In this document: piece after piece, positions 1 to 64,000 of the stretch
Numbering within the stretch: the first letter of the stretch is position 1
How the letters are laid out: the number at the start of each line of letters is the position of its first letter
Source of the DNA: Bugula neritina
Taxonomy: Eukaryota > Animalia > Bryozoa
DNA length: 64,000 bases
Assembly (NCBI GenBank): GCA_964035545.1
Contig: OZ037766.1
Span: 23,052,767 to 23,116,766 of the forward strand
Direction of reading: 5' to 3'
Program-made: the position numbers and the translations under genes
Notes under the pieces: model-generated
The model's input: the letters and a program-made list of their open reading frames with translations, nothing else
Told to the model about the DNA's origin: nothing
The model's database searches: none

Positions 1-713
1 TTAAAACTTTTTCATTTGCAGATGTTGTATACAGCTGGTTTATAATTAAGAAAATTACTCCCAATAAATATCTGAAAGATAAAATCTAATAAGCCTTGTC
101 TACTCTTATTCATCTTGCTCAAAAGTTAAATGAGTCGACTATTGAATGCACATTTTAAAACAACACTAATAATACAAGTATTAATTTTATAGCAAAACAT
201 GTCATTTAATAAAATGGAAGAATAGAAATCTCATCGACCTCAACATCCTACCCACCATTTCACTTACTCCTTTAGTCAAGTAAAATACTAAGTTGGTAAG
301 TTATCAATTCAACCAGTCAGCCACCAGCAAGCCCACAATGCAATGTATTAGTTGACAGTAGATATTAGATAGATAAGACAGAGGGTAGATATATCTGTAG
401 AACTTACTATGTTGCAGGAATCAATATCAGCAAGGAGAGGGGTAGCTCCCTAAAACCCAATACAAGGTTCGGATAAAGTGGCTGGAATGAAGGACAAATA
501 GACCAAAGAGCCAGGTGTTAGACATTGATTATTTGGGGAAATCAGACGTGGCAAGTTAAAGTACAAGGACAGATAATTTTTAGGGACACCTAAATAACCT
601 GTCAAAGCACCTTGCTAAGTATTCAATTGGCCAGCTGTCACCTGCAATGCCATAGCAGGTGACAGCATCTACTAGTGTAGCTAGTTGAATGTAGTATGAA
701 TGTACAAACTCAC

Positions 714-5310
<4,597 letters not shown>

Positions 5311-6079
5311 TTAGCATAGTGACAAGTAGTCTTCAGAATTGCTGTATTATTTTATAGAATTCTTTCTATAAATCCTACAACAGCAAAATAAAAGTAGCTT
5401 TTACTTAATATTATTGAGCTTGAGAATATTGAACTCTAAAAAATCAATAATACTTTACAGCATTAAACAACTAATTGCACAAATATAATTATTTCCTTCT
5501 TCCATGCTATTGATGAAGCTTTAACAAGTAATTTACAAACAATTATTTGGAAGATAAATCTATAGATTATTGTTAGTAAACCTAACCTCCATAGCATACC
5601 TATCACTAGGAGTATTAAATAAAGGTGGAAACTAACATTAGCCTAACCTTTTCTGGTAGTAGAGCATCACATTTAATAGAAAATTATTATTTATCCAGAA
5701 ATAAAATAAAACAAATTCACATTTTTTTAATGGAACTGAAAGATAAAACATTATTTACAAAAATTGCATAACCAAATCTGCAAAAAAGCTGCAAACAGCT
5801 GCAAAAAGACATGTTAGAGGATGGCTGGTATTTGAAATCATGGCTTATTATATTTTCTGAGAATTACATGGAATGTAACCTGAAACACCCCAAAAATTCA
5901 TCAAATTACATTTTGCAACTTTTCTTATCAAGTTGATGGTTTACTAGAGCCTTTACAAACACAAATTGCCTACTTATGGCTTGGGTTTATGAAAAGAGGG
6001 AACTGTGAAATAAAACCGTTACTAGTGAGTAGCTAATAATATTAATTATACAAAATCTGAGCTTGATAATAATTTTAAG

Positions 6080-7570
6080 ACAAGCATAATCATAATGATT
6101 AATGATAGTCATAATCGCTATGACCATCCTGTGGTCATTATCATAGCCATGGGCCATGGCTCCCAAGTTTATCATTATGTTTACCTTAGAGCTATACTAA
6201 TACTAATACTAACTTATACTTTTAGTTATAATTCTAATAATAGTTATACTAACACTACCACTAGTAGTATTACTAATAGTAAATGTAGCACTCGGAGTTA
6301 TGTATTTAGTTGTATATCTGATAATCATAATGATAATCATAATGACATTCATATTTTATATTGATAATCATTATGATTATCATTTGACTATTATTATTAT
6401 AACTACAAGTATAAGCTAAGCCTAATGAATAGAATTAGTATTGGATTAGATTGTCAATATTCAATATGAATCTAATAGTCATATTCATAATCATAATGAA
6501 TAATCAATAATTCATAATTATAATCACTAACAGTAACTCTAAGAGTACGAGTAAGTATTAGTATTACTATTATTATTAGTATTATCACTGAGCACTAATT
6601 CTACATTTAATGAGCAACACCAACAGTAACACTAGCTCAAACTGTAATCACTATCAGTAATGACTAATACTAACACTGATGTCTAATAGTAATAGTAACA
6701 CTAATAGCAATAACAATCACGAAAGTTAAACTTAACGTTAATGTTAATCACTGAAAATTAAAGTTGATGAGTAACACCAACTGCTAGTCATAAACTAAAA
6801 CTGTTAGTGTTACTGTAAACCTAAAGTAAAAATGTAATCACTAATCAGTAACGACCACAACTAAAACAGTTTTACTCAAACTAAAAGTACGTCTAATGAG
6901 TATTAGTATGACTACAACTACGAGTCATAGTCAATAACTATAAGTCATAGTATGACTATGACTATGAGTAATGAGAAAGAGTTTGAAAGTGAAACTGAAA
7001 CATCAACATGATCAAGTGATGATCATAAATAATAATAAATATAATGATAATCGTTAACCTCAACTTTATCTAATCACTATTACTATTAGTATTACTATTA
7101 CTATTAGTATTACTATTACTATTAGTATTACTATTACTATTAGTATTAATATTACTATTAGATCAACCAAGAGTAAGACTAAGAGTCTGAGTAAAACTAA
7201 GAGTAAGAGTACCACAAACTCTAACTGTAAGTCTAAGAGTCTTAGTCACTCTTACTGTAAGAGTAAGACTAAGAGTAAGAGCAAATCCTTATTATTATGA
7301 TAATCTGATAGTCATAGTGATAATCGTCATGATGATGATTTAATTTTATCATTTTGATTTTGATTTTATAATATGAATATCATTATGAATGGATCAAACT
7401 GCAAACTTGAAGAAATAATCATTGGGAATCAGAGTATCATCACAATTAAATTCTACTGATGATACTAATACACTATTACTCTTTGTATTACATTTACTAG
7501 GTAAAGTGACTTCCTATAAACTTCAGTTATGAAGTTGATGACCATAATCATGATGATAATGATGATGATA
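6080..7570. repeat. Cryptic low-complexity tri/hexanucleotide sequence (ACT/ATT/CAT/AGT-rich)
   Basis: Degenerate runs such as (TACTAT)n at ~7076-7160, (TAAGAG)n at ~7170-7280 and (ATCATA/GATAAT)n. Confidence 0.7.
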
Positions 7571-7850
7571 TTGCGCTCGCTAAGAAAAACTTGCGTCAAC
7601 ATGTACTCGTAGCTTGTTTTTCAAACGCTTTTTTACAAAAGTATTCCTATGTGATTTATAGTACAATAAAGTAATTCAAGTAATTGTTTCTCCAGAAACC
7701 TAAGCTAACAGAATTTTTAAACCAATAGGATTTTCTGGTTATGTTACCAAACCCGCAGGACAACAAAAGCACGTGAAGAAGATAATGAAATGGGAGGTGT
7801 GCGTTAAAAGGTTAAAAATCCTAATGATCTAACCGCCAAAAAGGTACTGT
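7570..7850. promoter_or_regulatory. Putative bidirectional promoter (PI4K2 / PsuG-PsuK)
   Basis: CpG-containing patch between divergent genes; E-box CACGTG ~7770; candidate first-exon donors on - (7699) and + (7844); both coding starts follow splice acceptors (~5375 on -, 9430 on +). Confidence 0.45.
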
Positions 7851-9506
7851 TTTAAGCTTATGAGTTTCAGAAAAAATATATCCAATGCAGTTTTATTTTA
7901 TTCAATAATGCCACTGTTGTAAGAAGCATCATATTTGGTTGTTTTTCCCAAGTTTAAATGCTTTTTTTAGCTCAACAACTTGAACAACTAGTGACACTAC
8001 AACTACAAGTATAACTATTATTATAACTATAAGTATAACTATAAGTATAAGTATAATGATAATATTAATATAATTATTATTAATATTAATAATATTGATA
8101 ATCGTAATCATAATGATAATGATTATGATAATTAAACTTAAAGATTAATTTACACTGGCACTTGAACGGTGAGCTGTAAGTGTGACAGTCTCACTGAGTC
8201 TAGTGGTATAAACTGTGAAGCGTTTTTTGTTTGAATATTCAGGAGTAAAAGTATGAGTTAGCAAATGCAACTGGTATACTTGGTCTTATATTCATGGTTT
8301 TGGCAATTAATATACATATAGGCATAGCTATGTATCATAATAGTAATGACAGTCATAGTGATAGCATGATTGTTGGTAAACATGAAATATGATAAAATGG
8401 AAATTATAGCTTATTTTATATTTACTAATACATATTTACTAGTGGGTATAGTCATAGATGATAGTTGCTGATTGTGGAATAACATTGAGTGATAATTATA
8501 TTTAATTTTGGTTAGTTTAGCATTCATATTGATTACATATAACAGTTTTACTTATACTTATAATTGTTATTAGCTCTTGAATTTGCATCAAAAATGATAT
8601 TGAAGTAAAAATATAGTTGTGACTTATCTTTTCTTCTAGAAACTTTTGCACCCTTGCTAAGTTGAAGTCTTATATTAACCCAACTTAAGTTGATAGCTTA
8701 TCATTTCAAGTCAAATTATGGTTCAGCAAAAATTCTAGTCTAGGTCCAGCAATGATTCAATATGCTTAAATAAATGTTAACAGAGCTGCAAGCTTTTAAT
8801 GGAAAGCACTGCACAATGTGTTCAAATAAATATTTGTGGACATTTTTGATAAAAAGTTTTGAAAATCTACGAAAAAGTAGCAGCTTACAAAGTTATTTAT
8901 GGCTCTAACTTTTATTGTACTATTAAAGGATGGTTTTTGCTGATATTTTCCAAATACCGTTTTAATGCCAGATTCTGGTAATTTGCTATTTTCTCTCATT
9001 ATTTACCCAATAGTCACCCGCAAAGTTGCATCAATAGTTATTGTCTATGAATATTGCTTGTTAACTACAACAATATTAGGTCCCTAGTCTAAATGACTTT
9101 GTGTATGTTGAAGCCCCATAATTTTTTATATTGTATTCCTTTACTGAGTTGGTTCAATTATTATTATTGCTGGTGTAATCTACCATATATCGGACTTTTT
9201 GTAAGATGTGAGTAGATTCTAGCAGAGCTGTTGTTTAGCCAATGTGTTCTATGTATGTTATATTATTTAGTAAAATACTGCGTTCTTTTTTGTACTTTTA
9301 TTTTACTCAGCCTAGGTAAAAAGATTAGCAATATAAAGTGAGTATAAAGTATAAACAATAGGACTTAATCTTTAATATATTATATGCATGCCAATGGTGT
9401 AAAATACTGAAATTATTTTATATCATTCAGTAAGACGTAAATAGACGAGCTATCAAGTATACCATCACATATAAGATGTCAAGAGACTGCTTGCTTGTAT
9501 AAAAAG

Positions 9507-12500
9507 ATGAGTTTCCTTCGTTGTTCTGGCAAAGCATTATTCTCCTCAATTTCAAAATCTTATGCTGCAGGTAATCATTTTAAGTATCAGTTTTATTATT
9601 ATTCTTCACCTGCTTGTTCAAACATTGTATAACAATATAGAACCTGAGATAACTGTATTTTGTCACTGCTTAATTTCAAACTTTCTCAAGTTATATAAAG
9701 ACAAACTTTGAGATTTTTTTATCTACAATTGGTAATAATTTTAGTGAATTGCAACATAAAGGTATGAGATTATATAATAGTATACTAGTCTATGAAATGT
9801 TATTAAACAGCTGATAAATATATATTTTCCCAACAGCTAGAAATTAGTCGTAATGTATTCTAAATCTAACAGGTTTTAAATTATGTCTATGACTGTTTCA
9901 GAATGGAATGCAAGAATATCAACAGCAAGGTTTGTCATCCAAGACCATTTAAAAGAAGTGATAGCCCAAAATGGCCCTGTAGTCGCCTTGGAAAGTACAA
10001 TACTTACACATGGGATGCCCTTTCCTGAAAATCTAGAGTAGGTTCTCAGCCTATTTTTGTTTTAAGTCTTATAAAGTGTTGAGTCTTTGATTTTCCATCA
10101 AGTATCTATAAGAGAAACTATCGTTGGTGTTGTTGAAGCAATCTACAGTCATAATTATTGGTTTTATATATATTTGCTTCTCTCACATACACACACTATG
10201 TTATATTAAAAAACTAACAAACACTAATAATACAAAAGAAGCAACCTAAGCAAAAACTATTTTATGTTGCAGTATGTGCTGCATTTTATAAACTTTATCT
10301 TTTTTACAATACTCTATAGGATGGCTAGATCTGTAGAGAATATTATTAGAAAAGCTGGAGCTGAGCCAGCTACTATCGCTCTTTTATCTGGGAAGGTACA
10401 TATCGGGTTGACCGATAGTCAGCTGGCCGAGCTAGCTGACAGCAGCAGAACTGCAGGCAGCGAGTGTGTGAAAGTTTCCCGTAGAGATATTGCTTATACT
10501 CTTAATCAGGTAGTCTACATTGTTTTATTCGCCATTTGTATAAACCGATCTAAAATTTCTAACATTCGGTTCAAGTGTTAAAAATCTCAGATTAGTTTAT
10601 ACAGTAAAATAGTTGATAGTCTTAATATGAGTTTGTTGTAGTTTGGGATAGTTTGGCAATAATGGTGAAATACTTGTCTATGGCACCAGTTTAGTCTAAT
10701 ATGTAAATATACGCAAACATTTTACTCTTATGTAGCTATCAGTTCTGCAATTTTTAAAACCTTGCTTGGTCATCAAGTGATTTTTAATACTCATACTGAT
10801 ACAGATATTTACTTGAAGAAGCCACTTTGCTATTCTATGATAAGTTAACCCTCTCTCCCCCATTGCACTCACCTTTAACAGTTTCAAAATAAATTAATAA
10901 TGTCTTTATAGTCAGTTACACGGGAATCAGATGAGTAAATTTGCTCATCTATGGCAACTTCTTTGAAGTTGGTACATAACTTAGCTATTTTTTCATAAAA
11001 AAAACTAATGTCAAGTTTTGTAGTGCTTCCATAAACAAATTCATACAGTTTGTGTGCCATTTGTTTTGTTAAGTAGATGTCTTTTGGACTTTTGCCTATT
11101 GCAGGGTTTGCTAGGTGGTACTACCATCTCAGCCACTATGTTCTTAGCTCACAAGGCTGGTATCAAAGTGTTTGTCTCTGGAGGGTTGGGTGGAGTACAC
11201 AGAGGGGGAGAGTCAAGTATGGACATCAGTGCTGACCTCATAGAGCTAGGTAAAACACCTGTAGCTCTCGTTACATCAGGTTAGTTCTCAAATCATTTTT
11301 GCTTTTGATAGTTCCCATACTTTTCTTTAATCTTAAAGTATACGTCTTAAAATACTGTCAGATTTCAGTCTCTTATTTGATATTGCCTAGATGTGGATCT
11401 TATTTTATCACAAATAATGATGTTTCCCAGTGAAGGATGAGTTGATGTTTAGTTCAAATGAGCCACACAGTTTATACCAACGACTTCCTTCAAATGATGA
11501 AAACTGCAGTAATTGGCTGATAATAACCGGGGAAAATTTTAGCTGTTGAACTCAGATTCTCAAAATTCAATCAGTTAAAATTTAATTTCATCAACTAGGT
11601 TACAGTTTCAATGAATGGCTGCAAGTAGAGCTCAATAGAAGATTATTTGATTAGAGTTGTTGTTCTAGCCCAGGGGTTGGCAACTTGGGGCCTCAAGGCC
11701 ACCTGTGACCCTTTGCCCATTTTTCAGTGGCTCTTTTAAGGCTCAAGATTAGTAAAAATTATTATATGCATTCTGATTAGAACAGTATAGGTTTGATGAC
11801 ACAATACTTTATAATAATAAAAGTTTGTTATGTATACAATCATGTGACTGTTTTGGCTGACTACTGAACTTGACCCTCATGCCAAAGCAGTTGCCCACCC
11901 CTGTTCTAGTCAATCTACTGAGTTCAACTATATATCACAGTGACAAAATGTGTTTTAGCTTTGTGTCAAACAAGTCTTGTCACAGGTGAATTTGCTAGTT
12001 TTCTTTGGTGTTGTAAAAATCTTATAACATATTTGCTACTTTGTCTCCCATCTTATGTATTTATTGTTTTGTTAAGGAGTGAAAAGTATCTTAGATATCG
12101 GACGCACGTTAGAGTTTCTAGAAACTCAAGGGGTATGCGTAGCAACGTTTGGTCCCAGCACACAATTTCCTGCCTTCTTCACAAGAGATAGTGGGCATAA
12201 TTCCATCTGTAATCTAAACAGCTATGATGATGCAGCCCAACTTATTCACACTACATTCTCTATGGATCTAAACAATGGTATGTCACACAAAGTGTGTTAT
12301 TCTATAGTCACATTTGATCGTAAATTAAGTTTATTATTACAGCCATTATTTTCTTATTATTTCAACTTTTATATGTTTTTTTTTCTCTTTTACTTTTTTA
12401 TTTGTTGGTAACCTTGTTTTATTGTAATATATTGTGTTTGGTAGGGCTCAATAAGATTTTTAATTGATTTTAACGTGTAGTCAAATAGCTGTGTTGAGTT

Positions 12501-15500
12501 AAATTCTGACACCTTATAGACATTCTCAATACTTGCTAACCACTTTATAACTAATGTGTATGTTGCCACTAATTCAATTGGTCAATGCAGGTATACTCAT
12601 AGCCAATCCAATAGCAGAAGAATATGAGGTTGATGGACATCAAATAGAAGAGTGTATACAGAGAGCTGTAACAGAAGCGGAGTGAGTACTTCTTGCTTAA
12701 ACAACAGTTGTTGACAAATCTGACTTGAAAGTAGTAGTATGCGTACAGTATTACACATGTGTTTGTCTGGTTGTGTTGGTTTATGAGGGCTCAATAATAT
12801 TTATACCAGTTTCATAGCCGTTGAAGACAACTTTGGTTTTAAGCCCATAATCTGACTAATTGTATTACCCTGTTTCGCTTCTCAATTATTTAGTCAACCT
12901 CATTACTTGTACAATAACTCATTTTTATTCGATAATAATTTAAGGTATATCCTATAAATCATTATTAAATGAAAATTTATGAATTTATGAATTATGACAA
13001 TTCATAACTTGTAGAGATATGAAGATCAAGGGCAAAGCTATCACCCCTTATGTACTGCAGCAGGTCAATCAACTAACTCAAGGTCGTTCTCTGAAAGCAA
13101 ATATAGCTCTTGTAGAGTCAAACGCTCTTGTTGGAGCGGAAATAGCTGTGAGGTAAGAACATGGTTAGTTAGTGGGATGATGTGCAGCAATTGGTTGTAT
13201 ACGACATATTTGAGTTGTTGGAAATAGTCTAAGAACTTGCTAGTAATGTAGTTACTTTAAAGTACAATTTTAGCTAGAGCCATTTTTCAAATTCACAAAA
13301 TACCTCCTAAATTTTTCCGAAGTGTTCCTGGGAGTACTACATGTGTTACCCAAGATTTGAAAGCTTTTGGTTTAGACTACAATCAATGAGAATGCTGTTC
13401 TAAAAGGAGCTAGGCTCATATGTCAAATCTCGTAGTAGATGGTAAAAAGGGTTACTGTTCAATAGTGCATTAGAAGCTTGTAAATCTAGTCTACAGTATG
13501 GTTAAAACTTGGTTGGACCTAACGTTATCAAAATCTTGAGCGTTGCGGAAACTATAGTTATATATATGTATTAATGTAGTAAAGTTTGTATATCAAGTAG
13601 TATTTAATTGTATTGAAACATGCAAAACCTTTTTCACAGGTTGTCTAAACTGGAAAACTGTGACAATAAGGTGAAACCCTGCAACCCACCCATCCTTAGA
13701 CAAGTACAGAGCTCTAACTCTATATCCACCACTAGCAGTAAATCAGCCCTCGACACACCCAGAGTTGCTGTAGTTGGTGCCAGTAACCTAGACTGTGTTC
13801 TTCACCTTCTCAATGATTCTGTACAGGTGCATGTCGTATACTATACATCAGATGTTTAATTATAATATTATGTTCAAATCTGTAATTTTTTTTTCCTCAT
13901 CTATCTCCGCTTTGCCCTGTTCTATTTTCTGCAATAAGGGCTGTTTTCAGTAAACTCATTAAATGGATACAGTAGTGAAAAGGGTACCTTAGTATCAAAA
14001 GGCAAGCTTGGGGCTCAATATGTGTTAAATCAAGGCATTAGTTATCAACCAATTGTACTGTTTACAAAACACCAAACCTAGTAATTCCCACTAAAAGACC
14101 CATGTTCTACCCAGAGTGTAGTGAAACTATTTATGTAAGTTATAATGAAGTATGGTTTAGACTTTAGAGTTTAGAGCATAGCTTTTAGCCTAGTGGTAAG
14201 CCTTTCAAATACTAGGTGTGTGATTAAACTATCTTGTAAATAATAAAGGACACCTGGTCACAAAGGCTAGTCTCCTAACAGGTCTAACAAAATATATTAC
14301 TCCTTGGATTTCATCAGTGAGTAAGACTGTAAATATTTTATATGGGTAATTTTATATTTCAATGTGACTCAAATGTAGCTTTTGTTTTGTGTTTAGTTTC
14401 ACGGTCACACCAACAACGCCCTATCAGCAGTGTGCTCTGGTGGGGTTGGCAGGAACCTATGTGATGGTCTTACACGACTCGGTTTCAATCCCGTGTTTTT
14501 ATCAGCTGTAGGAAATGACGTGAATGGAGAGAAAATTATCAGCATGTCTAAATACATGGTAGTATTTCATATTTCATCACATTTGTGTATAAATATTCCA
14601 TTTTGATGTCTAATTGAATGGGTTATGTTTTATATTATGTTGATTTTTATAGTACCCTTTTTACTAGTGTTCAATTATTTAGTGAAGTTTGAATTTATAT
14701 TTCCTCACTTGGCATTGTTTTGTACAAATGTTTCTCAATACGATATTTTACTTTAGTCTCCAATAATTAAATGCTCTATTTTATTATATTATTTTTATGG
14801 TTTTAGGATTGGAGTAATATCCTTCGTCTACCACAGCAAAACACTGCTTATTATACCGTTATCCTGGATAATAAGGGAGATTTGTACTTGGGTGTTGGAG
14901 ATATGAAAATACATGATCAGATAACTCCTCAGTATGTGCGTAACTATTTAATAGCATTTTTAAAAATTAATCATCAACAAGTTGCATTTTATGCTCTATT
15001 TTAAGCAATTTGCAAACTTTAATTTTGATATTTGTGTGAACAAACATCCGAAAAATTTTCTAACCATTGACGGTGTCCGGTAAAAATGGCACAGGTAAAA
15101 CTGGCAGGATAAAAGTGGCACAGGTGATAATGGCACAGGTAATGATGGCACAAATGGCAAAATAGGTAAAACCGGCACATTTTCAATACTAGGGCTTGGG
15201 GTGGGGGTTTAAGTGTTGGGTGCCTGAGTTTTTGGTTTGGGAAGATTTAACATCAGTGTGCCATTTTTACCTATTTACCTATTTTTGCCATTATTACCTG
15301 TGCCATTTTTACCTAAAATCAACCATTGACATCAGCATTTAATTGAATTTTGATTTTTATAGGCCTGTATTTTGTTTAGCTTTACTGTTAGCTTTATGCT
15401 TGTATTTTTTATTTTTGAAAAATGAGCATTTTATACTGTAGTAAAGCTTTATTTAGTTGCACAAAATATTTATCTGTTGTGTTCCAAGCAATGTGTAAAT

Positions 15501-18500
15501 TTGAATTGATTTGTAAATTTTAGCTGGTAGTTATTCAATTCTAAATTTTGTCTTCAGGCAATGAATGATTTTAGCCATTGAAATTAATACATCTTTTAAA
15601 TCTAGGTATTTATATTATAAAAAGATTTGTGGAAATTGATGGTATAGTGTTGATGTTAATTAAGGCTATCATATTTATAGATATAGATTGAAGTTTGATG
15701 CATTGAAATTTTAATAAGTGACTTATTTTAAAAATGTAGTTATTATTGCTAATGAAATGCCTGATGGCTATAGAAATTTCTTTGAATTATTAAAAGTTTT
15801 TTATTTAGCATAAATGAGTTGAGTAAAACTTTTGTAGGTTAGTATACAAATTATTATGCACTCTAAAATCTAATTCGATTCCTGCTGAAAAAGTGTGAAA
15901 ATGTTAATTTGAGTAAGGAGTTGCAATATGGTAAGACAATTCTGCAATTTGGCTTTTAGTGACTCACTTGTGTTTCTAATAGTCAAATACTGATGTTGTC
16001 TTTACAGTAAAAGCAGTGTCAAGACTCGATTTTCTCTGCTATAAAATTATGCAAATATAATTAAAGCAAAATCAAGCTGTAAAAGCAGTAACTATAACTA
16101 ACCTTTATCAAGAAACTTTTTTATTTTTAGCTTCTAGGGAACAACTCTTTGAAGGCATCACAGTTTAGGTATTTCTCACATTTTAACAGGTGTTTTCAAA
16201 GTTGGTGTGTTTTCCCTTCTTTATAATTTGCTTCCAACTATTGCTTAAGTGTGTCTAAAGCCTCCGTTTACTATTAACATACTTAGCAGTGTTTTTATTT
16301 GATAAAACATAATATATTTCAAAATGACTTTTTGAGTACTACAAATGTTAACAAATGTTTTTCTTATAAAAGCTTATTTGGCCTTGATATGAAACTAATG
16401 GCAAACAAATTAAATGAAAATTTTATGTCAAGTCTTGTAATATTCAACGCTTTCATGTTCTTGCTACTAGGACTTTCTTTATAAGTTACACAGATGTTTT
16501 TCTATTGTAGCAAGTAAAATAATCTTACTTTTAGATAAAGGAAAATGATGAGATGTTGAAAGACGCTCCCCTTATTATAATGGATGGAAATATTAGCTTA
16601 GAAAGCATGAAAGCAATTGGAGAGATTGCTTTGGAATACCAAATACCAAGTGAGTTGTAATTATATAATTATTTATTATTTACAAAGGACATAATATATA
16701 TTATAGTGTATATTACATTCTATAAAAAACATTCTCAACACCATATTAATAGTAATTATCAACAGTAACAATGTAAAGTCAAAAAATTTGCACTAATTTG
16801 GAATGTATTAAAATAGGGAATGCACACGTAAGGCAGACGATAAAAATATTGAATAGTTCAGCACATTTGAAACATTTACTTCCACCCAAGATTGGTGTCA
16901 CTAATCAAATATCAGCTGTTAGACTTTCTAAAAACTGATGGACTTGGTAAACAGATATTAGCATACTACTACTAGTTACTATTACTTTATATCAGCTACC
17001 AGTATTTAGTTACTAGTAGCTAGTCAGTCATCAGTATCCATGATAGATTATATGTGAGTAAAGTTAGTAACTTCCACTGTGGCTCTGTCCACTGGTGGAG
17101 TCTTTTTCCGATTCGTCGAAACGTCTGCGAAACCAGTTGCAAAAGAGAGCTACGGCTGATATGAAGGTGAAAAAACCTCCTAAAACATGCAGCCAGTAGC
17201 CCCATGAGAGAATGTTGAAGTCAGCTTTAGGCATCCATGTTCTGTCTATACTTCCCATCCCAAACAATATAGCTTCTATCGTGCTGAATATGACTGCAAA
17301 ATTCAAAAAGTTACAAGCTATTAAAACCCAAAGTGAAAAAAACTCTACACTCTAAATTTGTAAATTTTTTAAAAACTAAATTTTTGTCCCATAATATTTT
17401 TGAATACTCACATGAAACGAAAACCAAAACAAATGCCCGAAAGACTGTTCGGTTGCTGTCAGATGAGCAACAATGACACATTATTCCAGTTACTGTCATC
17501 ATTCCGAATACAAGAATCAGGAAGTTGAATACTGCTAGTACTTGCAGAGCAGTAAACCATGCTAAAAAATAAAAATATATTGCATAATTCAATGCTGCCA
17601 GAGTTTTGTTTGAGGTGCATTTCAAACAGCAAAAATGAACAGATGTGTTTTCTTAAGCAATAAGGAATAGTTGGTTTGCTGAAATAAAACTGGGTACAGT
17701 TGGCTGCTTCAATTGTTTATCCTAGTTATCATGATAAAATGAGCCTGCATAGAAGATCAATGAAATATAAAATAGTATTAAAGTGAAGGTTGCTCAGCAT
17801 TATTACGCCTATATAATTATAATGTTTCTTATTTACTGTTTGGACTTTTACTATAAATATGCCTAAGCACAATTTGTATACTTTGCTAATTGTTCTATCA
17901 TTAGAAATGATATCCATTATTACTTGCTAATTTAATATTAATAGTTTCAACAACTAAAATATTAAAATTATTGTTTAATTCATTGAGGTTGATCATATTT
18001 TAGCACCAAACTTTAAAGCACTTTAGGTAATTCTTTTAATATTTGTGCTGAATACTATAAAGTCATAAAGATAGTAAATATTTTTGGTAAAAATAAAATT
18101 ATCTGCAGTTCTTATGTAATTGCTGTTGTCGTACACCAAGAATTCAATTAGCCTTAGGTGTAAAAATTTAAATCAAAATGTTAACTTGATTTTTATTTTA
18201 GTTTAGGTCTCTCATTCGACTTTGTTATTTTTGGCTTGAAGTTGATCAGCAACTAATCTATTTTTACAGAAAAAGACAATTTCTGTGTTACTAACTATTT
18301 GAAACATTGCCCATACTTTGTATGCTATAAATAAACAATAATCTTTGTACTTAACTTTTAACTTGAAACTCAAATTAAGAATCAGAATGACTATGAGAAT
18401 ATTTTGGTTTTACTTTTACTAGTACTGTAGAAATTTGAAAATTCTAGACGTAGTAGTAGAATTTCAATTTGATTAAAACTAAAATTAAAGGCAAGGCGAG

Positions 18501-21500
18501 ATTTGTATTAAAACAAATATAAGTTGTAGTTACTTACGTGGATTCAGCCAGTATCTTATTTCTATGAACTCAGGCCAGAATATCCACCAACATCCATCAT
18601 AGAGTTTTGAAACGTAATCTTTGGGGTCAACAAAACCTTCTAGACAAGCTTCCCACAAACCAATTCTTTTAAAAGGATTATTAGCTCTAGGATCTGACAC
18701 CAACCAATATGGAGATACAAATGCTATAAAGTTTAAAATAGTTGCTAAAACAACGAAAATTGTACCAATAATGAGTGTAGGGCTTTTCCCCATATTTTTA
18801 CCAGCTCCACACCAGCTTTAATCTAATATAATTTGTATCCAGCTATCTCAATCTGGATGGAAAGCACCTTGACCTACTTGATTATATTTTGGTCACATGA
18901 TTACGCAGGTTTCGTCTGTCATTTCATAGACAACTCCAAAGTTTTGTGCTGCAACAATGTAATGTTGATAAAAAGCACTATTGGTATTCACTGAAACAAC
19001 TCCACTATGAGTTATGTATCACAACGTGAATCTAAATAATACTTAATATTGATTTTTCAAAGATGTAAATATTGAAATTATTATTTAATTTATTAGGATG
19101 GGTGATATTTTGGCATTAAACTTTAAAGCACTTTAAGCAATTATTTGAACATTTGTACTGAGTGATATTATAAAAATGGTAAATAATTTTATTAAATTTA
19201 GAGTACAGGTTGTTTTATTGTCCGTTTACTCAATTAAAATAAACTGAAAAATACTCAAATACGTAGATGTATACATTTGAACGCAAAGCAGTACTATTTG
19301 GTGTGATGATGGAATGTGATTAGATAAATATAATTTAAAAAAAACACAAAACTATATATCAATATTGATACGTTTTAAGGTAATTTAAGGAATGCATATT
19401 AGTCATCTACACGGAAAAATCAAATGACTGAAGAGCTTTTTTACTTCTACCTATAGAAAAGATGGAAAACTGGAATATTTCTTTAAAATGTCTAAAAGCT
19501 GTGGAATGTTATCAAATAAAAGGATTGCCCATCCAATATTTTTCACAAGTTAAATATTGGCGACTAATAATTAGAGTCTCTTTCTGATGATTAAATCAAA
19601 AATTTGCCGACATTGCTAATAAGATGCTCCTAACATGTCCATGCTCTGTTGCTTTTTGAATTCTCTCCGTTCTTTTCTAACGGATAGATAGCTGGCTATC
19701 AGCGCACCTAGTGCCATCCCTGACACTATTGCGGCCACCACAGCCATGCCCCATCCTGCTCCCAGATGCTTTACATGCACATTTGGTACCTGAAATAAAA
19801 AATAATTTAGCCTATTGATGAAAAATGATTCAAGTTATACAAATTTACACTTGAACATTTGGAAACATCTTGTCAGAATTTAACAACCTACTCAAAATTT
19901 ATAAATCTCTAATAAGCCAAACACACTGTCACTGCTGAATATCTTTCTAAAAATATTTCCACACATTTTTACCGTAAAGTATATAAAAATAATTTATGGA
20001 GGAGCAACAAGAGCTGAAATGCATTTATTTACTAAAAGAAACTATCTTTTCAACTCATAGCTGTAAAATAATTCCATTGACAGTCATGTTTAGTTTACAG
20101 GTTATCAGCAATAATTATTTTATTAGAGTAGGTGTGTCAACTGCTGTACTTACCTTATAGTACTCATCATCTGTCACTCTCATAGCATATAATATGATTT
20201 CACAGAAACCAAGGATCGCTAAAAATAAATCAAATGGCATTTTGTGAATTTTAAAATTAAACAATTAACTTATTTGCAAAAGTTAGGAAAAGCAAATTCA
20301 CGGTACTTCCTGTTGAAAAAGCATTCTGCCTGCTATATAAACCTTTTTAGCCGTTCATTTCAGAAACCCTAGTAACTGCTGGTGCAATACTAACTACACG
20401 AAACATCAAAACTGTTGTATTACCAAAATAAAAGAAATGAGGTGACTATACTCGTTGAAGCACTTCTTCTTGATAAAAATTAAAGAAATACTTCATGCTG
20501 ATAAATCTGATATTATTTTGAAAGTGCTCCACTGTAGAAATCATGCCGACTAGGACTTGATAATTCGTAGTACAGACAATACAAGTAACCATAAAAATAC
20601 TCACTGCAGAAGAACATGGTGACTATGCCAAGTATGAGAGGGCAGTTATTTTTCCGAACAAAGCAAATAATGTAAAGTCCAATTAGTCCAATCAGAGACA
20701 GGATGAGGTTCACCGTTGCCATTATTTGTACAGCAATGTAAAAGGCTACAAAAATCGTCAACAAATTATATTTCAACATGTACAGATGTTATAGGATACA
20801 TATTACTATTTTTCTCATTTTTTCAAACACAATGCTAAAATTGCATTTGCTGGTCATAAAATTGACACAATTTGGGTATTTCAGTAAACTTCAACATAAA
20901 CAACGGACTTACTATGCACTATCCATATTTACTATCAAACATAAACTTTTTATAGATTAGTTTATCAGCTGGCAACCACCAGATTATAATTGATTTAAGA
21001 ATAACATAAGAATTTTTTATTGATAATTCTGTCTTTAAGGATGATTCTCCAACTGCTGTTTTATTAAGTTTTTCAACAAACTGAAGTTTTTTCAACAATA
21101 GGGAACTTCCATTCTACATGATGATAGTGATATGTGATAAAGCTAAAAGTTAAAGAATACTTTACCTGGATTGAGTACTGTCCATCTGATTTCCTTCAGA
21201 TATTGTGAGTAGATCCATTTACACCCGTACATAGGAATACCATCATTATAATTGTACCTGTCATCATGAAATGTGTCCAAACAAAAAGTCCACAAACCCG
21301 CTTTTTCGATGCCAATGGTTGAAAATCGATCATATGTATATATCCATGAAGGTAACCCAAAGGCAATAATGTTGCATATTGTAGCTACTGTTGCCATAGA
21401 TATGCCTATCACAAATAACATCTGATTTCGCTCCATTTTGATTTTATAACCTTATAAACTTACGGCTTAATATTAAAATGACAAGATTTCAAGGCTCGAT

Positions 21501-24500
21501 AACTAAGTATAACACCTGCTATTGCTAGTGCTACTACCCTTGTAGTTGTACTTGTAGTCCGAGTGTTAGACGCAGTACTAGTACTACTACTAGTGCTTCA
21601 ACTAGTAGTACTAACACTTATACTTATACAATAATAGATTAATACTGGTCAGACTCGGTCAGTTTCAATCGGACTGTCACTGTTTCAATTTGATTGTCAC
21701 TATAGCTATACCAGTATCAGGTATGGGCATTAGACTCAGTTTCAGTGTGTGACTATGAATATGACTGTCAGTGCTAGTGTCACGATGACAATCACAATGC
21801 AATCACTGATCAGTGAGAATCAGTACGTACGAACGTTAGTCATTAGACTTAGAGTTAGTGTCACTTTGACTTTGAGTTTGGCTTTCAGTTTCTTAGTTCT
21901 TGCAATCAGTGCGACTCGGTCACTCCAAATTTTATGCCTTCTGTTTTGTAGGTGTTGCTAATAAATCCGTATATCACTGCCTTTATAAACAGTTTATCGA
22001 CAGCTGAGCATTTTTACCATACTACTACTAGCACTTATATTATTTTATTAGCAACTGAACTTGCTCTTGTTTCAAACTGTCTGACCCATTTAGATCACAT
22101 GGCTCAAGTAATGGTTCCTATATTAGGGAGACAACTTCTCAATTTTTGTCTTCATTGTTCTACGAGTTATTTTCAAACCAATAATTTTAGTTCAAAGTTG
22201 ACTTACAAAAGTCAGGAGCTAACTACTAGACTAACTAGAGTCTAGACACTTTAAAGTAGCAACATTACAATGTTGTGCCAAGCAAAAGAAAATTTCAAAG
22301 GTTGTTTATAGTTTTCTCAGTTGTGAAGTAAAGTAAGTTTTGAAATACTATTTATACTGTTTTATTTCATATACAGTGGATGAAAATCTGTCATTGGGCA
22401 AATTTTTTAATTTAAATTGCTCAAGTAAATCAGTAAAATTTTGTGAGAATCTTAGCTATTTATATATATTTGCATTAAAATAATAAAAGTCTGTAACAAA
22501 ACTGGATGCATAAAACTGTGATGCAAACACCACACAGCTCAGATAAAATAATATAATATGTACATGTCAAATGGAATGTTTGAAGTACGGCAGAAATAAC
22601 GATTAAATAATAATTATATCAAGTGTTTACTAGTACTAAATAGTAATGTTTGGTAATTTTAATAAGTAAATGCTGAAAAATATGTGGTTTGTAATTAAAC
22701 ACAAAAGTTCACCTTGGCATCAGTGTCTTCATGCTGAAACAATCAAAACTATTGCTAGCTTTAAATTCTGTACATACACATATTTTGCACCCTAACCAAC
22801 TCTATGTAACCTTAACATCTACTAACATGCTACTTTTCTACACCAAACTATTTACATGAGAGATTGGTAATCTAAAATTACGTGGATATCACTAAAAATC
22901 CACTAAAAGTAAGTAAAAACAAATATTGCATTACGACTAAAAAGGGGTAAATTGAGTCATCTCTTGGACGATCCATCATATCTAAATCTCCTCGGCATGT
23001 TACCAAGCCGCCGGTTACTTTCTGCACTGAAATAGAAATACAAAAACATAACTTGTCAGTTTGAAACATTACAAGGATATAAGTCTCTGTACACATCCGC
23101 TAGGCAACATACTGCTATAAACTAAGTTAGCTTGTGAAAGTAATTGTAACAGTTGAACTAGGTCTAGCCAGTACGTATTAAATCTTAATATTACGTAGGT
23201 GAAAATCAATAATCATTAGCTTTCAAGGGACAGGTACGAAAACTACATTATAAAAGTAGGCCTTTACAAATTATATATGTAGATAGTTTCTCTAATAATA
23301 CGTCCTATATTAAGCAAAGAAGTAGCATAATTTTTAAAATTTAGTGGCAAAGTCATCATATATAAAAAAGCTAATTGAATCAAAGAAAGTGTACTTGGCT
23401 CATGCCATGCCCTAAATCTAGTTTTTTATTTGCCCCTAAGGAAGGTAATACTAATACACAAGACCATAATGTTATTTACTATTTATAGTGATTTATATTT
23501 GCATCTATTTCTGTGCTGTTAACATTAGAGTTTGGTTTTAACTTTGGTTTAGAATGCCTTATTTCTCAAATCATACCAAGGTATGCTTTTTAAAAAAAAG
23601 CATCGCCTTAGATTTAGCCATTTTTACCTCAATAATTGACAAAGCACTGCAGCAGCTGGTCTAAAACTCCCAATCACTGCTAATGAGTTTGACCCTCGTT
23701 TAGAGTTTACTCACCTAAAAATTTTCTCTCCATAAAAAGTTTTTGAACTTGCAGATGCAAACAAAAGATTTTCTCACCTTTTAAAACTCAGAGGTGTTTT
23801 CACCCTTTGATCTTCACTTTCTGATGAACATCAGCAAACTAAAGCACAGGCGACTTCTTAGCTACACTGAGTAGACCTGAGTAGCATGCCAGAGGTTGCT
23901 AAAAGATACGAAGATAAAAATGACAGTTATATAAATATTACTATTAGTATATGACTATAACTATAAGTATATGTTATTTGCATTTAAAAAGTGGTTGGTT
24001 CAGCCAAAAACTATATTATAATTATTCTCATTGAAGTAAAATTATCAGTCACTTACTCCTATCTGTGAATAAAAGAGTAATAGAGAAGCTTCCTACCAAC
24101 TAGTCTACCAACCTGTATGGTTGGTAGACTAGTTGGTTGCAGCGGTTGAGCAGCGGAGTTTCTATGCTTAACTGTGTCACGTCTTCTACTAGTATGAAGT
24201 TGCATGCATGGCTAGTCAGGTGATTCGAGATAAGCTCCTTATTTGCATATCAATAGATTGTATAGAGAAACATTGAATACTAATGTAAAGTACTCCGTAA
24301 TTTACCTGCTTATGGTAACAGGTAGAACCATTGAGCTATAACCCTCTACATAGAGGAAGTTTAAGTACTACTTATCTATGACGGGCATTGCATAATGGTG
24401 TATTAGAGAATAGCATACTTTTAAGCTTACAATACATTCTTTTCAATATAAAGCTGATGAAAATACAAGTAAACAAAGCATCTTCATTCTATTATTGCAT

Positions 24501-27500
24501 TGGATGTTGAAATGTTACTGCATAGTAGCAATAGCATATGCAAACATTTAATTTTTCTGTAAATGCTGAAACATGATAGTTGCCAACTATTGATCAACAG
24601 TCACAACATATTATATCCTGCTTGTACTAACTTGTAAAGAATAAAATTTTATTTTGTTTTATTATTATAGGTTTCATTCAAGCTGCTAAATGTCAAATAT
24701 GATTATCTTAAACATATAAAGGTTATTTTGTCTCATATTCTGTCTAGATATAGATGAAGTTGTCAAATGGAAGTTTAAGCTTGTCAATTCACATGTTTCA
24801 GCTTTTATTGTACACAGTAATATTTAGTTAGAAATTAGTTAGAAAAATTTTCAATTGTCCCATCAAAACTAGCCTATAATTATAGAATTATAATACATAA
24901 TGTTGTCTCCATTTTACAGTCTTCTACGAGCCAACAGACATTGATAAGGCTTCGAAACCATTTATAGCTGGTATTGGAGACAGCATCACCTTCATAAAAC
25001 CTAACCTAAAAGAGTTCAACCAGATTTATTATCAGGTTACAGGTATAGGCAGTTAGTTTATTATTTTCATCTGCATTTATAGATGGCAGCGTTTAGTGAA
25101 TCAACATATGAAAGATATTATTTAATACTAAGTGTTCTGTTATATAACTTTTAGTAATTTTAATGACAGAAATTTAGAGGTTTGGGGTTGATTGTCTTTT
25201 ATGACAGAGACAAAATATATACGTGCAGCTGCAAGAAATCAACATTATTTTCAGCAGTAGATTTACAGTTTTGTTACATGAACATTCATAAATGATTGAT
25301 AAAAGACATGATAAAAAATTCACGTTGCAACTTGAAATTTTCCAAATTGTTTTTAAACTATGTTCTATTCATTTAATTTCTATGTTTTATATTTACCTAA
25401 ATGTTTTCTGTATCCTTTAATATGTTTCTTTGGTTCATTTCAATTTAAAGCCTTAAACAGGCTGGGCTGACAGAAAATTAATTAAAGGACCTTAGCTACT
25501 GGCTAAGGTGTACCAGTTATAACCATGCTTTGCTATAAATTATATAAAAGCGGATGAGTTCTCTTAGTTTTTCTTGGGCAAAATTATCCTGTTGTGTTAA
25601 TATTCTTCATAACGCCAGGGCAGAAATTATTAGTTTTATGGAAATATACATTCAATTAATTAGCTAAACACGGGGCTTGGTGAAAAATGCCTCCACACTT
25701 TTACACCTATGTAAGATGGCTATACTGATGCACCGATGTACATCTTTCATCATCGTTATAGTATATGAATCTGCTTAGGATGTGGCCCAATAATTTACAC
25801 AAGATGATATTTTGATGATATTTGTAGGACATGACCCCAAGTTGCTAGATGGATGCACGGATCAACTAAATGAACAGCTATCAAAGTTGTGTACTCGTAT
25901 AAACATTCCCTGCATTCTTATAACCCTGGGAACTGAAGGCGTCCTTTGCTATAAAAAGCACTCTCCCCATCTCCACTTCCCTTGCAATAATCTTGAGGAA
26001 TCCAAAGCTATCAGTATACTGAAGGTGCCATATAGTATATAGTGGTCCAAGTATAGCCATTACATTTTTACACTCATATTTCATGTTGTTGAAAAAATTT
26101 CTAATTTCTAAATATTTAAGACTTTCTGCATAGTACAAGCTTAGCGGCCATTTTAGATTATGATTCATTAATCTTTTAGTGAAAAGTTTTATACAGTTTT
26201 TGTATTCATTTTCTTTTTTTTAGATTTAATCACGTTAATTAATTCGGTGTAACTTTTACTCATAAATGATTTAATACTCAAAAAGGTTTGATAACCATTC
26301 AAATCTTATGAAGAATCTAGCCTGTATTGCATAAATATTTTTGTGGGTTTGTAGAACACAGAAGAAGAAGTTTGTATTCATGTAGCAGCCAGGCCCGTGG
26401 ACCATATAGCTAGTGTTTCAGGTGCTGGTGATTGGTAAGTGTTTAACTTGTGATTTAGAGCTCAGCAGGTAACTGGGAGTTGTGTTATTTTCTTGAAAAA
26501 TATGCTGTTTTAACAAAAATTAGTTAGTGTTCGCCAACCTATTTCAAATAACTACTATGGTGCAAATGTCTATAAAACTCTGTGGAGAAATTTTCTAAAA
26601 ATATCCATTTCACTTTCTAAAATTTTAAAAGGGCTAAATAACATGCTTTTATACATTTGCTTAAACGAGATTGAGCTTTTTTTAACTCACAACCAAAGTA
26701 TAATTACAAATTATTAGATAAAAAAACTATTTCAATGTCATCTTTGTCTTTCAAAAAGAGACGTTGTTAAGCCCTACTTTCTGCACTATGAATAAGTTAT
26801 ATAAAAATATTTTACGTTTGCAAGTCTTATGTTGTAGGGCTTAAAGCAGGGGTGTCCAACCTTTTCAGACCGAGGGCCAGTCTGCAAGTTTCAGCTTGAG
26901 CTGGGGGCCACAACATTTTTTTTGTTTTTAAAATAAATTTTCAAGATTCATTAAACATCTGCAGGCCATATGCATTGTAATTATAAGCGAGGGCTAGGCT
27001 TTGCATGTTTATTAAAATCATAACATATTTGAATAGATATATATTATTTATGTGTGTATGTGTGTATATATGCATTTAATTAAAATAGGTAAACAAGAAA
27101 CATTTCATTTTTATTACTTTAATAATCAATAATTATATATGCATTTATGTTTGTGCATAAGAAATTATACATATATATTTATACAAAGTATATATTCATG
27201 ATTGTACATGCAAATTTAAACAAGATGTGCCAGTGCTAAGAGTCTGTACTCATATCAGTATAGTTATATTTTACAACCATCAGTGAAACACTTGTGAGTA
27301 CACAGTGAGTACTGTTTGCCTTGAACAATTCTGTTAATATCTGGTTTCGTATCAGAACATATAACCCTTAGTTACTGGACTAAGTGCTGACTAGTGAGTG
27401 AAGTGTAGTATTTATTTTGTGTATTTCATTTGACTGAAAATTGAAAGCTCAGAGTTCAAACCTTCAAGCCATCTCAGTGCAGTGCAGTGCAGCATCTAAC

Positions 27501-28776
27501 AAGCAGTCAAAGGTCACGGCAATCACAAATCCCAAATCATTTCAGTACATACTCGCACAAAATTCATTATAAAACAAAATTGTTTAGGCATCTAACCTTA
27601 AAACATTATGTAAATGAAAACTAACATATACATAATAATATTTTAGTACTGCATAAGTGAAGTGTGTGAGGGATTCTTCAACTACTTATCTTTCACAATA
27701 CAGTCAATAAAAGTGAGATCTCAGTTATACTTTCAAAAAAGTCTTGTCTCTATATGGCCTGTCCTGATTAAATGTCTTTGAAATACCTGTCTGCGCAGGA
27801 TAGCTAAGGGCAACTTTTTAGCTGCAACTGCCTTGCTGAGGTTTGCATTGTAACTGTGTAAAAATTCAGTAACAGTAATAACAATCTTATTTAATTGAAG
27901 GCTACTAGAATCAAAATTTAAAAACTATGGTGTGAATCTTATTTTTTCTCAGTGCAGCTTTTTTGGAATTTTTTCATTCTTTTGCAAAGTTATAGAAAAA
28001 AACTGCACATTTTTGGCTAATTTTGCCTCAAAAGTTGATTTTTGTAGTACCAGTAAAATATCTTAGCAGGAAAACATGATATCTGAATAAAAAAGCAATG
28101 ACTTTTAGATTTTATATAAATTGTGGATTTATACACGGGAAATGGTATATTTCTTTTCAAGTAGTAAACGCTGTGCATCACTTCACACTTCAGTGAACGC
28201 GTAGAGATGAGCATATAATATAGGCAGCTACATTACTATAAGTCACAGGCTTGCTAGCTAACAGACTATAATGACTAGCTTGCTGTTATTGGTTGTAGTT
28301 GGATCTCAGGCTAAACAATGACAAGTAGGCAACACGCATGCCACCCACAAAACAATATTGTAGAAGAACTTAAACTACATTTTAATAGAAATTCTTAGTG
28401 GGATGCTTTCAACTATACCATGTGCTGCTGTTTCAGGCTAGTTAGCAAATTTGATGAACAAAAATTTGTAACTTGCTATACCTTTGGGGGGCCACACAAA
28501 TATAGCTGGAGGGCCGGATCCGGCCCGCGGGCCGCCTGTTGGACAGCCCTGGCTTAAAGCATGTGAATTTAATTTGCAATGCTATTTTATCGAAATATTT
28601 TTGTATAGAAAAAGATAATTTAATATTTTTACTTTAGTATGGCAATTGGGTTCATCTGTGGTTACTTGAGAAGGCAAGACCTAGTGACTAGCGTGTTACT
28701 AGGCAGTGAAGCAGCTAGACTCTCCCTGCTCTCTTATGATACAGTGCCAGACTCTATTCAGTGTCTCCTGGGATAA
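9507..28776 (+). CDS. Bifunctional pseudouridine-5'-phosphate glycosidase (PsuG/IndA-like) plus PfkB-family pseudouridine kinase
   Basis: Exons 9507-9570, 9902-10037, 10320-10509, 11105-11279, 12077-12277, 12591-12681, 13015-13152, 13640-13826, 14397-14558, 14807-14935, 16535-16649, 24920-25042, 25828-26024, 26355-26434, 28638-28776 join in frame. PsuG motifs: [43 protein letters not shown]. PfkB motifs: [38 protein letters not shown]. Confidence 0.93.
11671..11903. mobile_element. hAT (Charlie-type) MITE
   Basis: TIRs CAGGGGTTGGCAAC / GTTGCCCACCCCTG; 8-bp TSD TTCTAGCC / TTCTAGTC. Confidence 0.85.
15072..15320. mobile_element. Foldback / Mutator-like non-autonomous element
   Basis: 10-bp direct repeat AACCATTGAC on both flanks (15062-15071, 15321-15330); inverted arms built from ~15-bp units GGTAAAAATGGCACA. 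Confidence 0.8.
17064..18793 (-). CDS. Claudin-like (PMP22/claudin superfamily), kune-kune-like, nested antisense in the PsuG-PsuK intron; 211 aa
   Basis: Exons 18793-18538, 17561-17412, 17293-17064. Four hydrophobic segments; ECL1 SPYWL...GLWEAC...DGCWWIF; ECL2 [14 protein letters not shown]. Confidence 0.9.
19616..21436 (-). CDS. Second claudin-like paralog, nested antisense; 216 aa
   Basis: Exons 21436-21166, 20745-20605, 20218-20154, 19789-19616 splice in frame. PSW...GLWTFC...YGCKWIY, four TM segments, ends ...LGASY*. Confidence 0.88.
24095..24137. repeat. Perfect 19-bp inverted repeat (hairpin, 5-nt loop)
   Basis: ACCAACTAGTCTACCAACC-TGTAT-GGTTGGTAGACTAGTTGGT. Confidence 0.9.
26847..28551 (-). 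mobile_element. hAT (Charlie/Buster/SPIN-like) internal-deletion derivative, 1.7 kb
   Basis: TIRs CAGGGGTGTCCAAC / GTTGGACAGCCCTG; perfect 8-bp TSD GCTTAAAG; decayed transposase C-terminus on - (~27283-27430: [33 protein letters not shown]...QVFH*). Confidence 0.9.
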
Positions 28777-30323
28777 ACACATCCTTTATACGAGTCTTCC
28801 TTCCTACTGCCACCAGTCTTGACTGCAACCTGCCAGCTATCTTATTTTTATCAGATATTTACAGCTATGGTTTTTATTTTAAATATGCTTGATCTACCAA
28901 CATTTCTATTTACTGTAAATTTTTGGATAAATATCTATTAGTTTTCTTAAAAAGTTGGCCTCAAAATTTTGGTACCAGAATATACTATAATACGTTTTGA
29001 CCAACCCACCCTATTGATATAGTTTTAGCACACACAAACATCCATCTTGTATAATTATCTGGCATATTCAGTCACAGTTGTATTTAAAAAGTAATTATTC
29101 ATGAAGTGTATCCTCTTTTGTGTTACCTAGTCTACTATTGCACTAGGTAGGTTTTCCAAGCTCTATATTAATTAAGTTGTGAGAATCAAATCTTGACAGT
29201 ATCTAAGATGCCACATCCTAGTTCCTAATCTCACTCTGACTCATTATGCACATGAACACTTGTAATTTCATAGGTATGTAGCCTATGGAGTGAAGTGACA
29301 CGTTGCTAGATTCATGCCACAAATAATCTCACATTTGTGTACGAAAGTATTATAAATAAGGTTCTTTTTTAAATGTTTGGCTAAATACAGAGTTTATTTT
29401 CAATGCTAAGCATGTTTTTAGTCATGGCTGGAAAGGCTGGAAATCAGCATAAGCCCCTCTACTGTACGACTAAATCTGCCAATCTTGGCTCATCAACATA
29501 TTATCAAAATAATTGTGTAAAGTTGAGTGAGCTTGGTCAGCTTGCTGTTCAGCATCCTCTCTTGGGGGGGGGGAGGGGGGGATTGGAATAGTAGTGTGGC
29601 AGATGATGGGCTTGTCTTTATTGTTAGTGTAGTTATAAAATCTGCCTCATGTCTTTAAATATAATTATTTTAAAGTTAATTTCTCCTGGAGTACTATTTT
29701 GACTTATTCTCAGTTTAATAAGTTCTGGATTAAAAGAAGCAATCCTTTTGGTTACATAGTTGCATATACTTGTACTCATACATTATAAATGTTATAGAAC
29801 ATTTATGTCAATACTATTATATTAATGCTTATCACTTAACTAATATTTAAGTTTTAAAGTATAATGCCTATACAAGTTGTACATACAAAGTCAACAACCC
29901 AACTGCATGTGTTATATCACTGACTGTTAAATTATGATATACTTATATCTTAGCATGATGTTGAAAGTTTTAAGTATTTGTAGTGGGTATGATTTGATAT
30001 TATAGTTTATTGTAATAAATAAGAAACGTGCACTGCTTCACCAGATTGTACAATTTGTAGGAAAACATTAGCACTAGGCTAACAAATTACTTTTAAAAAG
30101 AGTGCCAAATCATATCTTAGCAGTTTAAAAATTAAAAAAGGATGTATGCTAAAGTCAAAATAAATATATTACAATGCAAGACGTTATTATTCTCTAGCAG
30201 TATTTTTGTGCATAGTTATACATCCTTTCAGTTTGGTGTATAATTCTAGTAATGTATACTAGTATACTGTACCATAGACATGTGGTGTCATTGTGCTGTC
30301 TCAATTTAGTTTGACGAGTGGAG

Positions 30324-33245
30324 ATGATTCGATGGTATCTCAAAGCTTTGGAGAAAAGGCCCACCATTACCATGGCCATTAGTACAGGTGAGTGCAGGTT
30401 CTATTCTATAGCGCATCTTCATTTTTATACTAAATACTCACTCAACCTTAGTATGGAAAATATTAAAATTCTTCTGTAATTAACCTTTTGGCTAATTATA
30501 CAACTTAGAAAAAATCAAAATTTTTATTACGTTTATTTTTGTTACTTAGCAACATTGATGTCTACTGGAGATATTCTTGCCCAAACAGCTATTGAGAAGA
30601 GACATCAACACCATAGTTATCAACCAATACGAACACTTCGATTCTTTGTATTCGGCCTGACTATAGCGGTATGTAATGTTAATATGTCAATATAATAGTG
30701 TTGTTTTTTACCATATAATATGCAACCTAGTATAAACTATTTTCTATGTAACAAGTTTGATATCTTTACTATATAAATTTACTTGCAGGGTCCCTCACTC
30801 AGACTATGGTACAAAACATTAGACAAAATAATACCTGCAGGTGCAGCTCTTAGACCACTGAAGATGGTTGCTTTAGATCAGGTTGGAGTTGTCTACTCAT
30901 TGCTTACTTGCTTTTTATAGTGCAATAAACTCTTTTAGTGATTTACAGTAATTAAACTGGATGTTTGGTGTGTTTTTGTTCTCATCAGTTTTTATGACTG
31001 CTGAACTCTATTTTATGTAAATATTTATTCAACAAGTACAGAATTGCAGTTATTCTTTGTGAAGTAATGCACATGCCCTTTAACTCTCAGCACTCTAACG
31101 CAACTTTCTACCAATAATTAGGAATTAGGTCATATTAGAGCCTACATACATTTCTGCATCAACTATATTCATCATTGGCTCCATCATTGGCTCCATATTC
31201 CATGTATTAAAGATGAGCAAGCGTTTTATTTTCTGGTTTGTTTTTTATTTGTAGATACTGTTTGCTCCTTCTTTTCTAACAGTATTTTGGACTACAATGG
31301 GAATATTGAGAGGGGAGACCTTTACTGAGGTTTTAGATAGTCTCAAAAAGGTTAGTATCTGTTAGATAGAATGTTATATAAAATGATTGTATTGCAACAC
31401 CATCTGGCAATCTGGCATAATGTTTTATATAAGTTTGTTATATGTATATTATACAGTGCTCCCTTCGTATTTCACGGTTCCATTTTTTGCGTAATTTTAT
31501 AGGTCAGGGGTTGGAGTCCCGTTTGTGGCTTATGTATATATGAATTTAACGAATCCATGAGTTAAATCTGGTATTCTACTATGTCACGAATTGCAGGTTT
31601 GAGGACCCACAGCTTAGTGAGATACGGAGGGAGCACTGTTTTATATCTCCACGAATAAATAGTAATTTAAAGTTGATTTAAATCAAGTAATTCAAATTTT
31701 TAATCAAACTTTTAAGTTATGACAATATTTTAATTCTTTTTTCAATTGCCATTCAAGAATTAATTTCGGTCCTGGTCAAAAATCAGATCCAAAAGTGTCA
31801 AATTAATGAAAGCTGATTATTTTTGTAAGATTTTAGGAAGATTTTTAGTTTAAATCAAATTACAGTTCTATAAATTATGATAAAAGTCTCCAATTTTAAC
31901 TCTATTTCTGGGTTGTTTTAAATTTGTAGGCCAATTTTAGTTCATAATTCAAAGTGGAAGTATTTTTAGTTTTAACTTAATTATAGCTTCTTTTTGTAAA
32001 CTTATAATCAAAAGTATAAACCAAATTTGGGACCACTGATTTGAAATTTAGACAAATACATAACCTGTATTTGCTGCTTTAGCAGTTTTATGGAGAAAAA
32101 GGTGTATAATTTCTGTGCTTTTTACTTGCTTTAGAATGGACTTTCAGTGTTGTTGAGTAACTATAAGCTGTGGCCAGCAGTCCAGTTAATTAACTTCTAT
32201 TGGGTGCCACTTCAGCACAGGTACGTATTTACCTGTATCTTCTTTATTTGTCTGTTTCTTCTAGCTATTCATGTATATAAAGTGTTTTAGTGTTTGTATG
32301 ATTTTATTTTCTATCTGCTTCATGCCATCACATTTTTTTAATTTGGAGTTGTCCTTCCAAGTGGTCAGACCACAAAGGATCATCAGAAAATTCCTAGTAG
32401 TAACTGTGGATTATTTGTATAACATTTAAACTATAACACATATAAACAACTCCAGCATTTAGAATATTTTTTGTGGGGAGTAAATTAGGTTTAGTAACTG
32501 GAATAGTAGTAGCAATAAAAGTAGGGGTGGTGGTGGAAAGCAGTAGTAGATTTCTTTGTTAAAGCTCAGTTGTAAAGCTTTAGAAATATAGATGTCTATA
32601 ATATAAGGTAAAATTCACCATATATGCCTGGTATTCAGCACTGTAACAGAGGATACATTTTGATAAGGTTCCAAATAGGCCTTGCTTTACGAACCAAATT
32701 GTTAACTAAAGCTTCTTGTAATATTTCCAACGCTATTGTGTCTCTTGAATCTAATGTTTACAATATCTGCTTTATTTTATCAAGGCTGTTTAAAGAAACC
32801 ATATGTCAACTTATTACTTATATTACTATATGCTTGTCAACTGTTGAAGGGAGTTTTTATGCGAGTCAGAAAATGAAATTTTAAACCATCTAAACAAGGC
32901 AAGACAATTCCCAAATGCAAAGTTTTGTTTATTGTGAAAATTATACTTGATAATGATTTTAGCTAATGCCTTTTTATTTCAAAGTGAAAAAGCTTGTTTA
33001 GAGAACATAGTTTATTGTTATACTATTGCTAGGCCATAGATCAATTTAGAAGTTGTGCTTTCATGGCTAATATAGCTGTTTATAGTAATAGTCTTCAATG
33101 CTAGACAGCATACTTTATATTATAGCCTTTACTGAATGTAGGTGATTTCCTTATTTTCTGCTGTAGAGTTTTAGCTGCAAACACTGTAGCTCTTGGCTGG
33201 AATACTTACTTAGCATGGAAAGCCGAAAATCAGAATACCAAGTAG
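30324..33245 (+). CDS. MPV17: Mpv17 / PXMP2 family membrane protein
   Basis: Exons 30324-30387, 30550-30668, 30789-30881, 31255-31350, 32135-32220, 33167-33245. Motifs: GDILAQ, RTLRF, GPSLRLWYKTLD, KMVALDQILFAP, NYKLWPAVQLINFYWVPLQHR, WNTYLAW. Confidence 0.93.
31454..31638. mobile_element. Tc1/mariner (pogo/Tigger-like) MITE
   Basis: ~22-bp TIRs CAGTGCTCCCTTCGTATTTCAC / GTGAGATACGGAGGGAGCACTG; TA at the left flank (right flank TT). Confidence 0.8.
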
Positions 33246-36200
33246 AGTAGCTACCTGCTTCCGAATGATAAAAACTCACTGCCTGCTACAAAATACAGCA
33301 GCTTAACAGAGACAGTCGGGAGTTGCCTGGGAACACTTTATTTGTTACATATATAAGTGGATTTGTATGTTGAACTTACATTGAGAAAAACTAGCTGGTG
33401 ATACTGAACATTATGTGTGGTTAATGCAGTTTTTACATTTAATGTTGATTTTGATTTTTTGCCCCTTTCATATGATTTTATATTACTAGTTTATTAGATG
33501 TTCTATGCCTTATAGCACACACCCACTTGACTTGAAATTTAAAGGCAGTGACAAACACTAGAAAGCAGAAATCGTAAGCTGTTGTCAGTAGTTTATGGCA
33601 ATTAAATTGTTTTTATTATTTATGGCAAGATACTATACTTTGCTGGTGATAAAGACTTTGACATTGAGTTATTATTATTAAGTAGAAGTGCTAGTATGCA
33701 TGGTGGACAGCATATTTTACAGTTGATGCTTTTTCTAAGATGACAGAGATTTGGGATCAAGGTTTACTTGCTGTATGAAAAAAACAATTTTATCTTCAGC
33801 ATACTATTTTCACAATGGTCAATTTTTATAGACTGATTTTATTCATGAAAATAAGCAACAGTTTCATTTTTCATGATCTAAGTTATTAAACATGTAATAA
33901 TTTGTCTTTTCAATTTTCTAGGTAATTATGTAAAAGTCGAAAATTATTCTTGCTTCATTTTACTAGAATTTGTTTGTAAATTTCAGAATGTTATACATGT
34001 ATAAGAATAAACAATTATTCTCAAAACCTGTGGTGGTATTGCTTTCCAATTTTTGTGTTGGTCTCATAAACCAAAGAAGAGATTTTAAATTCCACAGGAC
34101 TTGAACCTTAAACCAAACTAATTAAGAATTCATGTTCCAAAAAACGGCTTTGGTACTAATAAGGTTTCTGGAAGCTGCAATTAATGAAAGTTAAAGGCCT
34201 GATTGTTTGTAATCATCAATGCGATAACAACAACTATAATTATGTAGTGCTGTCTCCACCATTAAACTATAACTATAAGTTCATTGGTCTCCACTTACTA
34301 AAAGTTTCTAGTTATTATTGGAATAGGTTCAACACCTCCCATCTAGAAATTACGCACAGATGACTTTTAAAAGAAAGACCCAAGATTCTCAGCACTTGTT
34401 GTATGCTCTTTGTCTAAAATCTGTTGCTTTACCAACATTGCTGCTAGCTGTTATGATCACCATGTTCATTGTGTAATGACATTGACAAGGAAAATAATAG
34501 CATAATGGGGCCAGCTGTGTTCACCTTTTATTGTTAGTTTTACTTGATAGACAGCCTTGTTGTTTATTATCTTGGTCATCTGTCAGTTCGTATACAGAGC
34601 TAGTTGCACTACTAACTACTATATTATTGTTGGTAATATGTTGGCTAAATGAACTGTTAATAGAGTATCCTCAATGTTTTTATTGTAACCCATGCTTCTT
34701 ACCAATGCATAACTTTTCCCTTTGTCTAGTATTTACCTCGGTCATCTATAGGGCTTATAATAGTCCAAATGCAAAGCAACCTTACAGAGAGAGCTTGCTA
34801 AAAAAGCTTCATGATCTTGTAATCTATCCATGGCTGTTAGTTGTTTCTTGTCTCTCACAATTCTATAAGCTACTTTTATTGCTGTACGAATTTTACAAAA
34901 ATAGAAATATGAAGCACTTAGGAGAATATTTCATGGCTTAAGATGACCGGGTAAAATAAATGCAGCAAATTAGGAAATTATTTACCTTATAAGGACATTT
35001 TTTCTATTTCAATCTGACTGTCACTTCTAGTTTGTTTTCTATAATGTGCAATTTTACCATTAATTCTCTTTCTTGTTTTGGAGTGCAGTCGTTGATTTAA
35101 TTTATAGATTTTGAAGACAGCAACTGAGTTTAAAATAAGGCAGCTTATTAATTAATTACCAAACTGTTTGACCAGAGATCAATCAAGTCAAACAATTTCT
35201 AAACTATTTGATTAAAGGAAGATATTTTTGCTTTATGTCTCAGCAATTCTAGTACAATGGATCACAGTTCACAGCTAGTAAGTTTTGAGTCAAGTAGTAA
35301 AATTAGAGAATACTGGCTTGGCTAGTCACTTGCAGCTAGCTCTGGTGACTATTAAATAATTGAATTATACTGTAGTTATACCTCTAACTATACTTGGTTA
35401 ATGCTATTTTCATTATATCTTACTGCCGTATGAACAGTTATTTAATAGCATTGCCAAGAGATTTCTCTTGCTAGGTGCAGAAATATAAATTTTCTAATTT
35501 CTGGGCTGCTTACAATCAAAATCTCTTAACGCTAATGGCCACGAAGTATAGCTTAGAAAGACCATTATTTATAATCTCAGAACATAGGCTAATATTAACT
35601 AATGAATCAATTTCAGAACTAGGACTTAATCATTTGAAAACTAAAATTTATTATTTTTATACAAACTTAACTAAAGCTATTGTAATTCCATTTGAAGTGA
35701 TGATAAATTTGTTGACTTTAATCTGTATATTATAGCAATTGTTAGCAAAACAGAATTTATTACTTTGAAACTTTAAATTATTATAGTGTGATATGATTTT
35801 ATATGTCTACATTTAACAGATTTAAAGATAAACTATAGTGAATTATTTTATATACTGTTACTTGACTATGAAGAGGTGGGTTGTATTTGAAATGTATACC
35901 CACCACCATAATTTTAGGTATAACCATTCCATGCTTTTATACAATTTTACTGTTTATAAACCTGCTAAATAATAATAAAATATATCATCAGTATGTACCA
36001 TAAACGATGGTTACGTGTCAATTATACTGGCAACCCTATCATGCATCTTTTTTTGTACATACAATAATTTTTTTAATTGCCACTATTTATTTAGCTTGAA
36101 AAAGCCAGGCTTCAGGACACTTAAAAGTTTTAGTTTTGTCACATATTAATGCTTCCCCAGTTGTCAAACTAACTCTCAACTAGTTATATAATATTATTCT

Positions 36201-36918
36201 TACCAGTTATAGCATAAACTCAATTTATAATTATTATATAGGTATTATTAAGTTCGTGTACAATTTGAAAGTAGGTTTAGTAATGGATAAACTAAAGGAA
36301 AAGGCTGTGTTCCACTTCTTATGTACTTTAGTACTATACACTTTAAATTGCTCATTCTCATACAAAGTAGTTGGTAGAAAATCTTTATTTCTTGTAGACT
36401 CACTTTTTAAATTACCAAGCACTGGATTTGCTGGTGCTTTGTTTCAGTTGCTTTCAATCTTTTCTTCAACAAAAAATCTTTGGTTATTTTATTGCTAGGT
36501 ATGTATTTTCTTGAGAGTAAAAAATAATAATATGGAATAAACTTCGTAATTAATAAGCTAGCTGGTAATCATAATATGTGACAAGTTTAATGAAATTTTC
36601 TTTTATATGTCACTGAATCACACACAAACATATATATATTCGTGCTTGTTTTAGTTTAAGATCATGAGTATCTTTATTAATATTAGTTATTATATTATTA
36701 TTGTAGAGGCGTGCAGTAAAGTAACGTTTGAATCAGATTGCGCTTTTACCAAGGACTTATCCTCTCTTGTACTGTTACCATAGCGTCGGCGAATTTACGC
36801 GCCTTAATAAAGTTTATTATATTTACGATAAACAGCTCGCGGCCTAATACCAAACTACAATTACGCCACGAGTTAGGGATGGAGAAATTGATGTGCAAGC
36901 CATACCCCTATAGAGAAG

Positions 36919-36972
36919 TATATAAAGAAAAATCGTCATACCACTTCCCTTTTATCATCTGTGGCAAATCGG
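36919..36972 (+). promoter_or_regulatory. eEF1A core promoter: TATA box, polypyrimidine (TOP/TCT-like) start and short non-coding exon 1
   Basis: TATATAAA at 36919-36926, CTTCCCTTTT ~25-30 nt downstream, donor G|GTAGGT at 36972/36973, acceptor at 37241. Confidence 0.75.
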
Positions 36973-37283
36973 GTAGGTTGTTCTACTTTATTCAATCTTA
37001 AATTTTCCAACTGAACTTCAGTCATCACCGAATGATTTATATCTAAATGTGTTCTAAAAAGTGACTAACAAGCGTTTCTAATTGTATAATAGTTGTACTT
37101 GTGGCAAAACGTGTATGTAAAGCCTTTTCAGTTGGATAAATGAAAACAGATTTTTCTTTTGCCACGTTGTCATTGTAAATCCCAATGTAGTTCTAAGCAA
37201 CTACATTAAGAATTTAATATTTTGTGGTTTTACATTAACAGTTTGATACACCAGAGACTACGTAGCAAAGCTTAGGATAAGCC

Positions 37284-39403
<2,120 letters not shown>

Positions 39404-40189
39404 ACTGAAGCTCCCAAAAGTGCGTTGCACAATGTTAGAACTGTTCCTATTAACTTATTTGCTTTGAACATTTTGTCTAGCATTGTAATACTACATCAAC
39501 TTAATATATGGTTGCTTAGGTCAATTTGTCATCGAAAAGAATTTCGAAGGATATGTGCCTAAATTTGTTTTTCTAACCAATAAATTTTCTCCAAATATTC
39601 TGTGGCTTTATGAAAATTGTAACAGGTTTGCAAAAGCTGTGCATAATTATTTGTTGTCCAACTCAGGCTTCTGGACAATTTCAAGTGCCATGTTGGAATA
39701 TATTGCACAACTTCGGTTTAAATTCTTTCCAAGTGTAATGTAGGCCACTGAAATAAGATGTGCTGTGGCTAGCGCTATTTGGTAAAATTTAGCTAGGGCC
39801 ACAATATCCGTGTTCTATTGATGACTTGATTACAAAATACTATGGGTCATGTTTAAAAATTACAGCTGCAGTCTGTATGATTTACAACAGAATATATTAT
39901 GGAATATTAATATGATGATTTTCCATTCTCAATGTTCGCATGCCATATAATATAAATTTGTTTTCAAAGTGACCCTTTGCACAAGTGTTGGGTCACTGTA
40001 ATTCTGATTGGGGCCAGTCTGGTAAATCTGGAAATTATAGTACAAAAGCATTTGAATTAAAATCGGGAGTTGTCTTCTAACTTGAAGTTGTTGCAGCCAA
40101 TTTATTGTAATATGTAAGCATTTGCAATGATGTGTGTATTACTTTTTTGGGTTTAATTTGTGTGAAAGTATCTAAAAAAAAGTGAAACA

Positions 40190-40520
40190 TCTGCAAAGAG
40201 TAAGCAGACGCTGGGTTTTGCAAGTTGATGAGCATTATTTTAATCGGCTGCAAAAAAGTCTCAAATAGAAGTGGATCTATATATCTGATGATGATTATCT
40301 TCGTGATTTTAAGTAGGCTACTTATATATTGCATAAAACAGTTATCAGGCAGTCATCTACAGTACAACTATTGCTTTTATGAATGCCCCATCTCCAGAAT
40401 ATGATGGATAGATTGTTTAGAATGGCATCTCACTCCAGCCCCTCCCCCTGAAAATGCAATAAACAATATGATATACTGCTGCTGTAAAAACGTTGTAATA
40501 CATCGGAAAAAAGATGCCGA
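40190..40520 (+). mobile_element. Decayed DNA-transposon C-terminal fragment (Academ-like)
   Basis: Interrupted translation SYQAVIY...NAPSPEYDG*...PAPPPENAINNMIYCCCK resembles the YQ..W...PSP..GW...PAP...CxC pattern preceding a Cys-rich finger. Family assignment is by recall only. Confidence 0.3.
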
Positions 40521-43500
40521 TGAAAATGGTAGTAATAATAATGATGGAAAGAAAACTTTATGTTATATAATTAATTGCTTAAAACAAGAAATTTTACATT
40601 ATGTGTTTTAATCATCCCCCATATGTTTTGCGATTTTAAAATACATTTACAGAATTTTGTTCATTTTTTACAGATATCTTATGATAAACGTCAGATATAT
40701 CAATATAGATGAGTCATTTGGTCAGTGCTCAAAAGATCTCAACATGCATCAATGATAAATGTTTTTAAAAATTTTCTTCTCTTAGCACACCAACATGAAA
40801 AGCTTTCAATTTTTATATAACTAGCTTCTTTTATATACTGATTATGTATGCTTCTGCCAAATGTAATGTATCATTCATGTAGCAAACATGTGTTTCTAAT
40901 GACAACTTAGTTTTGCAATTTATAAATTCAGAACCAGCGTAGAGTTTTAATAAAGTATTTACCAATGTTGGTATGTCACCAAAGATTTTTGTTTATCGAC
41001 AGCTGGTTAATATTGGATGCTATTTTGCACAATTATAATTACCTATTCAATATGTACATATATTTTTTCCAATAACTTGGGTTTGGGTAGAGATAGAATT
41101 CTAGAGTTTGTAGATTCAGAATCAACACAAAATTTTGATTTAGAAACAACTTTTATTATTGGCCCACTAAAAAACTGTAATAATGTAAGTTTTTGAGCAA
41201 TAATTGAAAAGTTACTTCTAGACTACAAGTATTGGGATAAGTAGAGAAAACTTCCAATGTTGCTCCATGGATCGATCTCAGTCAGCAGAATCTAAGAATT
41301 TTGTTCAGTGCAAGCGTTTTTCCATTCACTCTTTTATATAATTGCCTTCTTTTTTTGAAGAGTACTTTAATAAGAACAATATTATTTAGTTCACCTACCT
41401 ATGCATGTTCATCTAAGCTACCTGGAGTAAAAAGGAACAAGATTATTACTGTTGAAAAAAATACCAACTATAAACTTAGTTCTTCTGTATCCAACATTCA
41501 TCAAACCTGCACTCTTTTGTGATAATGAAACCTGATGAATAAATGAACACCACAGAAATGAAACTGCTCCGAGGCACATTTTTGAGATCACTTGAAAGCA
41601 GGCTGTGGTAAATGTATATAGTATACACATGAGGAAAAGATGCCTATGTGAGCATGTTTGCACAGGGAATTAGAAAACGACGATATTTGCCTCGTTTCTA
41701 ACCTAGAGATCACTGGTGAATGAAGAAGAGAAAAACTAACAGGTATGGAAAGATACCATAAAATCTTCCATGAACTGCTGGGGAGTCAGATAGCGCTCAC
41801 TGATTGAGGAATACAGCCGTCTAGGTGAGAATTTAGTATTCACCTCTACAAAAACGGGATGTATCCATCTTTTATCTATCAAAGGGTTTTCGTTGTTCAT
41901 ATGAGTCATAAATAGATGCAGAGTTTTTTTTGCCACAAAAGCAGTCCAATTGAGAGTTACTTTTCCTAAACAATCTTGTGCACTTGATAATTATTATAAA
42001 GGAGATACAGTCAGATTTACTACAAAACATTGGAGTTGCCTTCCATTTTCTGTTGACATCTTTTAAATCTATCTGATATGGTTACTATTATTGATTACTA
42101 TATTATTATTCCCTAAAACATACTGAGTAACAGTATATTGTTTGTATGTAAAGATAGCAGACTGTAGACAAATCTAGTTTTTTCATCACAGCCTGCATTT
42201 GATATTTTAAATTCTTTTGAATTCACTTAGTTAGTCAGTGTTTTTGAAACAATTATAATTTCACGCTATAAGGAGCAAAATATTACATTATAAAATATAT
42301 AACTATACCATATTATCTTTATATTTGATGAAAAATCAGCATAATCGTTAAACTTTTGTGTAACATTAAACACCAGTCTATTCTGATTTTTCTGGTCATC
42401 TCTCGGAGAAAAAGGCTGTCATTATTGCTTTTCTACAATTTTTTTTTCAAAGCTATAAAATTAGAGTTTTTATATGTTGTAACACCTTAATTGTTGGCAG
42501 AATGGTCAAAAAGGCTCCATTCGGCTATAACTTATATTTTTAAGATCTTGCAAGATGACCTTATATCTGCAGAGTACATAAAACTGTCTATTTTAATTAT
42601 CAAGTCTGCCAAAAGCTGCCAAAGTTGCAAAATTAGAAGCCATGAAAATGGTGGAGCAAGTAACTGGTATTGTAAATTCACTCCTGGGATCAAAATCCAT
42701 TCCTCAGGTCAAATAAAACATTGACATGCCCACACTAAGCAGATTTGCTAATCTTACCATGTGATGGAGCTCATGAATATGCATCAACAGCTTGGCGGAA
42801 GTAGCACCAAGATAATGTAAGGAAGCTGAACATTTACAAACCAAAACAGGTGTTAGAAGTAGCTCAGGCTTTAATTTTCAAAAAAATTATACTTGAATGT
42901 CGAAGTTCCCAAAAATCCAAAGGATAGACCCTGGCAAAGAGGTTATGGAGAGGTCAAGTGTTTTATGAAAGTAGGTAAAAAGCAGCTCTCAAGTTATGTA
43001 AAGTGGGTATACTCAAAGATCAATTTTATTTAGTTATCAAACTCAAGAGAATTTAAAAACTGGCAGTGCATGAAAAAGTAAATTAAAAGAATTTCGACAA
43101 CTTCTGGACACCTGGCACTGTGTTATATATTAACAATTGTTGAACTTTTGTCCCACCGAAAATCCAACGCAGACCTTCAACTTGTAAGCTAACGTGCCAA
43201 CCAATTTAAATTATAGGACTACTGGGAAATCACAACTCAACAACAATGAAGGGAGAAGCCATGTTTGTAAAAATTCTAAATATAATCAAATTATTTTAAA
43301 GCTGCAGCAAATGCTTATGCCTTATGGTTTCTATATGTTATGTAACATAAAATAAGATCGAAAAACTGCAGAGGCTATATGTACTGGCTGTTATAAACTT
43401 TTTTATTATATTGTTTTACATGAATTGACTTTGATTATTTTTGCATTATGACGGATAAAAACAAGATAAAAAACAAAATTATGAACACTATGGAGTATAC

Positions 43501-43890
43501 AGCACCAACAGCTACTGGGATATGTTATAGCTAAACATGAATTAGCAGAACGAAGGTTTATTTTTAAGAACTAGAGGCAAATCCTAATAGTAATAGTGGC
43601 TCATTTTATATAATGCTTCGTGGGCTTACGTTTTTGGTAATATATTATATAATAAGGAAATAAGAGATCAGAGTACACTTCAATTAATTACCATCTTCTT
43701 ATAATTTGTACCAAATTTGGAATTTCGCAATATCAGTTCTTTAAAATCTTCTCATGTCCTTGAAAACCCAGGATTTAATTGCTGATTACTTTAAAGCAAT
43801 TCATGGCAGTTTTTAAACATTAAAGGCCCACACAAGTACTCTCAAATCAAATTATGCAATATATATATATAAAACATATATATGCGACAT

Positions 43891-44090
43891 AGGGAGCAGC
43901 CATGGGCTATGGGTTAGACTTTAGAGCATTCGCTTAGTAAACACAAAGTCGTGGGTTCGAACCCCGACAAAGGCCATTGGTGAGGTTAGGGAGAGCAACT
44001 AGTCAATTTCTTCTGTGCTCCATCTAAATAAGTGCTTAGCCCGATTTAGGAAAAAAACCCTTTCCACAGGGGATGTTGGCTATAAACTTG
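43891..44090 (+). mobile_element. tRNA-derived SINE-like element
   Basis: Pol III B box GGTTCGAACCC at 43954-43964 with a degenerate A-box region upstream; no complete tRNA cloverleaf; non-tRNA body follows. Confidence 0.55.
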
Positions 44091-44873
44091 CGTGAGTTTT
44101 TTTATATAGGACCTGTTTGCAATATATTGCTGTGAAACTTTTAATCTTAAATAAGTATTTATAACCAAATAGATACAATATTTGCATATAAAACTATGGT
44201 ATAAAAAATTCACCATTGCAAACTTTTGTAAGTACACTGATACGCATGGTAATTTTGAAATTTAGAAACCATATTATGCTTTTTATAAAATTAGCACTGC
44301 AAGCAGCTGTGAACAAGGTATCATTTTGAAGGAAAAAGTTGCTCATGAGTTTTTCGCAAAATAAATTATTCTAGTGTAAGTGCAGGCGCTACCATTAAAT
44401 TCTGAGTAATTAATGATTTAGCTGCTTGCAGTAGAAAATAGCAAGTAAAATTATTCTGCTATAAATCCCTAGAGTTGTCTCTATTAATAGGAAGATAACT
44501 CTAGTAACCACAATGAACTTTCATTCCAAACAGCGGCTTTCAGACGTTGTTTACAGAAACGACAACCTCCTATGGACTACTAAGTACTACCTATGATTAA
44601 AAATAATCCAATAACACAGCGTTTTACAAAAATAACCAACATCGTCCGATCGACGATTCTACACGCCCACTTAATGAATGAACATTGAACAAAGTACTAG
44701 TATCAAATTCAATATCATAATCATTACTTCAGTTGTTGCAGTTGATATATGATAATATCCGAAAACGCTCCTTACTTTTAATTCAACCAGTCTCACAACT
44801 CACAAGACTAAGTGACTAACTCTGAGTCATATTAATAAGACTGTCGCTAGCTTCAAGTCATATCAGAATCAGA

Positions 44874-47800
44874 ATGGCAAAAATATCAAGTAAGTCAAAG
44901 TGAAAGTGAACTGTGATTGTGAAGTTCAAGTTGTGTTTTACTTTTCACATTGATTATAAATATGTTTAATACTTCATGTTTACCTTCAAGTTAAGCATTT
45001 ATGTAGCTCTTGCTCTATTTATAATTATAATATTAATATATGTACTAATTTAAATTAGTATTTTTATTAATTAGCATAATGATAATCATAATGCCATAAT
45101 GATAATGTCAATGATTAATCACTATCAGATTATCATTTTGATTAATATTATGATTATGATAAATATATTATAATATGATGATAATCCTAATAATAATCCT
45201 AATTAATACTATCTTTCAATTTGATCTAAATCTGAAAGTGAAAGTAAATTTAATTCTAATCTAAATCTAATTTCGCAATGACAATGTTTTACTTTTGCAT
45301 TGAATAAAGTATAACCATAATGGTAATAAACTCATGACGATAAACTCATGATATTAATAATAATTGGTATTACCTCTGATTACCTCTGATGAGGTAGAAC
45401 GCTCTTGACCATCATATGACGTTAGTAGAGCGCCTCATGTGTGTGACAGTGAGTGCTCCGTTTTTTTTTTAGTGCTTCCGCATTACCGCTGATATTATTC
45501 AATTTAGATAGTGATATTTAAAAGGAAAATTGATAGGTAAGCTAGGTAAATCCTCTCATGTCGCGTATCGTTCTTGGTAAGAAACTTTGGTGGTAACAGC
45601 TAGAGCGAGAAGAAATGGAGTTGGGTAAACCTTGGGCTGCTGATCTCGTAGTTACGGACATGAGAGAGCGATTTTCCACAACCTCATCATAGTCTGATGC
45701 AAGTGTACTGTGTGTGGCTTCAGACTGTAGAATACGTGTCAATAGTGTGAGTCTATGATTTTTACGCCTCGTTTGTAATGGTAGTAGACCCAGTTCGCAT
45801 CGAGCGTCACTAACACTCTCTCGCCCCTTGAGACCTGATATGAACCTCACAGCACGATTCTGAACCATTTCTATATCATGTATGGTGGTTTTTAAATAAG
45901 GATCCCAGAGGGTATCTGCATACTCCAACAATGGACGGCAGAGGCTGGTGTAAGCCAAGAGTTTGCCATTTTTTGGAGCATCATGGAGAGCAAACTTTAT
46001 TGCTCCTAGGACTCTGCTAGCTTTTTGTGATTTCAGCACAATGTGTTTGTCAAATTTAAGGTTACTCTGCATGGTCACACCGAGATACTTGGTCTCTTCA
46101 GTCCATTGGACAGGTGTACTCCCAAGCTTATAAGATGGAAGGCCTGTTTGGCGACCAAATGATATAGCATGGCATTTACTTTCATTAAAAGGCATCTTCC
46201 ACTGTTGGGACCAGTTATATACTGCATCGATATTGACCTGGAAGTCTGCAGCATCTGCTTCTGAGTTTACTCTTTGGTACAACAGGGTGTCATCTGCATA
46301 AAGACTGACACAACAATTGACACAACTTGGTAAATCGTTAATATAGACCAAGAATAGTGTGGGTCCTAGTACAGATCCTTGGGGGACGCCCGATGTTACT
46401 GGGAGCTCAGTTGAGCATGAGCCTTTGATTACAACTCTCTGTTTTCTGTTGGTGATGAAATCTTGAATCCAATTTATAATCTGTGGGTTAACTTCTGGAA
46501 TGCGACGTAGTTTCAGTAGTAGTAGGGAATGGGGGACTTTGTCAAATGCTTTTTTAAAGTCTAGAACAATTGCATGTGTGTCTTGTGATTGGTCGTGCGC
46601 TTTGGCAATGTCATGGTATGTTGAGCACAGCTGAGTATCGCATGACATTCCCTTCCGAAAACCATGCTGCCTGTTGTGAAGTATATTGTCAAGGGTTGCA
46701 TTCAGGTAGTGCAGGATTATGTGCTCAAGCATTTTGCACGGAATGCTTGTGAGAGAGATAGGCCTATAATTCTGTGGTGATTCCTTGCTTCCTCCTTTAT
46801 GTATTGGGGTTACATTAGCAAGTTTCCACTCTCTTGGTAGTTTTCCAGATTTAAGTGAGGCATGGTATATGTGCTGAAGACAAGTGGCATTTATTCCAGT
46901 ATCAACTAATAGGTCTGGTTTTCTTATGCCGTCTGGCCCCGGTGATTTACCATTTGCCAAACCTCTAATAAGTGACTCAAGCCCCTTGATGGATATGCAT
47001 ATGTTATGAGTATCACTGCTATAATTTGGATATTGTGACACCTGGTGATCTTGGCAGAACTGACTATAAAAATAACTGTTCAAGATTTCAGCGCATCTCA
47101 GTGAGTTGTCAGTTAGTTGATTAGTATCAGGGTCAGTAAGAGACATAGAAATATTATCTTGACCAGTTTTTTGCCTCAGGTGTTTGAAAAAAGGCTTGGA
47201 ATTTCCCCTCTCTAATGGTTTACATACCTTCTCAACTACATAGTTCCTCTTCTTGTGACGAAGCAATGTTTTGCAAGATTTTCGCTCTGTTTTATACTTC
47301 TCCAAGAAAAACACATCCCTTGTTTTTTTTATACTTAAACCAAGTTTTTCTTTGCTTTTGAGCAAGCTTCTTTGCCTCCTTATCAAACCAAACAGGCCAG
47401 CGAGAGTTTTTTGATTTTAAAACTTTTGTAGGAATGTGATTTTTGCAAGCCTGCGCAAGACCTTCTCTAAAAAGGAGCCACATGTTGTCCGGGTCTGACA
47501 TGTCCTCAAGTTTGTTACAGACAGTTTGCATACTGTCTCTGAAACCAGTTATATTTGCATTTTTGTATAGTTTAATTGTTTTCGGTTGTGTTTTTAAGAG
47601 ATTTGGTCTATGGCAGGTGAGCACTGCAGTGACGATGTAGTGATCACTGAGACCCGGAGATATTATATCAATATCTGTGACTAACGCTGTGTTATTGGTA
47701 CAGATTAAATCCAGGATATTACCATGAATATGAGTGGGTTGCGTAACAAGTTGTTGCATCCTGTTTTCAAATAACATGGTGAGAAAGTCCAAGTGTACAG

Positions 47801-50800
47801 ACTTGAATTTTGCACCATATTTTAGTTTTCTGGTTTCCCAGTCTATTTCAGGGAGGTTATAGTCACCAACAAGAATGATGGAATGATGATGGTATTTGTT
47901 GGTGATGTGTTCAATGACATTTCTCAAAGCTGCCATGTTTAGCATTGATATGTTTGGTCTATAGTAGCAGCATATTATAATGCTGTGTTTGATCTGTACT
48001 ACAACCATTTCTTCGCCCAAAGTGTCGAGTTCAACTTTAGTTGGCTGAAGCGAATTCGCTGCTGCTATAAGGACCCCGCCACCATGAATATTACGGTCCC
48101 ATCTAAATATGGTCTTGCTTTGGCTAGAGAGAATGTCACAGTTGTTTATAGTGTCATCAATATGTGTTTCTACTAAACAAACTATATCATATTCAGATGT
48201 AATGAATTGAACTTCGGCCGTTTTCCCCTTAACAGACCTGGAGTTTGCCAAAAATAAGGCTAGTGGGCTCTCGCTACACTGTTTAATGCCGGCGTCAGAC
48301 GCTTCCATTCCCCCGAGGGTTGCTGACATTCAATTTGCAGATTTCTTATTCTGTATGCAGATCCAGGGTTGTCACTTTTCAGTCCACGCACACACTCACG
48401 GAGGGCGAACTCTTGGTTGCGGATTTCCTTGCTGGCATCTAGCTTGCAGAAGACTTTGTCACCTTTAAGTCCCCAAGAGTTCACCCTCTTTATGAAGGCC
48501 CATTTAGATTGGATAGTCTCAAAGATAACTTTTATGGGTCTAGCGGTTTCCGCACTCTTTTTTCCGAGTCTTAAGGCTGCATGAGGTTTGTCGAGGTTTT
48601 TGAATCTTTCTTCTCTCATGAATTTTTCGACCTGCTCTAATACCGGTATTTCATCTCCTTCCGGCACACCATATAGAATGGCATTACATTTTCTAGCATC
48701 TGCCTCACTTATTTCATTACTTTTCTGCATCAACTTCTCAGCATTTCTGTTTACTTCAACAGCCTTATTCATTTGCACTGTACTTTGCTCAACAAGCTTA
48801 GAACATTGATCTTCTAGGGACTTTATGTTCTCATTGTTACTCTTTAGTGTATCAGCATACGTGAGTTGCATGCCTTAATTATATTATATTGCAAATTTAA
48901 AACAGACTTTCTTTTAATTGTAGTATTAAAGTGAAATTTATATTTAATATTTTCAATTTATATTAAATGGCCAATAGATTTAATGTTGTTAACAGTAACT
49001 GATTAAATTTTGAAAAAGCAGTGAGTGAGTGATTTAAATTGAAGCAGAATTAAAGATGGATTGTTAACCTTGAACTCGAACTTAATGATAATCAAATGTA
49101 TTGACTTTTTTAATTTCTTAGTTTTACATGTTGGCGTTTACACATTACTGATTAGTGACTACTAATACCCTGTTTCATCAGAATCAAGGCTCAATGTATT
49201 AGTAATTTTAGGGTACTTTGCATCTGCCTGTCACTGTTGCTATAGGCTTGTCAATATGAGTATGGCTATTGATAAATTCAATAATTATATTATGATTAGG
49301 CTATGATTCTAATCTAGTTCAACGCTATACAAGAATACCATCACTATGATACCATGTATTTACTATCTAACACAGTATGTTACATGAGTATTTCTAGCTA
49401 TGCCCAATTATCTTAGCTTGAGCACTTATATGTGCTATATTTGTTTTTTATTTTATTGATTCTCTAGTAAATTAATAATTTAATATTCTTTTAACTCATG
49501 TGTTACAACTTATTTCTTCAAATTTCATAGGTGGGCCCGTGGTAGAAGTTGAGGGGGATGAAATGACTAGGTGCGTATTACTTATATACATAAACTTTTC
49601 TATGGTCTGTTGATATTATCTTTAACTTTCTAAAAGAGGATAACATGCCAATGGTAGGGGTTGAATCTTGGCAGCACTAATTTGCTCATTGGTGAGGAGT
49701 AAGCCCCTATCGACTGCTACCGAACTCAACCCCCTTCCCTTTTTAACTGCATGTTATTTTCTGTATTATCCAACACGTAACTAAGAAAGGAAAACTGATG
49801 TCATAAAATAAGAAGTATAAGTACAGTGTTTTAGCAGTTGGTTCAGTAAGAAAACTCTCTATTTATTTTTCAATGAGGGTGTCAAAGAATGTTTAGGTGA
49901 AAGCAGGAGCAAAACTTGCTTTGAAATTTTTATGCAGAATTATGACAATGACCATTATATGAGCAAGATGCTGAGTTTAATGATTAGACATTGTTTGTTT
50001 AATTAAGACAAATGAAATCTGTTTAATTAACATGGCTGTTTAGCTAATAGAATAAGTTGCAAGTATCAACTCATTTTTAGGATAATTTGGGACTTGATAA
50101 AAGAGAAATTGATTTTTCCTTGGGTAGACTTTGCTGGCCAGTTGCACACATATGATCTTAGCATAGAGAACAGAGACAAAACTGGAGACCAAGGTAGCAT
50201 ATTTCTCTAGTCCGTAGTGTCCACTAATTTTTATAACAATCTCATTAAAACCATATTGATAAAATCCTGTTTTATTTTTCAATTTTGTTACAGTCAAGTT
50301 TTTCCTTTTCTTTATATTATATGACTGCTTGTATAACAGATTGTTTGCCATATTGCAGTAACCGTGGACTGCGCCAATGCTATAGCCAAATACAACGTAG
50401 GAATAAAGTGTGCAACTATCACTCCTGATGAAAAGAGAGTCGAAGGTGAGTGCACAGTCACAAATAAATTCAATCATAGGGTAGTTATCAGCTTATTAAG
50501 CTGACTGCCACAGCCGCTGCTCACCATTATTTCTTCTTTCTAGCATATTCTAAGTAAATCAAATATTAAGTTTGTAGCTTCATTTTATCTGATTTTATTT
50601 TATCCTATTGAGCTGTAAAACTCCTCTCATATAAAATATGTTTTCTCTTTTTTAAAAATTATTTCAAACAACTAGCAAGCACCTGCTAGTCAGGTTATAG
50701 TGAGTGTATGACAGCTGTAGTCACACTATATATATGACATAAAAGCACCTGCATGCTAGTCACTGTAAGTGTTTATGTGACAGACACATTTGCTGGTATT

Positions 50801-53680
50801 CTGTAGAGTTTAAGTTGAAGAAGATGTGGAGGTCCCCAAATGGAACAATTAGAAACATACTAGGTGGCACTGTCTTTAGAGAAGCCATTATCTGTAGAAA
50901 TATACCCCGGCTAGTTCCAGGATGGACCAAGAGTATTGTAGTTGGACGTCATGCATTCGGTGATCAAGTATGTTGCAATATGTTAATATATTCATACACA
51001 GGCTTATCCGCATGTGCAATGTGTATAATTGTATACTTCCTCATTATAAATAGTGTATTGCAATGTTGTTTTCCTCTCTTCTGTTTAGTATAAAGCCACG
51101 GATTTTGTTGTTCCTGGAAATGGAAAAGTAGAAATTAAGTTCACTCCAGCTGATGGCGGTGAACCAGTGAATTATGTGGTCCACGAGTTCACCAAAGGGG
51201 GCGGAGTTTCTATGGGAATGTTCAATACTGATGAGGTACTCGTTCTATGCTGAAGTGTTTAAAAAGCCGCTCTATCAGTTGTTGCTACCTGCTTTGTAAT
51301 TAGCCATGCTCCTTTTCTCTAATTTATACATCTTATCTTGTAGTCCATCGGCAATTTTGCGCATAGCTCCATGAGCTTTGCTCTACAAAAAGGTTGGCCT
51401 TTGTACCTTAGCACTAAGAACACCATTCTTAAAAAGTATGATGGAAGATTTAAGGATATTTTTCAAGATATCTATGATACGTGAGTGTAAATCATTCTAT
51501 TTAATGCATGCCTTTGCCTGCAATGTGTTATCACTGTGCCATAGTCTACAGCCAATGTACAACAGCTGCTAGCCCATAACACTTCTGGTGATCGTTATGT
51601 CACACTTTCAGTGGTTTTATTTTCTAAGCACGGAATTTTTCTATGACTGGTCGACAAATAAAATAAGACGAATGTTCTTGAACAAGCGTATTTTTGTATT
51701 TAAATTGAGTAAATATCGTTTGAAATGTTGTTTATTTAAAAAAACTATATGTATTAATAAATATTTCAAAATATAAGGAATAGTTGTACGATATTCTGTA
51801 ATGGCATTTATTGTAGGCAGTACAAGGCAAAGTTTGAAGCAGCTGGCATCTGGTATGAGCACAGACTGATAGATGACATGGTAGCTTACGCTATGAAGTG
51901 TGAGGGAGGTTTTGTCTGGGCCTGTAAGAATTATGATGGAGATGTACAATCAGATTCTGTGGCCCAAGGTACTAGATATAGAGTTCTCTTATGCCTGTTT
52001 TTTAAGGTATATCATCAGTGATGGTTGTTTATTCTCCAACTTGTATTTGATAGGGTTTGGCTCATTGGGCATGATGACTAGTGTGTTGATTTGTCCCGAT
52101 GGCAAGACTGTTGAGGCGGAAGCCGCCCACGGTACGGTTACCAGGCATTACAGATTCCACCAACAAGGAAAGGAAACATCAACCAACCCTATTGGTATGC
52201 AATGCTTACAAACCGTTTATACTTCACATGATATGATTGCTAGTCTCTCAATATGGTTGTAAGGAGGTTTCATAGTGAGGGTATCTTAGCTTTCATTCAC
52301 TGAACTCCTTATACCAGTATAAAGGATAGGTCCTGTTTATGCATGACATGGCAAACGTTATCGTCTTTGCAAGTTGCATGCCTTGTAGATAAGAATGATT
52401 GATAAATATTAAATAGCATGCAGTCTAGCAGTCTAGCCGGTGCTGATAATTTGACTAGTAAGTAGTAACAATAGTAACCCTCAAAATGAAATCAAAAGAA
52501 CTTTGAACTTTGTTGAAATTTACGCATTTGCCTTCACCGGCTAGTCACACATATAGTACTCATTTTACAACTGCTTCTAGAACTAGGGCTGTCAATTTAT
52601 TCAACAAAACTATTAATTGTATGTAAATATTTATATTTCATTCACTCCTTTACTTAACCAGTATCTTAATTTAATGTTTCTTGTTGGAGCCATTCATTTG
52701 AATTGACATAAATTTAGTTCTATTGGGTAGCAGCACAGCAGTACAGATAGAATACGACAGCCTGGAAATTTATTATAATTTGTGGGTAATAGGTTATTGG
52801 TTAGTATATGATATTGTACTAGTAGGTAAATAATAAATGTAGTAGTAGGTATATGATACTGTACTAGTAGGTATATGATACTGTACTGGTAGGTATATGA
52901 TACTGTACTAGTAGGTATATGATACTGTACTGGTAGGTATATGATACTGTACTAGTAGGTATATGATACTGTACTAGTAGGTATATGATACTGTACTAGT
53001 AGGTATATGATACTATACTAGTAGGTATATGATGAATGTACTAGTAGGTATATGATACTGTACTAGTAGGTATATGATACTGTACTATAAAGACGTGCTT
53101 GTCTCTGTAGCTTCTATATTTGCGTGGACTAGAGGACTGGCCCACAGAGCTAAACTAGACAGCAATGCTGAGCTTCTGAAGTTTGCTGACAACTTGGAGA
53201 CTGTTTGCATTGAAACAATAGAAAGCGGCTTCATGACTAAAGACTTGGCCATATGTGTGAAGGGAATGAGCGGGTAATTCATCTGTGGAGTTTGGTTATT
53301 GTAGTTAGTTACTATACTGTAGTTAGTTACTATACTGTAGTTAGTTATTATACTGTAGTTAAATACTATACTGCAGTTAGTTACTATACTGTAGTTACTA
53401 TACTGTGCTGTAGTTGGTTACTATACTGCAGTTGGTTACTATACTGTAGTTGGTTACTATACTGTGTATAGTTACTATACTGTAGTTGGTTACTATACTG
53501 TAGAGTGTAGTTGGTCGCTAAATGGTAACCTAAGTAATATCTATTCTGTATTTAATAAGCTGGTTAGTATATTATCACTGCCTCCCTATTTATTTTAGTG
53601 TCAAGCGCGAAGATTATCTGAACACATTCGAGTTTATGGACAAGTTAGCAGAGAATTTGAAGCTAAAGATGGCCAATTGA
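44874..53680 (+). CDS. IDH1: Cytosolic NADP-dependent isocitrate dehydrogenase (IDH1-type)
   Basis: Exons 44874-44889, 49531-49570, 50081-50193, 50359-50445, 50807-50967, 51089-51235, 51344-51480, 51817-51968, 52054-52194, 53111-53273, 53599-53680. Motifs: [60 protein letters not shown]; no N-terminal presequence. Confidence 0.96.
45542..47386 (-). CDS. LINE ORF2 C-terminal part: reverse transcriptase
   Basis: [56 protein letters not shown]. Confidence 0.95.
   Translation of the reverse strand: MIRRQRSLLKSKEKLGLSIKKTRDVFFLEKYKTERKSCKTLLRHKKRNYVVEKVCKPLERGNSKPFFKHLRQKTGQDNISMSLTDPDTNQLTDNSLRCAEILNSYFYSQFCQDHQVSQYPNYSSDTHNICISIKGLESLIRGLANGKSPGPDGIRKPDLLVDTGINATCLQHIYHASLKSGKLPREWKLANVTPIHKGGSKESPQNYRPISLTSIPCKMLEHIILHYLNATLDNILHNRQHGFRKGMSCDTQLCSTYHDIAKAHDQSQDTHAIVLDFKKAFDKVPHSLLLLKLRRIPEVNPQIINWIQDFITNRKQRVVIKGSCSTELPVTSGVPQGSVLGPTLFLVYINDLPSCVNCCVSLYADDTLLYQRVNSEADAADFQVNIDAVYNWSQQWKMPFNESKCHAISFGRQTGLPSYKLGSTPVQWTEETKYLGVTMQSNLKFDKHIVLKSQKASRVLGAIKFALHDAPKNGKLLAYTSLCRPLLEYADTLWDPYLKTTIHDIEMVQNRAVRFISGLKGRESVSDARCELGLLPLQTRRKNHRLTLLTRILQSEATHSTLASDYDEVVENRSLMSVTTRSAAQGLPNSISSRSSCYHQSFLPRTIRDMRGFT
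47292..48329 (-). CDS. LINE ORF2 N-terminal part: apurinic-like endonuclease
   Basis: NSRS, LVETH, DR..HGGGV, YYRP, GDYN, LDL, SDHY. Separated from the RT by one extra A in the A8 run (47323-47330). Confidence 0.9.
   Translation of the reverse strand: MSATLGGMEASDAGIKQCSESPLALFLANSRSVKGKTAEVQFITSEYDIVCLVETHIDDTINNCDILSSQSKTIFRWDRNIHGGGVLIAAANSLQPTKVELDTLGEEMVVVQIKHSIIICCYYRPNISMLNMAALRNVIEHITNKYHHHSIILVGDYNLPEIDWETRKLKYGAKFKSVHLDFLTMLFENRMQQLVTQPTHIHGNILDLICTNNTALVTDIDIISPGLSDHYIVTAVLTCHRPNLLKTQPKTIKLYKNANITGFRDSMQTVCNKLEDMSDPDNMWLLFREGLAQACKNHIPTKVLKSKNSRWPVWFDKEAKKLAQKQRKTWFKYKKNKGCVFLGEV
48260..48871 (-). CDS. LINE ORF1 (truncated; coiled coil plus RRM-like region)
   Basis: TYADTLK, coiled coil, [16 protein letters not shown]...RPIKV motifs typical of CR1/L2-group ORF1p. 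Confidence 0.8.
   Translation of the reverse strand: MQLTYADTLKSNNENIKSLEDQCSKLVEQSTVQMNKAVEVNRNAEKLMQKSNEISEADARKCNAILYGVPEGDEIPVLEQVEKFMREERFKNLDKPHAALRLGKKSAETARPIKVIFETIQSKWAFIKRVNSWGLKGDKVFCKLDASKEIRNQEFALRECVRGLKSDNPGSAYRIRNLQIECQQPSGEWKRLTPALNSVARAH
49645..49726 (-). mobile_element. Degenerate tRNA-derived SINE head
   Basis: Minus strand GGTAGCAGTCGATAG (A-box-like)...AGATTCAACCCC (B-box-like). Confidence 0.35.
52843..53085. repeat. Minisatellite, 22-bp unit, ~11 copies
   Basis: Unit TAGTAGGTATATGATACTGTAC. Confidence 0.95.
53300..53503. repeat. Minisatellite, 18-bp unit, ~11 copies
   Basis: Unit TGTAGTTRGTTACTATAC. Confidence 0.9.
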
Positions 53681-53710
53681 CTAAATGTTGCAATATCCAG
53701 CAAGCTTTAA
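53678..53710 (+). other. Predicted stop-codon readthrough extension of IDH ending in PTS1 (X-LNVAISSKL*)
   Basis: TGA CTA AAT GTT GCA ATA TCC AGC AAG CTT TAA, in frame with the IDH CDS. Confidence 0.8.
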
Positions 53711-54465
53711 CTATTCCACCCGATACTTTTAGTAATTTATCTTGAAAGATCTGTAGTTTATGCTTATAGTTATACACTATGAACATCAACTGCAAACTCC
53801 GTAATGAATAGCTAGTTCTGTCTTATTCATTGTTTTTTTTTATAAATTTAGTCATGTCTTTTATGCAGGACCAACTGTTTGTATTGTATTTAGAGTTTAG
53901 ACTTATCTGTGCCTTAATAAGTGCTGTGATAACTGTAAAATGTAATTTCTTATATGTTAATTATTTATTAGTTTTAAATGACAAAAGATGTTGAATGATA
54001 ATTTCCATTTAGAATGCTTAGGCTGCAGACTTTAAAGATGTCTGAGGTATATTGCTTTGTCACACTGCAATAAAGATTATATTGACGTACAAATTTTATA
54101 GAGTTGATTATATAGGGTGATAATAATTGACAGTCAAAAGTCATGATCAATGATACTTAAAATACCTAAACTAGGAAATGGCACTGTGTATTCAAAAGTC
54201 TTTCAACATGTTTACTACTCAAACTTGTACATTATGTTGCCAGCTTTTATAGTCATTGTAAAAATACAATAAAATGTCTATTCCAAGTATATGAAGTTGC
54301 ATGATAATCTAAGTTGTTATGTATATAAAACATAAGTTAAAAATACTAGCACCAAAAAGAGACAAAAATAATGGAGATTTGGGATGAAGTAAATGACTGC
54401 GCCTACTACTAGGTATGTAGGGGCAGCTGTCTCATTCAGCATCTGCTCGATAGATAGCAGGCATC

Positions 54466-57400
54466 TTACTTGTTGGGTGCTAACCCACAAGGCTGCATGA
54501 ACTCCTGACCTCTTTCATGAAACCATTTGTTAGCAACTACAATAATGATTATCATCATTTAATATACAAAATATGTGTATAATTCAAATTTATCCACGAT
54601 GATTATGTAATCACCAAAGTTTCAGGTAAACACTTTACTAAGCTCCTTAGTGTCATGTACCTAAGGCATGTCAACCCATCTGTTCAGTCTTGCTATACTC
54701 TGAGTATCATGCAGAAAACATGAAGCTATTAGTTGTAAAATATTTTAACAATAAAATCTGACTAGTTAGATAAAATGATGTATGTATATATTATACACAC
54801 ACACTCTTGAGCACACACATATACAGTCTATAAAATGTATATATAACCCAATATGCAACAATACAAAGTTTCTCTGAGCTTTTAATCATGAATTAGACTG
54901 AGTACTAACCCCACTTGGACCCTGAAAGTACAGGGCAACCAGCATGCCTCATCAAGTCATTCCCTTGTCCATCAGGCTTTAGATTGAACCAGAAGGCAGC
55001 AGAACCCTAGAAACAGATACTCTGTAACAGCATTACTACCACAAGAATGGGTGACAACCCTTATCATTTTAGTCGTCAAAACAGCAGTTGTGGTAACAAC
55101 TGAGTCCATATGACATCAAATCTAGCTATTCTAGTACGATTATATAATATAAAATAACTTGGTGAGATGTTTTCCAATTTTTAAATTTAACCTATTAAAA
55201 CAGTGAATAAAGCTACATAACTGTTGGATATGTTACTTCAAGAGCTCAAACACACTACAGGCAAAGTTTTTTTTATTACATTTTATAGTATCTGAAGCTA
55301 ATTCAGTTCCTTTATTTCATATCATTTTCATGTTATTACATTGCAACAGTGATTTATAGTTTACCGGCATGATTAAGCACTATTTCTAGTTGGTAAAAAT
55401 GCAAAGTAATGGTTAATAATAAACTACCTTTTTCGGAGGAATTTTTGCTCCAAGTTGGGTGAATACAGTCAAACCACCAGCATCTACCTCATCAAACTAT
55501 AATCATCATGATAAATAATAGTAATAATAATACAATCGAATAACAGCTTTTTTACAACTTTAAAGTAACTCGGTTTACCAAAAATTTCAATTTTGCTCAA
55601 ATTAGCATATGTAACATCTCTGGCACAAAAACTATTTCACCATTGCAAAGGGAGAACAATTTCAGTCAACCACATGCACCTTTATGAAGCAATTTAGTAA
55701 TGATTCTGTAAGAATATAGAAGTGTGGCTTAGCATATATTGTGCAATTTTATTTTTACCCAATGTTTGTGCCACAGAATCAACCAATCATATTAACTTAC
55801 ATAGAAAATGAAAGTAGCGATTCTGTTACCTCTACTTTCCTCAAACTGTCTAGCGTCTACAGACTATAAATGAATGATCAAATATGGTGAGTGTAATGAG
55901 AATAAACATAGAACAAGCGTGTGACGCTGTCACCCTGCGACCCACCACTACCAGGAAATCCCACCACTACCAGCCCCACCACCTGCTAACTTACATAATA
56001 TATCCACGTGGCTATCCTATTGCCTTCTTCCGGAGGGAAGGCCGACATCTCTTTATGCCTCTAAAACCACCACCAGCATGCTAAGATATTATATTCTTTA
56101 TCATCAAATGCACAATTATCAACTGTGTTGCAGCTGTGGTTTTGGTTGGTCAGTTGAGGCCACTGCATGTTTACAGTATACAAGAGCTAGACAAAAATGC
56201 CTACATTTTGATTTAAATACCTTAGTGTGAGAAGCTGTCAAACAATATCTTAAAAACAAAGAGAAATATTAAAATTATACAATGCAATTAGAAATTTTTA
56301 AGCTCATTTAAACAGCCTAAAATGAAATTAAACAAATTTTATAGGAGAAGAATGTTTAATAATGCCTAAATGACTCATAAATTATACTTCAATAATAGTT
56401 TAGCTCTCACCTATCATGGAATCTATGTATATCAAAAAGTTGATAAACAGCTGAAAACCCTTCGAGAATGAAGAGAGAACGATGGATGGAAGCAGTATTC
56501 AGACAAATTGAGAAGAAAGAATACCTAAGGTTTGGAGTGGAGGATAAGTTACTCGCACTGAAGTAGGAAACTTAAAAAGGGAAAAGTAATTAAAGCTTGC
56601 AAAGGAGAAAATGGGAAATTTGTAGTGTCAGATAACAGCTATCCTACAATGTCATAGCACTGCCGCTTGTTGATAACTAAGAAGATTCCGGGAGAATGGA
56701 GAAAAAGTATTTTGGTACTGATGCTTAAATAGGAAAGATACATCATGATTTTATAGAAATTATATAGGTATTCCACTGATGTGTATTGTAGTTATATGAA
56801 ACAATAAACTAATGATAATATTACGGAACAAGAATGAAAGCTTAAATTCGTGACTATAAATTTGGCTCTATGCTGGAAAACGATCAGCCGCCATTTTCAC
56901 AATAAGACAACTGCAAGAGAAGCACCGGGATATCAACCAGCTTTCCACGATGTGTCCATGGATCGTGAGTTCCTAGAGAGGAAGTACTTTACTTCCAGAG
57001 GTTGAAAAGGATGTCAACAAGGATCACAATATTAGGATCATAAGATATGAAGGCACATGTGACTAAAAATAATGAACCTTGCGATATCATAGTTGCTCTG
57101 CACTAATTCACTCAGACTTTACTGCCTTACTACTATAAATTTACTGAAGGCTTGAAAGAGTAGAAGATGTTTCCCAACGATGAGTCTCTCTGCAGTGCAG
57201 ACAAAGAAAAGCTGAAAAAAGATCGAGAAAAGTGAAGGGCATAGTTTGATGACCGAAACAAAATCTATGTGAGCACCAATGGAGAAGTGTAAAGTTGGGT
57301 ATAGGGCAAGTACCATGGAAAGAGTAATTTTAAATGCATAGAAAGCTGAATTGGCAAGAAGGACGAGGAAAACTAAAAACAAATGATGGATGTGTGACAT

Positions 57401-60400
57401 GAAGGTACCAGCTAGAGAAAATGGAAAACAATCAGTTAGGTGGAACAGCCATTATTGCTATTTTCAATGTATACTTGAAATCTTCAATAGGAAAGCGAGA
57501 AGTACAACTAAAGATAATAGCAAGTAAAAGAAGTAGGTTGACACACAGCTATAAAATAATAGACAGAACTCACACAGGTAAAGTGAAAGAAAAAAGAAGA
57601 CCTCAAATCATTAAAAGTAGTATGTATAGGCAAAATCAAATCAATCTGAACGTTGAAATGAATTAAATGTTGAATGCCCGTACAATCAACACCTAAAAGT
57701 TCAATAAAACTTGAACGCACAATATAAAGTCAATGTAGGGCTATGAAAAAGAAACTTGTGTTACATTAATTGAATTTACAATTATTTTTCAGAGCAAATC
57801 TGAGGCTTTACCCTTAAAATGACACTAAATAGAAAGCAGCATCTTGTACTATAAAAGAATTAAGTATCTGTAAGTCGAAGCAGAAAGGATCAACCATGAA
57901 GAAGGAAAATTATAGTATTGACTCAAGAAAGATATTTCATAATTGAAAAATAATCTCTGCTGAATTGAAACTTTAAAAGTTAAAATTAGTCTTAAATATT
58001 TAAAAGATCTTTTTTTCTAAAAAATCTATGCATTAATTGAAGTTTAAACTGTTTGGAACAGAGACACTGCTTTCCAAATTACAGTTGTTCATGTTATTTC
58101 TATAAGACACTTTGCTTTGATTTTTGGAAAGTTTTTTTACAACCGAGGTTTAATTATATTCAACAGTATATTTTTCATATCATATGAAATGCCTTCAAAT
58201 ACGCAGAATTTTTTTGTAAATTTCAATAAAATTAAATAATTGGGGCTAAAATTAGTTTCAAAATAAAATAAGTAGCTAATATTGCTGGAACTATGCACTA
58301 TAAACCTAGTAGTATTTATGGAATAGAGTAGAGATAATTGGCATACCCTGGCATGATCACAGTGAGGCTCATACTGACCACCGATACCATAATTCTGAAT
58401 CTGAAATGTACACAACATAATAATGTAAAACAGCTAACAAATGAGAAACACTTGCTCCTAAGGTAAACAATAACATACTCATCACCCCAAAAAGTACGTA
58501 CGCTCGAGAGCATGTGTCTGTGTATATGTGTGTATACATGTGTATACATGTGTGTGTGCGTGTGCATTCATGCGTTTGTTTACACACACATATACAAAAT
58601 GAATTGCAATTGAGAAATAAAAACTAGTATAAAAAATCACCTGCAAGTCTTCGGCTTTCTCCATATTCAGATGTGTTATGGCACTTATTCTGTTTGACAA
58701 AGTCTGTATGGTGTCATTCATTTCATCTTTAAGCCAAGCACTAAATGACAAATACAAAATACATGTACTTCATCAGTTCTATTATCAACAATCCAATCGC
58801 ATATAGATTTATTATTGTATACTCATGTATCATGTACATCGCTTAGTATTGTTTTGCGATGTATTAAGGAACATAAAAAAGATGTTTTATTGGAAAATTG
58901 TAACTTTTAAGAAATTTGGAGTGGAGAACAACAGAGCAAGGTAGACAGAGTATGGTATAGCAACAGCTTACTGACTGAGTGACTGAATTGCATAACATTG
59001 TGTAGTCTAATTAGAATTGTATAGTAATTAGTAACACACTCACCTTCTACTAACTCTGTAGTGAGCAGTCACTAGTTTGCCTGTAGCAGGGTCGTTTACA
59101 GTTGCTCTCTTCAACTGAAATATTTTGAGAAATTAGTAGCAATAATATTGTTTATTATAAGACATAAATACTAGTAAACAATAAACTCAGTAAGATCATT
59201 AAACCTTGAAACTGGGACACTAAAAATTCACTGTGCAATGTTATTTCTTTATAAAAATATTATAGTTAGTATTCAATTTATTACACACAAAAACCTAATT
59301 AATATCAGTCTTTTGAGGGAAGACAACTTCTGCACTTGACTTATCGACTAACATTAACTCTAACTAACTTTCTGGAAACCTAAACAGCCATTTTGACTAA
59401 CTGATTCAATCACTTTACTTAACTTACACCTAATTACCAACATTGATTTCTCACAAAGTAATTTTGGCCAGCCTACTGAAATATTTGAAATTTCTTATTG
59501 AATTACTTCACTAGGTTAATAACTCACTTTCACAAACTTTCTGAACCACTTCGACTAACTGACTCAGTCAACAATAAACTTACCATTGGAGTTGAAATCT
59601 CTTTTATTATTTTTATTTCCTTATCACTGATGACATCATGATAGAGCACAATATAGGGGTCGAGGTAGTACTCCTCCACTTTAACAGGAGCAAGTATAAG
59701 CAGTGGATTATCACCAGATGTGGTGTAGTAGCACGAGAGCTTGTGTACATGGGGGTTTGGCTGGAAGTACAGGACATACTTGTCACATTAATCATCATTA
59801 CCCGAGTCAATGACTTTAGTTTGTAGCAAAACAGTGATACCTAGTTGAGAGAGTAATATTGGCAGATGGCTCTCAAAGGTAAAACTAGTAAAACGCCCAA
59901 AAGCCCAACTAGCCAATTGAATTAGCAATAACATTTCAAATTATTATTGAAAATAAAATAGCAGAACAATTGAGAAAATTTCTCAACTAAATTAATGAAA
60001 AAAAACTGTTGCAAACTTTTTTTAGCAAATTTAAGAAGTATTTCAAACTAAAATAAATTTTCACCTATTAGAAAGTATTATTAAAACAAGTTTTATACAA
60101 AATTAAACCAGTTTATATAAAATGCAGAAAAAACATAGAAAGTTGAATTTCTTAGTAGGTAGTTGAGAAGCTGCTTTAGCTTTGATGACTCACCAAGACA
60201 TCTTCACCGCGACACAGCGCTTCATATACTTTAAACTCCTTGCCACTTCTGTATTCATCAGTAACCCTCGGATTCTTGAGGGAAGGAAGCACATCCGGGT
60301 GGGGTGCTGCCTGCCCCTCACTTTCCAGTTTAGCCGTTTCTTGCTCTATCTGTAGTTAAAAAAATTTAGAAATCATATCATTTGGATTCTTATATACTTG

Positions 60401-61895
60401 ATTTTTAAAAGTATTAAAAGCTAAGTAATTCATATAAGAGAGTAGGTGGTAATAATTCTACAGATCACATGTGGGATGGTCTTCTAGAGCTTACCTTTGA
60501 AAATTTACAGATAATATAAAATAATTTAATCCTTGCAATTTTATGTAAAAGTATTTTGACAATAGGTGTAATGAAAAAGGCTTTTAGTATAATGATAGCC
60601 TCAATATTACAGATTGGTTTATAAAAAACACTGTTAAACAACTGAAATTAGTAAAACTTGTACTTGGTAGTTGTACGACAGATAAACACACCTCTTTATT
60701 AAAGTACAGCATATTACTTAATGCCCGGTCATGGTTAGGTTCTAACTTCAGCCATTCTAAAGTCCAATGCTTGGCATGGTGAACATTCCCTTGCTACAAA
60801 ACGAGATTCCTTCATTATTGGACAGAGTATGACAGTCTTGACTATCCATACTCAACACTTATGTGCCCAGCAAACATTTCATGATTCAATCATTTAATTC
60901 CTCAGAGCATCTTGCAATCTTTAATAACTGCTACATTTCATAAGTTGAATAAAAAATATAAAGTTCTAACATCAAAACATCACAATATATTGCCTAATGA
61001 TGACAATAAAAATACGAATGAAAGATAATATGTAGGCAGGTGTGGAGTTGAAGCGTGTGTCTGACAGAAGTTGGTGCTGAAGAGTGGGATTAGATGGTTA
61101 TTGAGAACAGAGGAAAAGTTGGATAACATGTGGAGAGAAGCTAGAAGCTTTAGACATCCAAAAAGAAATGAAAACAAGGAAACATCTCTTTGCATAGATA
61201 AAACATCAATACTCCAAACAACAAGCTATTCACATTCTCAAGACTGGTCACTGCAAATATCAACATACAATTAGTACCGGATTTAGTAAGCAAACGGCAC
61301 AGTTTCAGTTAGAGGAGAACGTGATGCACCTGCCCCAACTCACCATTGTAGCAGCATAAGATAGATAGTCTAGAGTCTGAGATCTACTGATTGTTACATT
61401 CTCTTCAGTATCCAATACATGTAGTGTTTGAATCATCCATGAGAACATATGATGCCAATCCTGTTTGCCGTACGCATAGTAAGCCAGTTGAAAGCAGTCA
61501 AGTGCTAAGGGTAAGAAAGAGCGGCCATGAAATTAAATGTGCTGTTGTTACATTATGTACATGCGGAGGTTAGATAGGAAGAGATTGGTTAGTCTAGCAC
61601 ACTACAAGTTAGAGTACAAGCATGCAGATAGGAAGGAAGGCAAGAGTCCCTCGCTAGCAGAAGACACCAGAAATAAGGCTACACTTTAATAACCCAATCT
61701 GAGCATCACAGTCCCGTGTGCAGCTGCAACAATGACCATAGCAGCATTTTTGAGTTGACCATTTAGTTGATATTAGTATCAGGTGCCTAATTGCTGTAAT
61801 CATGCCACAATAAAGAAGTTAAGATAGATTTTGAGGAAATTCAATGCAGAGAAAAGTAATGTAGTAGTAACGTAGTAGTAGTGGTAGTAGTAGTG

Positions 61896-61949
<54 letters not shown>

Positions 61950-63392
61950 ACGCAGTAGTAGTAGTAGTAGTAATGTAGTAGTAGTAACGTAGTAGTAACG
62001 AAGTAGTAGTAATGTAGTAGTAGTAGTAGTAGTAACGTAGTAGTAGTAGCAGTAGCAGTAGCAGTACTATTAGTAGAGTACTATTAATAATAACTGTAAT
62101 GGTGTGGTGGTAGAGCAGAGACTGTAGAGCACAAGAGAGATGTTTAGCAGAAGATAATTGCAAACTACTGATTTGCATAAATTGTGAAAACAACCAATCA
62201 GCTCACATTGTAGCAGGCGAAAGCCAGATAGTCAAGAACAGACGAAGGTGAAACAGTGTGGTTTGCCTCTTGCTGGAGACGTTGGTAAGCCTCATCCATC
62301 CAGATGAGAGCATGATAATTGTCTTGATAATTGTGGGCGAACGCACCGAAGTTGAAACAGTCCAACGCTACAATACATTTTATTAGTAATTCGGAATAAG
62401 CATGCGGAAAGTGCCAACTTCGTATACTGTAATAGTAAGAAAGGCTCAAGCAATAAACAACAGGTTGACAAGACAAATCTATCAATTTAACCTGAAAAAT
62501 AGGATAGGTATATTAGTTCATGCTATACACATGCAATACTAAACATTTCACATGCTGATTGCAAACTCTTAACTGTTGCACAGTTAACAGGAAACATTAA
62601 AAATAGAATAGAATAGAATAGAATACTTTGGCTACAGATCAACACTTAAAATCTGATTACTTCCATTTAACATAACCAGCAAGTAGGAATATGTCCATTG
62701 CACTTTACAAAACGTATGCAACTCTATAGCCCAGTGTTCCTCTGCTGGTTTTACTGACTTATAATGTGGCACTCTGACAGTTATTTGCAAATATTCATCA
62801 ATTTAGCACAAATTTCAAACAATATAATCAATAAACTAAGCAGTGGTTTGGGGTCATGATACCCACCCGACATTGGTGGAGATCTGTTGGTAGGGGTGAA
62901 GGTTCCATCAGCTATTTGCTGAGAGGTGAGTTGATACGTATCTTGTAGTCTCAAGATGGCCGCTACTACTCCTTCAAAGTCTTCTTCATCTGGCAGGTAA
63001 GGCTGATATTCTTCTAGCAGCTGCAGAAACTCTGCAATAGATAATCTCAGTGTACTCATATTTCCATATATTATAACTAATGAATAGGAATCTTGCCACA
63101 ACCAACAATGTAGAGAACTGCGTTTGATGTTTCTAAAATCAAAGTAATTATTTTATTATGTGGCTCATCCCTTTGAAAAAAATATCAACTACACCCAAAG
63201 TTTCCCTTGAAACTATTTAATATTAGTCCTGAGTTACCTTCAGAGTTTTGTTTACCAGACACCAGTTCTTTGGTTTTTGGTAAATCAGTGGTAAACGTCT
63301 TGACAAACAGGTAGGCATTAACAGGATTGGCGACGTAGCTTTCTGCGTCCACTAAAGCTGTCTCTGCATGTCTCTCATAACTGTCAGCCAAT
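54466..63392 (-). CDS. P4HA: Collagen prolyl 4-hydroxylase alpha subunit (5' exons outside the window)
   Basis: Exons 63392-63238, 63031-62867, 62367-62207, 60793-60692, 60349-60194, 59760-59584, 59114-59044, 58740-58641, 58400-58347, 55863-55801, 55496-55428, 55006-54910, 54536-54466. Motifs: NPVNAY, RLQDTY, YEALCRG, NYGIGGQYEPHCD, GNRIAT, RHAGCPV, SKWVANKW. Confidence 0.95.
56460..57430 (+). mobile_element. Decayed RTE-clade LINE fragment in a P4HA intron
   Basis: Interrupted RT motifs KKIPGEWRKSILV, NYIGIPLM, AIFTIRQLQEKHRD and VPREE, with many stops and frameshifts. Confidence 0.7.
61858..62066. repeat. (TAG/GTA)n compound microsatellite
   Basis: Long GTA run with GTG, AAC and GCA variant units. 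Confidence 0.95.
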
Positions 63393-64000
63393 CTGAAGAT
63401 TTAAAGGTATTTGATTAAAATTCATAAGTTATCTCATAAACTAATAACTTACCTCACAGAAAATTGAAACTTGTTCCCCCTAGACCCACACTTTACCTTT
63501 TGTGAACTCATAATTTGTAAATCATAAATAAAACCCAAAAGCAGCAGTTTTAGGATTTATTCAAACTCATAAAAGTTTATAACCTCAGTGTTGGATGGTT
63601 AAATATTGCTGCTAAATGCTTGGAAATTTGTACATCAATAATGTTTGATATTTTATTGAATGCAATTGTCAATAACTGGCTAATATAGCAACCGATACTA
63701 GCATACCATCAACTAGTCCAGTAGTTTTAAAAATAACTGAATGCTTTTTTGACTGATTGAAAAATAATTTAAAAATCACATAGCTTACAATATAAACTAA
63801 TAACATCAATTTTCTGTACTAATACTTACAAATAGGTATTAGCATAAAATTGAAACTGTGAAAGTTTCAACAATAAAAATAAATTTGAAATGCATGCAGA
63901 ATAATTAATTCAGGCCAACTACAGCTGAAAATATTCTTTAGAAAACACAACCTTACACAACTATAACACTTTCCTTAACATTTGCTGCAGATATTCCACA

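Follow-up and report, generated by a model that had tools for sequence, protein, structure and literature searches.

We wondered whether the bryozoan Bugula neritina hides a peroxisomal isoform of its NADP-IDH behind a leaky stop codon. The initial annotation of the window, a stretch of 64,000 nucleotides of chromosome 2, had noticed that the IDH coding sequence ends ...LKLKMAN-TGA without a PTS1 and that CTA and an in-frame SKL-TAA follow. This description of the 3' end was borne out by an 11-exon gene model and by an RNA-supported joint (53273>53599) into the last exon (Table 1).

Table 1. Features at the Bugula neritina IDH1 locus, in positions of the window.
Feature	Position	Strand	Remarks
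eEF1A	37700-39560	+	
IDH1	44874-53710	+	
IDH1 coding exon 1, MAKIS, without mitochondrial presequence	44874..44889	+	ATG, GT donor; loose RNA ends before 49533 match the exon in three runs
Non-LTR retroelement in intron 1, apparently intact	45542-48871	-	
IDH1 coding exons 2-10, outer bounds	49531..53273	+	RNA joints; GT-AG ends, phases; exons 3 and 5-10 match TIGR00127 nadp_idh_euk in order
IDH1 exons 2-5	49531-49570, 50081-50193, 50359-50445, 50807-50967	+	
IDH1 exons 6-10	51089-51235, 51344-51480, 51817-51968, 52054-52194, 53111-53273	+	
Minisatellite-like repeats, introns 9 and 10	52840-53090, 53305-53510		Units of ~17-23 nt
IDH1 last coding exon, terminus ...KLKMAN, without PTS1	53599..53677	+	AG acceptor; TIGR00127 positions 384-408 of 409
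Leaky stop context TGA CTA	53678..53683 (TGA 53678-53680, CTA 53681-53683)	+	Same in RNA contigs and Watersipora
Predicted readthrough extension LNVAISSKL, 9 codons	53681..53707	+	Watersipora LAGGHSRL, 3-nt indel
PTS1 tripeptide SKL	53699..53707	+	Orthologs have SRL/SKL/AKL/SSL/SQL at the equivalent place
Second stop TAA, closing the extension	53708..53710	+	Read from the sequence
Probable IDH1 3' UTR	53711..54273	+	AATAAA at 54069 and 54268; RNA contig extends to at least 53746; position of the 3' end provisional
P4HA-like gene	54472-63100	-	

The joined model (44874-53680, + strand; 412 codons) was translated and holds its frame with no internal stop. RNA contigs from three studies set the GT-AG joints of exons 2-11 and the first exon, and the start, MAKISSGPVVEV, is RNA-supported, with no presequence upstream of the conserved N-terminus. 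Database searches with the window gene were run one exon at a time, full-length queries being sequences of other organisms. Eight exons match the eukaryotic NADP-IDH family TIGR00127 in order and cover positions 20-408 of 409, in a per-exon search to which the whole-protein cut-off was not applied. Identity is 86.6% to Watersipora subatra (nine exons), 85% to an IDH of Haliotis labelled 'cytoplasmic' and 60% to Bugula IDH2 on C1; in a PDB comparison IDH1 entries scored above IDH2 entries. These comparisons place the predicted product with the cytosolic IDH1-type NADP-IDHs and not with IDH2.

IDH1 is the sole gene of its type in the genome (assembly tzBugNeri2.1, PMC11480708; 216,009,554 bases in 321 contigs). 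The other animal NADP-IDH found there is the IDH2 on C1, which ends TAG TTA and has a PTS1 neither before nor after its stop. No paralog therefore provides a peroxisomal NADP-IDH, and any such enzyme in Bugula would most simply come from the window gene. Two further IDH copies on small contigs contain in-frame TAA/TAG and have the look of ciliate contamination. The small contigs C35, C86, C128 and C190 carry IDH and MDH genes whose frames contain TAA/TAG, in the style of the ciliate nuclear code, and are probable ciliate contamination remaining in the assembly.

The gene order eEF1A, IDH1, P4HA-like is common to Bugula and Watersipora subatra. The retroelement in the first Bugula intron carries overlapping frames for an ORF1-like protein of 203 aa, an endonuclease-like protein of 345 aa and an RT of 614 aa, whereas intron 1 of Watersipora IDH1 is shorter than 300 nt. 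Repeats of the TACTGTAGT type, resembling those in IDH1 introns 9 and 10, also occur within an intron of the MDH1 gene on C3.

At its 3' end, the mature IDH1 mRNA contains UGA-CUA and an open, in-frame extension terminating in a PTS1, and there is no PTS1 before the first stop. The +7 base is A, giving UGA CUA A as opposed to the extended context UGA CUA G, and the tail has no acidic residue. Given the composition of the window, the exact combination of TGA-CTA and SKL* is expected at ~2.5e-6 per gene, or 0.05 per 20,000 genes, where P(next-stop peptide ends SKL)=4.5e-4 and P(CTA)=0.018 were taken from the window and P(TGA)=0.3 was assumed. The broad version, TGA-CT plus [SAC][KRH][LM], is expected at ~6e-5 per gene under the same assumed P(TGA), that is ~1 per genome. 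Judged on the window alone, a chance origin thus appears unlikely, as had been argued from the first inspection of the locus; conservation among the orthologs excludes it.

An Rfam search recovered no SECIS (53599-55500, E<=1), no readthrough element and no other credible match. The 150 nt 3' of the stop fold only modestly (z -2.3), and their hairpin is located past the second stop and does not align with Watersipora, so that we claim no stimulatory RNA structure. An antisense coding overlap was considered and rejected, the last homologous exon of the P4HA-like gene (54472-54546) being ~760 nt away.

We analyzed ten invertebrate IDH1 orthologs lacking a terminal PTS1, Watersipora among them, which were picked before their DNA was inspected. 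Watersipora, where eEF1A, IDH1 and P4HA are syntenic, reads TGA CTA followed by LAGGHSRL*. The two bryozoans are identical at TGACTA and at 9 of the final 12 bases, the spacer differs by a 3-nt indel that keeps the frame, and the sequence beyond is unalignable. TGA CTA was also found in Dimorphilus (6 codons, SKL), Haliotis (12 codons, SSL) and Antedon (6 codons, AKL), TGA CTG in Liolophura (8 codons, SQL) and Limulus (9 codons, SRL), TGA CTC in Branchiostoma (8 codons, AKL), TGA TTA in Paralvinella (10 codons, AKL) and TGA CAA in Lottia (8 codons, SKL). The partial model of Lamellibrachia satsuma, with TAA CTG CAA CCA TAG (LQP*), has neither TGA nor PTS1 and is a true exception. Overall, TGA is present in 9/10 orthologs and TGA-CT in 7/10, and the extensions span 6-12 codons. 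Strict PTS1 ends, [SAC][KRH]L, occur in 7/10; the count of PTS1-like ends rises to 9/10 with a relaxed set that was enlarged, by SSL and SQL, after the data had been seen. A shuffled-flank null gave a PTS1-like end at 0.002-0.004 per locus, and the kinship of the orthologs makes binomial figures overstate their independence.

Comparing relatives had been suggested as a check by the initial annotation, and stop context, frame and PTS1 are indeed conserved in Watersipora and in eight of the nine other invertebrates. Among metagenome transcripts, two show TGA CTA...SKL and TGA CTG...SKI and several other animal-like ones show nothing. As a negative control, the pairing of TGA-CT with a PTS1 was absent from ~65 bacterial-type IDH loci retrieved with a longer invertebrate IDH fragment. 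Kept context, frame and tripeptide combined with a free spacer are the pattern that selection on a readthrough PTS1 should produce. Judging from Lamellibrachia and the animal-like transcripts without it, such a signal can apparently be lost. Lamellibrachia is a gutless tubeworm which retains CT after the stop and has no TGA or PTS1, a possible loss; Paralvinella keeps the PTS1.

We consider it highly likely that functional UGA readthrough supplies a cytosolic and a minor peroxisomal NADP-IDH from the single IDH1 gene. By analogy with mammals and fungi, most ribosomes would terminate at the UGA to give a 412-aa cytosolic enzyme, a few percent would insert a near-cognate residue to give a 422-aa form ending in SKL, and PEX5 would carry this form into peroxisomes. 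UGA CU(A) alone suffices for readthrough in fungi and mammals (PMC4207609), the consensus is read through at a rate of ~4% (PMC4973966), and Trp or Arg is inserted at the stop of human MDH1 (PMC5133446). In yeast, peroxisomal NADP-IDH provides NADPH for oxidising unsaturated fatty acids (PMC9549241). A search of the Bugula genome limited to PEX14 and PEX2/10/12-type RING peroxins found both encoded. Our literature search found no ribosome profiling, proteomics or localisation for any invertebrate IDH, and Idh is not named in the main texts of Dunn 2013 and Jungreis 2016. Of the initial proposal, readthrough at UGA-CUA to a minor peroxisomal NADP-IDH stands as a prediction based on conservation, on RNA that retains the extension and on the peroxins; the idea that it is special to 'this lineage' does not, as the arrangement is widespread in protostomes and present in a crinoid and in amphioxus.

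The extension might be translated and selected but imported too weakly to matter, or might serve another purpose such as a degron or other targeting, with peroxisomal NADPH coming from other enzymes. Some orthologs do carry weak tripeptides (SSL, SQL, SHL), and the localisation of the extended form is a prediction. Against this, the sole conserved feature is a C-terminal tripeptide of the PTS1 type, Bugula has its strongest form, SKL, and IDH1 of outgroups bears a constitutive PTS1; we regard this explanation as improbable.

No better placed is the view that a premature TGA truncated an ancestral constitutive PTS1 and left an untranslated, decaying tail. Its starting point is reasonable, a constitutive PTS1 being the likely ancestral state of animals (sponge SRL, coral SRL, Trichoplax SKL). 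However, the spacer varies freely in sequence and, between 6 and 12 codons, in length, yet tripeptide and frame persist from bryozoans, molluscs and annelids to a chelicerate, a crinoid and amphioxus, and a neutral UTR would not have kept TGA in 9/10 and TGA-CT in 7/10 orthologs for that long. Conservation thus largely refutes the notion of a relic.

In a further rival reading, alternative splicing or RNA editing takes the place of readthrough in giving access to SKL. An acceptor AG at 53699-53700, part of a CAG, could yield ...KGMSGKL*, and cryptic PTS1s in fungi do arise via alternative splicing. RNA contigs from two studies span the stop and the extension, reaching 53746 and 53711, and they show the 53273>53599 joint only and an unedited TGA, although contigs drop rare variants. 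The mature mRNA therefore retains both the TGA and the extension, which contradicts mRNA processing that removes 53681-53710, an outcome that the initial annotation had named as fatal to its proposal. The alternative product would moreover be missing the final 26 conserved residues, there is no AG at the Dimorphilus tripeptide, and the conserved TGA-CT would be left unexplained, so that splicing or editing is very hard to sustain. Least credible of all is decoding of the in-frame UGA as selenocysteine, as there is no SECIS match, the position is not catalytic and one ortholog uses TAA.

Within the last exon, RNA contigs and assembly differ at three synonymous sites and agree throughout TGA, extension and second stop, a number of sites too small for a selection test. 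Public RNA contigs under the same species label disagree with the assembly across 49400-53750 at several percent of the coding positions, chiefly third positions, a pattern that would fit a diverged strain, or a cryptic species, of Bugula neritina.

How did IDH1 come to carry its signal behind a stop? Constitutive PTS1-like ends are found in the sponge Halichondria (SRL), the coral Oculina (SRL), Trichoplax (SKL), two hemichordates (SKL) and a leech (CHL), and also in vertebrates and some nematodes. Because of this distribution, the constitutive state is probably ancestral for animals. The readthrough type is distributed over spiralians, arthropods, a crinoid and amphioxus. Mapped by hand on the accepted animal tree rather than on a protein tree, the readthrough state is explained equally well, in 3 steps, by a single gain at the nephrozoan base followed by two reversals among deuterostomes and by three gains, in protostomes, echinoderms and cephalochordates separately. 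In every carrier the TGA follows one conserved helix position by 8-10 residues, and this near-constant placement favours one origin; the vertebrate tails, as short as that of Trichoplax, favour retention of the old state. As a side observation, sponge IDH1-type proteins measure ~450 aa and have N-terminal extensions, that of Halichondria also ending in SRL, and a single sponge gene may supply the enzyme to mitochondria, cytosol and peroxisome alike.

A cytosolic MDH1-like gene of Bugula (C3:2,691,492; TIGR01758 match) ends ...ALAACSD TGA CGT and continues to REVTKSHL TAA. We regard it as a second candidate for a readthrough PTS1 in this genome; its UGA-C context is weaker and its terminal tripeptide is SHL. 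Readthrough of MDH1 has been described as a vertebrate feature (PMC5133446). It is tempting, though doubtful enough to be offered only tentatively, to suppose that a single recoding event in the protostome-deuterostome ancestor was reverted in vertebrates, hemichordates, nematodes and the leech, and that Bugula obtains both peroxisomal NADP-IDH and NAD-MDH1 through readthrough. If true, Bugula would take MDH1x outside the vertebrates.

The conserved arrangement closes an annotation gap, the predicted peroxisomal isoform having been overlooked in many invertebrates by gene callers, and widens a four-species prediction of 2014 into a six-phylum pattern, good comparative evidence for readthrough as adaptation and not error. 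With its repeated switching between a constitutive and a readthrough-gated PTS1, IDH1 offers a tractable case for the tuning of NADPH partition between cytosol and peroxisome.

That readthrough PTS1s in invertebrate IDH might have been noted before was rightly suspected. Stiebler et al. 2014 reported that D. melanogaster NADP-IDH has the UGA CU context and is predicted to gain a PTS1 by readthrough, and their Fig. S3 gives TGACTA with a PTS1 for IDH of Drosophila (SHL), Apis (SKY), Tribolium (ARL) and Aplysia californica (SKL), next to constitutive ends in vertebrates and Ustilago; imaging concerned the constitutive Ustilago tail only, the readthrough IDH cases being predictions (PMC4207609). 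No further survey of IDH readthrough came to light in a literature search of partial coverage. Bugula shares with these insects and Aplysia the enzyme, TGA CTA and a short in-frame extension ending in a PTS1, and differs in representing a new phylum, Bryozoa, with a 9-codon extension of unrelated sequence. The groups added here to Fig. S3, as judged by sequence, are bryozoans, annelids, chiton, limpet, abalone, horseshoe crab, crinoid and amphioxus.

Vertebrate MDH1x and mammalian LDHBx likewise gain a hidden PTS1 on a cytosolic redox enzyme through UGA CUA readthrough (PMC4207609, PMC5133446, PMC4359377), but they are NAD-linked, use UGA CUA G and are experimentally proven, whereas the Bugula enzyme is NADP-linked, uses UGA CUA A and is predicted. 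Pre-duplication yeast IDP2 (Yanagida et al. 2015, PMC4526572) is also a cytosolic NADP-IDH partly routed to peroxisomes by a signal after the stop; there a +1 frameshift bypasses the stop, while the Bugula PTS1 lies in frame behind the UGA. Constitutive PTS1 IDH1 of vertebrates, hemichordates, Trichoplax, coral and sponge is the same enzyme with the same destination, yet without recoding and with the tripeptide on every molecule, unlike the Bugula signal behind its stop. Neither mechanism nor enzyme is new, and the added value is a modest one of phylogenetic breadth; set beside these systems, the Bugula arrangement is real, conserved and very probably functional.
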